DNA of 64,000 bases from Pseudomonadota bacterium (GTDB taxonomy: Bacteria; Desulfobacterota; Binatia; Binatales; Binataceae), in NCBI GenBank assembly GCA_021324855.1, contig JAJPIG010000022.1, forward strand, positions 185,777 through 249,776. Direction: 5' to 3'. The notes beneath the pieces are model-generated. The model had not been told where the DNA came from, did not search any database, and worked only from the letters and a program-made list of their open reading frames with translations. Shown piece by piece: positions 1 to 64,000 of this stretch; positions within the stretch are counted from its first letter, which is position 1; each line of letters opens with the position of its first letter. The position numbers were made by a program, and so were the translations under genes.

Positions 1-716
1 ACGCCGGGTGGATCGAAACGCTGGACGTGCTGGAGAATGTGCGCAATTTCCGCGGGATCGATCTCGAGCTGCGCCGCCAGATCCTCGATCGGTGTTTCAA
101 GATAACCGTCGTCGTTCAGGTTGTAGATGAGCGCGGCGCCGATTTTCTGCTCGCGGTTGCTCAGGCTCGACATCCGAAGCTGCCAAATCAGATGGTCTTC
201 GAGCGAATTCCTGCGGGTCAGCGTGCTCTCCAGCGTGGGACGATCTTCTTCGCCCTGGCCGCCGAACGAGCCTTCCTGCCAATTGTTGGAGTAGTTCTCG
301 ACGTATTCGCGCCAGTCGATCTTGTCGAGTCCGTTCTGTTCCTTGATTTCAACCGCCGCATCGTGCGGCTCGCTGGCGACCGGCGTCGTGGGAATCTCGC
401 CGGGCGGCTCCCACGGATCGACCGGCGCGACGGCCTCCGTGACTGGCGCTTCCTCAGCAACGAGCTCGCCATTGGCGGGCGCCGCAGGCTCGCTATCCGC
501 GTAAGTCTCGGTATCGCTCATCGCGGTGGCAGTGATTTCGCTCGGGCTCGAATCGAGCGGCTCGAGCATGGGGTTGCGCTCGAGCTCGGTCTGGATAACC
601 GTTTCAAGCTCGGGCAGGGAAAGTTGCAGGATCTTGATCGCCTGCTGAAGCTGCGGGGTCATCACGAGCTGCTGGCGCAGCCGCAAGTCCTGACCCAGTT
701 TTACTTCGAACGCCAT
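1..716 (-). CDS. rpoN: RNA polymerase sigma-54 factor, N-terminal part. The gene continues beyond the window start.
   Basis: Hand translation of the reverse complement of 541-716 gives MAFEVKLGQDLRLRQQLVMTPQLQQAIKILQLSLPELETVIQTELERNPMLEPL. This is the hallmark sigma-54 N-terminal region (Gln/Leu-rich, LQQAI..LQLS motif). It is absent from the ORF track because no stop codon lies inside the window. It sits just downstream of lptA, as in canonical lptCAB-rpoN loci. Confidence 0.85.
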   Translation of the reverse strand, partial: MAFEVKLGQDLRLRQQLVMTPQLQQAIKILQLSLPELETVIQTELERNPMLEPLDSSPSEITATAMSDTETYADSEPAAPANGELVAEEAPVTEAVAPVDPWEPPGEIPTTPVASEPHDAAVEIKEQNGLDKIDWREYVENYSNNWQEGSFGGQGEEDRPTLESTLTRRNSLEDHLIWQLRMSSLSNREQKIGAALIYNLNDDGYLETPIEDLAAQLEIDPAEIAHILQHVQRFDPPG

Positions 717-723
717 GTTTCGC

Positions 724-1524
724 TCAGTGTCCGTCCGCCGGCGGCGCGGAAGCATTGCCCGCCGCGGGCGCGGATGCCGCCGGATCCACTGCTGTCGGCT
801 GGTCATCCGCCGTCGATGTATCGGACGACCCATTATCCGCAGTTTGCGTCTTATCACGATAGATCAGCGCGTGGGCGTGTTCGACGATACTCTTGCCGGT
901 CTTGAGATAGACCGTGATACGATCGCCGGTAATTTGATCCGGGCCGTCGTGCACGACCGGATTCCCGGTCAACACCACGGTGTTGACCTTCTCGTTCATC
1001 ACCGCGTGATCGCTGGTCGAATAGCGGCCGCCTTGCGAGATCCGCACGTTGCCATCGGCCGTCATGTCCTTGACGTCCTTGAAATTCTGCTCGTAATTGA
1101 CGTGCAGCGTGTCGCAGGTCATCTCGCTGCCGGATTGGATCGCATGCACATGACCGCTGAACAGTACCGCTTTTCCCTTGTAATCTAGCGCAAGCTGATC
1201 GGACTGGATGTTGATCGGACCCTTGCTCGCGGTCAGCGCGAACGGCGAGTTGGCGTCATCGGAGGATCCGGCGCTTGCCTCCTTCGCCGGCTTCTCGCTC
1301 ATCGCGGTTCTGGTTTTCGCATGATGCGCCGGCTTGGCGATGCTCGGCGCCGACGAGATGGTCGATTCCTGCGCGCCTGCCGGGATCGATACCAGGAGCA
1401 GCGCCAGAGACGGCAGTACCGCGCTGAGCGTGAGGCGAAGGAGCCGCCCCGCCCGCTGGTCATGATTTTTGTTTGGATTTGGCACTGCTCGAATCCTGAA
1501 TAATCTCGGTATTGACCTGGCCAC
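724..1524 (-). CDS. lptA: LPS transport periplasmic protein LptA (OstA-like) with a C-terminal Ala/Pro/Asp-rich low-complexity tail. The true start is probably internal to the ORF.
   Basis: OstA/LptA fold signature PINIQSDQLALDYKGKAVLFSGHVHAIQ...VVLTGNPVVHDGPDQITGDRITVYLKTGKS. Signal-peptide-like LTLSAVLPSLALLLVSIPAGAQE. The ORF N-terminus overlaps the lptC stop at 1460, so the real start is likely an alternative codon near 1440-1460. Confidence 0.75.
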   Translation of the reverse strand: MARSIPRLFRIRAVPNPNKNHDQRAGRLLRLTLSAVLPSLALLLVSIPAGAQESTISSAPSIAKPAHHAKTRTAMSEKPAKEASAGSSDDANSPFALTASKGPINIQSDQLALDYKGKAVLFSGHVHAIQSGSEMTCDTLHVNYEQNFKDVKDMTADGNVRISQGGRYSTSDHAVMNEKVNTVVLTGNPVVHDGPDQITGDRITVYLKTGKSIVEHAHALIYRDKTQTADNGSSDTSTADDQPTAVDPAASAPAAGNASAPPADGH

Positions 1525-2062
1525 CGAGCACGAATTGCTGCTGGTGCGGATGGCCGTTCAGACCGGTGCCGGTCACCCTGATGCCCTGGCCGGTTACGAT
1601 CACGCCGCCGGGCGCGTTGAGCGCATCGGCATCGGGGATGAAGGTCGCGCGCTCGGTGGTGAGTATGAACTCCCCGTAATGGACAGTAATACCGCCGCTC
1701 ATGTCGGCCTGCTGTACATGGTTGCCGTTCATTTTTAGCGTTACGGCCGGCGCATTGAGCATGACTGACTTGCCGTCGGATGCGATCATCTCGACTTTGG
1801 CATCCTTAAGCAGCACCGAGGTCTTGTCCTTCGCGTAGCTGGCGTCACGCGCGGTCAGCACCCATTCTTTCTGTCCGGCCTTCATTTGGGTCCAATGAAA
1901 GTTGCGCGCATGCAGCAGCGCTCCCGGAACCATTCCGGTCGGCAGGGTCGCGCGATGCTCGGGTGAGCGCCTGTGAACCACTCCTATGGTCACCACCAGA
2001 ATCGCGCCGAGTGCGAGAATCCCAAACCCGGCCAAAACTCTGGCTATACGTTTGGGACTCAT
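1460..2062 (-). CDS. lptC: LPS export protein LptC (membrane-anchored periplasmic)
   Basis: N-terminal TM anchor MSPKRIARVLAGFGILALGAILVVTIGVV followed by a beta-jellyroll-like domain of about 170 aa. Position between kdsA and lptA matches conserved kdsA-lptC-lptA synteny. Confidence 0.6.
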   Translation of the reverse strand: MSPKRIARVLAGFGILALGAILVVTIGVVHRRSPEHRATLPTGMVPGALLHARNFHWTQMKAGQKEWVLTARDASYAKDKTSVLLKDAKVEMIASDGKSVMLNAPAVTLKMNGNHVQQADMSGGITVHYGEFILTTERATFIPDADALNAPGGVIVTGQGIRVTGTGLNGHPHQQQFVLGGQVNTEIIQDSSSAKSKQKS

Positions 2063-2163
2063 TGTCTGGCATTCCGAGCTGACAAAAGCGTATCAGGCGG
2101 ATTTTTTTATGTAAACCGAGCCGGACGAAACGCCGCGCGATCCGGTCATCTTGTGGCAGGAAC

Positions 2164-5424
<3,261 letters not shown>

Positions 5425-5550
5425 GGCACTTTTAGCGCACGCTCGGCCATTGGTACCTTCACCGTTTCGAGGGTGTCAATTTTAGCCGCGTGCTTTAATC
5501 AACAGCTTCGGCGCCGAATTTTGAATTGAGTCAACGCAAAAATCTTATCG

Positions 5551-5673
5551 CTAACCCCGCTGGCGCGTGCGGCGCATCCGGCGCTTGCGCGCGCGGACCT
5601 GGGTCGGGCTGGTGCGGCGTTTCTTGGCGAGACGGCGGTTGCGCCGATTGCGCTGTCGTGAAGCTGCTTTCAT
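5551..5673 (-). CDS. Possible small, extremely basic protein (40 aa, MKAASRQRNRRNRRLAKKRRTSPTQVRARKRRMRRTRQRG). Uncertain.
   Basis: Starts at an ATG immediately after the dacC-like stop, with AGGTGG four nt upstream. The composition resembles small ribosomal or nucleic-acid-binding proteins. Could equally be a high-GC artefact. Confidence 0.25.
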   Translation of the reverse strand: MKAASRQRNRRNRRLAKKRRTSPTQVRARKRRMRRTRQRG

Positions 5674-6930
5674 CTAACCACCTGGCTGCTGCCGATAAAG
5701 CGGCGGCTTTGGATTGTTTCCCGCGGCCTCGTTGACGGTCGCCCCGTTGGCAGCGGGATCGCGACCGATGGTGCTGAGCGGGCAGATCGCCGGGACGTCA
5801 TCGAGCACGTCCTCCCCCGCCATCACCACCACCTGGCCGAGCGGCATCCCGGCTTCGACGTGACCGGCTATAACCGCGGGAATTTCATACTGAAGATGTA
5901 TATCGTGAACGCTATCCTTGCGCACCACCACGCTCACGGGATGCGCAACGACTGGATAGATCAGCGCCCCTGAATCGGTCCGCACGTCGACCGGCAGCGG
6001 CTGCCCGCCCTTCAGCACAGGCACGCGAGTGAAGTTGTCGAAGCCCCATTCGAGGAAACGTGCGGCCTGCGCAAAGCGCTGGGCGTTCGATGGAGCGCCG
6101 AGCACGACCGCGATCAACCGCATGTCGCCGCGCCGGGCGGTCGCGGTCAGGTTGAAGCCGGCGCGGAACGTGAAGCCGGTCTTGAGGCCATCGCAGCCCT
6201 CGAAATGACCAATCAGATGGTTGGTATTATGGAGCATCGCCACGCCGCCATCGAACGATGTTCTCTCCAGCCCCGACCAGCCGAGCAGGTCGGTATGATA
6301 GATGAGCTCACGGGCAAGCGTTGCGAGATCGCGGGCGCTCGTGAAGTCAACGTCGTGAGCGGGAGTGGGAGGTAGGCCGTCGACCGTCTGATATTCAGTC
6401 GCGGTCATCCCGAGCGCTCGCGCACGAAGGTTCATCAGACGGACCGTGTTTTCAACCGAACCGCCGACAGCCTCGGCCACCGCGACCGCGGCGTCATTTG
6501 CCGATCGAATCAGCGCGGCTTTCATCAACTCGCCGAGGGGATAGACCTGACCTTCGCGCAGCCCGAGGCGCGATCCTCCGGTGAACGCAGCGCGCGCCGA
6601 AATCACCACCGGCTGGCTCAGCCGGACGCGTCCGGCCTTGATCTGATCTTCAGCGACCAGCAGCAGCATCATTTTGGCCATCGAGGCCGGCGGCCATACG
6701 AGGTCCGCGTTTTCCTGATACAGAATCCGTCCCGAATCAGCATCCTCAACCAGCACCGCATGATAGAGCGGCGCGTTGCTCGCGGCCGCTCTGTGATGCG
6801 AACGATGGTGATGATGCGTGTGGGTTGAGCGCGATGCGAATACCGGCCGCGCCATGAACGGCGCGAGCGCGACCATCAGGGCCGCCGCGATACCACGATA
6901 GAAAATCAGCCGCCCATCCAAATCCGCCAC
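5674..6930 (-). CDS. dacC: D-alanyl-D-alanine carboxypeptidase (PBP5/6-like serine peptidase) with a His-rich tract after the signal peptide
   Basis: SxxK (SMAKMM), SxN (SAND) and KTG (GLKTGFT) motifs. Signal peptide. Unusual THTHHHHRSHHRAAAS segment near the mature N-terminus. Confidence 0.85.
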   Translation of the reverse strand: MADLDGRLIFYRGIAAALMVALAPFMARPVFASRSTHTHHHHRSHHRAAASNAPLYHAVLVEDADSGRILYQENADLVWPPASMAKMMLLLVAEDQIKAGRVRLSQPVVISARAAFTGGSRLGLREGQVYPLGELMKAALIRSANDAAVAVAEAVGGSVENTVRLMNLRARALGMTATEYQTVDGLPPTPAHDVDFTSARDLATLARELIYHTDLLGWSGLERTSFDGGVAMLHNTNHLIGHFEGCDGLKTGFTFRAGFNLTATARRGDMRLIAVVLGAPSNAQRFAQAARFLEWGFDNFTRVPVLKGGQPLPVDVRTDSGALIYPVVAHPVSVVVRKDSVHDIHLQYEIPAVIAGHVEAGMPLGQVVVMAGEDVLDDVPAICPLSTIGRDPAANGATVNEAAGNNPKPPLYRQQPGG

Positions 6931-6961
6931 CTGCCTTATCTGGAATCCCCTCGGCCCGGCC

Positions 6962-7669
6962 TTACGGCGTCCGAGTCAAACTCTCGGAATTCTCCCTCGC
7001 CGAGAAGGCGCGTCCCTGTTCAGCCTGACGCAAAAGTGCCAGATTCTCGCGCGCTGGGGAATAGTCAGGCGCCGAATCGGCCAACTCCTGCCATTCAGCG
7101 CGCGCGCGCGAGTAGTTTCCCTCCTCGGCGTAAATTACGCCGAGCTGATTACGGGCATCGACCTGCAATGGATCGAGACGGAGCGAAAGCAGGATTTCCT
7201 GCTCGGCCTGCTTGAGCTTGCCGCGCCGCTCATAGGCGATTCCGAGATTGTAATGGGTCTCCGGGTGCTCAGGCGCGAGCAAAGTCGCGAGCTGAAGTAC
7301 GTCGATCGCTGTGTCGGGCTGGTTGATTTCGAGATAGAGCAGCCCAAGGTTCAGGAACAGATCCCAATCGCTAAGGCCCAGGCGCACGGCAGCCTGGTAT
7401 TCGCTCAGTTCCTGCCGATGCTCTCCGATCAGGCCCTCCGCGAAACCGAGATGATAATGCGCAAGCGCGTTGTCTGGATGCTCTTTGATCACTTCCCGAT
7501 GCCGCCGGATCGCTTCCGGATAATTCTCCATCCCGAGGTAGTAGTCCGCGAGCGGATCGCAAACCTGTGGCTCGGAGACGGCAGCCGGAGCTGGGCGAGC
7601 TTCGAAGGGCCGTTGAAACATCAACGACGACAAAAGAAGCACTATGACGAGCCAACGGCGGGTCGCCAA
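6962..7669 (-). CDS. Secreted TPR-repeat protein
   Basis: Signal peptide MATRRWLVIVLLLSSLMF, then several 34-aa TPR-like repeats (AHYHLGFAEGLIGEHRQE..., THYNLGIAYERRGKLKQA...). Confidence 0.7.
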   Translation of the reverse strand: MATRRWLVIVLLLSSLMFQRPFEARPAPAAVSEPQVCDPLADYYLGMENYPEAIRRHREVIKEHPDNALAHYHLGFAEGLIGEHRQELSEYQAAVRLGLSDWDLFLNLGLLYLEINQPDTAIDVLQLATLLAPEHPETHYNLGIAYERRGKLKQAEQEILLSLRLDPLQVDARNQLGVIYAEEGNYSRARAEWQELADSAPDYSPARENLALLRQAEQGRAFSARENSESLTRTP

Positions 7670-7769
7670 AACTTTACGAACGCACGGCGCTGAGGACGCG
7701 TGGCGGCGCTCGCAACAGAATTTAGCTGGATTTCAGAACGCAAAAAAGCGGGCGAGACATGAAAACTGT

Positions 7770-7843
7770 CGCCAGACGAAAAAAATTACTGAAACATAAT
7801 GCGAGGCCGGCCGCCATCGACGTTCGCGTGGCCGGCCGGCCTC
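7770..7843 (-). terminator. Rho-independent terminator candidate for the His-rich protein gene (possibly bidirectional)
   Basis: Perfect 11-bp GC stem GAGGCCGGCCG (7803-7813) pairs with CGGCCGGCCTC (7833-7843). On the minus strand a U-rich tract follows (GCAUUAUGUUUCAGUAAUUUUUUU); on the plus strand ATGGTTTTG follows. Confidence 0.45.
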
Positions 7844-7860
7844 ATGGTTTTGCAGACTAG

Positions 7861-8166
7861 TTACGGATTGGTTCCGCCGCTCGTTCCACCAGTCGCAGGC
7901 GCCGCCGGAGCGCCCGCGCCCTCAGTGCCAGTTGCGGCTTTCTCCTTGGCCTTGTGATGATGCTTGCGCCAGTGATGGTGATGATGCTTCGTCGTGGTCT
8001 TGGTCTCCGGCGCCATTTTGCCGCCACCGGACGGCGCAGCCTCGGAGGACGACGCTGCGGGCGCTGCAGGGGCGCCGCCCGCGGCCCCCGTATCTTGCGC
8101 AAACACCGGCACTGCCATCGCGCCGGCGAATACCGCCGCTGTCATCACTGAAAGGACCCGTTTCAT
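7861..8166 (-). CDS. Small secreted His-rich protein (about 101 aa)
   Basis: Start MKRVLSVMTAAVFAGAMAVPVFAQD is a signal peptide, with AGGAG nine nt upstream of the ATG. Gly/Ala/Pro-rich body with a TKHHHHHWRKHHHKAKEK cluster. The longer ORF-track N-terminus (MEKRGSL...) is probably not translated. Confidence 0.6.
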   Translation of the reverse strand: MKRVLSVMTAAVFAGAMAVPVFAQDTGAAGGAPAAPAASSSEAAPSGGGKMAPETKTTTKHHHHHWRKHHHKAKEKAATGTEGAGAPAAPATGGTSGGTNP

Positions 8167-8402
8167 CTGAGGAATCTCCTTGTGGTTTGGGCGGCCCATA
8201 AGCGAACCGCGCTTTTCCAAGCTTCAATCAAGCGAACTTTGTGCCATGGGAAAACAGTCCAGATTATTGGACCTTTCCACCGGTTCCGCCTCCACTCTAT
8301 CGCAATACGTAGAAGCATGCATCCGCTTTAAGTAGAATTTCTAATCGCATGATGGGCTAAGATTCGCAATAGCTTGCGGATCAATTTTTTGGATCCGATG
8401 GC

Positions 8403-9167
8403 CTAACCAGCGCGGCGACTGCGCCGCGCCTCCAATCGCAGCTCACTATACAGAGCGAAAAGTTCGCGGAACGCGCGCATCACGACGCGCAGATTCGCGC
8501 CCGACTGCTCGCCGACTCGACGCGGCAAATGACGCACATCGACTTCCCGGAACCGTGCGCCGCGTCCTGCCATCCGCGCAAGCAATTCCGCCGAAATCAT
8601 CGCGCCGCTTGCACGCAGCTTGCCGGGGTCGATCAAATCGCGCTTGAAGAGTTTGAAGCCGCAATCGACATCGCGCGATCGAATGCCGAACAACAGCCGC
8701 ATCAGAATGGTCCACGCGCGGCCGTTAAGCCGGCGCGTCAGCGGATCGGCGCGATGTACGCGATGCCCGATGATCGCGTCGAAGCGCCCAGCGTACGCCG
8801 CCATCGTGACGACGTCAGCTGCGTCGAACTGCCCGTCGCCATCGCAGAGCATCAGCCATGGCTTGGTGGCTGCTGCGATTCCGGAGATCACCGCGCCTCC
8901 GTATCCACGATTGCGCTCATGATGCACCACGCGCACGTGAGAATCGGCCTGGGCCAGCCGGTCGGCGATTTCGCCGGTACGGTCACGGCTGCCGTCGTCA
9001 ACCACGATGATCTCATAGTCGCGCGCCACGCGCGGCAGGACCGCAGTGAACCCCGCGATCACCCGCTCGACGTTACCCTCCTCGTTGTGCGAGGGCAGGA
9101 AGACGCTTAAGCCTTCAAGCGGCGGAGCCGGCGCAGCCGACCCCTCCGGCGGCGATGATTCATCCAC
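8403..9167 (-). CDS. Family 2 glycosyltransferase (dolichyl-/polyprenyl-phosphate sugar transferase-like)
   Basis: LSVFLPSHNEEGNVERVI...YEIIVVDDGSRDRT...NRGYGGAVISG...DGDGQ is the GT2 DxD/DGS architecture. The start is placed at GTG 9167, after the flavin reductase stop. The upstream part of the ORF overlaps that gene. Confidence 0.75.
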   Translation of the reverse strand: MDESSPPEGSAAPAPPLEGLSVFLPSHNEEGNVERVIAGFTAVLPRVARDYEIIVVDDGSRDRTGEIADRLAQADSHVRVVHHERNRGYGGAVISGIAAATKPWLMLCDGDGQFDAADVVTMAAYAGRFDAIIGHRVHRADPLTRRLNGRAWTILMRLLFGIRSRDVDCGFKLFKRDLIDPGKLRASGAMISAELLARMAGRGARFREVDVRHLPRRVGEQSGANLRVVMRAFRELFALYSELRLEARRSRRAG

Positions 9168-9217
9168 CGGACCCAACCTCGTTGCGGATGCTTGACGGGG
9201 GCTGATTAGCACCCGGT

Positions 9218-9694
9218 TCAGGGTGCGATCGAGCGATAACCGCCGCGATAGAACAACAGCGGCTGACCTTCGAGGGACGATGCTTCCTCGACTTCGCCCA
9301 GATAAATGGTGTGGTCCCCGCCCTCGTACGTCGCGACGATCCGGCACTCCATATACGCGAGGACATTGTTCAGGATCGGCGCGCCGTTAGCCCCGATGCG
9401 GTAGGAAACGCCGTGGAACTTGTTCTCGCCCTTGGTGGCGAAGCGGCGCGACAAATCCTCCTGATCGGCGGAAAGCACGTTGACTGTGAATAGCTTGGTT
9501 TCCTCGAAGTGCGGATAGCACTCGGCGCTCTTATCGACACATATCAGAAGCAGCGGCGGAACAAGCGAGACCGAGGTCAGCGCGTTCGCAGTGAGACCGA
9601 AGAGCTGGCCGTCCTTGGAGACGGTGGTGATGATCGAGACGCCGGTTGCGAAGTGACCCATCACCCGGCGCAGTTCGTTCTTGTCTATTGGCAT
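9218..9694 (-). CDS. Flavin reductase (HpaC/NADH:FMN oxidoreductase-like)
   Basis: RRVMGHFATGVSIITTVSKDGQLFGLTANALTSVSLVPPLLLICVDK is the flavin_reduct domain signature. Confidence 0.8.
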   Translation of the reverse strand: MPIDKNELRRVMGHFATGVSIITTVSKDGQLFGLTANALTSVSLVPPLLLICVDKSAECYPHFEETKLFTVNVLSADQEDLSRRFATKGENKFHGVSYRIGANGAPILNNVLAYMECRIVATYEGGDHTIYLGEVEEASSLEGQPLLFYRGGYRSIAP

Positions 9695-9816
9695 AATTCG
9701 ATTTCCAAAACGGATAGTATCAGCCGCTTCGATTAATGGTCAATTTGGGCCCGTCTTTGCCTCGCTCTTCAAATTTTTGCACACCAGATTGACGTTGACT
9801 TTCGGCAATTGAAGAA

Positions 9817-10605
9817 TTGGTGCGCATCATGATTGACCGGGCGATGGGCTGGCGGCGGAATAGGAAGCTGATGGTTTGGGCGGCGCTTGCGCTCGGTATC
9901 CTCATGGCGTTGGCGGGAGCGGTGCATGCCTTCGCTGCATCGACTGCGGCCCCAAGCGTCACTGCCACGGCCGCTCCAACCATCGCTGCAACGCCGATTG
10001 GGGCTCCAGCGCCGACTTCCAGCGCCACGGCCTCGGCAACGCCGAGCGCAGCCTCGAATCACAGCGTCAACTCGATTGTATCCGCAATCAACCCGAAAGA
10101 AACACCCGGCGTGATCGCGTTGCTGCAGACCACGGACGGTTCCGAGCGCAATCCCGATAACTGGGTAGTGAGAGTCTACAAGTCGCACCATCAGCTGGTC
10201 GTCTTCTACAAAGGTCGATTGTACCGTTCATATCGCGCAGTGTTCGGCCGAAATCTCGATACCAGCGCCAAAGTTTTCGCAGGTGATCGCCGCACGCCCG
10301 AAGGCGCGTATTTTATCATCAGCAAGTATCCGAGCCGCCGATGGCGATACTTCCTCAAACTGAATTATCCCAACATGATTGATCTGTCACGTTTCGAGGA
10401 ATTGCGTGCCGCACATGAGATCCCGACCGTCGGTGGGCGCCATGCGGACGCCGGCGGCGCGATCGGGATTCACGGTACCGATGTTCCGGTTCTCAATGAG
10501 GGGAACGTCAATTGGACGACGGGGTGCATCTCCGTTGACAACGGCGCGATCGATGAGCTCGAAGCGCTGCTGCCGGTCGGAACTCTGGTCGTGATCGAAC
10601 CTTGA
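9817..10605 (+). CDS. L,D-transpeptidase (YkuD domain) with a signal-anchor and Ala/Thr/Pro-rich linker
   Basis: Catalytic His/Cys motifs IGIHGT and TTGCISV. N-terminal hydrophobic segment plus an ATP-rich linker. Confidence 0.8.
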   Translation: MVRIMIDRAMGWRRNRKLMVWAALALGILMALAGAVHAFAASTAAPSVTATAAPTIAATPIGAPAPTSSATASATPSAASNHSVNSIVSAINPKETPGVIALLQTTDGSERNPDNWVVRVYKSHHQLVVFYKGRLYRSYRAVFGRNLDTSAKVFAGDRRTPEGAYFIISKYPSRRWRYFLKLNYPNMIDLSRFEELRAAHEIPTVGGRHADAGGAIGIHGTDVPVLNEGNVNWTTGCISVDNGAIDELEALLPVGTLVVIEP

Positions 10606-10903
10606 TCATTTCAAAAATTATCCACAGCATCTCCACAAGCGATTTTTTCTCCAATTTAAATGGTGATTATTGAAGAGTTTTGTATCACATCCAAAATCTG
10701 CGATAAGTTCAGTGGATTAACGTTGTTTATAAAGCGTTAAGTAATATCAGATTATAATTGCCAATGATGAGAACGAATTCTTTGGTTGCTTTGGCATAAT
10801 TTTTCAAAACTTGCCACTCGATTTTTTAGCGAATTCGCGCCGAGATATTCCGGCTGGAAATACGAATAGAAACCATCAAAAGAAAATGCCCTGTTGACAA
10901 CTT
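10606..10903. other. AT-rich convergent intergenic island (roughly 35% GC in a 60-nt hand-counted sample)
   Basis: Lies between the 3' ends of the L,D-transpeptidase (+) and the permease (-). The composition departs sharply from the surrounding DNA. No convincing ORF. Confidence 0.5.
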
Positions 10904-12327
10904 TCAATTTAATTTTTGATGCTTCATGTAGTAGCCATAAACCGGCATACCGGAGAGCGCAATCAGAAGCCCTGGCCACGTGTAACCCGGCTTGAAGATG
11001 AGCAAATCGATCATAAGGGCGAGCGCTGCCACGATGTAGGTGGCGGGGACCCAGGGATATCCCCAGGCGTGGTACGGACGAGAGACGGCCGGCCACGCGA
11101 CTCGGAGCATAAAGACCGCACCAACCGTCAGCACGTAAAATCCGAGTTGCGCGAAAATCACATAATCGAGAAGTTCCGAGTAGGTGCCTGAGAGCGTCAG
11201 GATCGCGGCCCACAGTCCCTGAATCACCAGCGCGACGCTCGGCACGCTCGACCGGTTGAGCCGACCGGCCGCCTTGAACAATACGCCATCGAGCGCCATC
11301 GCATAGATCACGCGCGCACCCGTCAGGATCAGGCCGTTGGCGCAACCGAAGGTTGAGATCATCACGAGCACCGCGGTCAGCATCGCTCCCGGATGTCCCC
11401 ACACCACCTGCATCGCCGCCGCGGCCACCCGGTCATCGCTTGCATGCGCGATAGCCGGGGCTGGCAACTGGAAGAGGTAGGCGACGTTCGTAAGGCAATA
11501 GAGCAGGATTACGGCGCCCGTGCCGATCGCGAGCGAGAGCGGCACGTCGCGCCGCGGATCGCGCACCTCCGAGGCGGTGAAGGTCACGGTCGCCCACGCA
11601 TCAGCGGAGAACAGCCCGCCGACCATCGCAGCGCCGAATGCTGCGGCCATCCCGAGCGACCACCCCTGAGTACCGAAAAACGCGGCCGCCGATCCAAAAT
11701 TGGCAACTCGGGCGACAACATTGGGGGCGATCAGACAGCCAACAATAATTATCAAGAGCAGAGAGAGAAGCTTCGCTGCGGTAAAGGAATTTTGCACGAT
11801 TCGGCCCAGGTTGAGTCCGCGCAAGTTGGCGGCGGTCAGGAGAGCAATCACCGCGATGGCGCCCAGCCGCTCACCCGAGAGTCCCACACTGCCGATCCCG
11901 AACCAGAGCTTCGCTCCGAGCGCCGGCCAGATGACTCCGCCGAAGCGCGCGAAGGCGACTGCGACCGCCGCGATGGTACCGGTCTGGATGACCAGCAGCA
12001 GGGTCCATCCGTAGAGAAACGCCCACAGGCCGCCGTATGCTTCGCGCAGGTAGACATACTGGCCGCCCGCCTGCGGCATCATCGCTGCCAACTCGCCATA
12101 CGCGAGCGCGCCCGCGACCGTCATCAGGCCGCTCACGATCCAGACGCTGAGTAAGGCAGCCGGCGAACCGACGTGACGGACGATGTCGGCCGAGACGATA
12201 AAGATCCCTGATCCGATCATGTCGCCGGCGACGATTGCGGCGGCATCATACAGTGAGAGACCGGCGCGCAGACCCGCCGGTTCATCGACAACCAGCGTAG
12301 AAACTGGATCGGGAGCGCTCCCTCCCA
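10904..12327 (-). CDS. Amino acid permease (APC superfamily)
   Basis: Twelve predicted TM segments, GSGIFIV consensus region, about 474 aa from ATG 12327 (MGGSAPDPV...). The ORF-track extension to 12877 is Arg/Cys-rich junk that overlaps a divergent gene. Confidence 0.85.
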
Positions 12328-12394
12328 TAGTTGATTTATTCACGGCGAAGGAGTTTAGCTCATCGTAAGGGTATCGGTGCAGGCAGGAGCAGCC

Positions 12395-12937
12395 ATGGCA
12401 ACCAGGAAAAAGAGTCTGCGGGCAAAACGGTCGAGCCGGACGAGTAGCGGGATGGCGAAAGCGGCGAAAGAGTTGAAGCAGCTTCGGGCCAGCGTTAAAA
12501 GCCTGAAGACCCAGCTCATGCGGGAGGCGAAGCGTCGCCAGATTGCGGCGAAGCTGACGGCCGCAGCCAAAAAGGCGCGCCAGGCGATCAATCAGCAGGT
12601 CGTGAAGCTCAACGCCGAGGGCAGAAGACTCGCTGGCGAACTTAAAGCCGCATTGGCGAAAGCCAAGCAGCACGAGGGGGCGTGGCGCGGCGCCCAATCG
12701 CAGGTGCGGTCGCTCAGCGCGGAGCTGAAGCGCAAGGAGCAGGAGCTCGCGCGCAAGAATGCGGAGATCGAGCGACTCTCGGGTGAGTTGGCAAAAAAAG
12801 CATCGACAGCGACGGAAGCAGCGGCTCCGGTCGCTTCCGCTGGCCCTGCAGCCGAGGAACCAACGCGGCAAAATCAATTATTCCCTTCAGAAACCTCAGG
12901 CTGGGATCCATCATCGGGAGGTGGCGGCACGGCCTAG
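12395..12937 (+). CDS. Basic coiled-coil protein of unknown function
   Basis: ATG at 12395 with AGGAG six nt upstream. About 180 aa with heptad-like Ala/Lys/Glu/Arg composition (KELKQLRASVKSLKTQLMREAKRRQIAAKL...) and a Gly-rich C-terminus. Confidence 0.5.
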   Translation: MATRKKSLRAKRSSRTSSGMAKAAKELKQLRASVKSLKTQLMREAKRRQIAAKLTAAAKKARQAINQQVVKLNAEGRRLAGELKAALAKAKQHEGAWRGAQSQVRSLSAELKRKEQELARKNAEIERLSGELAKKASTATEAAAPVASAGPAAEEPTRQNQLFPSETSGWDPSSGGGGTA

Positions 12938-13124
12938 ACGCGGCACTCTCGCAGCTTCGTTCGATCGATCGCAAGCGCCGCACGCGAGCGACGTAACTGG
13001 CCGTCCCTCACGTACGGCGCTTGTGCTTACCTGCTTTCGGAAGCAAATAGGGAGGCGATAGGCGCGCGGCCCGCGCCCATCGCCCCTCTCGTTACAGATG
13101 AGCTAGTTCGCAGCGATAAAACTG

Positions 13125-13343
13125 CTACGGCGTTCCCGGACTCGCAGCCGGGCTTGCCGCGGCCGCTGGGCTTGCCTCGGCCGCCGGGCTCGCCGCCGGC
13201 GACGCTGCCTCACTGGCCTCACCGCCCGCAGCCGGACTTGCCTCTGCAGCCGGCGAGGGAGCCTCCCCACCTCCACCGCCACCCTGACAAGCGGCAAACG
13301 CGAACACGAACGACAAAAGACCAAGGATCAGGAATTTGCGCAT
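13125..13343 (-). CDS. Small lipoprotein with an EASPAA-type low-complexity repeat body
   Basis: Signal peptide plus lipobox MRKFLILGLLSFVFAFAAC, then a Gly6 linker and Ala/Pro/Ser/Glu repeats. Confidence 0.5.
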   Translation of the reverse strand: MRKFLILGLLSFVFAFAACQGGGGGGEAPSPAAEASPAAGGEASEAASPAASPAAEASPAAAASPAASPGTP

Positions 13344-13443
13344 GGACTCCTCCTTGTTCCGGCGCTCGCAAAGAAAAGGCGTTCACTTAAAACTAGTTAC
13401 AATGCGCCCATCGTTCAAGCATCAACGTCATAACTCAAGATCT

Positions 13444-13471
13444 CCCAACAATGTTGATAAATATGGCGATT
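13444..13471 (+). promoter_or_regulatory. Sigma-70-like promoter candidate
   Basis: TTGATA (13444-13449), 16-nt spacer, TAGAAT (13466-13471). About 50 nt upstream of the small ORF that precedes ridA. Confidence 0.35.
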
Positions 13472-13521
13472 CCGTTAGAATCCGCTGATCTGTACGCTTG
13501 GGATAGGAAGAGGTGGTGGTG

Positions 13522-13749
13522 ATGGGACGTCCGTTCTTACCGCGGACCGGCGCAAGCGACGCCGCTCACGCGGCCCGTGTGGTGGAACCCGAACTCGATA
13601 TGCATCGCCCGGCACTAAGCAGGCCCAGCGCCATCTTTGACCGGATCAGCGCCCTAGTGCGCTGGATGGTGCCGGGAGCGGTCGCATCAACTGAATTGCC
13701 GATGCGCTCTATCGATCGCGAATTGTGGGAAATCTCGAACGACCGCTGA
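13522..13749 (+). CDS. Hypothetical small protein (75 aa)
   Basis: ATG 13522 preceded by AGGTGG five nt upstream. No recognisable domain. Immediately upstream of ridA. Confidence 0.3.
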   Translation: MGRPFLPRTGASDAAHAARVVEPELDMHRPALSRPSAIFDRISALVRWMVPGAVASTELPMRSIDRELWEISNDR

Positions 13750-13756
13750 AATACCG

Positions 13757-14311
13757 ATGGCAGACGAAACGCGCACCAACCGTGTGATCCGCTACAACAG
13801 CGGGCTTGCCTCCGAGAGCTCGTTCGGTTTTTCGCGCGCGGTCCGCGCCGGCGACTGGATTTTGATCGCGGGATGTACCGGGACCGACGAAAGCGGAACG
13901 ATTGTCGGAATCAATCAGATGTACACGCAGGCGCGCGCTGCGCTCGACAACATCGCTCGGGCGCTCGGCCAAATGGGTGGCTCGATGAGTGACGTGGTGC
14001 GCACCCGCGTTTATGTCACCGATTTGTCGGACCTGCCGTCGATCGCGCGCGCGCATCGTGAGGCCTTCGGCGCAAACCCTCCAGCCTCGACGCTGCTGCA
14101 GATCGGAAGACTCGCGCGCCCCGAGGCGCTGATAGAAATCGACGCCGATGCGTTCGTTCCGGAAGCGCCGCGCGCTGCGGTCGAGCCGCAATCGGGCGAC
14201 CACACGCGCTCGGCGACGCCATCCCGTGCGCCGTCGAAAGCACCGGCGCGCACTCGCGCCGCCCGCGCCAAAGCGCCGGCTCGGACCAGTCGGCCCAAGC
14301 GCGGCCGCTGA
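13757..14311 (+). CDS. ridA: RidA/YjgF family deaminase with a C-terminal basic Ala/Pro/Arg/Lys tail of about 55 aa
   Basis: YjgF/chorismate-mutase-like core (SRAVRAGDWILIAG...RVYVTDL...LLQIGRLARPEALIEIDADAF), then a PSRAPSKAPARTRAARAKAPARTSRPKRGR tail. Confidence 0.75.
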   Translation: MADETRTNRVIRYNSGLASESSFGFSRAVRAGDWILIAGCTGTDESGTIVGINQMYTQARAALDNIARALGQMGGSMSDVVRTRVYVTDLSDLPSIARAHREAFGANPPASTLLQIGRLARPEALIEIDADAFVPEAPRAAVEPQSGDHTRSATPSRAPSKAPARTRAARAKAPARTSRPKRGR

Positions 14312-14336
14312 GGCCTTTCGTTTTCAAAGCTGACGA

Positions 14337-15833
14337 TCAGGGCAGAATCGACGCGGTCCTGGGAAGCGCGGCGCCAAACGCCGAATTGAAGGCGTGTAGC
14401 GCGCCCGTGATGTACGGCTCGGGATAAATTCCGATCAGCACGGTTCCGATCGCGGCCACCGCGAGCGCCGTAATCACCGCGGGCCGCCGTCCGAGCGCGC
14501 CGACAACTGCCTCGCCCTCGCGCATGTACATCGCGACGATCACCGCGATGTAGTAGTAGGCCGAGATCACGCTGTTGATTACCGCGATGACCACCAGCCA
14601 TACCAATCCCGCATTGAGCGCCGCCGAAAAGATGTAGAACTTACCCAGGAACCCTGCGAGCGGCGGCACGCCGGTTAGCGAAAGCAGGAAGAGCGCCATC
14701 GCCGCGGCGAGTCCCGGGTGGCGCACCGCCAATCCGCGATAGTTGGTGATCAGATCGCTTTCGACGCCGCGCCGCTCGAGCGCAATTACCGCAGCGAATG
14801 CGCCAAGATTGGTGAACGCGTAGCCCAGCAGGTAGTAGAGAATCGCGCCGCCTGCCTGCGAGCCCGCGGCAGTCATCCCGACCAGGATGTAGCCCGCGTG
14901 CGCGATCGCCGAGTACGCAAGCATCCGCTTGATGTTGACCTGCACCAAAGCGACCAGGTTTCCGACCGTCATCGTGAAAGCGGCGATCACCCACAGCACG
15001 ATGCTCCAGTCGGGACTTACCGGCCCGAGATGAACCATGAAGATGCGGATGAAGCCGGCGAATGCGCCAAGCTTTACGCCCACCGCCATGAACGCGGTGA
15101 CCGGTGTCGGCGCGCCCTCGTACGCGTCGGGCGTCCACATATGGAAAGGAACCGCGGCGACCTTAAAGCCGAACCCGACCAGCATCAGGCCGATTCCGCT
15201 CAGCAGCAACGGATTGCCGGCCATCGGGTTCGACAGCGCGGCGCGGATCGGTCCGAGCTTGATCGTCCCCGTCGCGCCGTAGACCAGCGCGATCCCATAC
15301 AGCAGGAACGCTGTAGAGAACGCTCCCATCACGAAGTACTTGAGAGCGGCCTCGTTGGATTTGAGACTGCGCCGCAGAAAACCGGCCAGCACGTAAACGC
15401 TAATCGACATCACTTCGAAGCCGATGAAGATCACGATCAGATCCCCGCCCGTCGCCATCAGCATCATGCCGAAGGTCGAAAACAGCAGCAGAGCGTAATA
15501 TTCAGCCGCCGAGAGGCCGAACGCGGGCAGGTAATCAATCGACATCAGGACCACGAGCGCCGCGCTTATCAGGATCACGAGCTCGAAGAACACCGCGAAA
15601 TTGTCAGCCGCGATCGCGCCGGCAAAAGCGATTCCGCTCTGGCCCAGCAGTCCGAGAGCAAACACGAAGGCGAGCGCAATAAGCGCCAGCGTGAGCACAC
15701 CGAGCCCCTGGCTCTCGTCGTCGCGGACGCGCACCCCCGCAAGCAGCACGGCCATCGCAGAGACACCGACGATGATCAGCGGGCAGATCGGCAGCCACGC
15801 GATATCGATCGCGGCAAGGTTGAAGGCCGTCAT
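14337..15833 (-). CDS. nuoN: NADH-quinone oxidoreductase subunit N
   Basis: 498-aa antiporter-like polytopic membrane protein. Last gene of the nuo block, with a 4-nt ATGA overlap with nuoM. Confidence 0.9.
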   Translation of the reverse strand: MTAFNLAAIDIAWLPICPLIIVGVSAMAVLLAGVRVRDDESQGLGVLTLALIALAFVFALGLLGQSGIAFAGAIAADNFAVFFELVILISAALVVLMSIDYLPAFGLSAAEYYALLLFSTFGMMLMATGGDLIVIFIGFEVMSISVYVLAGFLRRSLKSNEAALKYFVMGAFSTAFLLYGIALVYGATGTIKLGPIRAALSNPMAGNPLLLSGIGLMLVGFGFKVAAVPFHMWTPDAYEGAPTPVTAFMAVGVKLGAFAGFIRIFMVHLGPVSPDWSIVLWVIAAFTMTVGNLVALVQVNIKRMLAYSAIAHAGYILVGMTAAGSQAGGAILYYLLGYAFTNLGAFAAVIALERRGVESDLITNYRGLAVRHPGLAAAMALFLLSLTGVPPLAGFLGKFYIFSAALNAGLVWLVVIAVINSVISAYYYIAVIVAMYMREGEAVVGALGRRPAVITALAVAAIGTVLIGIYPEPYITGALHAFNSAFGAALPRTASILP

Positions 15834-17383
15834 CGCTCAGCCGTCCTGCGCGCAGGGTCGAGTGCGGCGACGGCCGCCGGCCGCGGCTTTTCGAGCCGCA
15901 CCTGCGCAGTCTGCACCCGGTCGAGCATCGCGGCGACCGACGGCTCCATCCGGGCAAGCAGCGGTCGCGGATAAAAGCCCATGAAAAGCATCAGCGCGAT
16001 GAGCGGGACCATTACGCCGATCTCACGCCAGGTGAGGTCTGCGAGCGTTTCGTTCACCGCTTTCGTGATCGGACCGAACATCACGCGCTCGTAGGCGTAG
16101 AGCATATAGAGCGCTCCTAGAATGATACCGAGCACGGCGAACACAACGGCCAGAGGAATCTTCAGGTACGCGCCAAGCATGATCAAAAACTCGCCGATGA
16201 ACCCGTTGAGTCCCGGCAATCCGATCGAAGAGAGCATCACGAACATGAAGATCGCGGCGAAGATCGGAATCCGATGCCAAAGGCCGCCGAACTCGGAAAT
16301 CTCGCGCGTGTGCCGCCGCAGGTAGATCATCCCGACCAGCAGGAACAGCGCGCCGGTGGAGAGCCCGTGGTTCAGCATCTGGTAAATCGCGCCTTCGACG
16401 CCCTGCGGATTGAGCGCGAAAATCCCGAGCATTACGAACCCCAGATGACTCACCGATGAATAGGCAACCAGCCGCTTCAAGTCCGGCTGCACCATCGCGA
16501 CCAGCGCGCCGTAGATGATTCCGATCACTGCCAGCGCCATGAACAGCGGTGTCGCCTGCATCGCGATTTCCGGGAACAGCGGAATCGCGAAGCGCACGAA
16601 GCCGTAGGTACCCATCTTCAGCATAACGCCTGCGAGGATCACCGAGCCCGCAGTCGGGGCCTCGGTGTGCGCGTCGGGCAGCCAGGTGTGGATCGGCCAC
16701 ATCGGCACCTTGACCGCAAACGCGATCGCGAAGCCGGCGAACAGCCATTCAGCTTCGCCCGGCGTGAGACGGACCGAGTAGAGGTTCGGCAAATCGAAGC
16801 TGATCGCGCCGCTTTGCAAATGCGCCAGATGGACCAGATACAGGATCGCGACCAGCATCAGGATCGAGCCGAGCATCGTGAACAAGATGAACTTGAACGC
16901 GGCGTAGATTTTGTTGCCGTGGCCCCAGATGCCGATCAGGAAGTACATCGGAATCAGCATCACTTCCCAGAACACGTAGAACATAAAAAGATCGACCGCG
17001 AGCAGCGCGCCCAGGAGCCCGGTCTCGAGCACCAACATGAAAAAGCAGAACTCACGCGGCCGATAGCCGATATCGCCGCCGCCGGAGTAGATGATCGAGA
17101 GCGACATCAGCAGCGTCGTCAGGACCACGAGAAAGAGGCTGATGCCGTCGAGGCCGAGGTGGTACGAGATTCCGAATTGCGGAATCCATGCGTACTGCTC
17201 AACGAATTGATAGCCGGGCTCGTGCGGATCGAAGCGAATCAGCAGATAGATACTGATTGCTAGCGGAATCAGCGAGAAGGCCGCCGCCGCACGCCAGGTC
17301 GAGCTTTCATCGCTCTGGGTCAGCACGAGCAGCGCGCCCAGCAGCGGGAGGAAGGTAAGTCCGGTGAGCCAGTAGGTTTCCAT
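15830..17383 (-). CDS. nuoM: NADH-quinone oxidoreductase subunit M
   Basis: 517 aa, Mrp-antiporter-like, typical NuoM (WLPDAH motif). Confidence 0.9.
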   Translation of the reverse strand: METYWLTGLTFLPLLGALLVLTQSDESSTWRAAAAFSLIPLAISIYLLIRFDPHEPGYQFVEQYAWIPQFGISYHLGLDGISLFLVVLTTLLMSLSIIYSGGGDIGYRPREFCFFMLVLETGLLGALLAVDLFMFYVFWEVMLIPMYFLIGIWGHGNKIYAAFKFILFTMLGSILMLVAILYLVHLAHLQSGAISFDLPNLYSVRLTPGEAEWLFAGFAIAFAVKVPMWPIHTWLPDAHTEAPTAGSVILAGVMLKMGTYGFVRFAIPLFPEIAMQATPLFMALAVIGIIYGALVAMVQPDLKRLVAYSSVSHLGFVMLGIFALNPQGVEGAIYQMLNHGLSTGALFLLVGMIYLRRHTREISEFGGLWHRIPIFAAIFMFVMLSSIGLPGLNGFIGEFLIMLGAYLKIPLAVVFAVLGIILGALYMLYAYERVMFGPITKAVNETLADLTWREIGVMVPLIALMLFMGFYPRPLLARMEPSVAAMLDRVQTAQVRLEKPRPAAVAALDPARRTAER

Positions 17384-19332
17384 CAGCGGATCACCAGGTA
17401 GACATAGTAGGCAGCGATCGCGATCACGCCGAAGAGATAGACCAGCACGTAATGTTGCACGTTGCCGGTCTCGACGCGCCGCACCGCCTCGCCGCTGTTC
17501 TCGACCGTTAGCGCCGAACCGTCGACCACACCGTCAATGCCGCCCTTGTCGACGCGCCGGGCAAGTACCGGCCCCGCGATCCAGAAGAGCGGCCGCGAAA
17601 CGACCAGGTTGTAAAGCTCGTCAATGTAGTACTTGTGCAGCAGCGTGCGATAAAGCGCAGCCAACGCGTCGGAGATCCGTCCCGGAAGCTCGGGCTGGCG
17701 GATGTACAAAAGCCAGGCAAACAGTATCCCCAGCAGTGTGGAGGCGAGCGCGATCAGCGAAATCGCCGCGCCACTCACCTCAATCATGGGATGGTAAGTC
17801 CCGGTCACCGGCGCGAGGAAACGCACGAACGCATCGCCCCAGAGCAGTCCCTTCGGCAAGTTGACCCATCCGCCGACAATCGAAAGCACCGCGAGGATGA
17901 ACAGCGGGATCGTCATCACGGGCGGCGATTCGTGCAGATGCTCGGCGCGATGCGGATCGACCCGCGACGAGCCGTGGAAGGTCATAAAGATCAGCCGGAA
18001 CATATAGAAGCTGGTGAGATCGGCGGTGATCACGCCCAGCAGCCAGAGCTTGAAATGCCCAGAATTGAACGCCGATTCGAGGATCAAATCTTTCGAGAAG
18101 TAGCCCGAGAAGCCCGGAATTGCGCTGATCGCCAGCGTCGCGATGAGCATCGTGGCGTACGTGATCGGCAGCTTGCGCCACAATCCGCCCATCCGGTTCA
18201 TATCCTGCTCGCCATCGAGCGCGTGTATGACCGAACCCGCGCAGAGGAAGAGCAGCGCCTTGAAGAATGCGTGCGTCATTACGTGGAAGATGCCTGAGGC
18301 GAACGCGCCGACGCCGGCGCCGAGGAACATGTAACCGATCTGACTGATAGTCGAGTAGGCAAGCACGCGCTTGATGTCGGGTTGGACGATCGCGATGGTC
18401 GCGGCGAAAAACGACGTCACGCCGGCGACGGTCGCGATGAGTTCCATCGCGGTCGGCGACAGGATGAAGAGAAAGTTCAGCCGCACGACCATGTAGACGC
18501 CCGCCGTGACCATCGTGGCAGCGTGAATCAACGCGCTGACCGGAGTCGGACCAACCATCGCATCAGGCAACCAAACGTAGAGTGGAATCTGGGCCGACTT
18601 GCCGGTCGCGCCAAGGAACAGGAGCAATCCGGCGACGGTCGCAACCGGCACGCCGAACGGAGCCCACACTTCGGCGAGGATGTCGCGATGGGCTCGCATA
18701 TCGGTGAAGGCAAGCGTCCAGGCGCCGTGCGCGCCCAGCACGTAGACCAGCGTCAGGATGCCGAGAATGAAACCGGCATCGCCGATTCGATTAACCACGA
18801 AGGCCTTGCGGCCGTTGTAGGCGAACTCGGGATTCGTGTACCAGAATGCGATCAGCAGGTACGAGCAGAGCCCGACGCCTTCCCATCCGACGAACATCAG
18901 CAGCAGGTTGTCGGCCAGCACCAGGATCAGCATCGAGAGCGTGAACAGGTTCATGTACGCGAAGTAGCGCGCGTAATCCTCGTCGTGCGCCATATAGCCG
19001 GCGGAATAGACATGGATCAGCGCGCCGACGCCGCTGACCACGAGCGTCATCACGGCCGACAGCGCATCCATCCGGAGCGCGAAATCGACATGAAAGCTGC
19101 CGGCCTCGATCCACGGCCAAAGCGTAACCGTGAGCGCCGAGCCCGGGGGCATCGCGAGCAGCGTCGCGAAAGCCCAACATCCGACGCCGAATGCGATGAA
19201 AATCGCGGCGGGACCGGCGAAATTCACCGCGCGCCGGCCGAGCCGCGGTCCGAGGAAGATATTGAAGGCGACCCCCAGTGCGGGAAGCAGCAGGATAAGG
19301 CCGAGAGCTGGAAACGGTGCGGTCATCATCAC
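17383..19332 (-). CDS. nuoL: NADH-quinone oxidoreductase subunit L
   Basis: 649 aa with the long C-terminal amphipathic extension typical of NuoL/ND5 (WLPDAMVGPTPVSALIHAATMV). Confidence 0.9.
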   Translation of the reverse strand: MMMTAPFPALGLILLLPALGVAFNIFLGPRLGRRAVNFAGPAAIFIAFGVGCWAFATLLAMPPGSALTVTLWPWIEAGSFHVDFALRMDALSAVMTLVVSGVGALIHVYSAGYMAHDEDYARYFAYMNLFTLSMLILVLADNLLLMFVGWEGVGLCSYLLIAFWYTNPEFAYNGRKAFVVNRIGDAGFILGILTLVYVLGAHGAWTLAFTDMRAHRDILAEVWAPFGVPVATVAGLLLFLGATGKSAQIPLYVWLPDAMVGPTPVSALIHAATMVTAGVYMVVRLNFLFILSPTAMELIATVAGVTSFFAATIAIVQPDIKRVLAYSTISQIGYMFLGAGVGAFASGIFHVMTHAFFKALLFLCAGSVIHALDGEQDMNRMGGLWRKLPITYATMLIATLAISAIPGFSGYFSKDLILESAFNSGHFKLWLLGVITADLTSFYMFRLIFMTFHGSSRVDPHRAEHLHESPPVMTIPLFILAVLSIVGGWVNLPKGLLWGDAFVRFLAPVTGTYHPMIEVSGAAISLIALASTLLGILFAWLLYIRQPELPGRISDALAALYRTLLHKYYIDELYNLVVSRPLFWIAGPVLARRVDKGGIDGVVDGSALTVENSGEAVRRVETGNVQHYVLVYLFGVIAIAAYYVYLVIR

Positions 19333-19637
19333 CAGCGCATCAGGTTCAGTTCATCGGCATTGACGGTTTCGCGATTGCGGAACGCCGCGATGATAATCGC
19401 GAGGCCGGTCGCCGCTTCGGCCGCCGCCACGGTGATAACGAACAGCACGATCACCTGCCCATCGATCGAGCCGAGCGAGCGGCTCAACGCGATGAACGTC
19501 AGGTTGACCGCGTTCAGCATCAGCTCGATCGCCATCAGCATCACGATCACATTGCGCCGGATGAGCACGCCCGCCGCTCCGATTGCGAACAGCAGCGCGC
19601 CCAGCGCCATGAACCACGATGGCGGTACGCTCATCAT
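19329..19637 (-). CDS. nuoK: NADH-quinone oxidoreductase subunit K
   Basis: 102 aa, 3 TM, MLMAIELMLNAVNLTF is the NuoK/ND4L signature. Confidence 0.9.
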   Translation of the reverse strand: MMSVPPSWFMALGALLFAIGAAGVLIRRNVIVMLMAIELMLNAVNLTFIALSRSLGSIDGQVIVLFVITVAAAEAATGLAIIIAAFRNRETVNADELNLMRW

Positions 19638-20197
19638 TGGCGCGCTCCAATCTGTTCGTGCACGGCGGGCGAAACCGGAACTGGACTTCGCGTCCGCGAC
19701 GCGGTTGCGCGGCGAGCGAGCGCCACTGCCCCGATCACCGCCACCAGCAACAGCAGCGAGGTCGCTTCGAAGGCGATCAGATAATCGGTGAAGAGCGCTT
19801 CAGCAATCGCTCCGATCGAACCGAAGGTCGGCGGCACATGACTCAACCCGGCCGTCGATGGCGCCTTGACCACGAAAACGCACAACTCCGCGACCAGCGC
19901 CGCGGCTCCGACTGCACCGAAGAATCTCAGGCCGATGCTCCCGGCGACACGTCGCTCTTCGGTTTGCAGATTCAGCAGCCAGATGACGAACAGGAACAGG
20001 ACCATGATTGCGCCGACGTAAACGATCGCCTGCAGAAACCCGACCGTCACCGCACCCAGCCCGATGAACATGACAGCGAGGTCGAGCAGCACGACCACCA
20101 GCGCCATCAGGCAATGCACCGGGTTGCGCTGCAGGACGACCCCGAGCGCCGCCAGCACCGCGAGCGCAGCCAGGAAAACGAAAAGCCAGAGCGGCAT
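19634..20197 (-). CDS. nuoJ: NADH-quinone oxidoreductase subunit J
   Basis: 187 aa ND6-like protein. Overlaps nuoH and nuoK by 4 nt each. Confidence 0.85.
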   Translation of the reverse strand: MPLWLFVFLAALAVLAALGVVLQRNPVHCLMALVVVLLDLAVMFIGLGAVTVGFLQAIVYVGAIMVLFLFVIWLLNLQTEERRVAGSIGLRFFGAVGAAALVAELCVFVVKAPSTAGLSHVPPTFGSIGAIAEALFTDYLIAFEATSLLLLVAVIGAVALARRATASRTRSPVPVSPAVHEQIGARQ

Positions 20198-20198
20198 C

Positions 20199-21308
20199 TC
20201 AACTCCCCGCCATCACCACCACGACCGCCGTGACGATCAGGTTCAAAAGCCCGATTGGCACCAGCAGCTTCCATCCGAAGCGCATCAACTGGTCATAACG
20301 AAAGCGCGGCAGTGTCCATCGGATCAGGATCTGAAGCCAGCAGAAAAAAATCGTCTTAATCCAGAACGCCACCACACCGAGCACAACCACCGCCCAATAT
20401 GGAATCGATACCAAAGCGCCGCCCGGCAGATGAAACCCGTCGCGATAGAGCCACGGCACCTGCCATCCGCCGAAGAAAAACGTTGTCACCAGCATCGCAA
20501 CCAGCGCCACCTCGGCGAAATCGGTGAGCATGAAGACCGCCTGCTTGCCGCCGGAATATTCGGTGAAATATCCGGCGACCAGTTCGGATTCGCTTTCCGG
20601 CAAATCGAACGGCACGCGCTTGGACTCGGCCATCCCGGCCGTGAAGAGCAACAGGAACGCGATCGGCTGGAGGATGATGCCCCATCGCGGCAGCCATCCG
20701 AACCATACGCCGCCCTGCTCGCGCACGATGGCCTGCAGGCTGAGCGTGCCGTAAGTCGCGACCACCGCGACGATCGCGAGACCCATCGCGATTTCGTACG
20801 AGATCATCTGCGCGCTCGCGCGGATGCCGCCCAGCAGCGCCCACCGATTGTTCGAGGCCCAGCCGCCGAGCGCGATGCCGTAGACGCCGATACCGATCGA
20901 CGCCAACACGTAGAGCGCCGCGTCATTGAAATCGGCCGCCACCAGGTCGAACGTATGGGCTCCGATCGTAACTGTGTCGCCGATCGGAATCACCGCAAAC
21001 GTCACCAGGACCGGAAACAGAGCCAGGAACGGCGCCAGACCGTGCAGGAAATGATCCGCCCCCGCCGGGACGAAATCCTCCTTGGTGAACATCTTGATCG
21101 GATCGGCGAGCAGCGTGTTCACGATGCCCAGATTGGGCAGGCCGAGACGCGCGCCAACGCCGAGTATCGCGGCGCGATTCGCTCCGATCCGGTCCTGGAT
21201 GAGCGCGCTGCCCTTGCGCTCGAACCACAGCAGAATCGCCGACAGGTTCAGCACCAGCAGCAGCATCACAACCGCCCGGATCGCGGCAATCACCAGATCG
21301 ACGGCCAC
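20199..21308 (-). CDS. nuoH: NADH-quinone oxidoreductase subunit H
   Basis: 369 aa ND1-like protein (GLLQPIAD/YEIAMGL-type motifs: SYEIAMGLAIVAV, FDLPESESELVAGYFTEYSG). Confidence 0.9.
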   Translation of the reverse strand: MAVDLVIAAIRAVVMLLLVLNLSAILLWFERKGSALIQDRIGANRAAILGVGARLGLPNLGIVNTLLADPIKMFTKEDFVPAGADHFLHGLAPFLALFPVLVTFAVIPIGDTVTIGAHTFDLVAADFNDAALYVLASIGIGVYGIALGGWASNNRWALLGGIRASAQMISYEIAMGLAIVAVVATYGTLSLQAIVREQGGVWFGWLPRWGIILQPIAFLLLFTAGMAESKRVPFDLPESESELVAGYFTEYSGGKQAVFMLTDFAEVALVAMLVTTFFFGGWQVPWLYRDGFHLPGGALVSIPYWAVVVLGVVAFWIKTIFFCWLQILIRWTLPRFRYDQLMRFGWKLLVPIGLLNLIVTAVVVVMAGS

Positions 21309-21590
21309 GTCAGACGTTGCCCAAAGACCCAGAGGGCGCAGGTCGGGGTGCGCTCATAACAGGTTCTTCATCACCAAGGCTTGGCACGTTCTCGGAGCTA
21401 ATGACTCGTAACCTAAAACCGGCGCGCGCGCCAGAGTCCGGCTCCGCCGCAGCAACAAAACTTGCGGCCCATTGTCAAGTGGGTTATGGTCGCCGGTCGC
21501 GATCGCCGGGCCCTGTTCCCGGCTGAGCCAGGGAATCATAAACTGTACGCTTAACGTTGGGATTCGATCAGTCCGGACGAACGGAAAATT

Positions 21591-22181
21591 TTGACGATGC
21601 GAGTGATAGCAGGACAAGCACGCGGAAGAAGGATGGCCGCACCGCGCGGACTTGCGACGCGGCCCGCTACGGCGCGCGTGCGCCAATCGATCTTCTCGCG
21701 CCTGCAGGTCCGCATGGCGCTCGAAGGCGCGCGGGTGCTCGATCTCTATGCCGGTTCGGGCTCGCTGGGAATCGAGGCGCTCTCGCGGGGCGCGGCCTCG
21801 GCGGTATTCGTCGATTCGTCCCGCGCGGCCGCGTCGAGCATCAGGCGCAATCTCGAAACGCTTAAGCTGCTCAAGCACAGCGAGGTGATAATCGCCGATG
21901 TGCGCTACGCCCTGGATACGCTCGCCACACGCGGCGCGCAGTTCGACCTCGTCTTCATCGATGCGCCCTATGCTGACGATCGGAGCGCCGAGATACTTGC
22001 GCGAATCGATGCTCTCAATCTGCTCGCCCCCGGCGGATGGAGCGTCGTCCGGCAGGCGGGACGCGCCGCCGAGCCGCATAGCGCCGGCCTCGAGCGGAGC
22101 GCGGGTTCGCTGATGGGCGACCATCGAATTACGCTTTATCGGCGCGGGAGCGCCGCTGAGCACGGCTCGGAAACGGCTTGA
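21591..22181 (+). CDS. rsmD: 16S rRNA (guanine966-N2)-methyltransferase
   Basis: LDLYAGSGSLGIEALSRGA SAM-binding motif and FIDAPY (DPPY-type) motif. Followed by coaD, the conserved pairing. Confidence 0.85.
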   Translation: MTMRVIAGQARGRRMAAPRGLATRPATARVRQSIFSRLQVRMALEGARVLDLYAGSGSLGIEALSRGAASAVFVDSSRAAASSIRRNLETLKLLKHSEVIIADVRYALDTLATRGAQFDLVFIDAPYADDRSAEILARIDALNLLAPGGWSVVRQAGRAAEPHSAGLERSAGSLMGDHRITLYRRGSAAEHGSETA

Positions 22182-22705
22182 CGATGGCGACGGCGCGCAA
22201 CAAAACACCACACTCCGCGATCGCGGTCTATCCCGGGACCTTCGATCCGATCCACAACGGCCATATCGACATCGTCCGGCGATGCGCCGCGATTTTCGAC
22301 CAGGTGGTGATCGCGGTCGCCTACAATCCGCACAAGGATGCGGCGCTGTTCACGCCGGACGAACGGGTCGCGATGATCCGGGAGGCGACCGTCGGGCTCG
22401 GCCCGAACCTGACCGTCGACAAGTTCAGCGGACTCTCGGTCGATTACGCAATGCGCATCGGCGCGCGGATCATCGTCCGCAGCCTGCGCGCGGTAACCGA
22501 CTTCGATTACGAGCTCCAGATGGCGCACATGAACAAGCAGATCGGCCCGGAGGTCGAAACCATCTTCCTGTTCGCCAACCCCAAGCTCTTCTTCTCGGCT
22601 TCGCATCTGATCAAGGAAGTCGCCGCGTACGGCAAGTCGCTGCCCGAGCTGGTCCCGGAATCGGTGCACGCACGCCTGCGCGAGAAGTTATTGAAATCGA
22701 CCTGA
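22178..22705 (+). CDS. coaD: Phosphopantetheine adenylyltransferase
   Basis: AVYPGTFDPIHNGHIDI (T/HxGH nucleotidyltransferase motif). 175 aa. 4-nt overlap with rsmD. Confidence 0.92.
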   Translation: MTMATARNKTPHSAIAVYPGTFDPIHNGHIDIVRRCAAIFDQVVIAVAYNPHKDAALFTPDERVAMIREATVGLGPNLTVDKFSGLSVDYAMRIGARIIVRSLRAVTDFDYELQMAHMNKQIGPEVETIFLFANPKLFFSASHLIKEVAAYGKSLPELVPESVHARLREKLLKST

Positions 22706-22797
22706 CGCGCTGTATGGGCCGCGCGGCGCTCGCCCGTCGATCGGATGGATGGCGGATTGAGGGGCGGAGAATTCAGCGGCCGAACCGGAATCAGATG

Positions 22798-23991
22798 ATC
22801 AAACTAAATCGCCGAATCGCTGCTCTCAAACCTTCCGCCACGATGGCCGCGGAGGCGCGCGCCACCGAACTCAAGGCCGCCGGGGTCGATGTCATCTCGC
22901 TCGCCGCCGGTGAACCCGACTTCGACACCCCCGAGCGCATCAAACAGGCCGCGCGCACCGCGATGGCTGAGGGGCTCACTAAGTACACCCCAGTCGGCGG
23001 GTTGATGAAGCTCCGCCAGGCGATCGCCGCCAAGCTCAAACGCGACAACGGGCTCGACTATGAGCCGGCCGAGATCGTCGTATCGGCGGGCGGCAAACAG
23101 GCCTCCGCCAATCTGATCGCATGCCTGTTCGACGAGGGCGACGAAGTGATCATCCCGACGCCCGCGTGGGTCAGCTTCGTCGCGATGGTCCAGTTGGCTG
23201 GCGCGACGCCGGTGCTCGTTCCATGCGCCGAAGAGCATAATTTTCTGCTGACACCCTCGGACCTGCGCAAGGCGATTACTCCGCGCACCCGCGGGATCAT
23301 TCTGAACTCGCCATCGAACCCAACCGGCGCGGTGTACGGCGCCGAAGAACTGAAGGCGCTCGCGCAGGTTTTGCGCGAAACGGAAATCTGGGTGATGGTC
23401 GACGACGTTTACGAGCACATTGTCTATGACGGCCTCGCGCCGCATTTGTTCAAAATCGATCCGTCGCTGAAGACTCATGGGATCATCTTCAACTCCGTGT
23501 CGAAAACCTATGCGATGACCGGATGGCGCGTGGGGTTCGCAGCCGGCCCGCGCGAGGCGATCGCGGCGGTGGTGCGCCTGCAGGGACAGAACAGCGGCAA
23601 CGCCAATTCGATCGCGCAGGCCGCGGCGACCGAAGCGTACGCCGGCCCGCAGGATGAGGTCGCCGAGATGGTCGCGGAGTTTCATGCGCGACGCGACCTG
23701 GTCGTCGAGCGGGTGCGCAAGCTTCCGGGCTTCAGCCTGCCAAATGTTCCGCGCGGCGCGTTCTATGCCTTCCCGAACGTCTCGGCGCTCCTCGGACGCA
23801 AATGGAAAGGCCAGCCTATCGGCGACGGCAACCGGTTGTCCGAGTTTATCCTCGAGGAAGCGCGAGTCTCCGTGGTGGGTGGCAACGATTTCGGCGCGCC
23901 CAATTACGTGCGGCTCTCGTACGCGACTTCGCGCCAGAATCTCGTCAACGCCTTCGATCGGATCGGCGCGGCGCTCGCGAAACTTGAATAG
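22798..23991 (+). CDS. Aspartate/aromatic aminotransferase (PLP fold type I, class I)
   Basis: MIKLNRRIAALKPS start (ATG 22798), NPTG motif, PLP-lysine context SVSKTYAMTGWRVG. The ORF-track N-terminal extension from 22282 overlaps coaD and is not real. Confidence 0.88.
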   Translation: MKLNRRIAALKPSATMAAEARATELKAAGVDVISLAAGEPDFDTPERIKQAARTAMAEGLTKYTPVGGLMKLRQAIAAKLKRDNGLDYEPAEIVVSAGGKQASANLIACLFDEGDEVIIPTPAWVSFVAMVQLAGATPVLVPCAEEHNFLLTPSDLRKAITPRTRGIILNSPSNPTGAVYGAEELKALAQVLRETEIWVMVDDVYEHIVYDGLAPHLFKIDPSLKTHGIIFNSVSKTYAMTGWRVGFAAGPREAIAAVVRLQGQNSGNANSIAQAAATEAYAGPQDEVAEMVAEFHARRDLVVERVRKLPGFSLPNVPRGAFYAFPNVSALLGRKWKGQPIGDGNRLSEFILEEARVSVVGGNDFGAPNYVRLSYATSRQNLVNAFDRIGAALAKLE

Positions 23992-23992
23992 C

Positions 23993-24421
23993 TCACGGGC
24001 GCGGGCCAGGAACCTTGCCCGTCCGGATGAAGCGGACATAGTCCGCAAGGATTTCAGCGTGATCGAAGGCCAGCGGGGCAGGCGGAGAATCGGGGGCGAA
24101 CAGTCCGATTCCCTTCGCGTCGTCGTCGGCGCGCGGCGTGCCGCGTGCGCGTCCCACGTAGACCACGCTCACTGTCGGACCGCGCGGATCGCGTCCCGGC
24201 CGCGAGTAAACTCCGAGCAGAGCGCGCAGCTCGACTTCAAGGCCGGTCTCTTCTCGCAGCTCGCGTATCGCAGCGCGCTCGACACTCTCTCCGGGATCGA
24301 CAAAGCCACCGGGTATCGCCCATCCGGGCGGAAAATTCCTGCGTTCGATTAAGACGATCCGATCGTCGATTTCGGCAATCACATCGGCGGCCAACGGCGG
24401 GCATTTCGGCGCGGGCATCGA
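23993..24421 (-). CDS. NUDIX hydrolase
   Basis: Nudix box GGFVDPGESVERAAIRELREETGL. Probable start MPAPKCPPL at 24421. Confidence 0.8.
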   Translation of the reverse strand, partial: SMPAPKCPPLAADVIAEIDDRIVLIERRNFPPGWAIPGGFVDPGESVERAAIRELREETGLEVELRALLGVYSRPGRDPRGPTVSVVYVGRARGTPRADDDAKGIGLFAPDSPPAPLAFDHAEILADYVRFIRTGKVPGPRP

Positions 24422-24506
24422 GAAATCGTACCATGACGCAAGTCGCCTCGCATGGCCGCACGATTGACAAGGCAGCTCGTGCGCCACAAAGTTTTCTTTG
24501 AAGATC

Positions 24507-25529
24507 ATGCAGCTCGCTCGCCTCTACGATTTTCACGACATTCGCCTCGAGCGGTCTGAGCGTCCGCGCCCCGGCCCCCACGAAATCCTGGTGCGCACCC
24601 GCGCCTGCGGGATCTGCTCGGGCGACATCATGCCGTGGTATCTCAAGCGCAAAGCGCCAATCGTGCTGGGTCACGAGCCGGTCGGTACAGTCGAGGAAGT
24701 GGGCAGCGCGATCGTTAATTTCCAGCCCGGCGATCGCGTCTTTGTGCATCATCACGCGCCGTGTTTCAGTTGTCATGCCTGCCGTCGAAGAAATTACGTC
24801 CATTGCGAGACCTGGCGGGCGACCAGGATCACGCCGGGCGGGATGGCCGAATATTTCACGGCCGGCGTCGCAAATCTCCGCGATACCTTGCGGCTGCCGC
24901 CCTCGGTCAGCGATGCGGACGGAGTGCTGGTCGAGCCCGCGGCATGCGTAGTGAAATCGCTTCGACGCTCGGGGCTTCGACCCGACGACTCGATCCTGAT
25001 CATCGGGCTCGGCATCATGGGGATGCTGCACGTGCGGATCGCGCGTGCGATGGGCGCTGGAACGATCATCGGCGCGGACCTCGTCGAGCAGCGAACCAGG
25101 CGCGCGATCGAACTCGGCGCCGATGTCGGCCTGGTCGTCAGCGGCGACAATCTTGCCGAGCAGGTTCGCGAAGCGACCCGAGGCGCGATGGCCGATGTAG
25201 TGATCGTCGGTCCGGGTACGCCTGCGGCTATCGCAACCGGTATTGCCGCAGCGGCCTCGGGCGGCACGGTGGTCGAATTCACCTCGACCGCTCCGGAAGC
25301 GGAACTCACGCTCCGCCCATACGATCTCTATTTCCGCGAAATCAACCTGGTGCCGAGCTACTCATGCGGGCCCGACGATACGCGCCAGGCGCTCGCGATG
25401 GTCGAGCGCGGGGTGCTGCGCGCCGCCGACTTGGTCACGCACCGCTTTCCGCTCGAGCGCATCCACGAGGCCTTCGCCACCGCACAAAAACCGGAGGCGC
25501 TAAAAGTCGTCGTAACATTCGGATTGTGA
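24507..25529 (+). CDS. Zn-dependent alcohol dehydrogenase (MDR family, threonine/sorbitol dehydrogenase-like)
   Basis: GHEPVGTVEEVG catalytic-zinc motif, structural zinc Cys cluster CFSCHACRRRNYVHC, Rossmann GLGIMGM. Confidence 0.85.
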   Translation: MQLARLYDFHDIRLERSERPRPGPHEILVRTRACGICSGDIMPWYLKRKAPIVLGHEPVGTVEEVGSAIVNFQPGDRVFVHHHAPCFSCHACRRRNYVHCETWRATRITPGGMAEYFTAGVANLRDTLRLPPSVSDADGVLVEPAACVVKSLRRSGLRPDDSILIIGLGIMGMLHVRIARAMGAGTIIGADLVEQRTRRAIELGADVGLVVSGDNLAEQVREATRGAMADVVIVGPGTPAAIATGIAAAASGGTVVEFTSTAPEAELTLRPYDLYFREINLVPSYSCGPDDTRQALAMVERGVLRAADLVTHRFPLERIHEAFATAQKPEALKVVVTFGL

Positions 25530-25535
25530 AGAGCG

Positions 25536-26054
25536 ATGGCGTCGAAGGATGCACGCCAATCGCCGAAGTCCGCTGCGGATGCCGCTGGGCCTCCCGCAAT
25601 CAGACGCTTTCGGCGCAACTTCCGATGGAACAGCGTCGCGCTCGAACCGTATAAATTACGTGTTCATCGCGGCGGTGAGTTCGCCGGCGCTTCGCGGCAG
25701 GTGATCGCCGGGAAGCACGGCGAGCCGATCGCCTTCGAGTTGCGTTATTTCGAACTCGCGCCCGGCGGCTTCACGAGCCTCGAGCGCCATCGGCATTGCC
25801 ATGTCGTGATCGGGATGCGCGGGCGCGGCCGGGTGCGCATCGGCGGAGATGAGCATCGGATAGCACCCTTCGATGCGATTTACATCGCGCCCCATCAGCC
25901 TCATCAATTGCGCGCCGACCGACGCACGCCGTTCGGATTCTTTTGTATCGTCGACCGGCGCCGCGATCGGCCGCGTCCGATACGAGATGAGCGCAAAACC
26001 GCTTTCGAGACCAGACTCGCGGTGGAACAAAAGAAGCGAGGGCGACCGGGTTAA
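25536..26054 (+). CDS. Cupin domain protein
   Basis: Cupin_2-like two-His motif region ERHRHCHVVIGMRGRGRVRIGGDEHRIAPFDAIYIAPHQPHQL. Confidence 0.55.
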   Translation: MASKDARQSPKSAADAAGPPAIRRFRRNFRWNSVALEPYKLRVHRGGEFAGASRQVIAGKHGEPIAFELRYFELAPGGFTSLERHRHCHVVIGMRGRGRVRIGGDEHRIAPFDAIYIAPHQPHQLRADRRTPFGFFCIVDRRRDRPRPIRDERKTAFETRLAVEQKKRGRPG

Positions 26055-26064
26055 CCCAGTCGCC
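26041..26064. terminator. Hairpin (10-bp stem, 1 mismatch, TTAA loop) spanning the cupin stop codon. Possible bidirectional terminator for the convergent lpp-like gene.
   Basis: GGCGACCGGG-TTAA-CCCAGTCGCC. On the minus strand it is followed by CTCGCTTCTTTTGTTCC. Confidence 0.35.
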
Positions 26065-26106
26065 CCCCATACCTCAAACCCTGTACTGAACTTCTAAACC
26101 CCGGCT

Positions 26107-26523
26107 TTACGGCGTGGCCGGAGCAGGGGCCGCTGGAGCAGGCGCAGGCGCTGCAGCGCCGGTCTCAGCCGGGGCGGAAGCCTTTGCCGCATGGCGACGG
26201 TGACGATGGTGCACTACATGATGCACGTGATGTCCGCCCATCGACGTCTTTGCAGCAATTGCTTCGGCTCGATCAGCCGCTGCCTTCGCATCGGCCGAGG
26301 CCTGCTCGACGCGGGTCGCAGCCGCCTGGGCCTGCTGGGCCGCCGCCTGGGCCTTCTCCGCCGAAGCTTCAGCCGCTTGGGCTGACTGCTGGGCCTGGTT
26401 GGCCGCATTCATTGCCTGCTGTGCCGGATCGGGCGATTGCGAACAGCCCGCCAGCATAGTCAGGCCAAGAGCAAGCCCGGCCATCCCGACCAGCTTCGAA
26501 GTTCTACCCATGAACCCTTCCAT
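26107..26523 (-). CDS. Braun-lipoprotein-like alanine-zipper lipoprotein with His-rich and Ala/Pro-rich C-terminal extension
   Basis: Strong SD AAGGAGG. Lipobox LTMLAGC. Coiled-coil AQQAQAAATRVEQASADAKAAADRAEAIA resembling Lpp. Then GGHHVHHVVHHRHRRH and APAPAPAAPAPATP. Confidence 0.65.
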   Translation of the reverse strand: MEGFMGRTSKLVGMAGLALGLTMLAGCSQSPDPAQQAMNAANQAQQSAQAAEASAEKAQAAAQQAQAAATRVEQASADAKAAADRAEAIAAKTSMGGHHVHHVVHHRHRRHAAKASAPAETGAAAPAPAPAAPAPATP

Positions 26524-26712
26524 CCTTTTCCTCCTTGCTACGCTCAGCCAGGTTCGAAACTACGGAAAAACTTTTCAATCTGAGTTTGCCCGCAAAAAAA
26601 TACCGTTGCAAGCCTACAGAATCTCGGCAAAGCTCGCAACGCGCGCTTGTCACCAGAGTTTGACTTTACGACATTCGACGCTGTCCGGTATGGTGACGTT
26701 CCGCGGTAACCG

Positions 26713-28410
26713 CTAGAAGTCGTCGTCCCCCATACCGCCCATACCTCCCATGCCGCCCATATCGCCCATACCTCCCATACCTCCCATGCCGTGATCATGG
26801 CCATGGCCGTGCGGCATCGCCGCGGGTGCCTTGGGTTTCGGCTTCTCGACGATGGCCGCTTCGGTGGTGATAAGAAGGGCGGCTGCGCTCGCCGCGTTTT
26901 CCAGGGCGGAGCGCACGACCTTCACGGGATCGATCACACCCGCCTTGACCAGGTCTTCGTATTCGTCAGTGCGGGCATTGAAACCGAAATCACCCTTGCC
27001 TTCCGCAACGCGATTGAAAACGATCGACGGCTCGAAGCCGGCATTCGCAGCAATTTGGCGCAACGGCTCACTCATCGCGCGACGGACGGCGTCGGCTCCT
27101 GCCTTCCACTCGGATGCGACCTTGAGATTCTCTACTGCCCGCGATGCTCGCAACAGCGCGACTCCGCCGCCGGCGACAGTACCTTCTTCAACGGCGGCGC
27201 GCAGCGCATGGACGGCGTCATCGACCCGCGCCTTTTTCTCTTTGAGTTCGACCTCGGTCGCGGCGCCGACTTTGATAACCGCAACGCCGCCTGCGAGCTT
27301 CGCCAGCCGCTCTTCGAGCTTCTCGCGATCGTAATCCGAAGTGGTTTCCTTGATCTGCGCACGGATCTGTTCGACGCGTGCCTTGATATCGGACCTTTTG
27401 CCGGCGCCATCGACCAGCGTGGTGTTGTCCTTGTCGATGATCACGCGACGGCATCGGCCGAGATCCTCGAGCTTGACGTTCTCGAGCTTCAACCCGAGCT
27501 CTTCGGCGACCACGCTGCCGCCGGTGAGAATCGCCATGTCAGTGAGCATCTCCTTGCGCCGATCGCCGAAGCCCGGCGCCTTGACTGCAGCGACTTTGAT
27601 GGTGCCGCGGAGCTTGTTGATCACCAGGGTGGCGAGCGCCTCGCCCTCGACATCCTCGGCAACGATCAACAGCGAACGGCTGCTCTGCAGCACGCGTTCG
27701 AGCAGCGGAACCAGCTCGCGCAGATTGGAGATCTTCTTCTCGTGGAACAGGATAAGCGGCTCATCGAGCTCGACCGTCATCCGCTCGGGGTTGGTAACGA
27801 AATAAGGCGAGAGGTAACCGCGATCGAAGCGCATCCCTTCAGTGAGATCCAGCACGGTCTCCATCCCGCGCGCCTCTTCGACCGTGATCACGCCTTCTTT
27901 GCCGACCTTGTCCATCGCGTCGGCGACGATTTTGCCAATCTCAGCCTCGCCGTTGGCGGCGATCGTCGCCACCTGAACCATCCGCTCATGATCGCGCACC
28001 GGCCGCGCCTGCTCCTTGAGGGCGGCGACGGCAGCCGTGACCGCCGCCTCTATTCCGCGCCGAAGATCGATTGGCGGAAGTCCGGCTGCGACCAGGCGTA
28101 TCCCTTCGCGCACGAGCGCGCGGGCGAGAACAGTCGCGGTCGTCGTGCCATCGCCGGCGACGTCGGACGTTTTTTGAGCAACCTCGCGAATCAGCTTGGC
28201 TCCGAGATTCTGAAAGCGATCCTCGAGCTCGATCTCCTTGACCACGCTCACTCCGTCCTTGGTGACGAGCGGAGCGCCGAAGCTGCGCTGAATTAAAACG
28301 TTGCGTCCTTTGGGGCCCAGGGTGACCCGGGCGGCTTCGGCTACCAGCGTGGCACCGGCAACGATACCGGTGCGGGCGTGCTCATGAAGTTCAACCTGTT
28401 TGGCGGGCAT
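26713..28410 (-). CDS. groEL: Chaperonin GroEL (60 kDa), orphan copy without adjacent groES. C-terminal His-rich plus GGM tail.
   Basis: Full-length GroEL similarity ([38 protein letters not shown]). Tail [33 protein letters not shown]. No GroES-sized ORF within 400 bp upstream. Confidence 0.93.
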
Positions 28411-28595
28411 CGATCTTCCTCGTCTGTGTAAACTGTATGAATCTATTGCAGGCCCGCGGCAGAGCGATATCCGATGCGCCGCGCGACCGGTTTCAAAATT
28501 AAGCAGCCTGCAGCAGTTTGCAAGAGCAACGCACTTTTCGATTCAGCGTCGGCGTGCAAGGATGAAATTGGGTGAGGAGAGAGGCCCGCTGAAGC

Positions 28596-28982
28596 ATGGA
28601 ACCATCCAAGTCGGCCCGAATTCGCGATTTGATAATGGCCGGAACGATCCTGGTCTCGGTTCTGATCCTGTTCGCCGCGGTCGCGTTCCGCTCGGGTGCG
28701 TTCGGCCCTTCGAGTGCCTTCACGCAGGACTCCGATGAAAGCGTCAGCGATAACGATACCGTTCCGCCCCAGCAGGTCGAGAAATATGTCGCGGTGTACC
28801 GGGCAATGCAGCGGAACCACAGCCTCACCGTTGAGCAGGCATGCGCCCAGCAAGGCCTGACTGTCCCCGTTTTCCGGGGCATCGAACGTAAAATTGAGCG
28901 GAACGATCAGCTCAGGAACCGGGTGCGCGACGAATTGCAGCGGAAAAACTCTCCACCGAACCCGTCACGTACTGCTCCGTAG
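28596..28982 (+). CDS. Hypothetical single-pass membrane protein
   Basis: N-terminal TM LIMAGTILVSVLILFAAVAF, then a hydrophilic domain (QQVEKYVAVYRAMQRNHSLTVEQACAQQGLTVPVFRGIERKIERN). Preferred over the overlapping minus ORF 28443-28853, which has no features. Confidence 0.4.
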   Translation: MEPSKSARIRDLIMAGTILVSVLILFAAVAFRSGAFGPSSAFTQDSDESVSDNDTVPPQQVEKYVAVYRAMQRNHSLTVEQACAQQGLTVPVFRGIERKIERNDQLRNRVRDELQRKNSPPNPSRTAP

Positions 28983-29076
28983 GCGTGCAGGGCGGAGGCC
29001 TTCGAAATCCCGACTTGAAAACGCGGGACAAGCAGAGGGTCGCTGCTCATCCCGCGATTACCAATCTCGCGGACGA

Positions 29077-29358
29077 TTACTTCGTTACCGAGCTGGAGAA
29101 CTCAGCTTCGAGTCGCGCAACCGCGTCGTTAGCCCGGGCCACAGCAGCCTGCGCCGCGTTCGCGCCGTCGTCAGCCTGCTTAGCTGCCGTTTCAGCCTGG
29201 TTGGCCGCGTTCTCCGCGTTTTGGGCGGCCGCCTGAGCCCGCGTCGCTGATGCTTGCGCCGATTGCGTCGATTGATTGATCGCGTTCATATCCGGCCCGC
29301 AAGCGCTCATCACGGTCGCCGCGGCGAGAACTCCACAGAGAGTCAGCAGCTTCTTCAT
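29077..29358 (-). CDS. Braun-lipoprotein-like alanine-zipper lipoprotein ending in a C-terminal Lys
   Basis: Lipobox TVMSAC. AAVARANDAVARLEAEF is comparable to E. coli Lpp AARANQRLDNM. Ends ...SSVTK like Lpp, whose terminal Lys is the peptidoglycan-linking residue. SD GGGAGGAA. Confidence 0.6.
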   Translation of the reverse strand: MKKLLTLCGVLAAATVMSACGPDMNAINQSTQSAQASATRAQAAAQNAENAANQAETAAKQADDGANAAQAAVARANDAVARLEAEFSSSVTK

Positions 29359-29603
29359 CCCAGCGTTCCTCCCACTGAAAACAGAAATTTGATTTGCGTC
29401 GTTAGTGAGATGGCCTTCAGAATACCGTCAGGCCATAAACCGCGACCATACTGACAAATCACCATATGCGAGGCAAGCTGATTTCCATTGGATGCGACGA
29501 ACCGAGCTCGCACGGAACTCCCATTGATCTCCGGACGCATCGCTCATGATATATTGCGCGCATCGCTGGTTGAACATCTCAACGCCCCGCAAGGGCTGAT
29601 GGC

Positions 29604-30086
29604 TTGGCGCAGGTTAAGATCAACATAAGGGACGCTGCCAGCCGCGACCTGCCGCGGATTTTTGAGATCGAGCGGCTCGCCTTTCCACATCCTTGGAGTT
29701 TGGATTCGTTTCGTCGGGAACTGGCGCTACCGTTCTCAAGAATTCTGGTGGCCGATGCCGATGAATCTGAAGGGAGACCGCTCGCCGGATTCCTATGCCG
29801 ATGGCTGGTTGCGGAAGAATGCCACATCCTGAACGTCGCAGTTCATCCCTCGATGCGCCGGCTGGGGATCGGCGCAGACCTGATGGCCGAAGCGATAGCC
29901 GAATCAAAAGCGAAGAACATCCACTTGATTACCTTGGAGGTAAGACGCTCGAATCTCGCTGCAAGGACGCTTTATCGCAAACTGAATTTCGAGGAACGTC
30001 GTTTGAGAAGGAACTATTACGGCCTCGGCGAGGATGCCATCGTGATGGAACTGGAGTTGAAATCCTCCCAACTTGGTCGAAAATGA
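29604..30086 (+). CDS. rimI: Ribosomal-protein-alanine N-acetyltransferase (GNAT)
   Basis: RIFEIERLAFPHPWSLDSF...ILNVAVHPSMRRLGIGADLM...RRNYY matches the RimI pattern. TTG start. Confidence 0.75.
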   Translation: MAQVKINIRDAASRDLPRIFEIERLAFPHPWSLDSFRRELALPFSRILVADADESEGRPLAGFLCRWLVAEECHILNVAVHPSMRRLGIGADLMAEAIAESKAKNIHLITLEVRRSNLAARTLYRKLNFEERRLRRNYYGLGEDAIVMELELKSSQLGRK

Positions 30087-30171
30087 ACTATGTTATAAAA
30101 TCCGAACACCAACGACTCGTTTCCAATCATAGAGGCTTACAAACCGCCACCAAATATGCCATAATGTTTGC

Positions 30172-30783
30172 ATGCCTCAGGCTCGAAGAACCGCAATGAT
30201 GCACCGAGTGTCGTCAAACACGAAATCAACGATCCAGCCGCCTCCGAATCTAAAATCTGCGCCCATTCCTCCCCGTCCCAAGACCGAAGGCAACTCGTCG
30301 TTCAAAAAAGGTGAGAAAGTTGTCTATCCTGCTCACGGCGTCGCAGTAATCGACGATATTCAGGTCCGCGTAATTTCCGGCACCGAGCGCCGCTTTTATA
30401 TGCTGAAAATTCTCGGCGCGGAAAAAACGACCATTATGATTCCCACCGAGAACGTCGATGCCGTCGGACTGCGCCGCGTTATCGGCAAGGACATGGTCGA
30501 CAAAATCTACCGGATCCTGCGGCAACGCAAGGTCGAAGCTGACACCCAGACTTGGAATAGGCGCTACCGCGAGTACACCGAGAAAATCAAAACCGGCTCC
30601 CCACTCGAGATCGCAAAGGTGCTGCGCGACCTGCTGGTGCTTAAGGGTGACAAGGAACTTTCTTTCGGAGAGCGCAAGATGCTCGATACGGCACGTAGCT
30701 TGCTGGTTAAGGAGCTTTCGATTGCCAAGGCGCACTCTGAAGAGAAGATCATGGAAGAACTCAAGACCATCTTCGCCAACTGA
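30172..30783 (+). CDS. carD: CarD/CdnL family RNA-polymerase-binding transcription factor. The N-terminal 40 aa may be an over-extension.
   Basis: CarD_CdnL_TRCF domain FKKGEKVVYPAHGVAVIDDIQVRVISGTERRFYMLKI plus a C-terminal helical domain. Followed by ispD, as in actinobacterial carD-ispD-ispF loci. Confidence 0.8.
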   Translation: MPQARRTAMMHRVSSNTKSTIQPPPNLKSAPIPPRPKTEGNSSFKKGEKVVYPAHGVAVIDDIQVRVISGTERRFYMLKILGAEKTTIMIPTENVDAVGLRRVIGKDMVDKIYRILRQRKVEADTQTWNRRYREYTEKIKTGSPLEIAKVLRDLLVLKGDKELSFGERKMLDTARSLLVKELSIAKAHSEEKIMEELKTIFAN

Positions 30784-30810
30784 CGGCGGCACACTGACGA
30801 TTTTCTCCAA

Positions 30811-30846
30811 GGGACCAGATGACGCTCTGGTCCCTTTTTTGTTTTG
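30811..30846 (+). terminator. Rho-independent terminator after carD
   Basis: Perfect 8-bp stem GGGACCAG / CTGGTCCC with an 8-nt loop, followed by TTTTTTGTTTTG. Confidence 0.7.
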
Positions 30847-30854
30847 ATGAAGCT

Positions 30855-31544
30855 ATGAGGGCATCGGCGATAATCGTCGCAGCCGGGAGCGGTTCTCGCT
30901 TGGGGGCGTCCACGCCGAAGGCGTTCATCCGCATCGGCGCGCGAACACTGCTGCACTACTCCTTCGATGCCATCAAGATGGTACCCGCGATCATCGAGGC
31001 GGTGGTGACCGTGCCGGCCGGAATGGAATCCGTGGCGCGCAACGAGGCACGTCTGGCCGGCCTCGAGATTCCACTCAAAATCACTCCTGGCGGCATCGAG
31101 CGGCAGGATTCCGTCAGGATCGCGCTTGCGCTCACGAGCGCCGAGAGCGAATACGTTGTCATCCACGATGCCGCCAGGCCCTTCGCCTCCTCCACGATGT
31201 TCGACCGATGCCTCCGCGCGGCGGTCGAGCAAGGCGCTGCGATTGCGGCGATTCCGCTCGCCGACACCCTCAAACGGGTCGAGTCAGGTGCGATTACCCG
31301 GACAATTCCCCGCCTCGGGCTTTACCAGGCGCAGACTCCGCAGGCCTTTCAACGCGATCTGCTTAAGCAGGCGCATCGAAGAGCGGTTGAAAGTCGAATC
31401 TCCGCCACCGACGACGCGGAGTTGGTCGAACAGATCGGCGGACGAATCCGCATCGTGGAGGGCTCGCCGCTGAATCTGAAGATCACGACTCCCGCCGACC
31501 TGGCGATCGCGGAAGCACTCGCCCCGAAACCCGCAAATCCCTGA
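30855..31544 (+). CDS. ispD: 2-C-methyl-D-erythritol 4-phosphate cytidylyltransferase
   Basis: MRASAIIVAAGSGSRLG nucleotide-binding start and full-length IspD similarity (229 aa from ATG 30855). The ORF-track start at 30819 lies inside the carD terminator hairpin. No ispF follows. Confidence 0.85.
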   Translation: MRASAIIVAAGSGSRLGASTPKAFIRIGARTLLHYSFDAIKMVPAIIEAVVTVPAGMESVARNEARLAGLEIPLKITPGGIERQDSVRIALALTSAESEYVVIHDAARPFASSTMFDRCLRAAVEQGAAIAAIPLADTLKRVESGAITRTIPRLGLYQAQTPQAFQRDLLKQAHRRAVESRISATDDAELVEQIGGRIRIVEGSPLNLKITTPADLAIAEALAPKPANP

Positions 31545-31547
31545 TGC

Positions 31548-32372
31548 CTAGCCGTGCGACGGTGCGATGCCTTCGTTCAGCGAGCCCGAGCGGAAACCGC
31601 GTTGATCGACGGTCACGAAGCGAAACCCGATCCGGCGCAGCTCGCTCTCGACCCGCTCGCGCACCGGCGGGTCGAGCAGGCGCGCGAGCTCGGTCTGCTC
31701 GACTTCGAGCCGCGCAATCTCGCCATGGTAGCGCACGCGCGCGACGCGAAAGCCCATCTCATGGAGCAGCTTCTCGCCCGCCTCAACCTTCTGCAGTCCA
31801 TCCAACGTAATTCGCGTCCCGTACGGGAACCGTGATGAAAGGCATGGCGATGCCGGCCGATCCCACGTGGGGAGATCGAGCCGCCGCGATAACTCGCGAA
31901 TCTCGTCCTTGGTCAATTCGGCTTCGACCAGCGGATGCCGTACACGGAGCTCGCCAGCAGCTTTGATCCCGGGCCGGTAGTCGCGAAGATCGTCGAGATT
32001 GAGGCCGTCGAGAATCTGCTCGATTCCGAGTTCCGCCGCCTTCGTTCCGCAAACTGTGAAGAGATTGTGTTTGCACAGGTAGCATCGATTGAGCGGGTTC
32101 GCGGCATAACCGGGTACTTCCAGCTCGTTCGATTCGATCACCAGGTGATGTCCGACACCGATCCGACGGGCCATCTTGAGCGCGTTCTCGCGGTCGTCCT
32201 GCGGCATCGTTGGCGAGGTTGTGGTCAGCGCGGTCACCCGCTCGCCGAGCACGTCGTGCGCCGCCTTGAGCAGAAAAGTCGAATCGACCCCACCCGAGAA
32301 CGCGACCATCGCCGATGGCATCGGTCGGAGAATCGACTTCAGGCGTTCGAATTTCTCGTCGAGCGAAGCCAT
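31548..32372 (-). CDS. PP-loop ATP pyrophosphatase family protein (TIGR00268/LarE-like)
   Basis: PP-loop SGGVDS near the N-terminus (VAFSGGVDSTFLL). Conserved Cys-containing segments CYLCKHNLF and SPCLSSRFPYG. About 274 aa. Confidence 0.6.
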   Translation of the reverse strand: MASLDEKFERLKSILRPMPSAMVAFSGGVDSTFLLKAAHDVLGERVTALTTTSPTMPQDDRENALKMARRIGVGHHLVIESNELEVPGYAANPLNRCYLCKHNLFTVCGTKAAELGIEQILDGLNLDDLRDYRPGIKAAGELRVRHPLVEAELTKDEIRELSRRLDLPTWDRPASPCLSSRFPYGTRITLDGLQKVEAGEKLLHEMGFRVARVRYHGEIARLEVEQTELARLLDPPVRERVESELRRIGFRFVTVDQRGFRSGSLNEGIAPSHG

Positions 32373-32387
32373 TGCCCCCGCATGAAC

Positions 32388-33323
32388 CTAGATGCCCTCT
32401 GCCTGGAAGAGATCGGTCGTGAGGTAGCGTTCGCCGGTATCGCAGAAGACGGTTGCGACGAGCTTGCCCGCGCCCAGCCGCCGCGCGATCTGCAGCGCCG
32501 CACAGCATGACGCGCCCGACGAGATGCCGACCAGCAGCCCTTCCTCGCGGGCGAGGCGGCGTGCGAACTGGGTCGCATCCTCGTCGCTCACTTGAATGAT
32601 TTCATCGTAGATTTTCGTGTCTAGCGTATGCGGCACGAACCCCGCGCCGATACCTTGAATCTTGTGAAAGCCCGGCTCGCCCCCCGACAATACCGGCGAG
32701 GCCTGCGGCTCGACTGCGACGATCTGCACGCGGTTCTTCAGATGCTCCCGCAGGTAATGTCCAACGCCGCTGATCGTCCCGCCCGTCCCGACGCCGGTAA
32801 CAAACGCATCGATGTGTTTCAACTGTTCGACCAGCTCCGGGCCGGTGGTTCGATAGTGGAATTCCGGATTGGCCGGATTATTGAACTGTTGCGGCATGTA
32901 GTAGTCCGGATGGTCGCGCACCAGCTCCTCGGCCTTCGCGATCGCGCCATGCATCCCGCGCGTATCAGGCGTGAGCACCAGCTTTGCACCGTACGCGACC
33001 AGCAGCGAGCGCCGTTCCTCGCTCATCGTGTCCGGCATCGTCAGGATGAGGTTGTAGCCCTTAACCGCGGCGACCAGCGCCAGCCCGATTCCAGTGTTGC
33101 CCGAGGTCGGCTCGACGATCGTATCGCCCGGCTTGATTCTTCCGGCTTTCTCGGCGGCTTCGATCATAGCAAGGCAAATCCGGTCCTTGACGCTGCCGCC
33201 GGGATTGTAGTTTTCCAGCTTCGCCCAGACTTCGGCGTCGTTGCGCCCAGGCATCCGGTTAAGGCGTACTACGGGCGTATGGCCGATAAGTTCGAGTGGC
33301 GAGCGTGCGACTGAAGCGGGCAT
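32388..33323 (-). CDS. cysK: Cysteine synthase (O-acetylserine sulfhydrylase)
   Basis: PLP-lysine motif GGSVKDR, glycine loop [10 protein letters not shown], start [19 protein letters not shown]. Confidence 0.9.
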
Positions 33324-33395
33324 GGCGACGATTTTAGCCGTAATCGCGCGGCTTTGGCGACAGCGAAAACGCCGCTCGCGCCGCAATTTTCGCCG

Positions 33396-34307
33396 ATGAG
33401 CCGGGTGCTGGTAATTTTCCCGGGCGCGCTCGGCGATCTGATCTGCCTCGCGCCGGTCTTGTGGGCAATCCGCCGCCGCTATCCCGCGGCGTCGCTCGAG
33501 TTGATGGCGCGCGAGGAGCTGGGCCGCCTCGCGATCGGTCGGCTCGGAATCGATGCCGGTATCTCGATCGATCGTCGCGAAGTGAGCGCGTTATTTCTCG
33601 AACGAGCGACGGGCGCGAATCAGCTTTTTGCCGGATACGGCCGAATCTACTCATTCTTTGCCACAGACGATTCGGTCTTTCGCGCAAATCTGATAGCTGC
33701 GGCGCGCGATGCGGAAGTTACGTTCCATCCGTTCCGGCCGCCGGGCCCTGAGCACGTCGCGATCGCGTCGCTCAAGTCGATAGCGATCCCTGACGCGCCC
33801 CTCGATTATCGAATCCGCGTCCTCGCAGAAGACCGCGATACGGCCGCCGCGCATCTCGCGAGCGTCGGCGCGCATCCGCATGAATTCATCGTGCTCTTTC
33901 CGGGCAGCGGCAGCCCGGCCAAGAACTGGCCGCTCAACAATTTCGTCGCGCTCGCAGGCCGGCTTGCTCAAAAAACGCGCATCGTCTTTGTGACCGGACC
34001 GGCCGAAGCAGGCTTCGAGGATCGCATCCGGATGGCGGGATTTCCGCTGTTTTCCAAGCTCGAATTGCCCGTCGTCGCAGCGATTTCGTCGCAGGCGCGA
34101 CTCTTTGTGGGCAACGACTCCGGCGTTTCGCATCTGGCTGCCGCCACCGGCGCGCCGGGCATCGCGATCTTCGGTCCGAGCGATCCCGCGCGCTTTCGTC
34201 CGCTCGGCGATGTCGAAGTGATCGCGCGGACGCCGCTCGCGGCGCTGGATGTCGCGGAAGTCGCCGCTGCCGTGAATGCAAAAATTCGGAGTAGCCGGAT
34301 GAATTGA
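33396..34307 (+). CDS. Family 9 glycosyltransferase (ADP-heptose:LPS heptosyltransferase-like)
   Basis: [19 protein letters not shown]-terminal motif and C-terminal [24 protein letters not shown] typical of RfaF/WaaC-type GT9. Confidence 0.7.
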
Positions 34308-34482
34308 GCGCTGCAGCAGTGCGTCAGATTAATAAGTGTGCGCCGACGAGCGATGCGCCGAATAATGGTTACATTGACTGCCAAAATGGCCCGGCGTAGC
34401 TTTGCCGTAGCCGCTGGTATCGCTGGCGTAGCAGCGGCGGCGAGCCTATAGACTGAACTACACGAGCCACGCAAATCGAAAA

Positions 34483-35337
34483 ATGAGAAGCTTCCTCAAA
34501 ACGACAATTCTGCTCGGCGCGCTGACCGGCCTTCTGATGCTGATTGGCGGCGTTCTCGGCGGCCATAACGGCGTCGTGATGGCCTTCGTCTTCGCGGCTG
34601 TTATGAACTTCGTGAGCTACTGGTTTTCCGACAAGATCGTGCTTCGGGCGTACAACGCGCAACCGCTCGACCCGTCGTCGGCGCCCGAAATCTACGGAAT
34701 CGTCACCGAGCTCGCGCAGTCGGCGAAAATCCCGACGCCACGTCTCTATCTGATCGATACCGACACCCCCAACGCTTTCGCGACCGGACGCAATCCGCGC
34801 CATGCGGCAGTCGCTGTCACGCGCGGAATCATGCGGATCTGCAATCGCGATGAACTGAAGGGCGTGCTCGGCCATGAGCTTTCGCACGTGATCAATCGCG
34901 ACATCCTGACCAGCTCGATCGCGGCCACGCTCGCCGGCGCGATCATGATGATTGCGAGCTTCCTGCGCTGGGGCGCGATTTTCGGACTCGGCGGCCGTGA
35001 CGATGACCGCGGCGGCTTTCTCGAGCTGATCGTGATGGCGATTCTCGCGCCGATCGCGGCCTCGCTAATCCAGCTCGCAATCTCGCGCACCCGCGAATAT
35101 CAGGCCGACGCGAGCGGCGCCGCGCTGACGCATCATCCGCTTTCTCTCGCCAGCGCGCTGCGCAAACTCGAGGCCGCCAACGAGCGGATCCCGATGGATG
35201 CGGGGCCTGCGACCGCGCACCTGTTCATCGTGAACCCACTGAGCGCGGAGGGACTGACGCGCCTGTTCTCGACTCACCCGCCGATCGAGGAACGCATCCG
35301 GCGACTGGAGCGGATGGCGGGACAGGCTGCGTCCTGA
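34483..35337 (+). CDS. htpX: Membrane zinc metalloprotease HtpX (M48)
   Basis: HELSHV HExxH motif, TM segments, NAFATG motif. Confidence 0.9.
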
Positions 35338-35348
35338 GCGGCATCATC

Positions 35349-35807
35349 ATGAGCGAGAAAGAGGAAAAAGAGGAATCAAAGGGTTTCAAGATCCAGGATC
35401 GGCGCCGCTTCTCGGCCGAAGGCGAGCTGAAACCGGAGTTCCGGCAGGAGTCTGAAACGCCGGCCGCGGAGCCCCGATCCGAGGCCGCCGCATCGGGGCC
35501 GCGGTCTGCTCCCGAAGCGGCCGGTCACAAGACTGCTTCGCCGCAGGGCGCGCCCGAGGTGACCTTTGCGAGTTTCCTCGTGGGGCTCTCGGCGCAGGCG
35601 CTGGTGCATCTGGGCGAAGCGCCCGATCCGGCGAGTGGCGAAGTCCATCGCGATCTTCCGAGCGCGCAGCAGCTTATCGATTTGATCGGAATCCTACAGG
35701 AAAAGACCCGCGGCAATCTCGATACGAGCGAAGCGTCGATGCTCGAAGCCATTCTCTTCGACCTGCGGATGAAATACGTTGAACTTGCCGGCCGGCGCTC
35801 CGCGTAA
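35349..35807 (+). CDS. DUF1844-like protein with acidic N-terminus
   Basis: Conserved C-terminal block VTFASFLVGLSAQALVHLGE...DLPSAQQLIDLIGILQEKTRGNLD..EASMLEAILFDLRMKYVE. Confidence 0.5.
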   Translation: MSEKEEKEESKGFKIQDRRRFSAEGELKPEFRQESETPAAEPRSEAAASGPRSAPEAAGHKTASPQGAPEVTFASFLVGLSAQALVHLGEAPDPASGEVHRDLPSAQQLIDLIGILQEKTRGNLDTSEASMLEAILFDLRMKYVELAGRRSA

Positions 35808-35828
35808 CCGGGCGCGGCCGGAATTTCC

Positions 35829-37259
35829 ATGGTTTCCCGCCGTTCAAGCGTCTTTTTCCTGGCGTCGGGCCTCGTCGCCTTTTTTCTAATCGCAGCGGGC
35901 GCTGAACCCGCAAAAGCCAAAGATCGTCTTTGGAGCGAGCTCGGGCCAAATGCGTCGGCAGCGCGCGTCGAACTCCCCGATTTTGCGGATCTCGCGGCGC
36001 GGCTGAGCCCCGCGGTGGTCAACATCTCGGTCGAGCAGAAGGCGTCATCCGCTACCGAACCGAGCTCCGAGGCCGAGCCTTTCAATCAGCTAGCACCGCC
36101 CGAGGAAACGCATCCGAAAGGCGTCGGCTCCGGATTTGTGATCAATAAGACCGGCTACATCCTGACCAATGATCATGTGGTCGCCAAGGCGCGAAAGATC
36201 AGCGTTACCACCAGCGACGGACAGCGCTTTGTGGCCACTCTCGTCGGCCGTGATCCCAAGACCGACGTTGCGCTCATCAAGATCGAGCCCGGCCGGATGC
36301 TGCCGGTCGCACCGCTCGGCGATTCGCGCTCGGTGAGGGTCGGGGAGTGGGTCATGGCGATCGGCAACCCGTTCGGCTTCGACCACACGGTGACGGTCGG
36401 GATCGTAAGCGCGAAGGGGCGGTTCATCCCGGGTAACTACGATGAATTCATACAGACCGACGCGTCGATCAATCCCGGCAATTCCGGCGGTCCGCTGATC
36501 GATACGCGCGGTGAAGTGATCGCCGTCAACTCGGCCATCTACACCCGCACCGGCTCCAACACCGGCATCAGCTTCGCGATCCCGATCGACCTGGTGAAAC
36601 GCGAGTTGCCGGAGCTCGCGGCCAATCACAAGGTCGTTCGCGGATGGCTCGGCGTTTACATCGAGCAGGTAACCCCTGAAGTCGCGGCCGCGCACGGACT
36701 GAAGACGCCGCACGGCGCGATGATCGATGAAGTGGTGGCCCAGAGTCCCGCCGAAACGGCCGGACTCAAGAAGGGAGACATCATCGTCGGCTTCGACGGA
36801 CAGCCGATCGGCGATTCGCAGGAGCTGCCGCTGAGGGTCGGTGCAACGCCGCTTGGCGAACGCGTCACGCTGGACGTCGTCCGTGGCAGTCAGCGGCGCA
36901 AGCTCGCGGTGACGATCGCCGCTTCGCGCGAGACCGAACTTGCCGAAGCCGGCAGCGGCTTCGAAACCGAAGCCGAGCCGCCGCTCGGACTCAAGGTCGG
37001 GAACCTCAATGCGCGCATCGCGCAGGAGATGGGACTCGGCAAGTCCGGCGTCGTGGTCGATTCGGTGACGCCCGGCAGCGCCGCGGCGCAGGCCGGCCTG
37101 CAGCCGCGCGATATAATCGTCGAGGTGAACCGCCGGTCGGTCCGCGATGTCGATACCTATTCGCGAGCGCTAAAGGAGGGTGGCAAAGGGCGGGCGATCT
37201 TGTTGCTGGTCAAGCGCGGCAAGACAGCGGTCTTCGTTCCGGTGGTGCCCGGCGAATGA
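35829..37259 (+). CDS. degP: Periplasmic serine endoprotease DegP/HtrA (trypsin domain plus 2 PDZ)
   Basis: Catalytic triad context TNDHVV / D..L / GNSGGPL. Two PDZ domains. Signal peptide. Confidence 0.9.
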   Translation: MVSRRSSVFFLASGLVAFFLIAAGAEPAKAKDRLWSELGPNASAARVELPDFADLAARLSPAVVNISVEQKASSATEPSSEAEPFNQLAPPEETHPKGVGSGFVINKTGYILTNDHVVAKARKISVTTSDGQRFVATLVGRDPKTDVALIKIEPGRMLPVAPLGDSRSVRVGEWVMAIGNPFGFDHTVTVGIVSAKGRFIPGNYDEFIQTDASINPGNSGGPLIDTRGEVIAVNSAIYTRTGSNTGISFAIPIDLVKRELPELAANHKVVRGWLGVYIEQVTPEVAAAHGLKTPHGAMIDEVVAQSPAETAGLKKGDIIVGFDGQPIGDSQELPLRVGATPLGERVTLDVVRGSQRRKLAVTIAASRETELAEAGSGFETEAEPPLGLKVGNLNARIAQEMGLGKSGVVVDSVTPGSAAAQAGLQPRDIIVEVNRRSVRDVDTYSRALKEGGKGRAILLLVKRGKTAVFVPVVPGE

Positions 37260-37324
37260 ACCGGCACAACCGGCGCATCTGCGCAAGCGCACTCGCATAG
37301 CGAGAGCCCCAATCTTCTGAAATC

Positions 37325-39679
37325 GTGAAACGACTGCTGAAATTCGCGCTGTTCGGCGTGTGCGGAGTGATTCTGTTTGCGATTCCGCCGCTCCTCTACT
37401 TCTTCTTCTCCTACTACTACGCGCTTCAGAACGAAGTCATCCAGCGCTTCGCCGGCCGCCATTGGAGCATTCCGTCGCGCATCTATTCGGATTCGACGCT
37501 GGTCTACCCCGGCATCGATCTCGACTCGATCGGATTTTTTCAGCGTCTCGCGCGCCTCAATTATCATCGCATTATTTCTGCCGGGCTGCCCGGACGCGGC
37601 GAGTATGTCTATGACCGGCGGCGCGGCCGCCTTGTCATCTTTTTGCATCGCTTTTCTTATCCGTATGAAGAATTCCCGGGCGAGATGGTCGAGCTTGGGC
37701 TCAAGGGCAATACGGTCGTCGCGATGCGCGACGTCGGCAGCGGCAAGCCGATCTACTCGATGCAGCTCGAGCCCGAGTTGCTGAGCGGGATTTTCCAGGG
37801 AAGCTGGGAGCAGCGGCGGCTGGTGCGGCTGTCGATGATTCCGCCTGCGATGATCGACGCGATTCTCGCCGCCGAAGACCATCGCTTTTACGAGCACCAC
37901 GGCATCGACATCGTCCGCATCATCAAGGCGGCGTACGTCGATTTCACGTCCGGCCATGTCCGTCAGGGCGGCTCAACGCTCACCCAGCAGTTGATGAAGA
38001 ACTTCTTCCTCAACAGCCAGCGGACCTACAAGCGCAAAATCAAAGAGGTGATCATGGCGTACATCGCCGAGCGCCTCTACAGCAAGGACGAGATTCTCGA
38101 AAACTACATCAATGACATTTATCTCGGGCAGCGCGGCCAGGAGGGCATCTACGGCGTCTGGGAAGCTTCGGAGTACTATTTCTCGAAGACCCCGGCCGAC
38201 TTGACGATCGGCGAGATGGCGACGATCGCCGGGATGATCAGCTCGCCGAATCGCCTCAACCCGCTGCGCCATCCCGATCTCGCACGTATCCGCCGCAACG
38301 AAGTGCTCGGCTTGATGCTCCAGGACGGGTACATCAGCAAGGCGGCCTACGACAACGCAGTAATGGAGCCGCTCAGGCCGCGCGAGACCTTCGTGGAAAC
38401 CAACGACGCGCCCTATTTCGTCGATTACGTGAAGCACGAACTCGCCGAGCGTTATCCGGCCAACGTGCTGACCGGCGAAGGCCTCCGAATCTTCACCACT
38501 CTCGACGTGCATATGCAGAAGCTCGCCGAGAAAGCCGTCGATGAAAACCTCGATGAACTCGAGGCCAAGTATCCGCGGCTCAGGCGCAAGGAAGAGCAGG
38601 ATCGGCTGGAGTCGGCGCTGGTCGCTTTGGAGCCACCGACCGGGAAGATCCGCGCGATGGTCGGTGGGCGCAATTATCGCCAGAGCCAGTTCAACCGCGT
38701 AACGCAATCGCATCGCCAACCCGGCTCGGTCTTCAAGCCGGTCACCTACCTCGCTGCGCTCGATGAAACGCTCGAAGGCGGTCCGGATCGTTTTCTGCCG
38801 ACCACCTACATCGAGGATGAACCGTTCACCTGGACCTACGGCGACATGAGTTGGACGCCGAGGAACTACAAGGATCGCTATTTCGGCCGCGTGACGCTCG
38901 AATTCGCCCTCCAGGAATCGCTCAACTCGGCGACCTCACGCCTCGCCAATGCCGTCGGTCTCGATCGCATCCGCGCGATGGCCGCGAAACTCGGCTTCGG
39001 CGATCTGCCCCCTTATCCATCGATCGTTCTGGGCGGCATCGAAGTGACGCCGATGCAAATTGCAAATGCCTACGCGATCTTCGCCAACGAGGGCCTTGAG
39101 GTCCAGCCGTACGCGGTCACCGCCGTGGTCGATCAAAACGGCCACGTAATCCAAGGGCATGAGCTGAAGGCGGCGCAGGTCCTGAGTCCGCAACTCGCTT
39201 TCATGCTCGATTTCATGCTGGAGAATGTCATCAATCACGGCACCGGAATCGGCGCGCGGCGGCTCGGCTTCAAACGTCCGGCCGCCGGCAAGACGGGAAC
39301 GACCAACGACGCCAAGGATGCGTGGTTTGCCGGGTTCACGCCGAATCTGCTCGCCGTCGTCTGGACCGGCTTCGACCAGAAGGAAGTGCTGAATCTCACT
39401 GGCGCGGAGGCGTCGTTGCCCGCATGGACCACGTTCATGAAGGCGGCTACTGCGTGGCTGCCAGCGCTCGATTTTGCGGTGCCGCCCGGAATCGTAACCG
39501 AAGCGGTCGACCCGTTGACCGGCTACAAGGCGGGTCCATACTGTCCTGTGGTAGCTGAGGGCGCTTTCCCGATAGCGCTCGCGCCGACTCAAGAATGTCC
39601 GTTCCATACCGCAACCACGAAGACCGCTTCCGATCACGCGAGAGAAGAGCCCGACGCTTCTCAAGAGCCGAGCGATTGA
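37325..39679 (+). CDS. mrcA: Class A penicillin-binding protein (bifunctional glycosyltransferase/transpeptidase, PBP1)
   Basis: GT51 motifs EDHRFYEHHGID and GGSTLTQQL. Transpeptidase SVFKP (SxxK), SLN and KTGT. N-terminal TM. Confidence 0.9.
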   Translation: MKRLLKFALFGVCGVILFAIPPLLYFFFSYYYALQNEVIQRFAGRHWSIPSRIYSDSTLVYPGIDLDSIGFFQRLARLNYHRIISAGLPGRGEYVYDRRRGRLVIFLHRFSYPYEEFPGEMVELGLKGNTVVAMRDVGSGKPIYSMQLEPELLSGIFQGSWEQRRLVRLSMIPPAMIDAILAAEDHRFYEHHGIDIVRIIKAAYVDFTSGHVRQGGSTLTQQLMKNFFLNSQRTYKRKIKEVIMAYIAERLYSKDEILENYINDIYLGQRGQEGIYGVWEASEYYFSKTPADLTIGEMATIAGMISSPNRLNPLRHPDLARIRRNEVLGLMLQDGYISKAAYDNAVMEPLRPRETFVETNDAPYFVDYVKHELAERYPANVLTGEGLRIFTTLDVHMQKLAEKAVDENLDELEAKYPRLRRKEEQDRLESALVALEPPTGKIRAMVGGRNYRQSQFNRVTQSHRQPGSVFKPVTYLAALDETLEGGPDRFLPTTYIEDEPFTWTYGDMSWTPRNYKDRYFGRVTLEFALQESLNSATSRLANAVGLDRIRAMAAKLGFGDLPPYPSIVLGGIEVTPMQIANAYAIFANEGLEVQPYAVTAVVDQNGHVIQGHELKAAQVLSPQLAFMLDFMLENVINHGTGIGARRLGFKRPAAGKTGTTNDAKDAWFAGFTPNLLAVVWTGFDQKEVLNLTGAEASLPAWTTFMKAATAWLPALDFAVPPGIVTEAVDPLTGYKAGPYCPVVAEGAFPIALAPTQECPFHTATTKTASDHAREEPDASQEPSD

Positions 39680-40557
39680 GGAGCGTCCCAACCCTGAGCG
39701 CGGTCGCGCTCGCGCTTGTAGCTGCCTGCGGGGCTGCGCCGGTGCGAGCCGGGTCAATATCGCGCGCGATGGTCGTTGCACTCAGCGAGGAGAGTTTGCC
39801 CGCCGCGGCGGCGAGCCCGACCGCGACGGTCTCATCGAGCCCCGGCGCCTCATCAAGCGCGACCCCGTCCGCCTCATCTACCGCACCTGAAGCGGCCGCG
39901 ACGCCCGGCGCGCCGCAGCCCGCCGCAGCAGCGACCGAAGTTCCGCCGCCGGCCGATTTCGCGAGCGTACCGATCTCCGCACCGGTAAGTTCATCGTCGC
40001 TCGATCCGCTAATCCGGCAGACCACCGACCCTTCGCTCTCCGCATCGCTCCGGGTAACCGAGCAGGCGCGCGAGGAGCTCAGCGAGAACCATCCCGACCA
40101 AGCCGTCAGATCCCTCGGCCGGGCGCTCTCAATCGATGCCGGCAATCCTTATTCGTACTTCTACCTCGGACGCGCCTACCTGATAAAAAAGGATTACAAG
40201 CAGGCGCTGACCTTTTTCTCGCGGGCCGAACTGGGACTCAGCTCGAATCCGCCCTGGCTCGGCGAGACCGTCGGTTTCGAGGGCGCATGCTACGAAGAGA
40301 TGGGACGCGATCAGGATGCCGCGCTTGCGTACCAACGCGCGTTGCAGCTTTCGCCGGGGAACCTGATGGCGCGCGCGGGTTATGGGCGCCTTGCCTCGGC
40401 GCTGCCACCTCCTCCCATTCCGCCGGAGGAGCAGCCCAGCGCGGCCGACGTCGATCAGCCTCCGCCTGAGGAAGAGGACGAAATCCGCACCGTGCCGTCC
40501 GGTGAGCCGCTGGAAACCGCGCCTCCGGAGGAGCCGCCGCCACCCCCTCACTACTGA
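39677..40557 (+). CDS. TPR-containing lipoprotein with Ser/Ala/Pro-rich linker and Pro/Glu-rich C-terminus
   Basis: TTG start overlapping the PBP stop. Lipobox LVAAC. TPR repeats (YSYFYLGRAYLIKKDYKQAL...AYQRALQLSPGNLMA). Start codon uncertain. Confidence 0.5.
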
Positions 40558-40585
40558 TGAAAATCGCGGTCAGCATCAGGGCAAC

Positions 40586-42178
40586 TCAGCTCGCCAGGTT
40601 GAATTCGTTCAAAACCAACACGGTCAGAAAGGGCAACTCGCTGGTATGGTCGATCGGTCCCACGCTGGCAATGCCCTGCGCGAGGAAATCGTTATTATCA
40701 ACCAGGTCTTCCTTGTAAGGACCGTTTGGCCGATGGTCGGTGAAGTACTTGTAGGCGATATCAGAGTTTACACGCGTCACGACTGAGTCCTGCATCAACG
40801 AGACCAGGATTACGGGAAATCTCGGGACGAACAAATACGTATCGGCTCTGACGATCTGCCGATAGAGCGGGTTGCTCATGTCATGTTGCATCAATGCTGC
40901 GGCGTATGTCGCCGTGAGCAGCGGAGTAATCGCGTTATTGTCGGTGCTCCAGCCGGTCAATGTCGCGAGTGCGTAAGTCAGCGTGAGGACGACTGGGTCG
41001 TATTGCGGGGTCTGCGGAGCGGTGAAGTAGAGCCCATCGAGATTGCCGCTTGTGCCGCATTGAGTCGTGTTCGGCGGACAGTTATAGAAATCGCTCGCCA
41101 GGATGTCGGTTGGGGCGATACCGGAATAGTTCGCGAAGCTCAGCGCCAGGTAAGCGCTGAGATAGGGCTTGCTGAGCGCCGAGACCGTTGGATCGAGCGA
41201 ATACCACGGGTTGTCAGTCGATGAGATGTTGTAGAAGAGGTATGGGAGGCCGGTGCTCGAGAGGTCGAAGAATCCGGACATCGGCGCGACCGCTCCGAAC
41301 TTGACGTCCAAAACCGAAGCATAGCGCGGATTCTTCTGCATCAGGTGCGCCGCTTCGAGCGCGTATGCACCGCCTTCAGAATAGCCGGTTATGAACAAAC
41401 GGAATTTGCGTCTTATGTGATCGGCGCTCTTTAAGTAGGAAAGCGCCGCCTTGAGCATCGCAAGTCCGCTCTGCGCGTTTACGCGCGGGTACGCAACGTA
41501 CGGATGAACGTGCGTAGTATCGTCGCCGAGGCCAATGTAGTCAGGCATCACGACGATATATCCCTGCGAGGCCCATATCGCAGCCATCAGGATGCCGTCG
41601 GTGTAGCTTGAGATGTTGCTGGTCGGGGTGAAGTTCGACGGCACATTGCTGCGCTGCACCGTGGTGCCATGAAAATAGAGAATGATTCCCTTGAGCGAGC
41701 CGGCTGCAACCTCGGGCACATCTATACCGCCGGAAACCTGCACGGTTTTGCTATCGACGTTGATCGCGTTGTAATCGATCTTGACGGCATCAACGGTCCG
41801 GATGCCCAACGGATTGTTGCCGATTGGATCGTTGGATAGGTTAAAATTGCCGAATTCCGGCGTATTGAGGTCGGCAACGTTGGTGGCGCAATCCTGTTGA
41901 TTGAGCCCGTTGCAAATCAGCTGGCTGTAGAAGCTATCGAGCCCCGGCGCCGATGCAGTGCCAACCGCGTCGACGGTGCTTGTCGAATAGGTCATCACCG
42001 TTTGATCGCTGATCAGTTTTCCTTCGCCCTTCGCGAACGGCGCCGGATAGTTCGTTCCGGTGGAACCAGACGAACCGCCGCCGCACGCGGCGATTCCCGC
42101 CATCAGCCCGAACAACAGTATCGCCCGGACAGCAGCGTCAGCATCACTCCGCCACCTCCAGAATCGCTCCAGCCTCAT
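40586..42178 (-). CDS. Secreted lipoprotein lipase/esterase (alpha/beta hydrolase, secretory-lipase-like)
   Basis: Start MRLERFW...ILLFGLMAGIAAC (lipobox). Nucleophile elbow GYSEGG. About 530 aa. Lower GC than neighbours (about 53-55% in two hand-counted 60-nt samples). Confidence 0.7.
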   Translation of the reverse strand: MRLERFWRWRSDADAAVRAILLFGLMAGIAACGGGSSGSTGTNYPAPFAKGEGKLISDQTVMTYSTSTVDAVGTASAPGLDSFYSQLICNGLNQQDCATNVADLNTPEFGNFNLSNDPIGNNPLGIRTVDAVKIDYNAINVDSKTVQVSGGIDVPEVAAGSLKGIILYFHGTTVQRSNVPSNFTPTSNISSYTDGILMAAIWASQGYIVVMPDYIGLGDDTTHVHPYVAYPRVNAQSGLAMLKAALSYLKSADHIRRKFRLFITGYSEGGAYALEAAHLMQKNPRYASVLDVKFGAVAPMSGFFDLSSTGLPYLFYNISSTDNPWYSLDPTVSALSKPYLSAYLALSFANYSGIAPTDILASDFYNCPPNTTQCGTSGNLDGLYFTAPQTPQYDPVVLTLTYALATLTGWSTDNNAITPLLTATYAAALMQHDMSNPLYRQIVRADTYLFVPRFPVILVSLMQDSVVTRVNSDIAYKYFTDHRPNGPYKEDLVDNNDFLAQGIASVGPIDHTSELPFLTVLVLNEFNLAS

Positions 42179-42358
42179 CTTGATCTCCCCGCTTTTATGC
42201 TGCGGAATAAGCTGCATGCGCCTGTGCCATTGCTCGCCACCACCGGTGCGCCCAACGGCGGCGTGAAGTGTTACGCGCCCATGATACAGATTCGCGTGCA
42301 AAACGGAATTATTGCTCGCGAACAAAAAGAATAACTCGTCAGCGCAATCGAACACACA

Positions 42359-43362
42359 TGCTTATCCTCGGAATCGAATCCTCATGCGATGACGCCGCGT
42401 GCGCGGTAATCGAAACCGCCGAACCCGGCAACGTGAGCGTGCGCGCCAGCGTGGTCGCCAACCAGGATGAAATTCATCGACGCTACGGCGGCGTGGTTCC
42501 GGAGCTCGCCTCGCGCAATCATCTGATAACGATTCTGCCGGTCATCGAGGATGCGCTCGGGGCCGCGGGATGCGGTCTGGGCGACATCCACGGAATCGCG
42601 GTGACGCGTGGGCCGGGACTGGTCGGCTCGCTGCTGGTCGGTCTGATGTGCGCGAAGGGACTCGCGCAGGCGCTGAATCTCCCAATGGTCGGCGTGAATC
42701 ATCTCGAGGGCCATCTGCTCGCGCCGCTGCTCGAGCATCGAATCACGATGCCCTACCTGGCGCTGGTGGTCTCGGGCGGCCATACCGCGCTTTTCGTCGT
42801 TGAAGACTTCGGCAAGTACCGCGAGCTGGGACGCACGCGCGATGACGCGGCCGGCGAGGCATTCGACAAGGTCGCGAAGCTGATGGGCCTTGGCTATCCG
42901 GGCGGGCGCGTAATCGACGAGCTTTCGAGGCGCGGCGATGCGCGGCGCATTCGTCTGCCGCGGGCGCGGCTTCGCGGCGCACCGCTCGACTTCAGCTTCA
43001 GCGGCATCAAGACGGCGATCGCGACGTTTCTTGCGAGCCCCGATTCCGGCGGCGTCGCGTCGGAGGATTTGGCCGCGAGCTTCCAGGAAGCGGTGGTCGA
43101 CATGCTGATCCGGCCGACGCTCGCCGCGGCGCGCAATCTCGCGACCGAGACGATCGTCATTACGGGCGGCGTCGCCGCAAACTCGCGACTGCGCGTGAAG
43201 CTCACCGAGGCCGCCGCGAACGAAGGGCTGCGCGTGCTGGCGCCGGCGTTCAAGTTCTGCACCGACAACGCCGCGATGATCGCGCTCGCCGGCAGCTATC
43301 GTCTGCTGCGCGGCGAACGCGACGCCCTCGACCTCGACGCCGAGGCAAATCTCGCGCTTTGA
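42359..43362 (+). CDS. tsaD: tRNA N6-adenosine threonylcarbamoyltransferase
   Basis: MLILGIESSCDDAACAV, metal-binding VNHLEGH, Kae1/YgjD family. Confidence 0.92.
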
Positions 43363-44237
43363 GCAGGCGTCGGCACGCCGTGGTGGACCGTTCGGCCGCC
43401 CGTCCGGCGGCAGCGTTGGCCGCGGCGGGTGTGCACCCGGCGAAATCTCGCGGGCAGAACTTCCTGGTTCAGCCGCGGATCGCGGATCGGATCGTCGCTG
43501 CCGCCGGAATTGCGCCCTCCGACGAAGTAATCGAAATCGGTCCCGGTCTCGGAATTTTGAGCGAGCGTATCTCGCGCGCCGCGATGCGGCGCTTCACGAT
43601 GGTCGAGCTGGATCGGAATCTCGCTGCTGCGCTGGCCTCGCGTTTCGAAGCCGACCCGCGCATCCGCGTTCTTTGCGCCGATTTTCTCACCCTCGATCTG
43701 GCCGTGATCGTCGAGCGCCCGCCGGTTAAGATCATCGGCAATCTTCCGTTCAACGCGGCGGCCGCGATCCTGCGCCGCCTCTGCGATTTTCGTCCGCTCG
43801 TTGCGCGGATGGTTTTGATGTTCCAGCGCGAGGTGGGCGAGCGCATCCGCGCGCTCCGCGGCACATCCGAACGCTCGGCGCTGAGTGTGTTCACCGCGCT
43901 CTACTGGGAAATCGAGGACCATTTTCGAGTGCTCGCCGGCAGCTTTCATCCGCGGCCCAAAATCGACAGTGAGGTGATCATCTTTCGCCCGCGAGCCGCG
44001 ATGCTGCTCGAGCGATCCGAAGAACGCGCGGTGCTCGAAATCGTCCGCGCCGCCTTCTCCGCACCGCGGAAATCAATTCGCAATCCGCTCGCGCGCCGAT
44101 TTGGCCTGCCTCCTGCCGCCGTCGCCGCGGCGCTTGAATCGATCGGGCTCAATCCTGCGGCACGCGCCGCCGAATTTGAGGTCGAGCAATTTGTTGCGAT
44201 CACGCGCGCTCTTGTCGCGTGCGGCGTCAAGCCTTAG
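43359..44237 (+). CDS. rsmA: 16S rRNA (adenine1518/1519-N6)-dimethyltransferase
   Basis: SRGQNFLV and IEIGPGLGILS motifs of KsgA. Confidence 0.9.
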   Translation: MSRRRHAVVDRSAARPAAALAAAGVHPAKSRGQNFLVQPRIADRIVAAAGIAPSDEVIEIGPGLGILSERISRAAMRRFTMVELDRNLAAALASRFEADPRIRVLCADFLTLDLAVIVERPPVKIIGNLPFNAAAAILRRLCDFRPLVARMVLMFQREVGERIRALRGTSERSALSVFTALYWEIEDHFRVLAGSFHPRPKIDSEVIIFRPRAAMLLERSEERAVLEIVRAAFSAPRKSIRNPLARRFGLPPAAVAAALESIGLNPAARAAEFEVEQFVAITRALVACGVKP

Positions 44238-44253
44238 GCTGCTTTAGCTCGCG

Positions 44254-45087
44254 ATGCCTGAACTGCCCGAGGTCGAATCGCTCAAAAACTCGCTCGCCCC
44301 CATCCTCGTCGGGCGGACGATTGTCCGCGTCGTCGTCGTCGAGCCCCGACTGCGGCGCCGGATGGCGCGCGATTTCGCCGCGCGCGTCGCGGGCCGGCGC
44401 ATCGAACGGATCGAACGGCGCGCCAAGTACCTGCTGATCGCGCTCGCCGGCGGCGATATCCTGATGATCCATCTCGGCATGAGCGGCAGCCTGACTTATC
44501 GCGATCGGAATTCCCACAGCGGCGCAATCGATCGCGACCCCGCGCACGATCACGTCGTCTTCGAGCTCGACGATGGAAGCCGCGTGGTGTTCAACGATCC
44601 GCGCCGCTTCGGCCTGATGAAAATCGTGCCTCAAGCAAAGCTTGAGACGGTTGCGGAGCTCAAGGGACTCGGCCCGGAACCGATGGGCTCCGGGTTCAAC
44701 ACCGACTACCTGCGCGCTAAAGCGCGCGGCCGGCGCGTCGCGATCAAGAACCTGCTGATGGACCAGCGGATCGTCGCGGGCATCGGCAATATTTACGCCT
44801 CCGAGATCCTGTTCCGCGCCGGGGTGCGGCCGACGCGCCGCGCCGGCCGGCTCGCGCGCGCCGAAATCGAGCGCATCGTGCGCTTTACGCCTGAGGTCCT
44901 GCGCGAAGCGATTGGCGTCGGCGGCACCACCTTCAACGACTATATGGATGGGCGCGGACGCGAAGGCGCGTTCCGGCCGCAGGTCTACGATCGTGCCGGC
45001 GAGCCGTGTCCGCGATGCGGCGTGACGCTGCGCCAAGTCATCGTCGGCCAGCGCTCGAGTTTCTTCTGTCCCGCGTGTCAGAAATGA
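44254..45087 (+). CDS. mutM: Formamidopyrimidine-DNA glycosylase
   Basis: MPELPEVE N-terminus with catalytic Pro2/Glu3. C-terminal zinc finger CPRCG...CPACQK. Confidence 0.93.
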   Translation: MPELPEVESLKNSLAPILVGRTIVRVVVVEPRLRRRMARDFAARVAGRRIERIERRAKYLLIALAGGDILMIHLGMSGSLTYRDRNSHSGAIDRDPAHDHVVFELDDGSRVVFNDPRRFGLMKIVPQAKLETVAELKGLGPEPMGSGFNTDYLRAKARGRRVAIKNLLMDQRIVAGIGNIYASEILFRAGVRPTRRAGRLARAEIERIVRFTPEVLREAIGVGGTTFNDYMDGRGREGAFRPQVYDRAGEPCPRCGVTLRQVIVGQRSSFFCPACQK

Positions 45088-45121
45088 TCTCGCTCGAATT
45101 TTCGCGATCAGGAATCCCGCG

Positions 45122-45661
45122 ATGAGATGCCCGCAATGCGGCGCCGAGGCGGCGCAAGGCGCGGCGTTCTGTTCGCGATGCGGCGCGCGCCTGATCGCGG
45201 CGCGGCCGGCTGCCGTGCGCGAGTTCGCACTGCTGCGCGTATGGCCGTCGTGGTGGGAATTCGCCCGCCCGATCATCCTCGGCGTCGCCGTAATTATCGG
45301 CGGTATCTACGTGCTGTTCTTTCGTCAGCCCGATTGGCCACTGGTTCCGATCCTGTGGATCGCCGGATTTCTCCTGCTCGTCGGGACCGCCGTCTCGCGC
45401 CGCAGGATAAGCTGGAGCCTTACCTCGGAGCGCCTGATTGAACGGACCGGGCTCCTTGCGAGCCGCGAACGGCATATGGAGCTGGCCGATATCCGCTCGG
45501 TCGAAATCGACCAGCGCGCAGGGCAGAAGCTTCTCGGACTGGGCGATGTAATCGTCGCCTCGGCCGCCAGCGCGGAGTTTTCGATTCGGCTCACCGGCGT
45601 TCACGATCCGCATGCGATTGCCGAAAAGATCCGCCAGGCGCGCCTCAAGCGCCTCGCCTGA
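45122..45661 (+). CDS. Zinc-ribbon plus bacterial PH-domain (bPH_2/YdbT-like) membrane protein
   Basis: CPQCGAEAAQGAAFCSRCGARL zinc ribbon, two TM helices, then a PH-like domain (ERLIERTGLLASRERHMELADIRSVEIDQRAGQKLLGLGDVIV). Confidence 0.6.
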   Translation: MRCPQCGAEAAQGAAFCSRCGARLIAARPAAVREFALLRVWPSWWEFARPIILGVAVIIGGIYVLFFRQPDWPLVPILWIAGFLLLVGTAVSRRRISWSLTSERLIERTGLLASRERHMELADIRSVEIDQRAGQKLLGLGDVIVASAASAEFSIRLTGVHDPHAIAEKIRQARLKRLA

Positions 45662-45724
45662 TGGGCAATGGCACGGCGCGCGCCGGCTCGTTAAGCTCGT
45701 CGCCACGGCGGAGGTGAGGGGTCG

Positions 45725-46558
45725 ATGGTCGACATACCGCGCGGATTGATGGCGCTGCTCGCGTTTATCTTCGGCGCCTCGGTCGGAAGCTTCGTCAATG
45801 TCGTCGCGTATCGGCTGCCGCGCGACATCTCGATCGTGCGGCCGGGCTCGTTCTGCCCGCGCTGCGAGCGCCCGATCCCATGGTGGGCCAACGTTCCGAT
45901 CCTCGCCTACATCTTTCTGCGCGGGCGATGCCTGATGTGCGGCGGGACGATTCCGTTCCGCTATTTTCTCTCTGAGCTCGCGCTGGCCAGCGCCGCCGCC
46001 TACCTCTATCTCCATTTCACGCTGCCCGACGCGATCGCGCGCTTCGTCTTCTGCTCGGCGCTGTTTATCATCGCCATTATCGACTACGACTGGCGTCTGA
46101 TCCCGAATCTCATCACGTTCCCCGGCATGCCAATCGGCTTCGCCTTCGCCGCGCTCGCGATGCCCGAGATCGGATGGAAGCGCTCGCTGCTCGGAATCGC
46201 GCTGGGCGGCGGCGCGCTGTTCGTGACCGGCGAGGCCTATCGCCTGTTGCGCGGACGCGAAGGCGTCGGAATGGGTGACGTGTTTCTGCTCGGCATGACG
46301 GGGGCGTTCCTCGGCTGGATCGGCGTCCTGTTCACGCTTTTCTTCGGCTCGATTCTCGGCACGATCGGCGGGCTCGCAGTCGCGCTCGCCGGCGGAGCGC
46401 CGCCCCCGCCGATTGCCGATCCCGCCACCGAACCGGCGGCCGAGCAGGACGCATCGATCCTGCGCACCGAAGTTCCGTTCGGTCCGTTTCTCTCGCTCGC
46501 CGCCGGATTTTATGCGCTCTTTCAGCCCGCGCTCGTGCATTGGTATCTTTCCCGCTGA
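45725..46558 (+). CDS. pilD: Prepilin (type IV leader) peptidase, A24 family
   Basis: Tetracysteine CPRCERPI...CLMCGG, polytopic membrane, catalytic Asp-containing IIDYDWR and GMGDV motifs. Confidence 0.85.
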   Translation: MVDIPRGLMALLAFIFGASVGSFVNVVAYRLPRDISIVRPGSFCPRCERPIPWWANVPILAYIFLRGRCLMCGGTIPFRYFLSELALASAAAYLYLHFTLPDAIARFVFCSALFIIAIIDYDWRLIPNLITFPGMPIGFAFAALAMPEIGWKRSLLGIALGGGALFVTGEAYRLLRGREGVGMGDVFLLGMTGAFLGWIGVLFTLFFGSILGTIGGLAVALAGGAPPPPIADPATEPAAEQDASILRTEVPFGPFLSLAAGFYALFQPALVHWYLSR

Positions 46559-47211
46559 TGGGTGCGGGAGTCTTCATTACGCTTGAAGGCGTCGAGGGAT
46601 CGGGCAAGACCACGCATGCGAAGATCCTCGCCGACGCGCTCCGCGCCGCCGGCCGCGACGTGATCATCACGCACGAGCCGGGCGGCACGCGCGCCGGCCA
46701 GGCGATCCGCGCGATTTTTCTCGATCCTGCCGTGTCGCTCGATCTCGCCGCCGAGCTTCTGCTGGTGCTCGCCGATCGCGCGCAGCATGTGCGCGAGAAA
46801 CTCAAGCCTGCGCTCGCCGCCGGAACGATCGTGATCTCCGATCGCTACGCGGACTCGACCGTTGCCTACCAGGGCTACGCCCGCGGCTTCGATCTTGACT
46901 TCCTGCGCGAGCTGAACCGGCTCGCAACCGACGGCATCATGCCCGATCTGACGATCGTGCTCGATTGCAGAGTGCCGACCGGCCTCGCGCGGATCAGCCA
47001 GCGGATGAGCGGCGCGTCGTCGCCCCGCCGGCCCGATCGCTTCGAAGGCGAGGACGCGGATTTCCATGCGCGCGTCCGCCAGGGCTTTCTCGAAATCGCG
47101 CGCGATGAACCCGGACGCGTGCGGGTAGTCGATTCCGAACAATCGCTGGAGCGCGTGAGCGCGGAGATTCGCCGGCTTGTCGATGAATTACTGGAGCGCC
47201 GATGCCCCTAG
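46558..47211 (+). CDS. tmk: Thymidylate kinase
   Basis: P-loop FITLEGVEGSGKTT, DRY-like DRYADST motif. ATG overlaps the pilD stop (TGATG). Confidence 0.92.
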   Translation: MGAGVFITLEGVEGSGKTTHAKILADALRAAGRDVIITHEPGGTRAGQAIRAIFLDPAVSLDLAAELLLVLADRAQHVREKLKPALAAGTIVISDRYADSTVAYQGYARGFDLDFLRELNRLATDGIMPDLTIVLDCRVPTGLARISQRMSGASSPRRPDRFEGEDADFHARVRQGFLEIARDEPGRVRVVDSEQSLERVSAEIRRLVDELLERRCP

Positions 47212-48272
47212 AAGGTCTCCGCGGCCATCGCGCGCTCTACGACCGTTTGCTGGCGGAGCTGCACAGCCGTCCGGCGCATGCCTATCTCTTCGCCGGCCCG
47301 GACGGTATCGGCAAGGCGTTGATCGCGGAGGCGCTGGCGCACAGCCTGCTCTGCGAGCGGACGCGCGGCGCCGGTTTTTGCTGCCGTCCCGATCGATGCC
47401 CGGCGCGCGAGGCGGCAGGCGCCGCGGCTGATGAGCGTCCGACGCGATGCGAATGCTGCGCGGGATGCGTGCAGGTCGCCGCGGGAGTGCATCCGGATTT
47501 CATTCGTATCGAACGCGCCGCGAAACGCACCGAAGTCTCGATCGAGCAGGTGCGCGGCCTGATCGCGCGGCTCGGAATTCGGCCGGCGCGCGCGCCGATG
47601 CGCGTCGCGATTATCGAGGACGGCGAGACGCTTAACCTCGCCGCCCAGAATGCGCTGCTGAAGACGCTCGAAGAGCCGCCCGGCTTCACGATTATCTTTC
47701 TCATCGCGCGCAGCGAACGCCCCCTACTCGACACGGTACGGTCGCGGCTGCGCCTCGTGCGCTTCGCTGCACTGTCGCCAGGCGACATCGCGGCGATCCT
47801 GATCGGACGGCTGAACCTCGAAGCGGAGCGCGCGCAAAGTATCGCGCGTCTCGCGCGCGGCAGCGCCGCTCATGGCTTCGCGCTGGTCGAGGGAAGCGCG
47901 CCGCCGACGGCCGCGCTGCTCGGCGCGCTCGATCGCGCGGCGACGATCGATTTCGCGGCCGCGCAGGCGCTGGCGCAGGAGTTTTTTGCGAATCGCAACG
48001 ACGCGCTCGAAAATTTCGAGCTGATCGCCCGGCTGTTCGAGGAAATGCTATGCTCCAAGCTGCTCGGCGCGCGCGATGAAGACGATTCCGGCGCCGCCGA
48101 AAGCATGCGCCTGATGAAACAAATTTCGGACCGCCTCGAACTCCCGGCGCTCCTGTCCGCGATGGAAGGTGCGGTGCGAGCCGCGACCGCCGTCGAAGCG
48201 ATGGCGAACCCGCGGCTTCAGGCCGAGAGCTGGTGGATGGAAGTCGCGCGGGCGGTGCGGGGAAAGACGTGA
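47202..48272 (+). CDS. holB: DNA polymerase III delta-prime subunit
   Basis: AAA+ clamp-loader fold HAYLFAGPDGIGK, Zn-module Cys residues (CERTRGAGFCCRPDRC), SRLR box TVRSRL. Conserved tmk-holB adjacency. Confidence 0.85.
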   Translation: MPLEGLRGHRALYDRLLAELHSRPAHAYLFAGPDGIGKALIAEALAHSLLCERTRGAGFCCRPDRCPAREAAGAAADERPTRCECCAGCVQVAAGVHPDFIRIERAAKRTEVSIEQVRGLIARLGIRPARAPMRVAIIEDGETLNLAAQNALLKTLEEPPGFTIIFLIARSERPLLDTVRSRLRLVRFAALSPGDIAAILIGRLNLEAERAQSIARLARGSAAHGFALVEGSAPPTAALLGALDRAATIDFAAAQALAQEFFANRNDALENFELIARLFEEMLCSKLLGARDEDDSGAAESMRLMKQISDRLELPALLSAMEGAVRAATAVEAMANPRLQAESWWMEVARAVRGKT

Positions 48273-49120
48273 ACCAGGACCGCGATCCTTTCGAGAGCGG
48301 CGGCGCGGAGTTGCCGAAAATCGTCGGCGTCAGCCTGCGGCCCGTCGGGCGGATCGAGAATTATCTCGCCGGCGGTCTCGCGCTCAGGCGCGGCGATCGC
48401 GTGCTGGTCGAGAGCGACGCCGGGATGCGCCTCGGCACGGTCGAGATCGAACCGCATGAGCCGGCTCGCACGCTCGATCTCGCCGCGATGCGCCGTGTGA
48501 TAAGACCGGCGACCGATGACGACTTTCGCACCGAATCCGACAACCTGACTCGCGAGGACTTCGCGCGCCGGCTCGGCGTCGAGAAGATTCGCGAGCGCGG
48601 CTTGGCGATGAAATTGGTCAACGTCGATTATTCCTTCGATGGCCGCAAGGCGACCTTCTATTTCACGGCCGAGGACCGGGTCGATTTTCGCAATCTCGTG
48701 CGCGATCTTGCCAACGTGCTGAACGTGCGAATCGAGATGAAACAGATCCGCGCGCGCGATGAAACCAAGGTCATCGGCGCGGTCGGACCCTGCGGACGCG
48801 AACTCTGCTGCTCGTCATGGCTGCGCGATTTCGAAGCGGTCACGGTCAAGATGGCGCGCGAACAGGGCCTCGCGCTTAACCCTTCGCGGCTGGCCGGGAT
48901 GTGCGGGCGGCTCAAGTGCTGCCTGCGCTACGAGTACGGCACTTACCTGGAGCTCAAGCGCAATCTGCCCGGAATCGGCAAGCGCGTCGAGTCGGTCAAG
49001 GGCGACGGCAAGGTGCTCCGCCAAAACGTCCTGAAGCAAAGCGTCACGCTCCAGCTCGAAGGTGAGGGTGGGATGGTCGAGGCAACCCTCGAAGACCTGG
49101 TCGCCAAACGCGCCGAGTGA
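48269..49120 (+). CDS. ricT: PSP1 domain protein (RicT/YaaT-like)
   Basis: PSP1 C-terminal domain with Cys-rich GPCGRELCCSSWL...MCGRLKCCLRYE. GTG start overlapping the holB stop. Conserved holB-ricT synteny. Confidence 0.75.
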   Translation: MNQDRDPFESGGAELPKIVGVSLRPVGRIENYLAGGLALRRGDRVLVESDAGMRLGTVEIEPHEPARTLDLAAMRRVIRPATDDDFRTESDNLTREDFARRLGVEKIRERGLAMKLVNVDYSFDGRKATFYFTAEDRVDFRNLVRDLANVLNVRIEMKQIRARDETKVIGAVGPCGRELCCSSWLRDFEAVTVKMAREQGLALNPSRLAGMCGRLKCCLRYEYGTYLELKRNLPGIGKRVESVKGDGKVLRQNVLKQSVTLQLEGEGGMVEATLEDLVAKRAE

Positions 49121-49164
49121 GCGCCCCACGGGAACTCGATCCGTTCAGATGACAGCGTCCATCG

Positions 49165-50724
49165 ATGGCTGACCCGATTCACATCACCACCGCGATCTTC
49201 TATTGCAACGGCACCCCGCACGTCGGCAGCGCTTACGAGGCGCTCGCGGCGGACGTCTTCGCGCGTCACCAGCGGCGCAAGCTCGGCGCCGATCGCGTGA
49301 GCTTCCTGAGCGGCACCGACGAGCATGGCGACAAGATTCGTCGCGCCGCGGCCGCCGAGGGTCTGGCGCCCAAGGCTTACACCGACAAGATGAGCGCGCT
49401 GTTCCGCGAGGCCTGGCAGGGGCTCAACGTCAGCGTCGATTACTTCGTCCGCACCACCGATCCCGAGCACGAGCAGTTCGTGCAGCAGATGCTGCTCGAG
49501 AGCAAACGGCGCGGCAATATCGACTTGCGCGATTACGAGGGCCTCTACTGCGTCGGCTGCGAACGCTTTTACACCGAAAAGGAACTGATCGACGGCCAGC
49601 GCTGCCCGACCCATAACACGCAGGTCGAGTTGATCAGCGAAAGCAATTATTTCCTCAAGATCGATCAGTACCGCGAGCAGGTCCGCAGGCATATTCTCGA
49701 CCATCCCGATTTCATTCGGCCCGAGCGCTACCGCAACGAGGCGCTCAACATGCTCGCCGAGCCAATTTCGGATCTCTGCATCTCGCGCCCCAAGTCGCGG
49801 CTCGAATGGGGGATCGAACTCCCGTTCGACGATCGCTACGTGACCTATGTCTGGTACGATGCGTTCTGGGCTTACGTCAGCGAGCCGGCGCGCCGGCTCG
49901 GCTTCGATCGCTTCAAGCGCGACATCTGGCCGCACACCCATCACTTCATCGGCAAGGACATCCTCAAGACCCACGTTGTTTATTGGCCGGCGATGCTGCT
50001 GGCGGCGGGCTTCGGCGCGGATCAGCTATTCAAGCATCTCAATGTCCACGGATGGCTGAATTTCGGCGGCGCGCGGATGTCGAAAAGCTCGGGCAACGTC
50101 CGCGATCCGGTGTCGTACGAGCGCGCCTTCGGGCCCGACGTCCTGCGCTACTTCGTGATGCGCGAGACGGTCTACGGTCTCGACGGCGATTTCTCCGAGG
50201 AGCGGCTGATCCAACGCTACAACGCTGACCTCGCCAACGATCTCGGGAATCTCGTGAGCCGGGTGCTCTCGATGGCGCAGCGGTACTTCGGCGGCGAGGT
50301 GACGGCGGAGCCGATGACGATCCGCGGCGCGGCGGAAGAACCGCTTCACACAGGCTTCACTGAGATGGCGCGCGAGGTGCGCGACCTGACGGAAGAACTT
50401 CAGTTCAATCGCGCGCTCGAACGGCTGTGGATGCGCCTCGATGTCGCGAACAAATACATCGTCGAGACTTCGCCGTTCACGCTGGCGAAGGATCCGGCGC
50501 AAAAAAATCGTGTCGCCGAGATTCTCGCCAATCTGCTCGAGTCATTGCGCGTCGTCGCCGACGTGCTCGAACCGTTCATGCCGGTGACGGCGCGGCGAAT
50601 CGCGGAGATGTTAAACGTCGATGATGAGCTACTCCGAAGGCCGTTCGGCGAGGGCCTCAAGCCGGGCCATCGCGTGAAGCCGCCCGTCGCGCTCTTCCCG
50701 CGCATCGAAAGGACTGGTGCGTGA
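49165..50724 (+). CDS. metG: Methionyl-tRNA synthetase (short form)
   Basis: Class I aaRS with HIGH-like PHVGSAYE and KMSKS-like RMSKSSGN. Single zinc knuckle CVGCERFY...CPTH. Anticodon-binding helical C-terminus. Confidence 0.9.
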   Translation: MADPIHITTAIFYCNGTPHVGSAYEALAADVFARHQRRKLGADRVSFLSGTDEHGDKIRRAAAAEGLAPKAYTDKMSALFREAWQGLNVSVDYFVRTTDPEHEQFVQQMLLESKRRGNIDLRDYEGLYCVGCERFYTEKELIDGQRCPTHNTQVELISESNYFLKIDQYREQVRRHILDHPDFIRPERYRNEALNMLAEPISDLCISRPKSRLEWGIELPFDDRYVTYVWYDAFWAYVSEPARRLGFDRFKRDIWPHTHHFIGKDILKTHVVYWPAMLLAAGFGADQLFKHLNVHGWLNFGGARMSKSSGNVRDPVSYERAFGPDVLRYFVMRETVYGLDGDFSEERLIQRYNADLANDLGNLVSRVLSMAQRYFGGEVTAEPMTIRGAAEEPLHTGFTEMAREVRDLTEELQFNRALERLWMRLDVANKYIVETSPFTLAKDPAQKNRVAEILANLLESLRVVADVLEPFMPVTARRIAEMLNVDDELLRRPFGEGLKPGHRVKPPVALFPRIERTGA

Positions 50725-50980
50725 GTCGGAGCGCGGAAAATTCACCCACGCAGGGAACAGGCATATATCGTGGCTATGCCGAGCCGGAGAGGGGTCGAGA
50801 TAGAGCCAGCCTCCTCGGACTCACTGCGGGTACCAATCAGTAATAGACGGAAAAATGATCGGTATAGATCGCTACGAACAGACGCTGGTCGTTCCGTCTC
50901 TGGGCTTGCACATACTCAAACTCGATTTGGCCTGACTTCCTCCGATTCGGCCGTGAAGAGGCCCAATCTCTTGGTTGAAG

Positions 50981-51008
50981 TCCCGTCCATCGCCACGGGA
51001 TTCTTTTA
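50981..51008 (+). terminator. Rho-independent terminator candidate 250 nt downstream of metG
   Basis: TCCCGT-ccatcgcc-ACGGGA followed by TTCTTTTATC. Confidence 0.35.
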
Positions 51009-51056
51009 TCACCCGAGCGAATAGCCTGTCACGTCCTCGCCAGAAGGACCCCCGTG

Positions 51057-53210
51057 CTACTCGTACCGGAGCGCCTCGATCGGGTCGAGTAGCGAGGCTT
51101 TGCGCGCCGGGTAGTAGCCGAAGAACACCCCCACCGCGACCGCGAACAGAAATCCGCCGATAATCGAGAGCGGCGAAATCAACGTCGGCCACTGCGCCAG
51201 CGCCGAAATCGTTTTCGATGCCGCGACGCCGAGCACGATGCCCGCGATGCCGCCAGCGACGCTCAGCAGCAACGCCTCGACGAGGAACTGCATCATGATG
51301 TGGAATCTGCGCGCGCCGATCGCCATCCGAATCCCGATCTCGCGCGTCCGCTCGGTCACCGAAACCAGCATGATGTTCATGATCCCGATGCCGCCGACCA
51401 GCAGCGAAATCGACGCGACCGCCGCCAGCAGCAGCGTCATCACGCGGCTCGCGCTCTCCGACGCCTGCGCGATTTCGTTCAGGCTCCGCACCGTAAAGTC
51501 GTCCTCCTCGCCGGGACGCATATGATGGCGGCGGTGGAGCGTGCGCTGGATCTGGTCCTGCGCCGCGTCGACCATCGCGGCGTTCTTCGCCTTCGCATAA
51601 ATCATGTTCACGATGCCCGAAATCTTGAGCGGATTCCCGAACGGACTCACGATCGAACTGGTGTTGGTGTAGAGCGAATTGGTGGTCGGCACGTTCGCGT
51701 AGGGACGCAGCACTGGATTGTAGCCGGGACCGGGCGTGGGCGCCGGCGACGCGCCGGGAAGCGCCTGGGTGACCTGCGCGGTGCCGAGCACCTTGCGCTC
51801 CGCCGTCATGAACGGCATCACGATCACGTCATCCTGGTCGGTGCCCCAGGTTGATTGCCCCTTGGGCGCTAGCACGCCGATCACACGAATCGGCGCGCCC
51901 TTAACGCGGATGACGGCGCCGATCGGATTCTGATCCTCGCCGAAGAGATTGCGTACCACCGTCTGGCCGAGCAGGCAGACGTCGGCGGCGCTCCGCTCCT
52001 CAGCCAGGGTGAAGGCGCGGCCGGCCACCACCGGCCAATCGCGGACGACAAAATAGCTCGCCGTAGTGCCGTTGACGCTGGTGCTCCAGTTGCGATCACC
52101 GTTCACGACCTGCGCGACCTGGCGATCAAAGTAGGAGGTCGTGGTGACCGCCCGATCCTCCTTTAGGATTGCGTCCGCGTCGGCGACCGTGAGCGTAGAG
52201 GTGCTGCCAAAACCGGCGTGAACGCCGCCGGACGTGGTGCCGCCCGGCAGCACGACCAGCAGGTTGGTGCCGAGACTCGCCATCTGCTGCTGCACGGCGA
52301 CGCGGGCGCCGTCACCCACCGCGATCATCGCGATCACCGCGGCAACGCCTATGAAGATGCCGAGCGTGGTCAGCGCGGCGCGGAGCTTGTTGCGTCGAAG
52401 CGCCCGGGCCGCAGCGATCAGAGCCATCACGCCCAAGCCGCGGCGCTCGCCAGTGCTGATTGCAGTCGTCGCCGGCGCTATCGGGGGCAAAATGGCCGCC
52501 GCGGGACTGGTTTGCGGGGTTGCGGATGGGCGGCGCTCGTCGCTGATAATCCGCCCGTCGCGAAAGGTCACAACGCGATCGGCCCAGGCCGCGACCTCGG
52601 AATCGTGCGTGACGACGATCACAGTCAGGCCGCGCTCGCGATTGAGCCGGCGGATCAGCTCCATTATTTCGGCCGAGTTGCGCGAATCGAGATTGCCGGT
52701 CGGCTCGTCGGCGAGCAAAATTTTCGGTTCATTGACCAGCGCCCGCGCGATCGCGACGCGCTGCTGCTGACCGCCCGAGAGTTGGTTCGGCAAACTCGCC
52801 TCGCGGCCGGCGAGCCCGACCATTCGGAGCAGATCGGCGGCGCGATGAACGCCGTCATTCGCGGCATGCGCGTAGAACAGCGGCATCTCGACGTTCTCGC
52901 GCGCGCTGGTGCGGGCGAGCAGGTTGAAACTCTGGAAGACGAAACCGATCCGCGAGCTGCGAATCTCAGCTAGCGCCGGCTCGCCGAGTGTCGCGACCTC
53001 GACTCCGTCGAGCACGTAGCGCCCGCCGGTCGGCCGATCGAGGCATCCGAGCAGATTCATCAGCGTCGATTTTCCCGAACCCGACGCGCCCATGACGGCG
53101 ACGAACTCGCCCGACCCAATGCGCAGGTTGACGCCGCTTAGCGCCTCCACCTCGACGTCGCCGGCCCGGTAGACCTTCGACAGCTCGACGGTTTCGATTA
53201 CCGTCGTCAT
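51057..53210 (-). CDS. macB: MacB-type ABC transporter (fused ATPase plus FtsX-like permease)
   Basis: Walker A GASGSGKST, signature LSGGQQQRVAIARAL, Walker B ILLADEPT. Ala/Pro linker. Large periplasmic domain flanked by 4 TM (FtsX fold). Confidence 0.88.
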   Translation of the reverse strand: MTTVIETVELSKVYRAGDVEVEALSGVNLRIGSGEFVAVMGASGSGKSTLMNLLGCLDRPTGGRYVLDGVEVATLGEPALAEIRSSRIGFVFQSFNLLARTSARENVEMPLFYAHAANDGVHRAADLLRMVGLAGREASLPNQLSGGQQQRVAIARALVNEPKILLADEPTGNLDSRNSAEIMELIRRLNRERGLTVIVVTHDSEVAAWADRVVTFRDGRIISDERRPSATPQTSPAAAILPPIAPATTAISTGERRGLGVMALIAAARALRRNKLRAALTTLGIFIGVAAVIAMIAVGDGARVAVQQQMASLGTNLLVVLPGGTTSGGVHAGFGSTSTLTVADADAILKEDRAVTTTSYFDRQVAQVVNGDRNWSTSVNGTTASYFVVRDWPVVAGRAFTLAEERSAADVCLLGQTVVRNLFGEDQNPIGAVIRVKGAPIRVIGVLAPKGQSTWGTDQDDVIVMPFMTAERKVLGTAQVTQALPGASPAPTPGPGYNPVLRPYANVPTTNSLYTNTSSIVSPFGNPLKISGIVNMIYAKAKNAAMVDAAQDQIQRTLHRRHHMRPGEEDDFTVRSLNEIAQASESASRVMTLLLAAVASISLLVGGIGIMNIMLVSVTERTREIGIRMAIGARRFHIMMQFLVEALLLSVAGGIAGIVLGVAASKTISALAQWPTLISPLSIIGGFLFAVAVGVFFGYYPARKASLLDPIEALRYE

Positions 53211-53219
53211 CGGCGTGTG

Positions 53220-54419
53220 CTAACGCGGGAACCGGGGCGGTGTGAGCTGGGCGGCATCCTCGCGGATCTCGTCGGTCACGACCTTCTGGCCGGGCGCGAG
53301 ATTGCCTTCCAGCACCTGCACCCAAGTGCCGTCGCTGAGGCCGATTTTGAGCGGCACGGGTTCGAGCGTCCCGTTGCGGAGAACGTAGACCCGCGCATGG
53401 CTCGAATCTGCGGTGAGCGGCGCGCCGCTCGGACCGGTTACCACAGCGTGGTTTTCGGCGCTGCCGTCGATTTTCGGCGAGAAGCGCAGGGCTTCAATCG
53501 GCACGCGCAGCACGTTATCGCGTTGCGCGGTGATGATCGTGACATCGGCGGTCATCCCGGGCTTCAGCAGCAGCTCGGGATTGGCAACATCGATCACCAC
53601 GTCGTAAGTCACCACGTTCTGAACGGTGATCGGCGCCTGGCGCACCTGGCCGACGGTGCCGCTGAACGGACGGTCGGGAAACGCGTCGACGTGGAACTCC
53701 GCGCGCTCGCCGCTGCGCACGTTGCCGATATCGGACTCGCTGACGTTGGTGTCGACCTGCATCCGAGTGAGATCGCGCGCAATCAGGAACAGCGTCGGCG
53801 TTTGGAAACTCGCGGCGACGGTCTGGCCGACATCGACATTGCGCGACACCACCGTGCCGTCGACCGGCGAGACGATATCGGTGTAGCCGAGGTTGACCTG
53901 CGCTTCGTGGAGCATCGCCTGCTGCTGCTGTATGTTCGCGCGATCGAGTTCGACCTGCGCCCGGGCCTGGAGATAGGCGCTCTGCGCGCTATCGACGGTA
54001 TCCTGCGAGACGACTTTTTCGGCGCGGAGCTTGCGGTCGCGCTCAGCGGTGATCTTCTTGTAGTCCATGTCGGCTTTATCCTTGGCCAACTGAGCGCGGG
54101 CATTGGCAAGCGCCGCCGACGATTGGGCCACTTTGACGGCGAACGGACGCGGATCGATCTTCGCAATCAACTGGCCGGCTTTCACCGTGGAATTGAAATC
54201 GGCGTAGATCGCCTGGATCGGACCCGAGACGTAGCTGCCGACCTGCACCGTCGTGACGGGATTGACGGTGCCGGTCGCGACCACCGAGCGCACGATCGGA
54301 CCGCGGGTGACGAGGGCCGTCACATAGCGAGGAGTGGGCGCGCCGCTGCGGAAGTAGAACAGGCAGGCCGCGGCAATCGCGGCCACGACCAGCGCAATCA
54401 GGGCGCGCCGGGATGTCAT
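53220..54419 (-). CDS. macA: Periplasmic adaptor (membrane fusion protein, HlyD/MacA family)
   Basis: TM anchor RRALIALVVAAIAAACLF, coiled-coil hairpin, lipoyl and beta-barrel domains (GYTDIVSPVDGTVV). Immediately upstream of macB. Confidence 0.85.
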   Translation of the reverse strand: MTSRRALIALVVAAIAAACLFYFRSGAPTPRYVTALVTRGPIVRSVVATGTVNPVTTVQVGSYVSGPIQAIYADFNSTVKAGQLIAKIDPRPFAVKVAQSSAALANARAQLAKDKADMDYKKITAERDRKLRAEKVVSQDTVDSAQSAYLQARAQVELDRANIQQQQAMLHEAQVNLGYTDIVSPVDGTVVSRNVDVGQTVAASFQTPTLFLIARDLTRMQVDTNVSESDIGNVRSGERAEFHVDAFPDRPFSGTVGQVRQAPITVQNVVTYDVVIDVANPELLLKPGMTADVTIITAQRDNVLRVPIEALRFSPKIDGSAENHAVVTGPSGAPLTADSSHARVYVLRNGTLEPVPLKIGLSDGTWVQVLEGNLAPGQKVVTDEIREDAAQLTPPRFPR

Positions 54420-54670
54420 CCAGAGGTGCATATGAATCGAAACAAATGGCAAAAACGATGCCCTGGGCATCGCTCGATTAGCCTAGCTCAAAGCTACGGA
54501 CGATGGCACGCCGGAAATGTTTCACCCACGATGTTTGACGACATCGAAAAAAATTTCAGAAAACACCTTCGGAAAACACGAACGGCCACGCTCGGTCCCA
54601 TCGGGGGGGACCGGGGCGGCCGTCGCTACCGAACTGGATCGTCGCGATCCGAGGATCGCACCGTTCCCGG

Positions 54671-56434
<1,764 letters not shown>

Positions 56435-56772
56435 GCCCTTACACGGTGCGTCCCGGCCGCATCAGGCGGCGGGGGCGAGATTGCCCCGCGCTGGTTTCGG
56501 GGCGAGCTCCATTCCACTACAATAGAGACGAATTTGGACGTCAAAGGCTACAATGCTTCCGAAGCTGCTCACGTTAGAGGCGCCTCGTACAGAAGTCAAT
56601 TTCTTCGTCTGTTCCAGGTACCTCACGATGAGTCCGTCGGCGTCCCCTCATCCGGACCCACAGGTCAACGTTCTAGTATAGCCTAAATTGCCGTCCGTTT
56701 TCTAATGGCTGGAACGACCGATTCGGGGCCCGCTCCCTGGTTCTCACAACTAAGATTAAGTTAACCATCCTG

Positions 56773-56785
56773 ATGCACGTTGTGC
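56773..56785. promoter_or_regulatory. Perfect palindrome TGCAC-GTT-GTGCA about 20 nt upstream of the exchanger-polB operon start. Putative operator.
   Basis: Seen directly in the sequence. Located in the 373-bp divergent rpoD / CaCA-polB intergenic region. Confidence 0.3.
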
Positions 56786-56807
56786 AGGACGGAGGCGGGA
56801 GGCTCTT

Positions 56808-57830
56808 TTGCTCGAACATTCGATTTTCCTGGTCCTTAGCTTCGCGCTTATCCTCGCTGGTTCGGAGCTTTTTACCAACGGCGTAGAATGGGCCGGCCAG
56901 CGGCTTAATATCGCCGAAGCTGCTGTAGGGAGCCTGCTGGCCGCCGTCGGCACCGCCCTTCCCGAAACATTTATCCCGCTGGTCGCGTTGATTATGGGCC
57001 GGACCGGCACCGATGCGCATAGCGCGGTCGGCGTCGGCGCGATTATTGGGGCGCCGCTGATGCTCTCGACGGTCGCCCTGTTCGTGATGGGTGTCGCTGG
57101 CTTTGCCTTCCGGGGTCGGCGCGGCCACGCGGCCCTCAGAGTATCGAGGGAAGACGCCCGACGTGACCTGGCTTTCTTTATGCCCATCCTGCTGGCATTG
57201 GTCCTGCTGGGCGTCGACCACCCAAGCCCCGTTTTGCGCTACGTCGCAGCCGGAATCGTGCTCCTGGCCTACGTTGCTTACAGCATTACGATGCTCCGAA
57301 TGGCCCGCAGCACCGACTCCATCGTGGAGCAGGGACTTCATCTCGAGCGGCTCGCGCGCGGCGACCCGCTCAATCCGCGCAATGCGATCACGGCCATCCA
57401 AGTGAGCACCGGTGTACTCGCAATCCTGTTCGGCGCGCGGATCTTCGTCGATCAGATCATCCTGTTTTCGGGGCATGCCGGCATGAGTCCCGGCGTTCTT
57501 TCGCTGATCCTGAGTCCGCTCGCGACGGAACTGCCCGAGAAATACAACTCGGTCATCTGGATACGCCAGCGCAAGGACCATCTCGCGCTCGCGAACATCA
57601 CCGGCGCTATGGCTTTTCAGTCCTGCATTCCGGTGGCGCTGGGCCTTATCTTCACACCCTGGCATCTTGCGCCCGCTGAGTTGATCGGCAGCGCGGTGGC
57701 GCTGGTCTCAGCGATGATCCTCTTTCTGAATCTCCACGATGGTATCCTGAGGTTCGCGAACCTGATGATGGGCGGGGCGGCCTATGCGCTGTTCATCGCG
57801 CTGCTCGCGTTAAATGGCCTTTTCCGATGA
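56808..57830 (+). CDS. Na+/Ca2+ exchanger family (CaCA, YrbG-like) membrane protein
   Basis: Alpha-1 and alpha-2 repeats GSELFTNGVE...GTALPE and SPLATELPE. 10 TM. TTG start with GGAGG upstream. Confidence 0.8.
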   Translation: MLEHSIFLVLSFALILAGSELFTNGVEWAGQRLNIAEAAVGSLLAAVGTALPETFIPLVALIMGRTGTDAHSAVGVGAIIGAPLMLSTVALFVMGVAGFAFRGRRGHAALRVSREDARRDLAFFMPILLALVLLGVDHPSPVLRYVAAGIVLLAYVAYSITMLRMARSTDSIVEQGLHLERLARGDPLNPRNAITAIQVSTGVLAILFGARIFVDQIILFSGHAGMSPGVLSLILSPLATELPEKYNSVIWIRQRKDHLALANITGAMAFQSCIPVALGLIFTPWHLAPAELIGSAVALVSAMILFLNLHDGILRFANLMMGGAAYALFIALLALNGLFR

Positions 57831-57848
57831 CGGTCGATAGCGTCGGCG

Positions 57849-60152
57849 ATGGATCGATATCAGCATATATCGAGCCAGTTTTATGGCAATCGGCTCCTCT
57901 TCGGCGACCCGAGTGAGGATTCGATAGTCGCGCTCGAAATCGCGTCGCCGACCGAGGTTGAAATCTTCCGCCGCCGCCATGGCGAGTTAAGCCGCGAACG
58001 CCGGCCATTGAGATTGTTTCTGCTGCTCGCCGATCGCGAGCTGATGAAAGGAACACGCATCCCCCACGAGACCGTCGAGATGGCGGGCGATTTCCGCTTC
58101 CGCTACCTCGTGAGTTTCGGTTCCACCGCCGGGCTGGAGAGCGCCAAGCGCCACCTCCGGAACGTTTCGGGGAAGGCTGCCAGCGCCGCCGATGCGCCAT
58201 ATTTCGTACTGAGCGACCCGATCGAACAGCACCTGATGCTCACCGGTTCAACTTTCTTCATCGGGCTCAGTTTCCAAGACCTGCGCCGGATGCAACTCGA
58301 TATCGAGACCTACACCAGCAGCGGTTTCGAGTTCGCCTCCGCCGGACGCGAAGGCGACCGCATCACGGCCATCGCGATCACCGACTCAACCGGTTACGAG
58401 CGCGTGCTCGACGGCCATAAGACGGACGAGCGGACGATGCTGGAAGAGCTGGTGCAAATTGTCAATGAGCAGGACCCCGACGTGATCGAAGGTCACAATC
58501 TCTTCCGCTCGGACCTCGAATATCTGGAACAGCGCGCGCGGCGGCACAAACTCAAGCTGGCGCTGGGCCGCGACGGCAGCGTGATGCGCGCGCGGGCTTC
58601 GCGGCTCCAGATCGCCGAGCGCACGATCGCCTACCGGCGTTACGAGATCTATGGCCGCTCGGTAATCGACACTTGGATCCTTGCGCAGTTCTATGACATC
58701 GCGAGCCGCGAGCTCGAAGGTTTCGGCTTACGCGAGCTGGCCGAACATTTCCGGATCGCGGGCCCCGATCGCGTCTATCTCGATCCCGCCCGCATGAGTC
58801 ATTACTTCGATCGCGAGCCTGAGCTGCTGATGCGGTCGGCGCTCGAAGACGCGCGCGAAGCGGGCGCGCTCGCTGCGCTGCTCGCGCCCAGTTACTTCAT
58901 TCAGGCACAGATTTTCCCATACTCGTTCCAGAATGTAGTGCTGCGCGGCAATGCGACGCGCATCGATGCCCTGCTGATACGGAACTACCTTGCCGCGCGC
59001 CATTCGATTCCCGCACCCGCCGAGCCCTCCGAGGTCGCCGGCGGATACACCGAGATGCGCCGCTGCGGCGTAGCGCGCGGCGTACTGCATTGCGATGTAA
59101 CGTCGCTTTATCCCTCGCTGATGCTCCAGTACGGGTATGCGCCGCAGAACGATCGGCTCGGCGTTTTCCTCAAGATGCTCGCTGATTTGCGCCGCTTTCG
59201 AATCGAGGCGAAGGCGGCCGCTGCCGAAACCAGCGGCGCCGAGCGCCACAATTTGGACGCGATGCAGCAGACCTTCAAAATCCTGATTAACTCGTTTTAT
59301 GGGTATCTCGGTTTCGCGCTCGGCCACTTCAACGATTTCATTGCAGCCAATAACGTCACGCGTCAGGGCCGCGATTTGATCCAGAAGGCGATCGGCGTCC
59401 TCGAAGGCGCCGGCGCGCAAGTGATCGAATGTGATACCGACGGGATCTATTTCGTTGCGCCTTTTGCATTCGAAGATGCGGGCGCGGCCGAGGCGCTGTT
59501 GGAAAAAGTCGCTGCGGCGATGCCTGAGGGAATCCGGCTCGAAATCGACGGGCGTTATCCGGCGATGTTCTCATACAAGATGAAGAATTACGTCCTGCTC
59601 GATGAAGACGGCACGACCACGATTCGCGGTTCGGGCCTGCGCTCGCGCGGGCTCGAACGCTTCCAGCGCCGTTTCATGGAGGATTTTTTCCATCGCTTGC
59701 TATCCGATCGGCGCGACGAAATTCCGGCTCTCTACGACGATTATCGCCGTCGGATCGAAAGTCACGAATTCAGTATCACTGACTTGATGAAGACCGAGAC
59801 CATCCAGGATTCGCTCGAGGTCTACCGTCAGAAAATCGCGGCGAAGCGCCGCAATCCCGCCGCCGCATACGAACTCGCGCTCAAGTCCCAGCGGCCGTTT
59901 CAGAGCGGCGATCAGATCTCGTACTACGTCACCGGCCGGGGCGCGCGCGTCAAGGTCAATGTAGCCGCGAAAATGGCATCCGAGTACGACCCCGCCAATC
60001 CCGACGAGAACGTTGAGTATTATCAGGCCAAGCTCGCGGATCTCTACGAAAAGTTCCGGCCGTTTGCCGACCGGCCGGGTCTGTTCCCCGCCGATGCTCT
60101 CGAGCGTGGCGAAGAACCGGCGCAGCCCGGAATTTTTGACGGCCAGAAATAG
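57849..60152 (+). CDS. polB: Family B DNA polymerase (DNA polymerase II-like, with 3'-5' exonuclease)
   Basis: Exo I LDIETYT. Exo II block DPDVIEGHNLFRSDLEYL, comparable to E. coli Pol II DPDVIIGWNVVQFDLRML. Motif A DVTSLYPS. Motif B KILINSFYGYLG. Motif C CDTDGIY. KxY variant YKMKNY. 767 aa. Confidence 0.88.
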   Translation: MDRYQHISSQFYGNRLLFGDPSEDSIVALEIASPTEVEIFRRRHGELSRERRPLRLFLLLADRELMKGTRIPHETVEMAGDFRFRYLVSFGSTAGLESAKRHLRNVSGKAASAADAPYFVLSDPIEQHLMLTGSTFFIGLSFQDLRRMQLDIETYTSSGFEFASAGREGDRITAIAITDSTGYERVLDGHKTDERTMLEELVQIVNEQDPDVIEGHNLFRSDLEYLEQRARRHKLKLALGRDGSVMRARASRLQIAERTIAYRRYEIYGRSVIDTWILAQFYDIASRELEGFGLRELAEHFRIAGPDRVYLDPARMSHYFDREPELLMRSALEDAREAGALAALLAPSYFIQAQIFPYSFQNVVLRGNATRIDALLIRNYLAARHSIPAPAEPSEVAGGYTEMRRCGVARGVLHCDVTSLYPSLMLQYGYAPQNDRLGVFLKMLADLRRFRIEAKAAAAETSGAERHNLDAMQQTFKILINSFYGYLGFALGHFNDFIAANNVTRQGRDLIQKAIGVLEGAGAQVIECDTDGIYFVAPFAFEDAGAAEALLEKVAAAMPEGIRLEIDGRYPAMFSYKMKNYVLLDEDGTTTIRGSGLRSRGLERFQRRFMEDFFHRLLSDRRDEIPALYDDYRRRIESHEFSITDLMKTETIQDSLEVYRQKIAAKRRNPAAAYELALKSQRPFQSGDQISYYVTGRGARVKVNVAAKMASEYDPANPDENVEYYQAKLADLYEKFRPFADRPGLFPADALERGEEPAQPGIFDGQK

Positions 60153-60391
60153 GCTCGATGGCCTCCAAGGCGTTGTCTTTGATCGAAATTGCCTAGAATC
60201 GACCTAGTGCGCAATTCCTTACCGGGATTTTCTCGACCGGGAAAATCCAAAAAACGTAAATTTCGGATAAAAGCTGGTGACGTAGCATCAATTCATGCTA
60301 TAAAAATGGACATACTGTGTAAAAGTGATATAAAATAGTAAAAAGATGACTGTAATTTTTTACAGGGATATCTGAAAAAGGGTGGGATAAT
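60153..60391 (+). promoter_or_regulatory. Very AT-rich promoter island upstream of the beta-helix protein gene
   Basis: Hand-counted GC about 22-33% in two 60-nt samples. Contains GTGACG-16nt-TATAAA and an extended -10 TGATATAAA. Inverted repeat GGATTTTC/GAAAATCC. Strong SD AAGGGTGGG five nt before the ATG. Confidence 0.45.
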
Positions 60392-61357
60392 ATGGCAGGC
60401 ATACAAAGAAAATTGTGGACCGGAAGCTTGATTGTCGCGCTGCTGCTGGCGGCCTCGGTTTCGGGCTTTGCGCAGGTCGGATTGGGCGATTGCACGAAAA
60501 AACCCATCTCAATAAAGAGTTCCGGCAGCTATGTCCTGAAGCACAATGTCGCCTCGAAGAGCGGGAAGGACTGCATTGACGTTCTTGCGTCCAACGTCAC
60601 CATCGACCTGAACGGATTCGCCATTCTCTCGGGACTCGTGGGAATCAATGCTGCCAACAAGACTTACATTTCGATTCGTAACGGCATGGTCACCGGAATG
60701 ACCGGGCCGGGCATAGTTGTAGGCGGCTACAGCACGGTCCAGGGAGTGCATTCGAACCTCAACGCCGGTGACGGCATCTTATGCGAGGGTGACGGATGTG
60801 TGATTTCGGACAACTCGGCTGACGGGAATCAAAATAACGGGATCGAGGTGACCGGCAACTACGCCCGGATCTCGGGCAACACGGCCAATGGCAACACTAA
60901 CAGCGGGATCCTCGCCGGCTCGGGCTCTTCGGGCCAGTCCAATATCATCACCGGGAATACCGCCAATGGGAATGCCAGCAACGCCGGCATCCAGTGCGGT
61001 TACAACGCCATCGTCAACGGCAACACGACCGATGCGAACGGCGGTGACGGCATCAACTGCGGTACCGGGTCGACAATCGATGGCAATATCGCGTCGCTCA
61101 ATCATGGTTCCGGAATAAGTACCGGTGATAACGTCCGCATCGGGGCCAACGTGCTGAACGACAACAGCAGCGACGGCATCAGGACGGGCACGGCGCTGGT
61201 CCAGGGTAACGAGACCAACGGCAACGGCGGTTATGGACTCAATACCAGCAGCGTTGGTACGGGATTCACCGAGAACGTTTTCAACAGCGACTCGAGCGGC
61301 GCGGTCCGCAACGGTGTCAGCCTCGGAAACAACGTGTGCGACGGCACGAAATGCTAG
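60392..61357 (+). CDS. Secreted right-handed parallel beta-helix repeat protein (NosD/CASH-like fold)
   Basis: Signal peptide. About ten tandem repeats of roughly 22 aa of the form GN.A.GN...GI (GNTANGNTNSGILAG, GNTANGNASNAGIQCG, GNTTDANGGDGINCG...). C-terminal Cys pair. Confidence 0.6.
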   Translation: MAGIQRKLWTGSLIVALLLAASVSGFAQVGLGDCTKKPISIKSSGSYVLKHNVASKSGKDCIDVLASNVTIDLNGFAILSGLVGINAANKTYISIRNGMVTGMTGPGIVVGGYSTVQGVHSNLNAGDGILCEGDGCVISDNSADGNQNNGIEVTGNYARISGNTANGNTNSGILAGSGSSGQSNIITGNTANGNASNAGIQCGYNAIVNGNTTDANGGDGINCGTGSTIDGNIASLNHGSGISTGDNVRIGANVLNDNSSDGIRTGTALVQGNETNGNGGYGLNTSSVGTGFTENVFNSDSSGAVRNGVSLGNNVCDGTKC

Positions 61358-61375
61358 TCTGATCGCCTGCGCAAC

Positions 61376-61410
61376 GCACGGCGAGGGCGGGCACGCCGTG
61401 TCATTTTCGT
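61376..61410 (+). terminator. Rho-independent terminator after the beta-helix gene
   Basis: CACGGCG-agggcgggca-CGCCGTG followed by TCATTTTCGTT. Confidence 0.5.
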
Positions 61411-61650
61411 TCCCGCCGACCGCAAATAGTGTTCACGCGCGCCTGATGGTTGCCGGCGGTAATCATCGGAACTGGTCGATCAACGCCTCGCCTGTCTGAA
61501 GCGCCATGGCAGGCGGCGTGCCCGCAAGGAACGCGCTGACAAATAGCCGCCCGGTTTCCCATCTTTGAACGAGTCGATAGTATATCAGGGTCAATTGATA
61601 TAAATTCAAGCTGGTTCCGAAACCAAAACTTACCATCTCCGGGGGAAATT

Positions 61651-63591
61651 GTGGCCAATCCAGCCTGCCTCAGAAATTATGGCGCGGTTGCGTTCTCGAT
61701 AGTCATCGCGCTCGCGCTTTCCATCGCGCCGGCTGAGGCCGAAGGCCAGCCGTCCTCCTACTATCCAGGCGAGCCACCATTCTGCATCTCTCATCCCGGA
61801 TTCTGCGCCGACGCCGTTCCTCCCACGTGGGACGGTAAATACGTCGGCCACGACGAGCCGTCGCTGATCTTCTACTCAAGCACGCCCGGTGCGGGGAACA
61901 ATTCCATCTACATGGTGACGCTGCCGAAGGATCCGCCGACGCTGCCGAAGCAAAACGGCAAGGGCGGGACGTTCAACTTCCAGCTTCATCCGGCGTTCTG
62001 GTTCGGTATGGCGATGTGCGATACGCAATCGTTTCCTGAGTATAACAACAGCACCTGCCAAGCTGACAGCGACACCAACATCTTCGACGACGGGAACTCA
62101 GCCTCGGCATCCTATATTGGTCATCATCCCGGCACCGCATTCATGGAGATGCAGTTCTATCCACCGGGATGGGTAAGTTGGGCGAAAGGTGGGAATTCAT
62201 GCGACGGCAAGCATTGGTGCGCGGCACTGAATATCGACAGTCTGAACGAGGATCCGCTTACCGGCGCCTACAACAACACCGATTGCTATAACAGAGTCGG
62301 TTACGAACCCGTCAACTTCGCGTTTATCACTAAGAGCGGCATCGCCGACAGCCCGGGCGATCCCCTCAATAACGGCCACTTCACACCCAATCTCAAGACC
62401 GACCTGCTGATGAACCCCGGCGACAAGTTGATCGTCGACCTGCACGACAGTACAGACGGCTTCCAGGTCGTCATCTATGATCTCACTTCGCACAAGACCG
62501 GCTCGATGACCGCGAGCATCGCCAACGGCTTCAAGCAGGTGATGTTCGAGCCCAGCTCGGGAACCTGTCACAGCCAGAGCTATGCGTTTCATCCGATGTA
62601 CTCGACGGCGAGTCCGCACACGCGGGTTCCGTGGGCGGCACATTCGTACAACATCGCGTTTGCCGATGAAATTGGGCACTGGGAGTATTGCGCCTCGGCC
62701 GACCCGACTACCGGCCTCTGCCTGAGTGGCGGCGACTCGGACAACGATGATCAAGTCTGTTTCAATGGCTTGGATTCGACCCGGATAAAGGTCGGCGGAT
62801 GCATCGGGACTGAGTTCGATTTCGACGGCGCCTGCTATCAAAACAACTGGCCGGGCAGTAATCCGGTTGCGGTCGACAAGAAACTACATCCAAAGGCGAT
62901 CCTGTTTTCGAGCCCGCTGCTGGCGCCGTCCGTAGGCGGGCCGTTCCAGAACTACTCGTCGACGGCGTCGGAAGCCGACCTACCAATAATTGAATATAAT
63001 GCCGGATTCTCCTGTGATACTTCCAGCGGCTCGGGATGCATCAATCCGCCGCCGAATGCGACCTTCTATCCCTTTTTCTCGACCATGACAGTGGCCAACA
63101 TATGCGAGTGGGCGTTGGGCGGCTCGATGCTTTCCGGTGCCGGCTTGCCTTTCGGCAGTGACTCGAATGCCGCGTTCGGCAGCATCTACCCACTCACCTA
63201 TGCCGATGCATCGGGTTCGTACGTCCAGTACAACAATTTCCAGAAGGCACTCGGCAGCAATCCCTGTCAGGCGCCGGTCGCCAATCTCAAGGTGCCTTCC
63301 AAGCCGATAGGTTTCGGCACGCGGGCCAAGGGTTCGCCGAGTCCGGCGAAAACATTTGCGATCGTGAACCAGAGCCCGTATCCGATCGCGGTCGCGAGCA
63401 TCACTCCAACCAACTCCGACTACACGCTAATCAAGAACGGATGCAGTCCGCTGATCGCCCCGCTCGCCAGTTGCGACCTTAAGGTGAAATTCACGCCGAG
63501 CGTCACCGGAGCCGACCCCGGCGGATTGACGTTGAACGACGACGCGAGCAACGGTCCGCAGACCATCACGTTCACCGGCTCGGGCCGTTGA
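61651..63591 (+). CDS. Large secreted Cys-rich protein of unknown function with a C-terminal beta-sandwich (choice-of-anchor-D/ASH-like) domain
   Basis: Signal peptide AVAFSIVIALALSIAPAEA. Many Cys, Asp/Asn/Gly-rich. C-terminal roughly 100 aa (TFAIVNQSPYPIAVASITPTNSDYTLIKNGCSPLIAPLASCDLKVKFTPSVTG...) resembles Ig-like domains that bind surface or cell-wall components. Confidence 0.5.
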   Translation: MANPACLRNYGAVAFSIVIALALSIAPAEAEGQPSSYYPGEPPFCISHPGFCADAVPPTWDGKYVGHDEPSLIFYSSTPGAGNNSIYMVTLPKDPPTLPKQNGKGGTFNFQLHPAFWFGMAMCDTQSFPEYNNSTCQADSDTNIFDDGNSASASYIGHHPGTAFMEMQFYPPGWVSWAKGGNSCDGKHWCAALNIDSLNEDPLTGAYNNTDCYNRVGYEPVNFAFITKSGIADSPGDPLNNGHFTPNLKTDLLMNPGDKLIVDLHDSTDGFQVVIYDLTSHKTGSMTASIANGFKQVMFEPSSGTCHSQSYAFHPMYSTASPHTRVPWAAHSYNIAFADEIGHWEYCASADPTTGLCLSGGDSDNDDQVCFNGLDSTRIKVGGCIGTEFDFDGACYQNNWPGSNPVAVDKKLHPKAILFSSPLLAPSVGGPFQNYSSTASEADLPIIEYNAGFSCDTSSGSGCINPPPNATFYPFFSTMTVANICEWALGGSMLSGAGLPFGSDSNAAFGSIYPLTYADASGSYVQYNNFQKALGSNPCQAPVANLKVPSKPIGFGTRAKGSPSPAKTFAIVNQSPYPIAVASITPTNSDYTLIKNGCSPLIAPLASCDLKVKFTPSVTGADPGGLTLNDDASNGPQTITFTGSGR

Positions 63592-63679
63592 TTCGCTGCA
63601 TCGGGCAGGATCGATGCGAGCGGCAGAAAGTCCTGCCGTTCGCATCCGACGAAATTCGCGAAAGGCCGAATGCGAATAT

Positions 63680-64000
63680 TTAGACGCCTAGATGGATTCG
63701 AAAAGCATCGGTCAGCGCGGGCACCAAAACATTGAAATCTCCAACCAGGCCGAAGCTCGCGCGCTCGAAGATCGCAGAGTCCCGCTCCTTGTTGATCGCG
63801 ACGATCGTCCGCGCGCGTTTGATTCCCACCGTATGATTCGGCTGGCCGCGAATGCCGATCGCGAAATAGAGCCGCGCATCGATCGCCTTGCCGGTCAGGC
63901 CGACCTGCAACTGCCGCGGCATCAGCCCCTGGTCGGTGACGCGCCGCGTCGCGCACATCCCTGCCCGGATCGTGCGCGCGAACTCCTTGCACAGCTCGAT
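63680..64000 (-). CDS. etfA: Electron transfer flavoprotein alpha subunit, C-terminal part. The gene continues beyond the window end.
   Basis: FAD-binding C-terminal domain LYFAIGIRGQPNHTVGIKRARTIVAINKERDSAIFERASFGLVGD. Confidence 0.75.
   Translation of the reverse strand: MELCKEFARTIRAGMCATRRVTDQGLMPRQLQVGLTGKAIDARLYFAIGIRGQPNHTVGIKRARTIVAINKERDSAIFERASFGLVGDFNVLVPALTDAFRIHLGV

Follow-up and report, generated by a model that had tools for sequence, protein, structure and literature searches.

Short basic blocks rich in histidine are held at a fixed position in three exported proteins of the Binataceae, and we tentatively favor the view, though it falls somewhat short of being probable, that the property under selection in these short disordered blocks is a positive charge subject to titration by pH, and not metal coordination as such. 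The stretch of DNA that was analysed (64,000 nucleotides, from here on the window) encodes a small secreted protein of 101 aa (7861..8166, minus strand), an alanine-zipper lipoprotein (26107..26523, minus strand), a D-Ala-D-Ala carboxypeptidase of the DacC/PBP5 type (Peptidase_S11, PF00768; 5674..6930, minus strand) and an orphan GroEL paralogue (26713..28410, minus strand). In a preliminary description His tracts were reported in all four of these proteins, and each of the tracts is indeed present at its position and lies in a real reading frame. In the small secreted protein the basic His core KHHHHHWRKHHHK (7951-7989, minus strand) has 8 His in 13 residues. The His/Arg block of the lipoprotein, HHVHHVVHHRHRRH (26191-26232, minus strand), has 8 His in 14 residues and abuts the invariant helix end DAKAAADRAEAIAAKT, and that of the S11 carboxypeptidase, THTHHHHRSHHR (6790-6825, minus strand), has 7 His in 12 residues and is located directly after a signal-peptide-like N-terminus, before the first conserved motif. 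In GroEL the motif PHGHGHDHG (26788-26814, minus strand), with 4 His in 9 residues, is found immediately before the GGM repeats. Export of the first three proteins was judged by eye from signal-peptide and lipobox features.

Among the 55 proteins of the window (18,970 aa, 2.0% His), three clusters of at least 5 His per 12 residues were counted, as compared with 0.04 expected from 2000 within-protein shuffles, and chance is therefore no explanation for them. Outside the three families the related Binataceae loci, some 1 Mb in all, contained a single other in-frame His cluster, and there is thus no sign of a general, proteome-wide His enrichment. It had been suggested that the tracts are lineage-specific and not the product of drift. 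For the three exported proteins this was borne out: orthologues from all over the family Binataceae have the tract in the same place, which points to a selected, lineage-specific envelope feature and not to random low-complexity drift. The opposite proposal, that the tracts are slippage-prone filler without a function, can draw on the wide variation in His number and on the tails beside the blocks, which are hypervariable and in some species (L017) are built of true DNA tandem repeats. Nonetheless, the blocks themselves stay at a fixed position and at a near-constant length in 31, 33 and 68 orthologues while their flanks turn over, and the excess of clusters over expectation also stands against it. 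The possibility that the tracts vary like slippage-prone repeats, which had been raised earlier, was not supported, as no DNA tandem repeats underlie the His tracts and CAT and CAC codons are mixed in a ratio close to that of the rest of the genome. Neutral drift is therefore largely refuted for the three exported proteins, and we regard it as a most improbable account of them.

The fourth tract has a different history. The orphan GroEL (Pfam Cpn60_TCP1, E 2.4e-74) has no GroES gene adjacent to it, and the gene order, GroEL followed by the lipoprotein gene, is conserved. A His-rich C-terminal tail was not a stable trait of this family, as it would be for a protein of the GroEL1 type: His residues before the GGM repeats were found in 4 of 61 syntenic GroEL C-termini (L094, L092, L102 and L103), in the form of QGHDHG in L092, GHAGHGHG in both L102 and L103, and a 10-residue His-bearing version in L094. 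The remaining syntenic C-termini read PAMPPGGMGGM, and those of L089-L091 are without His. Judging from these C-termini, the GroEL tract is a separate, weak and recent trait, at roughly the genus level, of a cytoplasmic protein, for which neutral low-complexity drift is the best reading. Since it is cytoplasmic and is limited to 4 of the 61 loci, it should not be pooled with the three exported blocks. Thus, of the idea that the four tracts serve one function, the part that concerns the three exported blocks has stood, as these are alike, but the part that concerns GroEL has not, its tract being also chemically distinct, with a His-Gly-Asp chemistry in the motif HGHGHDH that resembles the tails of Hpn, HspA and GroEL1.

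The small secreted protein has a signal peptide that covers residues 1-24, ending in PVFA before Q (read by eye), and a mature chain that consists of an Ala/Pro/Ser/Gly-rich arm, the basic His core and a low-complexity tail, and that is putatively disordered. An identical protein was found on 8 metagenome contigs from soil, and syntenic orthologues were located in 31 Binataceae loci, in which the small gene lies upstream of a TPR gene and dacC within a conserved gene order of GT2, small gene, TPR, dacC, kdsB, pyrG, kdsA, lptC and lptA. The gene between the small gene and dacC encodes an exported TPR protein (6962..7669, minus strand), and its place in this order is conserved. No small gene was found in five more distant Binatia loci. 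In two protein searches 46 and 149 members of the family were recovered, all of them unannotated; the block is carried by the intact ones among the 46 matches of the first search, and the sole match named by organism in its source belongs to the Binataceae. The weaker matches of an exhaustive search with the family profile are small secreted Lys/His-rich proteins of other lineages. Pfam gave no family for the small protein of the window or for 29 members, and what was returned was compositional noise (LCE, New_glue, and Collagen on GATGATG tails). Likewise, a search of NCBIfam with the window protein returned only "His-rich protein BRANT" (E 0.025, 15.6 bits, cut-off 44) and Asr, both below threshold. 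The small proteins are an unannotated family of secreted His-rich proteins.

Members of this family have a conserved signal peptide, MKRTLSVLSAAFFAAALAMPAFAQ, and the sole other feature that they conserve is the central block, as a rule K-HHH-R-HHH-KK and mostly 9-10 residues long, which is present in every intact orthologue. Nearly all of the 31 orthologues carry one such block and not repeated blocks. Within the core, His varies from 2 to 15 and Arg plus Lys from 0 to 8 among orthologues, over a range that extends from KHHHHHHHK to KRKHRRHKK, and the count of 15 His is reached in L009. The Ala/Pro/Ser/Glu arms and tails beside the core turn over freely, and the tails of some species are collagen-like GATGATG arrays that derive from a 9-nt tandem repeat (9 nt x 12 in L017).

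Upstream of the small gene a -24/-12 element of the sigma-54 type, TGGCACAAAGTTCGCT, was mapped to 8231..8246 (minus strand), 64 nt upstream of the ATG, and it is the single match to TGGCAC-N5-TNGCW in the 64-kb window. In all 31 orthologous loci a TGGCA(C/T)-N5-NNGC(A/T) string was located 49-74 nt upstream of the start of the small gene. The element thus has the features of a sigma-54 promoter, namely a -24 GG and a -12 GC at canonical spacing, conservation, and a position 5' of the gene. A -24/-12 element was also present in four of the five distant analogues that could be placed on a contig, 42-55 nt upstream of the likely start, and the chance of four in five is P about 7e-7, given a background of 0.019 per 300 nt. 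A sigma-54-like string upstream of P0176 (L173) was weak and had the wrong spacing, and it was left out of this count. The small gene therefore appears, from the motif and its conservation, to be transcribed from a sigma-54 promoter, which implies that it is used only when an enhancer-binding protein is activated. This promoter is not common to the lipoprotein gene, for which it was found at 1 of 71 loci.

Further upstream, the alignment of the orthologous regions and the motif listing revealed a conserved block, TAAAGCGGAT...ACGTATTGCG (8301..8330, minus strand), which in the Binatus clade takes the form of an imperfect inverted repeat, ACGCAAAGCGG-N11-CCGATTGCGT, the halves of the palindrome being also written CGCAAAGCG...CGATTGCG. 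This block could be a candidate site for an enhancer-binding protein; neither the window nor the syntenic flanks revealed a gene for such an activator. Downstream of the promoter a GC-rich hairpin in the 5' UTR (8191..8210, minus strand) lies just upstream of a strong ribosome-binding site, AAGGAG (8176-8181, minus strand; seven bases before the ATG). In an RNAalifold analysis of 20 orthologues this hairpin has 6 pairs, and compensatory changes are seen at 4 of these. Rfam has no family around the small gene, and thus there is no metal riboswitch at this place. On the minus strand, scans for a consensus terminator and for sigma-70 promoters yielded nothing useful. A hairpin past the stop codon of the small gene, at about 7803-7843, was seen by eye only.

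The second block belongs to a lipoprotein in which a lipobox (LAGC) is followed by one long helix and then by a disordered tail with PAPATP at its end, and for which 41 protein matches and 79 metagenome loci were retrieved. The architecture that these relatives have in common includes the lipobox, an Ala/Gln helix that closes in the invariant end named above, a basic block and, up to the final PAPATP, a Pro/Ala tail. In the AlphaFold2 model the pLDDT was above 90 for residues 33-96, which form the helix, and below 50 for the tail (residues 97-138), so that the block is predicted to be located within the disordered tail, right after the confident helix. Over 68 non-identical orthologue tails the block has 0-11 His and 0-10 Arg plus Lys, with extremes of 11 His and no Arg or Lys at one end and 1 His and 7 Arg or Lys at the other. 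The lipoprotein lacks a C-terminal Lys, and nearly all orthologues end in PAPATP. The NCBIfam profile for Lpp/OprI (NF040598) matched it at E 1e-3 and 19.6 bits, which is below the cut-off of 43 bits. A neighboring lipoprotein paralogue of 93 aa (29077-29358) matches the same profile with an E-value of 1.9e-8, ends in Lys and is a closer analogue of Lpp. When PDB sequences were searched with the lipoprotein family, all that came back were artefacts of His-tags and of low complexity. It was also considered that the small secreted protein might be a detached copy of the tail of this lipoprotein, but a profile-profile comparison related the two families by their signal peptides only. Composition and tail types in common are all that speaks for this notion.

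The third block is part of a carboxypeptidase that was securely assigned by Pfam (PF00768, E 2e-55, 188 bits against a cut-off of 27.6) and that also matched NCBIfam families of the DacA/DacC/DacD type and, weakly, the Pfam PBP5_C domain. By a genome scan with this carboxypeptidase the window was assigned to Candidatus Binataceae, phylum Binatota, the identity being 77-81% with the nearest species representatives and 57-67% with about 30 further Binataceae/Binatus genomes. The linker of roughly 20-30 residues that leads from the signal peptide to the first conserved motif is always basic in the 33 Binataceae orthologues, where it has 1-12 His and 3-9 Arg plus Lys, with means of 10.2 for His, Arg and Lys together and 0.3 for Asp plus Glu. 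The clade of the window (the window itself, L007, L009 and L045) forms the His-rich extreme with 8-12 His, and QWRRVHKSGHSKRSARA is an example from the Binatus clade. In the two scorable distant Binatia loci from outside the Binataceae, L040 and L041, the His/Arg block is absent and the linker is acidic or neutral. No obvious amphipathic helix could be seen by eye at the C-terminus of the carboxypeptidase.

Comparison of the orthologues indicates what is being conserved. In each of the three families His and Arg plus Lys are inversely correlated (Spearman -0.57 for the small protein, -0.60 for the lipoprotein and -0.54 for DacC, kinship being ignored), and in proportion to the mean the summed basic count is less variable than that of His, with the position of the block being kept. 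Blocks that are almost free of His have been retained, as in KRKHRRHKK, RKRKHRRHKK, SPRGGRRSYRRHRK and QWVRVRPRAHSRR, and the exchange can be followed in pairs such as KHHHHHHHK against KRKHRRHKK or GGTHHHHWVHHMHHHMHH against SPRGGRRSYRRHRK. The blocks are nearly devoid of Asp, Glu, Cys and Met and are flanked by Lys or Arg. In the mature small proteins the mean net charge goes from +0.4 with neutral His to +6.8 with protonated His. Furthermore, the His counts of DacC and of the small protein in the same genome are correlated (rho 0.72, n=31, again with kinship ignored), and this co-variation suggests a shared pressure. Taken together, the conserved element looks like a compact basic His/Arg/Lys block that is more a pH-sensitive charge patch than a metal store.

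In the preliminary description the tracts were attributed to metal buffering or delivery, a mechanism that found no support, since His is swapped for Arg or Lys, Asp, Glu, Cys and Met are missing, and there are no metal genes nearby. According to this proposal poly-His would bind periplasmic Ni, Zn, Co or Cu, either as a sponge against the metal solubility of acid soil or as a donor to envelope enzymes, and we consider it possible but unlikely. Much can be said for it: the tracts are kept in orthologues, the His counts co-vary between two proteins of one genome, most lineages clearly prefer His and the clade of the window has expanded it, and the HGHGHDH of GroEL has a classical metal-binding chemistry. 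The sigma-54 promoter of the small gene would also agree with it, as zraP of E. coli, the gene of a metal-induced periplasmic protein, is sigma-54 dependent. In addition, stretches of 5-15 His coordinate metals well, His-rich regions of the CopI type being an example (PMC13308877). Nonetheless, many orthologues retain the block with almost no His, the number of which falls to 0-2 in some, the neighbors of the His residues are Lys and Arg rather than Asp, Glu, Cys or Met, and the GroEL motif is missing in 57 of the 61 orthologues. Neither the window nor the syntenic loci showed a metal transporter, a metal sensor or regulator, or a metal riboswitch. The habitat has also to be considered: the Binatales show a preference for acidic peat, bog and forest soils (PMC8262859), where His would be protonated and bind metal weakly, and this further weakens the case for metal.

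If charge and not metal is what matters, the charge could also be constitutive, with the blocks acting as electrostatic tethers that hold their proteins on peptidoglycan or membrane at any pH. In support of this, Arg/Lys-rich variants occur in all three families, the lipoprotein is without the C-terminal Lys that its 93-aa neighboring paralogue has, and DacC, as judged by eye, is without an evident C-terminal amphipathic helix. A tether would then take the place both of the covalent bond that Braun's lipoprotein forms through its Lys and of the amphipathic anchor at the C-terminus of PBP5, and the His residues would be an accident of easy CAY to CGY mutation. We find constitutive tethering improbable, because His predominates in most lineages and reaches 8-15 per block in the clade of the window, because the small protein, being free, contains neither an enzyme nor an anchor for which a tether would be needed, and because the sigma-54 promoter implies a conditional and not a constitutive use.

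The pH-titratable positive charge that we favor would account for the fixed position of the block and for a composition that, as far as the aligned orthologues tell, drifts inside the basic class. The distant L040 and L041, which lack the DacC block, may point in the same direction, as a habitat contrast that carries no correction for kinship. Against charge alone it must be said that Arg or Lys would suffice, and that the preference for His fits a pH switch and metal binding equally. In the mechanism that we propose, the habitat would be mainly acidic soil and the periplasm would track the outside pH. At low pH the His residues would become protonated, turning each block into a polycation that might bind client proteins or anionic components of the envelope such as peptidoglycan carboxylates, LPS or the head groups of phospholipids. 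The 101-aa protein would be the free-standing form, an Asr-like secreted disordered chain whose net charge would go from about 0 to about +7 and which may have a role in acid stress, and it would be made conditionally, from the sigma-54 promoter and with an activated enhancer-binding protein. In the lipoprotein the block would be located at the end of a lipid-anchored helix of some 64 residues, roughly where Braun's lipoprotein has its peptidoglycan-linked Lys, and in the carboxypeptidase it would form the N-terminal linker of an enzyme that acts on peptidoglycan. Both of the latter blocks would thus be placed where they plausibly face peptidoglycan.

A wider proposal, to which we give less credence, is that one His-dominated charge-switch module, set in a disordered Ala/Pro-rich chain, has been built into the three envelope proteins of the Binataceae, at least two of which shift together in His content from genome to genome, with the free form belonging to a wider class of small secreted, basic, Asr-like proteins transcribed by sigma-54 in several lineages. 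Such an arrangement would point to a pathway in which an enhancer-binding protein responds to periplasmic pH or to the charge of the envelope, and, if the link to sigma-54 holds across lineages, it would provide a new class of target genes for a regulon of which little has been mapped beyond the Proteobacteria. Although uncultured, Binatota are abundant members of acidic peat and forest soils, where the envelope faces low pH and high metal solubility, and a secreted His-rich family with a clear sigma-54 promoter offers a concrete gene to track in soil metatranscriptomes. The natural variants of the blocks also form a simple set of peptides for pH-dependent versus metal-dependent binding. As a caution, poly-His in exported proteins is not automatically a metal site, as is seen from the orthologues in which Arg and Lys replace His.

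Like the three exported proteins, several other bacterial proteins carry His clusters, which in their case bind metal, among them Hpn/HspA, GroEL1, ZraP, ZinT/ZnuA, CopI and SilE/PcoE, and of these ZraP, ZinT, CopI and SilE are periplasmic, as is the predicted location of the blocks. His tags, Hpn and regions of ZinT and ZnuA are familiar examples of His-rich metal binding. In composition, however, the tracts of Hpn, HspA, SlyD, ZnuA and GroEL1 are unlike the exported blocks, with their Lys/Arg flanks and their scarcity of Asp, Glu, Cys and Met, and no profile matches to the Hpn/HspA, GroEL1, ZraP, ZinT/ZnuA, CopI or SilE/PcoE families were obtained in Pfam or NCBIfam. The lipoprotein resembles Braun's lipoprotein (Lpp/OprI) in its lipobox, its single long Ala-rich helix and its weak profile match, but has a basic His block and a tail ending in PATP instead of a C-terminal Lys. 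Similarly, the carboxypeptidase shares with PBP5/PBP6 (DacA/DacC) the Peptidase_S11 catalytic domain and a weak PBP5_C, and differs from them in being without an evident C-terminal amphipathic anchor (by eye); we know of no N-terminal basic His linker in E. coli PBP5/6. Histatin-5 and other cationic His-rich peptides also consist of a short His/Lys/Arg segment with a charge and a membrane or metal binding that depend on pH. These are eukaryotic secreted antimicrobial peptides with no homology to the blocks of the window, and an antimicrobial action is no part of the present claim.

The closest resemblance to the small secreted protein is found in Asr (NF033636; b1597), with 102 residues against 101. 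In E. coli the asr gene is PhoB/RstA-dependent and not sigma-54 dependent, in contrast to the sigma-54 type promoter of the small gene. Asr is described in PMC10746267, with reference to Ren et al. 2022 and Seputiene et al. 2003, as a periplasmic chaperone that is disordered, is induced about 1000-fold by acid and acts in dependence on its net charge. The two proteins appear alike in having a Sec signal peptide, a Thr/Ala/Pro-rich disordered chain, His/Lys blocks and a positive charge that grows at low pH, and both are associated with acidic surroundings (PMC10746267, PMC8262859). The window protein thus has the Asr-type feature of a small exported protein with a basic, His/Lys-rich and putatively disordered mature chain. 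They differ in that Asr has three repeated Lys-rich blocks and is dominated by Lys, whereas the window protein has one central block dominated by His. A BLASTP comparison of the small protein with E. coli Asr gave no alignment, and homology by this route was rejected. With the Asr profile the window protein scored 13.8 bits (E 0.076) and a Binataceae member of the family, P0088, scored 19.8 bits, against a cut-off of 50. Asr was also the best NCBIfam hit for all eight of the weaker profile-search matches that were scanned (E 1e-3 to 1e-7, 19.5-32 bits), with 25-32 bits and E 1e-5 to 1e-7 for the more distant relatives, again below threshold. The likeness is therefore compositional and lies below every curated threshold, and it is in this sense that we regard Asr as the nearest analogue of the small secreted protein.

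The GroEL paralogue (window 26713-28410, minus strand) has no adjoining GroES gene; in all of the related loci examined, it was flanked by a pair of genes for alanine-zipper lipoproteins together with a DUF4168 gene (window 28596-28982). Besides the His-bearing lipoprotein, a second, Ala-rich lipoprotein of 93 aa is encoded here (window 29077-29358, minus strand), with orthologues in three related loci (L089 6580-6861, L090 6903-7184 and L091 6975-7250) and a conserved C-terminus ending in SVTK. This protein scored above the His-bearing lipoprotein with the Lpp/OprI alanine-zipper model: its E-value was 1.9e-8 and its score, at 34.7 bits, fell below the cut-off of 43. The 93-aa lipoprotein is likelier to be the Braun-lipoprotein analogue than the His-bearing one. 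A gene for a YkuD-type L,D-transpeptidase is located at ~9817-10605.

Upstream of the His-bearing lipoprotein gene, a small conserved inverted repeat (window ~26590-26625, minus strand) lies ~70-90 nt from the start and is also found in the upstream regions of loci L096-L117, reading TTTGTGAGACAAA in most loci versus TTTGCGGGCAAA in the window. It may be an operator. The small gene carries a conserved GC-rich hairpin in its 5' untranslated region (window 8191-8210, minus strand), downstream of the sigma-54 promoter and upstream of the ribosome-binding site; the hairpin shows compensatory base changes across orthologues and had no match in Rfam.

In some species, the tails of the small protein and of the lipoprotein are encoded by tandem repeats of 9 nt and form collagen-like (Gly-Ala-Thr)n arrays, as at L017 8788-8895, an observation that extends to the small proteins of L015, L019, L029 and L032 and to the lipoproteins of L158 and L164. 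In other species both proteins have AGAAAGAEAG-type tails, and these tail types, together with a PAPATP or PANP end, are common to the two families, between which no profile relation was detected. Outside the three His-bearing families, ~720 kb of Binataceae loci held no further in-frame His cluster besides CHDHGDVHSDHHR in L028 (524-562, minus strand). The window also contains a family B DNA polymerase gene with DNA_pol_B and exonuclease domains (57849-60152, plus strand).

The Binataceae family profile of the small protein also retrieved small secreted Lys/His-rich proteins of other lineages, and a sigma-54 type -24/-12 element was present upstream in four of the five such loci looked up (L172 ~1328-1343, L174 ~890-905, L177 ~2939-2954 and L178 ~1185-1200). 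These sequence features hint at a wider class of basic secreted proteins under sigma-54 control; the top NCBIfam match of the other-lineage proteins, at a sub-threshold score, was Asr, the acid-shock periplasmic disordered chaperone of E. coli.

Follow-up and report, generated by a model that had tools for sequence, protein, structure and literature searches.

A group G3 family-B DNA polymerase gene behind a CaCA exchanger gene in the inherited gene order of Candidatus Binataceae

A family-B DNA polymerase gene that starts directly behind a cation/Ca2+ exchanger gene, downstream of a region shared with the divergent rpoD, raises the question of whether exchanger and polymerase form a regulated unit. 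The pair lies in a stretch of 64,000 nucleotides (hereafter the window) from a soil-dwelling member of the Binataceae. A first-pass annotation had proposed an operon of an exchanger gene and a DNA polymerase II gene with a palindromic operator candidate; its description of the layout was confirmed with respect to the exact 18-nt gap, the family of the exchanger, and the divergent region, and the locus comprises:

54671-56434, minus strand: rpoD, primary sigma-70 factor, 587 aa (NF004208), divergent neighbour
56435-56807: divergent intergenic region, 373 bp, with conserved blocks including TAGTATAGCC
56774-56786: inverted repeat TGCAC-GTT-GTGCA (TGCACGTTGTGCA), 22-34 nt upstream of the CaCA start codon
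56797-56802, plus strand: Shine-Dalgarno-like GGGAGG, 5 nt ahead of the CaCA TTG, as read from the sequence
56808-57830, plus strand: CaCA-family cation/Ca2+ exchanger gene, TTG start, 340 aa (Pfam Na_Ca_ex)
56949-56966, plus strand: alpha-repeat signature GTALPE within the CaCA gene
57522-57539, plus strand: alpha-repeat signature ATELPE within the CaCA gene
57831-57848, plus strand: 18-nt gap between CaCA stop and polB ATG (CGGTCGATAGCGTCGGCG), without a clear Shine-Dalgarno sequence
57849-60152, plus strand: polB, group G3 family-B DNA polymerase, ATG start, 767 aa

Identity of the polymerase

The polB frame matches the Pfam profiles DNA_pol_B (7e-21) and DNA_pol_B_exo1 (6.9e-12), both above the gathering cut-offs, and a second, independent gene call on the contig gave identical coordinates for the CaCA and polB frames. 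The following motifs were located in the polymerase domain and at the C-terminus:

59094-59117, plus strand: motif A, DVTSLYPS; D416 and S419-S423 invariant in 64/64 relatives
59277-59303, plus strand: motif B, KILINSFYG; K477, N481, Y484, and G485 invariant in 64/64 relatives
59427-59444, plus strand: motif C, ECDTDG, with the G3-type Glu527; E527, D529, T530, D531, and G532 invariant in 64/64 relatives
60123-60137, plus strand: QPGIF, candidate beta-clamp-binding motif (QxxLF type)

The 64 relatives, in which the KxY motif is invariant as well, belong to many phyla, and the designation of polB as a family-B polymerase that depends on a primer and has intact polymerase motifs is supported. 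It is chromosomal and is not a piPolB or protein-primed PolB, against which the first-pass annotation had suggested a check. The designation as DNA polymerase II was not upheld: the scores against the NCBIfam Pol II equivalogs (105, 81, and 65 bits) are far under every cut-off (570, 1103, and 1435, respectively), and motif C reads IECDTDG, not IYGDTDS as in Salmonella Pol II. In BLASTP, a Salinibacter phage G3 PolB scored 396 bits and Salmonella Pol II only 92 bits (approximately 26% identity over half the length), and the top solved structure was Thermococcus PolB (2e-33), with E. coli Pol II at 1.8e-14. E. coli Pol II, a G1 enzyme, resembles window polB in the family-B fold, motifs A, B, and C, the DEDD-type exonuclease, the C-terminal clamp-binding pentapeptide, of which window polB has a candidate counterpart, and the probable function as a non-essential accessory polymerase beside the replicative Pol III.

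By its sequence the polymerase is assigned to bacterial PolB group G3, the Pol-epsilon-N-like (EpsilonN-like) clade of Kazlauskas et al. 2020 (NAR 48:10142; PMC7544198), an assignment based on the motif C Glu, the similarity ranking, and the viral relatives. The Glu that precedes the DTD of motif C by two residues (IE-x-DTDG), given as a synapomorphy of the G3/Pol-epsilon-N type (PMC7544198), is common to window polB and the Salinibacter phage enzyme (IEADTDG); the Nostoc phage PolB has Ser, not Glu, at this position, although it is placed in G3 by the same source. The phage relatives of window polB are solely those of Salinibacter (35% identity, 1e-99), Nostoc/Anabaena, and crAss-like phages, i.e., the company in which G3 is found in PMC7544198, with the Salinibacter and Nostoc phage enzymes nearest and the crAss-like phages following. 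Moreover, window polB shares with G3 the canonical layout of N-terminal, exonuclease, and polymerase parts, the scatter over phyla (here Binatota, Methylomirabilota/Rokubacteria, Planctomycetota (anammox), Verrucomicrobiota, Chloroflexota, and others), and the C-terminal QxxLF-type motif; a clamp-binding motif is reported for G1 and G3 (PMC12926913). Q759 of the candidate motif in window polB is kept in 48 of the 49 relatives that have a residue at that column, and is followed by [LMI]-F. Binatota were not found in the available portions of the published surveys of bacterial PolB groups (PMC7544198, PMC12926913). The archaeal PolB3 enzymes (Thermococcus KOD, 9 degrees N, Pfu), which are archaeal replicative or repair enzymes and the top solved-structure matches, are collinear with residues 143-726 (2e-33), and their exonuclease and polymerase motifs pair one-to-one with those of window polB; however, they belong to another clade (B1-3-like rather than EpsilonN-like, PMC7544198) and have Tyr, not Glu, in motif C. 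Because G3 has no experimentally characterised member according to Timinskas et al. 2026 (PMC12926913), the role of polB can only be inferred: tethered to the clamp and primed by DNA or RNA, it would most likely act as an accessory polymerase in repair or gap filling.

Gene order and transcription of the exchanger-polB pair

The exchanger frame matches Na_Ca_ex in two stretches (1.9e-22), and shares these two repeats, the GT-x-LPE-type signatures, and a length of approximately 300-340 aa with CaCA proteins of the NCX_Mj/YrbG type, to which it is only distantly similar (NCX_Mj as top solved structure at 3e-08; below the NCBIfam TIGR00367 and YrbG cut-offs). The neighbouring rpoD scores 659.5 bits against NF004208 (cut-off 555), with all sigma-70 regions present. 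In the divergent region, the blocks conserved in an alignment with the related loci L001-L003 include TAGTATAGCC, which on the minus strand reads as a TATACT -10-like hexamer directed at rpoD, a pattern scan placed a minus-strand promoter-like site at 56704-56675, and an Rfam search of the 373 bp gave no match. The GC content of 0.60-0.62 equals that of rpoD, and housekeeping genes, including pyrG, nuoLMN, groEL, holB, and metG, fill the window.

Of 80 species-representative loci, 21 have CaCA upstream of polB, every one of them in Binataceae, and none of the loci from outside this family has a CaCA neighbour of polB. In other phyla the polB neighbours are unrelated (SDR, radical SAM, M20 peptidase, MscS channel, PAC2, HD/GAF, and thioesterase genes). 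Within Binataceae, rpoD divergently adjoins CaCA or polB in 24 loci, and the spacing between CaCA and polB varies from -4 to 133 nt, with two further gaps of 402 and 1241 nt; the representative locus L001 (84% identity) has an additional 268-aa frame between the two genes. In a neighbour-joining tree, the arrangement is found in the basal branches of Binataceae and in most of the rest, while several sublineages have lost CaCA or relocated polB. The order of divergent rpoD, CaCA, and polB is thus inherited synteny of Candidatus Binataceae and not a functional module: an exchanger-polB functional unit is not supported, since the pairing is limited to Binataceae, is repeatedly broken there, and is accompanied by a separate promoter-like element in most members.

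Of 36 Binataceae loci, 20 have this element, TTGNNN-N17/18-CANAAT, in the 110 nt before polB, against a background of 30 matches in 881,714 nt, those 20 included; it is positioned 8-27 nt ahead of the polB start codon with or without CaCA upstream. Most Binataceae polB genes would thereby have their own sigma-70-like promoter element. It is a putative promoter by resemblance, with a leader that would be very short (approximately 1-20 nt), and could instead be a regulator-binding site. The only sublineage without the element and with a gap of 14-21 nt is that of the window (window 18, L002 21, L003 14, L086 15, L087 21, and L088 21 nt), which makes co-transcription plausible here. The gap sequence GCGGTCGAT(A/G)... 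is kept in L002, L087, and L088 and has diverged in L086 (GCGGCCGATGG...). Neither a promoter-like nor a terminator-like site, the latter named in the first-pass annotation as evidence against an operon, was found in or close to the 18-nt gap. No plus-strand promoter-like site was found over 56435-57848 even with a relaxed pattern, and since none was found for CaCA itself either, the scan may be insensitive for the host organism.

The doubtful sensitivity of the scan, together with the element before most Binataceae polB genes, which makes independent expression the family norm, could favour transcription of polB from a promoter of its own in the 3' end of CaCA, the short gap then reflecting genome compaction and the two genes not being co-expressed. 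A TTAAAT hexamer within CaCA, 39 nt upstream of the polB ATG, would be the candidate. However, this hexamer has no TTG -35 partner at 16-19 nt, is missing from L002, L087, and L088, and lies in the region that gave no relaxed match; the CANAAT element of the family is missing from the window, and read-through with translational coupling better fits the short spacing of 14-21 nt, which contains the conserved GCGGTCGAT and lacks a clear Shine-Dalgarno sequence. An own promoter is therefore considered rather unlikely. In the sublineage of the window, transcription from the CaCA promoter would probably continue into polB and yield a bicistronic mRNA, a reading that rests on spacing and the absence of recognisable signals. 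Of the proposed operon, the shared transcript thus remains probable in the window genome, whereas the functional unit was not sustained, and the co-transcription looks incidental.

The inverted repeat upstream of the exchanger gene

The operator candidate had been described as a perfect palindrome at 56773-56785; it actually occupies 56774-56786 and consists of 5-bp arms, TGCAC and GTGCA, around a non-symmetric 3-nt spacer. On the operator view, polB would be a Pol II orthologue induced by DNA damage, would form a dedicated operon with the exchanger gene, and would be controlled by a LexA-like or other repressor bound to this repeat. The same-strand arrangement with the 18-nt gap, the placement of the repeat between the conserved upstream block and the CaCA Shine-Dalgarno sequence (GG-GGAG, kept in L001-L003), and the LexA regulation of E. 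coli polB (cited in PMC12926913) are in line with such an operator. Nevertheless, the polymerase is no Pol II orthologue by equivalog scores, structure ranking, or BLASTP, and the E. coli gene is a stand-alone SOS gene, whereas window polB sits behind CaCA without evidence of LexA control. With arms of only 5 bp, the frequency of the repeat is within chance: 5 inverted repeats of the same class (5-bp arms, spacer 0-8) are present in the 373-bp region versus 3.45 +/- 2.3 expected, and at least one is expected within the last 60 nt of the region with a probability of 0.30. At the homologous position L001 and L002 have TGCCGAACCGTGC, and L003 has an unrelated sequence; the dyad symmetry is therefore absent from these relatives, at 75-87% protein identity. 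In the suggested search for further copies, TGCAC-N3-GTGCA had no second copy in the 64-kb window and was absent from 887 kb of related loci; lexA, recA, and uvrA, which could have served for comparison, are not among the genes of the window. A repressor-controlled damage-response operon is thus highly improbable, and TGCACGTTGTGCA is most likely a chance feature without sign of an operator role.

The proofreading site and the reading of the locus

The claim that polB carries every catalytic signature held for the polymerase motifs and for the four exonuclease carboxylates, all of which are present, but not for two further exonuclease positions, both of which are Ser:

58299-58307, plus strand: Exo I, D151-I-E153, intact
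58497-58514, plus strand: Exo II, NLFRSD; N217 and D222 kept, aromatic residue at position 221 replaced by Ser
58836-58850, plus strand: Exo III, SALED (versus Y-x3-D); catalytic-site Tyr replaced by Ser330, D334 kept

Position 221 is Phe in 62 of 64 relatives, and F221S is seen in the species group of the window. Ser330 aligns with Y311 of KOD, and its counterpart in both the Salinibacter phage PolB and Salmonella Pol II is likewise Tyr; this position is Tyr in 53/64 relatives and S, A, or H in 13/13 sublineage members. The Exo I Asp is lost in three members of the sublineage; the close relatives L001/P0009, P0008, and L003/P0012 have K, A, or R instead of D151. Exonuclease residues were lost independently in at least four further Binataceae branches of the neighbour-joining tree. 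This departs from the conserved exonuclease sites with which G3 is described. In the sublineage the proofreading site is under relaxed constraint, which suggests drift towards a proofreading-impaired polymerase; since its four carboxylates are intact, proofreading by the window enzyme may still work. Loss of exonuclease residues with the polymerase site kept resembles the state of PolB2/G2, which are functional proofreading-dead family-B polymerases (PMC12926913). However, in G2 Exo III is wholly absent and motif C has a single Asp (PMC7544198), whereas the window protein retains both motif C aspartates in addition to the carboxylates; PolB2/G2 enzymes act in translesion synthesis, and no mutasome partner genes lie beside window polB.

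General decay, with the sublineage polB as a nascent pseudogene or relic, could account for these exonuclease losses as well as for the missing promoter-like element. Yet all sublineage members have an intact frame of 767-770 aa with 74-96% identity between species, the active-site residues of the polymerase are all invariant, from motifs A, B, and C to KxY and the Glu typical of G3, and the losses are limited to the exonuclease site, as in PolB2/G2; decay is therefore very unlikely.

Since the pairing is a local gene-order quirk of Binataceae and the proposed operator a chance repeat, the finding is largely ordinary. The locus can with good confidence be read as part of an ordinary Candidatus Binataceae chromosome, in which a CaCA exchanger gene is followed, by inherited synteny, by an accessory G3 polB that would here be expressed by read-through and in which the proofreading site is relaxed.

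Identity and chromosomal setting of the polymerase

The six-frame ORF list and the raw sequence place polB directly behind the gene of a CaCA-type exchanger, with rpoD on the opposite strand, and gene calling done independently on a public contig that encodes an identical protein gave the same ORF boundaries.

Gene layout around polB
54671-56434, minus strand: rpoD, all sigma-70 regions recognised by Pfam, 373 bp from the CaCA ORF
56797-56802: GGGAGG, Shine-Dalgarno sequence of the CaCA gene
56808-57830, plus strand: CaCA ORF, 340 codons, TTG start
between 57830 and 57849: CaCA-polB spacer of 18 nt, CGGTCGATAGCGTCGGCG
57849-60152, plus strand: polB ORF, 767 codons, ATG start

Re-reading of the coordinates confirmed the 373-bp divergent region between rpoD and CaCA as well as the 18-nt gap between the CaCA stop codon and polB on the same strand; the observation made in the first-pass annotation was largely correct, its interpretation only partly so. 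The identity of RpoD was supported by a profile-search score above the NCBIfam cut-off. Membership of the CaCA superfamily was defined by two Na_Ca_ex repeats bearing the alpha-repeat signature G(T/S)xLPE, and the exchanger was assigned to it by its match to Pfam PF01699 (Na_Ca_ex, 1.9e-22, two repeats), with the signatures GTALPE from residue 48 and ATELPE from residue 239. A distant alignment with NCX_Mj covers both halves of the protein.

Primer-dependent family-B polymerases were recognised by the motifs DxxSLYPS (A), KxxxNSxYG (B), DTD (C), and KxY. The polB protein scored 75.0 bits for DNA_pol_B and 45.7 bits for DNA_pol_B_exo1 (Pfam gathering cut-off 23 for each), and it carries DVTSLYPS (A), KILINSFYG (B), ECDTDG (C), and YKMKNY (KxY), all of which are invariant in 64/64 relatives, establishing the protein as a primer-dependent family-B polymerase. 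Its earlier designation as DNA polymerase II has to be abandoned: the protein falls below all three NCBIfam Pol II equivalog cut-offs (NF004420, NF004421, and NF004422; 64.7 vs 1435, 104.7 vs 570, and 81.4 vs 1103 bits), its BLASTP score is 92 bits with Salmonella Pol II and 396 bits with a Salinibacter phage PolB of group G3, and its motif C reads IECDTDG rather than the IYGDTDS of Salmonella Pol II. The PolB comparison included four outside sequences, and motif C reads IEADTDG in the Salinibacter phage enzyme and IYSDTDG in KOD polymerase. Among solved structures (PDB search) the Thermococcus and Pyrococcus PolBs ranked best (2e-33, collinear over residues 143-726), and E. coli Pol II matched at 1.8e-14.

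Bacterial group G3 was defined within the "EpsilonN-like" clade, and the synapomorphy that marks it most clearly is a glutamate conserved in motif C (E-x-DTD); the PolBs of Salinibacter and Nostoc phages are its sole viral members, and the polymerases of crAss-like phages cluster with it (Kazlauskas et al., 2020, PMC7544198). In the window protein this glutamate is E527, which is invariant in 64/64 relatives and also present in the Salinibacter phage PolB. A tblastn search of the polB protein against 50,697 phage records returned 24 matches, comprising 10 from Salinibacter phages (35% identity across 86% of the length, E ~1e-99), 7 from phages of Nostoc, Anabaena, and Dolichospermum, 3 crAss-like (2 uncultured, 1 crAssphage), 1 unclassified Bacteriophage sp. 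contig, and 3 Salmonella/Escherichia records, namely one chromosomal contig annotated as DNA polymerase II and two short unannotated records. On the basis of the motif C glutamate, the viral relatives, and the BLASTP ranking, the product of polB is assigned to group G3 of the family-B polymerases, and not to the orthologues of Pol II (group G1, the E. coli type). G3 is a known kind of polymerase, and it is experimentally uncharacterised (Timinskas et al., 2026, PMC12926913). A candidate beta-clamp-binding motif, QPGIF, is located 4 residues before the C-terminus, and its Q-x-x-[LMI]-F pattern is kept in relatives.

Database labels within the protein clade conflict ("DNA polymerase I", "DNA polymerase, archaea type", "DNA polymerase II", "DNA polymerase elongation subunit (family B)", and "3'-5' exonuclease"), and none in the hit list names G3. 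Such automatic labels conceal membership in an uncharacterised group that is abundant in uncultivated soil phyla.

A protein-primed PolB or a piPolB would be marked by the lack of an N-terminal domain, by TPR1/TPR2 insertions or a length of ~600 aa, and by a gene carried on a mobile element (casposon, pipolin, linear plasmid, or phage). The window protein has 767 aa, with ~140 aa ahead of the exonuclease domain, is collinear with KOD polymerase, and possesses both motif C aspartates, all of which count against these types. Moreover, the GC content of polB (0.60-0.62) equals that of rpoD, no compositional break occurs at polB, and the window is core chromosome, encoding CTP synthase, NADH dehydrogenase L/M/N, GroEL, DegP, PBP1, Pol III delta', MetRS, MacB/HlyD, and RpoD. 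A mobile-element origin (piPolB, casposon, or prophage) was rejected in view of this composition and housekeeping context together with family-wide synteny; the choice between a chromosomal and a mobile-element polymerase, raised in the first reading, is settled in favour of the former by architecture, GC content, context, and the conserved adjacency to rpoD.

Behind polB the GC content drops to ~0.53 (60153-60391), and a 239-nt spacer is followed by a gene for a beta-helix protein (60392-61357). Of the plus-strand promoter-like sites in the region, the best (TGGACA-18-TAAAAT, 10/12 matches, 60307-60336) precedes this gene, whose product, like that of the next gene (646 aa, no confident family), seems to be secreted. 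In close relatives, the gene for polyphosphate kinase 2 (PPK2) lies 4-15 nt behind polB on the same strand (L086, 6309-7211; L087, 3902-4807; L-handles denote related polB loci from other genomes).

Gene order and transcription of the exchanger-polB pair

The closest proteins (68-100% identity) belong to metagenomes of soil and peat and to metagenome-assembled genomes labelled Candidatus Binataceae; every relative retrieved was a metagenome-assembled genome or a metagenome contig, and none was a cultured representative. When one genome per GTDB species was scanned, 535 relatives were confirmed, and the best 80 (47-87% identity) were kept as loci. These 80 belong to Binataceae, other Binatia, Methylomirabilota/Rokubacteria, anammox Planctomycetota, Verrucomicrobiota including Methylacidiphilum, Chloroflexota, Eisenbacteria, Acidimicrobiia, and others.

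Synteny was assessed by tblastn of the CaCA and RpoD proteins of the window against the 80 loci. In 21 loci, each from Binataceae, CaCA was detected as the gene immediately before polB, and it was next to polB in none of the loci from other phyla (best 80 of 535 relatives); within Binataceae the adjacency is missing in at least 14 loci. The commonest order in this family is rpoD, CaCA, polB, which is already encountered in its earliest-branching member (L022), and the position of polB next to rpoD is conserved in the Binataceae chromosome. Spacers between CaCA and polB measure -4 to 133 nt, apart from those of L041 (402 nt) and L001 (1241 nt); the latter locus is from a close species representative with 84% identity.

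Other arrangements around polB in related loci
L004, L006, L009, L018, L030: CaCA absent, rpoD directly facing polB
L010, L013, L021, L025, L032, L077: neither CaCA nor rpoD upstream of polB in the flank
L023: nearest rpoD match ~6 kb downstream of polB
L012, L016, L020, L028: extra DNA between rpoD and CaCA
L001, 4871-5677: 268-aa ORF without Pfam match between CaCA and polB, hydrophobic N-terminal stretch

The product of the 268-aa ORF in L001 may be a lipoprotein or a secreted protein. In L012, ~2.6 kb separate rpoD and CaCA (2283-4920; similar in L028), and this insert may be a tRNA-associated integrated element, as an ORF translation beginning GLEPATSAIP resembles read-through of a tRNA gene. 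Furthermore, the CaCA-polB spacers of L016 (5868-6000) and L019 (1306-1427) contain a strong long hairpin with ATCCACAGATT...AATCTGTGGAT arms around a GC-rich core (predicted ~-72 kcal/mol for the spacer plus flanks), which may represent a repeat element or act as a terminator uncoupling CaCA and polB.

In other phyla, the neighbours of polB encode, among others, a short-chain dehydrogenase, radical-SAM, M20 peptidase, MscS-type channel, PAC2, GAF/HD, or thioesterase protein; they are mutually unrelated and often on the opposite strand. A conserved cross-phylum partner of G3 polB was sought by clustering the ORFs of the 80 loci, which gave only lineage-specific, functionally unrelated neighbours. 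In two Verrucomicrobiota loci (L064 and L066, Methylacidiphilum), polB shares 4 nt with the gene behind it, which encodes an MscS-type mechanosensitive channel with a cyclic-nucleotide-binding domain; this second, unrelated case of polB beside a membrane channel or transporter gene is probably a coincidence. Since the adjacency is confined to Binataceae, where it is fluid, and the neighbours elsewhere are unrelated, the pairing is an inherited gene order of one family. The coupling of exchanger and polymerase is a lineage-specific accident of gene order that gives no sign of a functional link, and a functional unit of the two is not supported.

When the 130-nt stretches ahead of polB were read in all Binataceae loci, a recurrent element emerged, TTG(T/A)(G/C)x followed after 17-18 nt by CA(C/G/A)AAT, the end of which lies 8-27 nt ahead of the start codon. 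In its strict form, TTGNNN-N17/18-CANAAT, it is found no more than 110 nt ahead of polB in 20/36 Binataceae loci, and the pattern was matched 30 times on both strands of 881,714 nt, those 20 included. The element is encountered in CaCA-polB spacers of 52-120 nt, where rpoD directly faces polB, and where polB has been relocated.

Examples of the element upstream of polB, from loci L004-L041
L009: 5940-5982
L012: 5955-5985
L010: 5950-5980

The strict pattern resembles a sigma-70 promoter, from which we infer a promoter role; if it is a promoter, the leader that starts from it would be very short or absent. To our knowledge, no promoter data are available for Binataceae, and the family-wide comparison provides a candidate native polB promoter element for them. 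A LexA-type box within the element was considered and rejected, as CGCGT-N6-ACGCG was found only in one close group (L008-L014).

The element is not present in the window (57740-57848), in L001-L003, or in L017. Six members of the sublineage to which the window belongs have short spacers (18 nt in the window, 21 in L002, 14 in L003, 15 in L086, and 21 in both L087 and L088), most of which share a conserved GCGGTCGAT..., diverged in L086 and L003, with no clear Shine-Dalgarno sequence. No plus-strand promoter-like site was matched in 56435-57848, also with a relaxed pattern, and a promoter of CaCA was likewise not found in this stretch. The CaCA-polB junction holds no terminator-like site, the gap being too short for a hairpin, and its fold is unremarkable (-20.7 kcal/mol for 79 nt). 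The sole plus-strand terminator-like match (57629-57643) lies within CaCA, and the scan returned 3 matches in total vs 4.4 in shuffled sequence.

An operon was defined by genes on the same strand with a short gap and no intervening promoter or terminator, an arrangement that CaCA and polB display; the sites that would have spoken against the operon proposed in the first-pass annotation did not appear in the sequence scans. The short conserved gap and the absence of promoter- and terminator-like sites make co-transcription of polB with the exchanger gene most likely in the window genome, where it would be peculiar to this sublineage. The 18-nt gap is in line with the operon proposal, but the adjacency is not kept outside Binataceae, and a polB-proximal promoter-like element is present in 20/36 Binataceae loci.

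The inverted repeat and the rpoD-CaCA intergenic region

The proposed operator, described as a perfect palindrome at 56773-56785, is an inverted repeat, TGCACGTTGTGCA, rather than a perfect palindrome; it is located one base further right (56774-56786) and combines 5-bp arms with an asymmetric 3-nt spacer. An operator was expected to show dyad symmetry beyond chance, conservation among orthologues, and recurrence at other regulon members. The 373-bp region contains 5 inverted repeats with 5-bp arms and spacers of 0-8 nt, vs 3.45 +/- 2.3 expected from first-order Markov randomisations, and the chance of at least one such repeat in the last 60 nt was 0.30. Alignment with the three closest species representatives showed no conservation of the repeat, which is replaced by TGCCGAACCGTGC in L001/L002 and CAGCCCCTGGATG in L003, without a dyad; the blocks TAGTATAGCC, AAGTCAA, GGACCC, and TAACCA are conserved in the same alignment. 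No second copy of TGCAC-N3-GTGCA was detected in the 64-kb window (spacers 0-8) or in 887 kb of related loci, so that the suggested search for further copies, as far as these sequences reach, came out negative. Besides, lexA, recA, and uvrA are absent from the 64-kb window, and no conserved palindrome was seen upstream. With symmetry at chance level, no conservation, and a single copy, the repeat is attributed to chance, and nothing supports an operator.

A link between the reverse complement of the repeat, TGCACAAC, and the conserved TGCACAAT of the polB promoter-like element in other Binataceae was dismissed as coincidence, since such a site would face rpoD, has no -35 partner, and is unconserved in L001-L003. 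Similarly, a riboswitch or other leader has no Rfam support: no RNA family was detected in the intergenic region at a permissive threshold or in the whole window at the gathering threshold. On the minus strand, a promoter-like site facing rpoD (TAGAAA-18-TATACT, 56675-56704) has its -10 hexamer in TAGTATAGCC, a block conserved in L001-L003, and this site would give rpoD a ~240-nt leader with several conserved blocks.

Decay of the exonuclease site

Across 64 aligned full-length relatives, the polymerase motifs (A, B, C, and KxY) and the glutamate typical of G3 never vary, and the exonuclease residues do. The claim that every catalytic signature is present holds for the polymerase motifs and for the four exonuclease carboxylates (D151, E153, D222, and D334), but not for two further positions of the exonuclease. 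Ser330 replaces the Exo III tyrosine (58836-58850), which corresponds to KOD Y311 and is Tyr in phage and Pol II enzymes, and Ser221 replaces the Exo II phenylalanine (58497-58514), which is Phe in 62/64 relatives.

A full DEDDy set is present in 101/120 closest homologues. The Exo III tyrosine is missing in 13/13 sublineage proteins (74-100% identity; close homologues P0001-P0013), and in three of them the Exo I aspartate is gone as well, replaced by A, K, or R. In a neighbour-joining tree, at least four other Binataceae branches display independent loss of exonuclease residues, i.e., L018, the L021/L023/L025/L032 group, L027, and L077; lost residues were also recorded in L001 and L003. The tyrosine of DEDDy exonucleases serves to position the attacking water; without it activity is markedly lowered, though not necessarily abolished. 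Judged from these replacements, proofreading is likely weakened in the sublineage, and the intact reading frame and invariant polymerase site argue against pseudogenisation.

It is possible, though rather unlikely, that the G3 PolB of this sublineage is undergoing remodelling in two respects at the same time, by loss of the Exo III tyrosine in all members and, independently, of the Exo I aspartate in several, and by loss of its own promoter-like element together with a translational or transcriptional tie to the upstream membrane-transporter gene. If this were true, the Exo III and Exo I losses would make a proofreading polymerase error-tolerant and, taken with the at least four other losses, Binataceae would represent a natural series from a high-fidelity PolB to a translesion-type enzyme, a route similar to that thought to underlie PolB2/G2.

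The earlier claim carries little weight in that no new regulatory system emerges, nor any sign that ion exchange and DNA synthesis are functionally connected. Its by-products, the candidate polB promoter element and the exonuclease decay, are of modest interest for the study of G3 polymerases, and a single family in which the proofreading site has decayed repeatedly provides a tractable case for the investigation of G3 polymerase function.

Follow-up and report, generated by a model that had tools for sequence, protein, structure and literature searches.

Two-glutamate peptidases built on a beta-sandwich are represented by HC7 of Bacillus cereus (PDB 8PMU/8PN5; DUF3472), a di-glutamate mucinase (PMC13003899), and by neprosin (PDB 7ZU8/7ZVC; MEROPS G3), in which E188 and E297 form the catalytic pair in the sandwich (PMC9343461), and they are related to the G1 eqolisins. 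Right-handed parallel beta-helices are found in CASH/PF13229 proteins such as AlgE4/AlgE6/AlgG, NosD, tailspikes and GH87, and domains of the choice-of-anchor D type, with an ASH/PapD-like Ig fold, have counterparts in the Vibrio proteases VesB/VesC, in Cep192 and in HYDIN. At the level of the chromosome, variable hotspots and genomic islets combine conserved flanks with a content that turns over.

Here we compare with these systems a locus in a 64-kb stretch of DNA (the window, analysed as a whole) from a soil Binataceae bacterium. The overall GC content of the window is 61.9%, lower than the genome value of about 65% given in an earlier note on this DNA. We consider, with a probability of about 0.6, that the region is a variable slot after polB which holds two independent, Sec-exported accessory genes, unequally shared by relatives, where ORF B is enzyme-like, an AT-rich tract serves as promoter and leader of ORF A, and separate transcripts are most likely. 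While the locus as such is ordinary, its main interest lies in the N-terminal domain of ORF B, which belongs to a very large unnamed family.

Gene content after polB in the Binataceae

The left flank is a conserved family-B DNA polymerase gene, polB (57849-60152, + strand), with Pfam matches to DNA_pol_B (7e-21) and DNA_pol_B_exo1 (6.9e-12). On the right, the 3' end of a conserved gene for fused ETF beta/alpha (63680-64000, - strand) was recognized by Pfam and tblastn; the full-length gene in another locus (L001) encodes 608 aa with the Pfam domains ETF and ETF_alpha, and tblastn gave 100% identity to window positions 63683-64000. The flanks proposed in the earlier note, polB on one side and etfA on the other, were thus borne out.

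Relatives of polB at 55-85% identity were collected from 80 metagenome loci, and the gene right after polB varied across the 76 Binataceae loci, in agreement with the proposal that the DNA separating polB from etfA is accessory. In three loci with an 84% identical polB (L002, L087 and L151, which represent one sister lineage, as their polB and ORF B identity figures are the same), the order was polB-ORF B-etfA, so that ORF B intervenes and polB is not directly followed by etfA. These loci had neither ORF A nor the AT-rich tract, and ORF B started at most 98 bp past the polB stop codon. As such, ORF A and the AT-rich tract are a separate difference from the sister loci. ORF B was 71% identical to its sister counterpart, and the neighbouring Na/Ca exchanger was 72% identical. 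A locus with an 85% identical polB carried PPK2 after polB and no ORF B, 32 more distant loci carried an Rv2258c-like methyltransferase, and more than 25 other genes also occupied this position. ORF B was not at the site in loci with a 55-75% identical polB, and ORF A with its AT-rich tract was missing from all relatives at the polB site. In comparison to variable hotspots and genomic islets, the flanks are likewise conserved (Na/Ca exchanger-polB on the left, etf on the right where found nearby) and the content likewise turns over, from methyltransferase or PPK2 to ORF B or ORF A plus ORF B.

To what extent the two genes differ from their surroundings was analysed by composition. The GC contents of ORF A (57.6%) and ORF B (58.4%) are lower than those of the neighbours (60.5-61.5%), as the earlier note had stated, but the difference is small and confined to codon position 1 (0.49 and 0.51, respectively), and therefore reflects amino-acid composition. 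GC3 was 0.748 for ORF A and 0.74 for ORF B, similar to that of polB (0.743; neighbours 0.743-0.777). The deviations of synonymous codon log-likelihood, -0.10 and -0.11, lie at the low end of the native range, which extends from -0.19 to +0.10. No tRNA was found in the window and no flanking repeats longer than chance, and none of the ORFs in 56-64 kb encodes an integrase or transposase. In contrast with hotspots, the locus thus shows no integrase, tRNA, direct repeats or synonymous-site compositional anomaly, and the suggestion of horizontal acquisition was for the most part not supported.

ORF A is a small secreted beta-helix protein

ORF A (60392-61357, + strand) encodes a 321-aa right-handed parallel beta-helix repeat protein, based on Pfam, AF2 and Foldseek. 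Residues 1-27 form a Sec-type signal peptide with a cleavage site read by eye as GFA|QV and no lipobox Cys, so export past the inner membrane is predicted, and the protein carries a C-terminal Cys pair. The match to PF13229 (Beta_helix) scored 39.7 bits (E 4.7e-10), above the family cutoff of 25.9. In the AF2 model (pLDDT 93), approximately 33 short strands are arranged in about 11 rungs, close to the ten or so rungs that had been read from the sequence. Foldseek matched AlgE4/AlgE6/AlgG, NosD, tailspikes and GH87 at 12-17% identity, with a probability of 1.00 to AlgE4, AlgG, NosD and tailspikes, while the best TM-score to a solved structure was 0.63 (NosD).

ORF A shares with these CASH/PF13229 proteins the fold and the GNxAxxNxxxGI rung repeat, but it is much smaller (about 290 aa when mature), with no identifiable catalytic residues, and no Pfam lyase or hydrolase match was obtained. 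An assignment as NosD was rejected: no PF05048 match was found at E<=0.1, there are no nos genes nearby, the neighbours being polB, ORF B and etf, and the likeness to 7osf is generic to beta-helices. The nearest homologue is 34% identical. The members of its family are small, secreted and paralogous, and their N- and C-terminal caps are conserved; the family is fast-evolving and forms tandem arrays in other Binatia, and within the public data searched ORF A itself was found only in this genome. ORF A may have arrived by insertion, accompanied by about 240 bp of AT-rich DNA on its upstream side; alternatively, the relatives may have lost it.

The AT-rich tract, promoter-like elements and transcript ends

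The AT-rich island upstream of ORF A is real, although not as extreme as first described. While a GC content of 22-33% had been given for 239 bp, the measured value for 60153-60391 was 38.5%, and about 30% was reached only in a core of approximately 150 bp (60242-60391, + strand), which probably provides ORF A with its promoter and 5' leader. The minimum 100-bp GC of all 64 kb, 27%, starts at 60280, about 5 SD under the mean. The core was not found in 80 of 80 polB-linked relatives, where the minimum GC at the junction was 0.39-0.50. DNA upstream of ORF A relatives in other genomes has a GC content of 49-62% and is not AT-rich. No mobile-element feature, tRNA fragment, Rfam RNA or repeat was recognizable in the tract.

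Within the tract, a putative sigma-70-type promoter was read by eye on the + strand (60307-60334), with TGGACA at 60307-60312, a 16-nt spacer, TG at 60326-60327 and TATAAA at 60329-60334; a second TGCTATAAA lies near this site, at 60296-60304. A consensus scan of the tract returned one + strand site, TGGACA-18-TAAAAT (10/12), and we judged the register with the 16-nt spacer to be better. Over 3.8 kb, the promoter scan gave 3 sites compared with 2.2 +/- 1.3 in shuffles, that is, no enrichment. The promoter-like character of the tract that the earlier note described is supported.

Exactly two copies of the 9-mer TGATATAAA, both on the + strand, are present in the 64 kb, against an expectation of 0.08, and none of 100 shuffles reached this number. 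One copy ends 58 nt before the start codon of ORF A, and the second, an extended -10-like element found by motif search at 61596-61604, ends 47 nt before that of ORF B. The more general motif TGNTATAAW has four sites in the window, all of which are located at most 100 nt upstream of + strand genes, carD among them. Considering that an AT-rich motif tends to fall in AT-rich intergenic DNA anyway, the argument from the placement of TGATATAAA and TGNTATAAW is weakened. Judged from sequence, both genes have an element similar to the sigma-70 extended -10 (TGnTATAAT) at a suitable distance. ORF B also has a putative ribosome-binding site, GGGGGA, 6 nt 5' of its GTG start.

A perfect palindrome, CTGTAA-TTTT-TTACAG (60350-60365, + strand), was read where the 5' leader of ORF A is predicted and forms a small hairpin in the predicted fold of 60335-60400; it is a candidate operator or leader hairpin. 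After the polB stop codon, a weak hairpin (60225-60248, + strand; GGATTTTCTCG / CGGGAAAATCC, inverted repeat I10; -12.8 kcal/mol, z = -1.4) is followed by an A-run and may mark the end of the polB transcript. Downstream of ORF A, a terminator-like element (61376-61412, + strand) consists of a hairpin at 61376-61401 with an 8-bp stem (-14.3 kcal/mol) and a U-rich tail, UCAUUUUCGUU. While hairpin and tail are plausible, the clean terminator claimed for 61376-61410 is not clean, as its energy is no stronger than that of shuffles (z = +0.3), and read-through into ORF B is possible. Between the convergent ORF B and etfA, on the other hand, a strong GC-rich hairpin with a 14-bp stem (63613-63646; -32.9 kcal/mol; z = -4.7 on the + strand and -3.7 on the - strand) is likely a bidirectional transcript end.

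In the arrangement that we propose, the AT-rich tract would act as promoter and leader of ORF A (TGGACA-16-TGnTATAAA), ORF B would keep its own TGATATAAA promoter element, and the weak hairpin with its U-tract would divide the two transcripts. Since each gene has a promoter-like element of its own, the two are most likely transcribed separately.

ORF B combines an unnamed ConA-like domain with an Ig-like domain

ORF B (61651-63591, + strand) encodes a secreted, Cys-rich protein whose AF2 model has a pLDDT of 86.6 and a pTM of 0.86. The signal peptide (aa 1-30), predicted to direct export past the inner membrane, and a disulfide-rich ConA-like beta-sandwich (aa ~40-540) are encoded by 61651-63270, and a C-terminal Ig-like domain with the stop codon by 63283-63591. 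Residues 540-634 adopt the ASH/PapD-like Ig beta-sandwich fold of the choice-of-anchor D type and matched NF012200 with 39.5 bits (E 6.6e-10), under the curated cutoff of 45, while a family relative (P0244) reached 92.6 bits. ORF B ends in ...TFTGSGR directly after this domain, without a sorting signal, TM helix or lipobox, and no NCBIfam sorting-signal match was found. As no PEP-CTERM, LPXTG, GlyGly-CTERM or T9SS signal follows, the domain is not an anchor here, and its role is probably that of a spacer or of a binding module. As for the earlier description of ORF B as a Cys-rich secreted protein of no housekeeping family with a choice-of-anchor-D-like end, secretion, the Ig-like fold and the absence of a housekeeping family (Pfam, NCBIfam) were confirmed, but neither the anchor role nor the adhesin-like character was, and the large domain resembles hydrolases by fold.

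The N-terminal domain of about 500 aa had no sequence match in Pfam, NCBIfam or PDB. Even at E<=10, ORF B and 29 divergent relatives gave no Pfam match for this domain, and a profile search of the PDB returned nothing. The family nevertheless comprises 2035 cluster representatives (50% clustering) and is present in at least 530 species genomes, with members in soil bacteria of many phyla and in a few archaeal MAGs, and its cultured hosts are Streptacidiphilus and Catenulispora. ORF B is 45-56% identical to members from different phyla over about 500 aa. In an alignment with members down to 32% identity to ORF B, H67, D68, E69, E166, Q168, Y170, E219, D258, D266, H343 and eight Cys are invariant, and E340 is near-invariant.

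The domain was modeled confidently with the concanavalin A-like lectin/glucanase fold, and its nearest neighbours are the di-glutamate peptidases HC7, the top Foldseek match, and neprosin, along with GH16-type beta-glucanases and the JCSG 'putative two-domain sugar hydrolase' BACCAC_02064 (PDB 4QHX), which is itself uncharacterised. Compared with HC7 and neprosin, the ORF B domain has roughly twice their size and carries long Cys-rich elaborations, and a pro-domain is not evident; sequence similarity could not be detected (6-10% identity), and no Pfam match to Peptidase_A4, Neprosin/DUF239 or DUF3472 was found at E<=10. An assignment to GH16 was also rejected, as the invariant columns contain no ExDx(x)E, the sequence on the conserved strand is F-M-E166-M-Q168-F-Y and Glyco_hydro_16 was not matched; no CAZy-type family match was obtained.

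Based on fold similarity at 6-10% identity, the N-domain is probably an extracellular hydrolase. The sandwich would hydrolyse an extracellular polymer (protein, glycoprotein or glycan) by a chemistry comparable to that of its nearest structural neighbours, which use two glutamates. Candidate catalytic residues, picked from the alignment and with carboxylate, amide and His side chains, are E166/Q168/Y170 on one strand, E219, E340/H343 and H67-D68-E69.

Discussion

The earlier note had joined ORF A, ORF B and the AT-rich tract into a single surface or adhesin-like cassette within core DNA, possibly of horizontal origin and possibly silenced through the tract, for which a nucleoid protein bound there could be the agent. 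Such a cassette would account for the variation of the polB-etfA interval across relatives, for a tract that contains the lowest 100-bp GC content in the window and for two exported proteins of no housekeeping family, and other Binatia have beta-helix genes followed by a secreted protein with a choice-of-anchor-D-like Ig end. However, synteny weakens it, since in the loci with an 84% identical polB this site holds ORF B but neither ORF A nor the tract, and this, together with the promoter-like element of each gene, speaks against a single unit. At 71% identity, ORF B has diverged as neighbouring core genes have, GC3 and codon likelihood are native-like, integrase, tRNA and flanking repeats were not found, ORF B lacks an anchor signal, nothing in the data hints at silencing, and a silencer is not known from this phylum; we regard the cassette as very improbable. 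Alternatively, the two genes could be a functional pair, co-transcribed from the AT-rich promoter, in which a beta-helix polysaccharide-active protein and a ConA-like hydrolase act on the same extracellular substrate. The shared orientation, the 293-bp spacer and the weak hairpin between the genes fit a pair, as do Ca. Binatus loci, which repeatedly place beta-helix genes beside proteins with choice-of-anchor-D-like ends, but the downstream proteins of these clusters are not homologous to the ORF B N-domain. ORF B also occurs without ORF A in the closest relatives and in 80 of 80 other family loci examined, with no conserved neighbour, and it is equipped with a promoter-like element and a ribosome-binding site of its own, so a pair seems unlikely.

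With regard to the AT-rich tract, it might be mainly a scar, the decayed remnant of whatever element or recombination introduced ORF A, and not a functional promoter. Its restriction to this genome, its coincidence with ORF A-specific DNA and the higher GC upstream of ORF A relatives would agree with a scar. We give this little credence, because no mobile-element or repeat feature was recognizable in the tract, whereas a near-consensus -35/extended -10 is suitably spaced from the start codon, and its 9-mer is found again before ORF B, with a related one before carD. As for ORF B, ConA-like sandwiches are common among lectins as well, and the protein could be a secreted lectin or binding protein, with a carbohydrate-binding sandwich and an Ig module for attachment to or sensing of extracellular polymers. 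The conservation across phyla is unusually high, the His, Asp, Glu and Gln residues that stay invariant in the most divergent members are more typical of catalysis or metal binding, and the best-scoring neighbours of known function are hydrolases; a lectin is thus rather doubtful.

We thus favour a variable slot with two independent genes and an enzyme-like ORF B. We tentatively suggest that the family of its N-domain may define new, very widespread extracellular ConA-fold hydrolases, a possible third or fourth independent 'glutamic'-type lineage, of peptidases or glycan-peptide hydrolases, beside eqolisins, neprosin and the HC7 mucinases. Streptacidiphilus and Catenulispora are acid-soil actinomycetes, and, if the suggestion is true, such hosts would be in line with an enzyme that is active in acid and takes part in the turnover of organic nitrogen or carbon.

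Distribution and conservation of the ORF B family

ORF B (61651-63591, + strand) encodes a protein of 646 residues that carries a signal peptide and matches no Pfam family above threshold. A word-indexed search returned more than 5399 homologues, nearly all of which are "hypothetical proteins" of about 550 residues without a Pfam domain, and the C-terminal Ig domain of ORF B is absent from most of them. When 1.84 billion cluster representatives were searched with a profile, 2035 family members were found at E<=0.001 (619 at E<=1e-30), and at least 530 carriers were confirmed when one genome was scanned for each species. These include Binatia, Chloroflexota (Anaerolineae and Ktedonobacterales), Actinomycetota, Acidobacteriota and Dormibacterota, as well as Melainabacteria, Methylocella, Stellaceae and one archaeal MAG (locus L049), so that the family may reach into the archaea. 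Cultured carriers are present among the Actinomycetota, in Streptacidiphilus and Catenulispora species.

Across some 500 residues, members from different phyla share 45-56% identity with ORF B. In an alignment that included members down to 32% identity with ORF B, eight Cys residues, H67-D68-E69, E166-x-Q168-x-Y170, W189, E219, D258, D266, W328, H343 and Y473 were invariant, and E340 was conserved in at least 90%. Single-sequence and profile searches with the N-terminal domain (N-domain) matched no PDB chain, and no Pfam model matched this domain at E<=10 in ORF B or in 29 divergent relatives. Pfam, NCBIfam and PDB all lack a representative of the family, and "hypothetical protein" is the annotation of every named member. 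Look-ups for closer strains through two proteins, P0121 and P0392 (the latter the same protein, differing by V/M at the start), found none. Among 80 species genomes, no conserved neighbour of ORF B emerged, the best neighbour cluster being present in only 10 loci of a single actinobacterial clade. Longer relatives carry extra domains, which are Ig-like (ASH, TIG, AIR9) or FG-GAP modules. Two divergent relatives, P0339 and P0369, end in "PEFP" followed by a hydrophobic helix and a basic tail, resembling the archaeal PEF-CTERM-type sorting signal; NCBIfam gave no confirmation of these tails.

Fold and putative activity of ORF B

The predicted structure of the ORF B N-domain (residues ~40-540) superposes on ConA-like jelly-roll proteins, and its top Foldseek match is HC7, which is described in PMC13003899, citing Narimatsu et al. 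2024, as a di-glutamate mucinase of Bacillus cereus. Another beta-sandwich enzyme, the prolyl endopeptidase neprosin, has the catalytic pair E188/E297 and is structurally related to the Glu/Gln eqolisins (PMC9343461). The model, which is confident, sets the ORF B family beside this small group of two-glutamate beta-sandwich hydrolases. Considering the fold together with the signal for export, the disulfide bonds and the polar residues that do not vary, we infer that the N-domain is probably an extracellular hydrolase of this general type, which would act like the two-carboxylate beta-sandwich hydrolases. Because the GH16 catalytic motif is absent from ORF B and no peptidase family model matches, the hydrolase role is proposed rather than assigned. 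That ORF B is a non-catalytic lectin is a serious rival explanation. By none of the tests run is the N-domain a member of G1, G3, DUF3472 or GH16; it has a known fold and lies outside every described sequence family.

The C-terminal 100 residues of ORF B, which the earlier note had called an Ig-like anchor domain, do have an Ig fold, but the anchor part of this description is not supported. The match to choice-of-anchor D scored 39.5 bits, below the curated cutoff of 45, and no anchor signal follows the domain. By fold the domain is of the ASH/choice-of-anchor-D type, and in relatives by sequence too.

ORF A is a small secreted beta-helix protein

ORF A (60392-61357, + strand) encodes 321 residues with a Sec-type signal peptide and a Pfam Beta_helix match above threshold. 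Its AlphaFold model, built with 56 homologues, has a pLDDT of 93, a pTM of 0.87 and about 11 three-stranded rungs, and Foldseek aligned it with right-handed beta-helix proteins at 12-17% identity, among them the mannuronan C-5 epimerases AlgE4, AlgE6 and AlgG, NosD, phage tailspikes and GH87. The earlier description of ORF A as a signal-peptide beta-helix protein was thereby confirmed. The best TM-score, 0.63, was to NosD; although the folds are alike, ORF A has no PF05048 match and no nos genes nearby, and orthology with NosD was ruled out. The closest sequence relative among 5.8 billion proteins searched is only 34% identical. Proteins of the ORF A family are small (about 260-370 residues) and secreted, and they have in common an N-terminal cap that is conserved, P-x-x-I...GSY-x-L...VTIDLNGF-x-I, and a C-terminal motif, G-x-N-x-C...C. 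ORF A adds a new and divergent protein to the known beta-helix (CASH) class.

Among the relatives compared, ORF A itself was found in the genome of the window only. On contigs of the Ca. Binatus type, relatives of ORF A stand in tandem arrays of three paralogues that are 50-60% identical to each other (L166/L167, 2802-7258; L169, 4997-7516; L170, 2524-6630). The arrays of L166, L167 and L170 are followed by a gene for an exported protein of 480-522 residues, of which the copy scanned, from L166, ends in a choice-of-anchor-D-like Ig domain. This gene order resembles that of ORF A and ORF B; the 480-522-residue proteins have no BLAST similarity to ORF B and are not homologous to its N-domain. 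In L166 and L167, a sigma-54 two-component regulator pair lies downstream on the opposite strand.

Gene order and composition at the polB-etf site

The family-B DNA polymerase gene polB (57849-60152, + strand; Pfam DNA_pol_B and DNA_pol_B_exo1) precedes ORF A, and the 3' end of a fused ETF beta/alpha gene on the - strand lies downstream of ORF B. In the Binataceae MAG GCA_035531675.1 and two metagenome contigs, polB is 84% identical to that of the window, and the order is sigma-70, Na/Ca exchanger, polB, ORF B and etf (-). Since the polB and ORF B identity figures are the same in all three loci, they probably represent one lineage. ORF B begins there 62-98 bp past the polB stop, with neither ORF A nor the AT tract. 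Identities between this lineage and the window are 71% for ORF B beside 72% for the Na/Ca exchanger, 84% for polB and 93% for sigma-70, which suggests vertical inheritance of ORF B inside this small clade. When the polB-ORF B spacer of one of these loci (L002) was aligned to the two intergenic regions of the window, the scores were 19 and 21 against shuffle means of 21.4 and 20.0, so the alignment marks out no insertion boundaries. As judged from these sequences, the comparison is compatible with either an insertion of ORF A or its loss in the one sister lineage available.

Other relatives differ in what follows polB. Another contig, with a polB 85% identical, has a PPK2 gene directly after it, 32 loci with polB 64-74% identical have an Rv2258c-like HTH-methyltransferase gene, often followed by etf, and elsewhere more than 25 other genes hold this position, so the slot after polB is variable. 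Across 80 Binataceae-like loci (L086-L165), a gene for an Na/Ca-exchanger-family membrane protein stands immediately upstream of polB in about 50 (56808-60152 in the window), and the gene downstream is highly variable. In one of these loci, L112 (8186-9719), the polB-etf slot holds two extra genes and a GC dip (39% over 100 bp at ~8451) before the usual methyltransferase is reached; it is another case of turnover at this site.

Both genes are lower in GC than their neighbours, as had been claimed, but modestly (57.6% for ORF A and 58.4% for ORF B). The difference lies wholly at codon position 1, where the two genes have a GC of 0.49 and 0.51 and their neighbours one of about 0.65, and is due to an amino-acid composition rich in Asn, Ser, Thr and Gly, not to foreign codon usage. 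GC3 is 0.748 for ORF A and 0.74 for ORF B, the same as in polB (0.743) and in the Na/Ca exchanger (0.748). In a synonymous-codon likelihood test the two genes score -0.10 and -0.11, inside the span of -0.19 to +0.10 that 18 native genes cover but toward the low side of it. No integrase or flanking repeat was found around ORF A and ORF B; a repeat search around the insert gave beta-helix rung repeats and short matches at chance level, and no target-site duplications. Neither gene looks recently foreign at synonymous sites. Of the proposal that the two genes form one acquired cassette inserted between polB and etfA, the variable slot stands, while a single unit is not supported, as the two genes differ in their distribution among relatives, nor is a recent foreign origin.

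The AT tract and promoter-like elements

Between the polB stop and the ORF A start lie 239 non-coding bases with 38.5% GC overall, of which the AT core (60242-60391) has about 30%. An AT-rich tract thus exists, but the 22-33% GC reported for all 239 bp overstates both its extent and its depth, and the value of about 65% given for the genome is too high, the window having 61.9%. The 100-bp segment of lowest GC in the whole 64 kb begins at 60280 (27%; mean 61.9%, sd 6.4), and the junction minimum over 100 bp is 0.28 in the window genome's own contig (L001) versus 0.39-0.50 in relatives. Second in AT content is an island at 10606-10903, with about 30% GC across 150 bp and 29% across 100 bp. A YkuD L,D-transpeptidase gene (9817-10605, +) and, from the other side, an amino-acid permease-like ORF (-, ending at 10904) converge on it with their 3' ends, so it is no promoter island of the kind described here. 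Elsewhere in the window, a small ORF (7861-8220, -) encodes 119 exported-looking residues with a His-rich tract, HHHHHWRKHHHK, and Ala/Gly/Pro-rich low-complexity sequence, and may specify a periplasmic metal-binding protein. No RNA family was found by Rfam at E<=1 in 59500-64000, and no tRNA in the whole window.

The 9-mer TGATATAAA, which matches the extended -10 consensus TGnTATAAT, has exactly two copies in the 64 kb, both on the + strand (0.08 expected; two copies in 0 of 100 shuffles). The copy ahead of ORF A ends 58 nt from its ATG, with TGGACA 16 nt ahead of it and a second element, TGCTATAAA, 30 nt upstream; the other ends 47 nt before the GTG start of ORF B, which has GGGGGA ahead of it. 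The degenerate form TGNTATAAW has four matches, all on the + strand and at most 100 nt upstream of + strand genes, a placement to be read with the bias of any AT-rich motif toward AT-rich intergenic DNA. The fourth match, TGTTATAAA (30091-30099), is 73 nt before the start of carD (30172-30783), in an AT-poor intergenic dip. The sites at carD, ORF A and ORF B suggest that TGnTATAAA may be a common -10 form in this organism; a generic promoter scan was not enriched over shuffles. From this motif placement, the AT tract is predicted to supply the promoter and leader of ORF A, with a separate promoter for ORF B; transcription would start near 60341 and 61611. Both upstream regions were also read by eye for a sigma-54 (-24/-12) promoter, which was rejected since they lack the GG-N10-GC spacing and the TTGC element. 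The predicted leader contains a perfect palindrome, CTGTAA-TTTT-TTACAG (60350-60365), which could be an operator.

The "clean terminator" placed at 61376-61410 after ORF A does comprise a hairpin (61376-61401) followed by UCAUUUUCGUU, but its stability is no better than that of shuffled sequence (z = +0.3), and "clean" is not warranted. The 293-bp spacer between ORF A and ORF B, folded as a possible structured RNA, was not notable (z = -1.4). Between the convergent ORF B and etfA stands a very stable, GC-rich hairpin of 14 bp (63613-63646), with a folding energy of -32.9 kcal/mol and z-scores of -4.7 (+ strand) and -3.7 (- strand). Neither side shows a U-tract, and the hairpin may mark where transcripts end in both directions or be a REP-like element.

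Significance

Taken all together, the locus is an ordinary one, in which accessory secreted-protein genes occupy a variable intergenic slot with a predicted AT-rich promoter in a GC-rich genome, and its reading as a cassette silenced through the AT tract is largely unsupported. It also gives a caution, as the slightly low GC of the genes suggested horizontal transfer but came from amino-acid composition. The ORF B family is of greater interest, being very large, conserved, secreted and uncharacterised, with candidate catalytic residues, and cultured hosts such as Streptacidiphilus and Catenulispora put it within direct experimental reach. Neprosin- and HC7-type enzymes serve as tools in proteomics and glycoproteomics, so the family, if enzymatic, could also be of biotechnological interest. 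Its sequences number in the thousands and come from Binatia of soils, Chloroflexota, Actinomycetota, Acidobacteriota and further groups; an enzymatic activity of ORF B, if true, would add a class of enzymes relevant to the turnover of extracellular polymers in soils.
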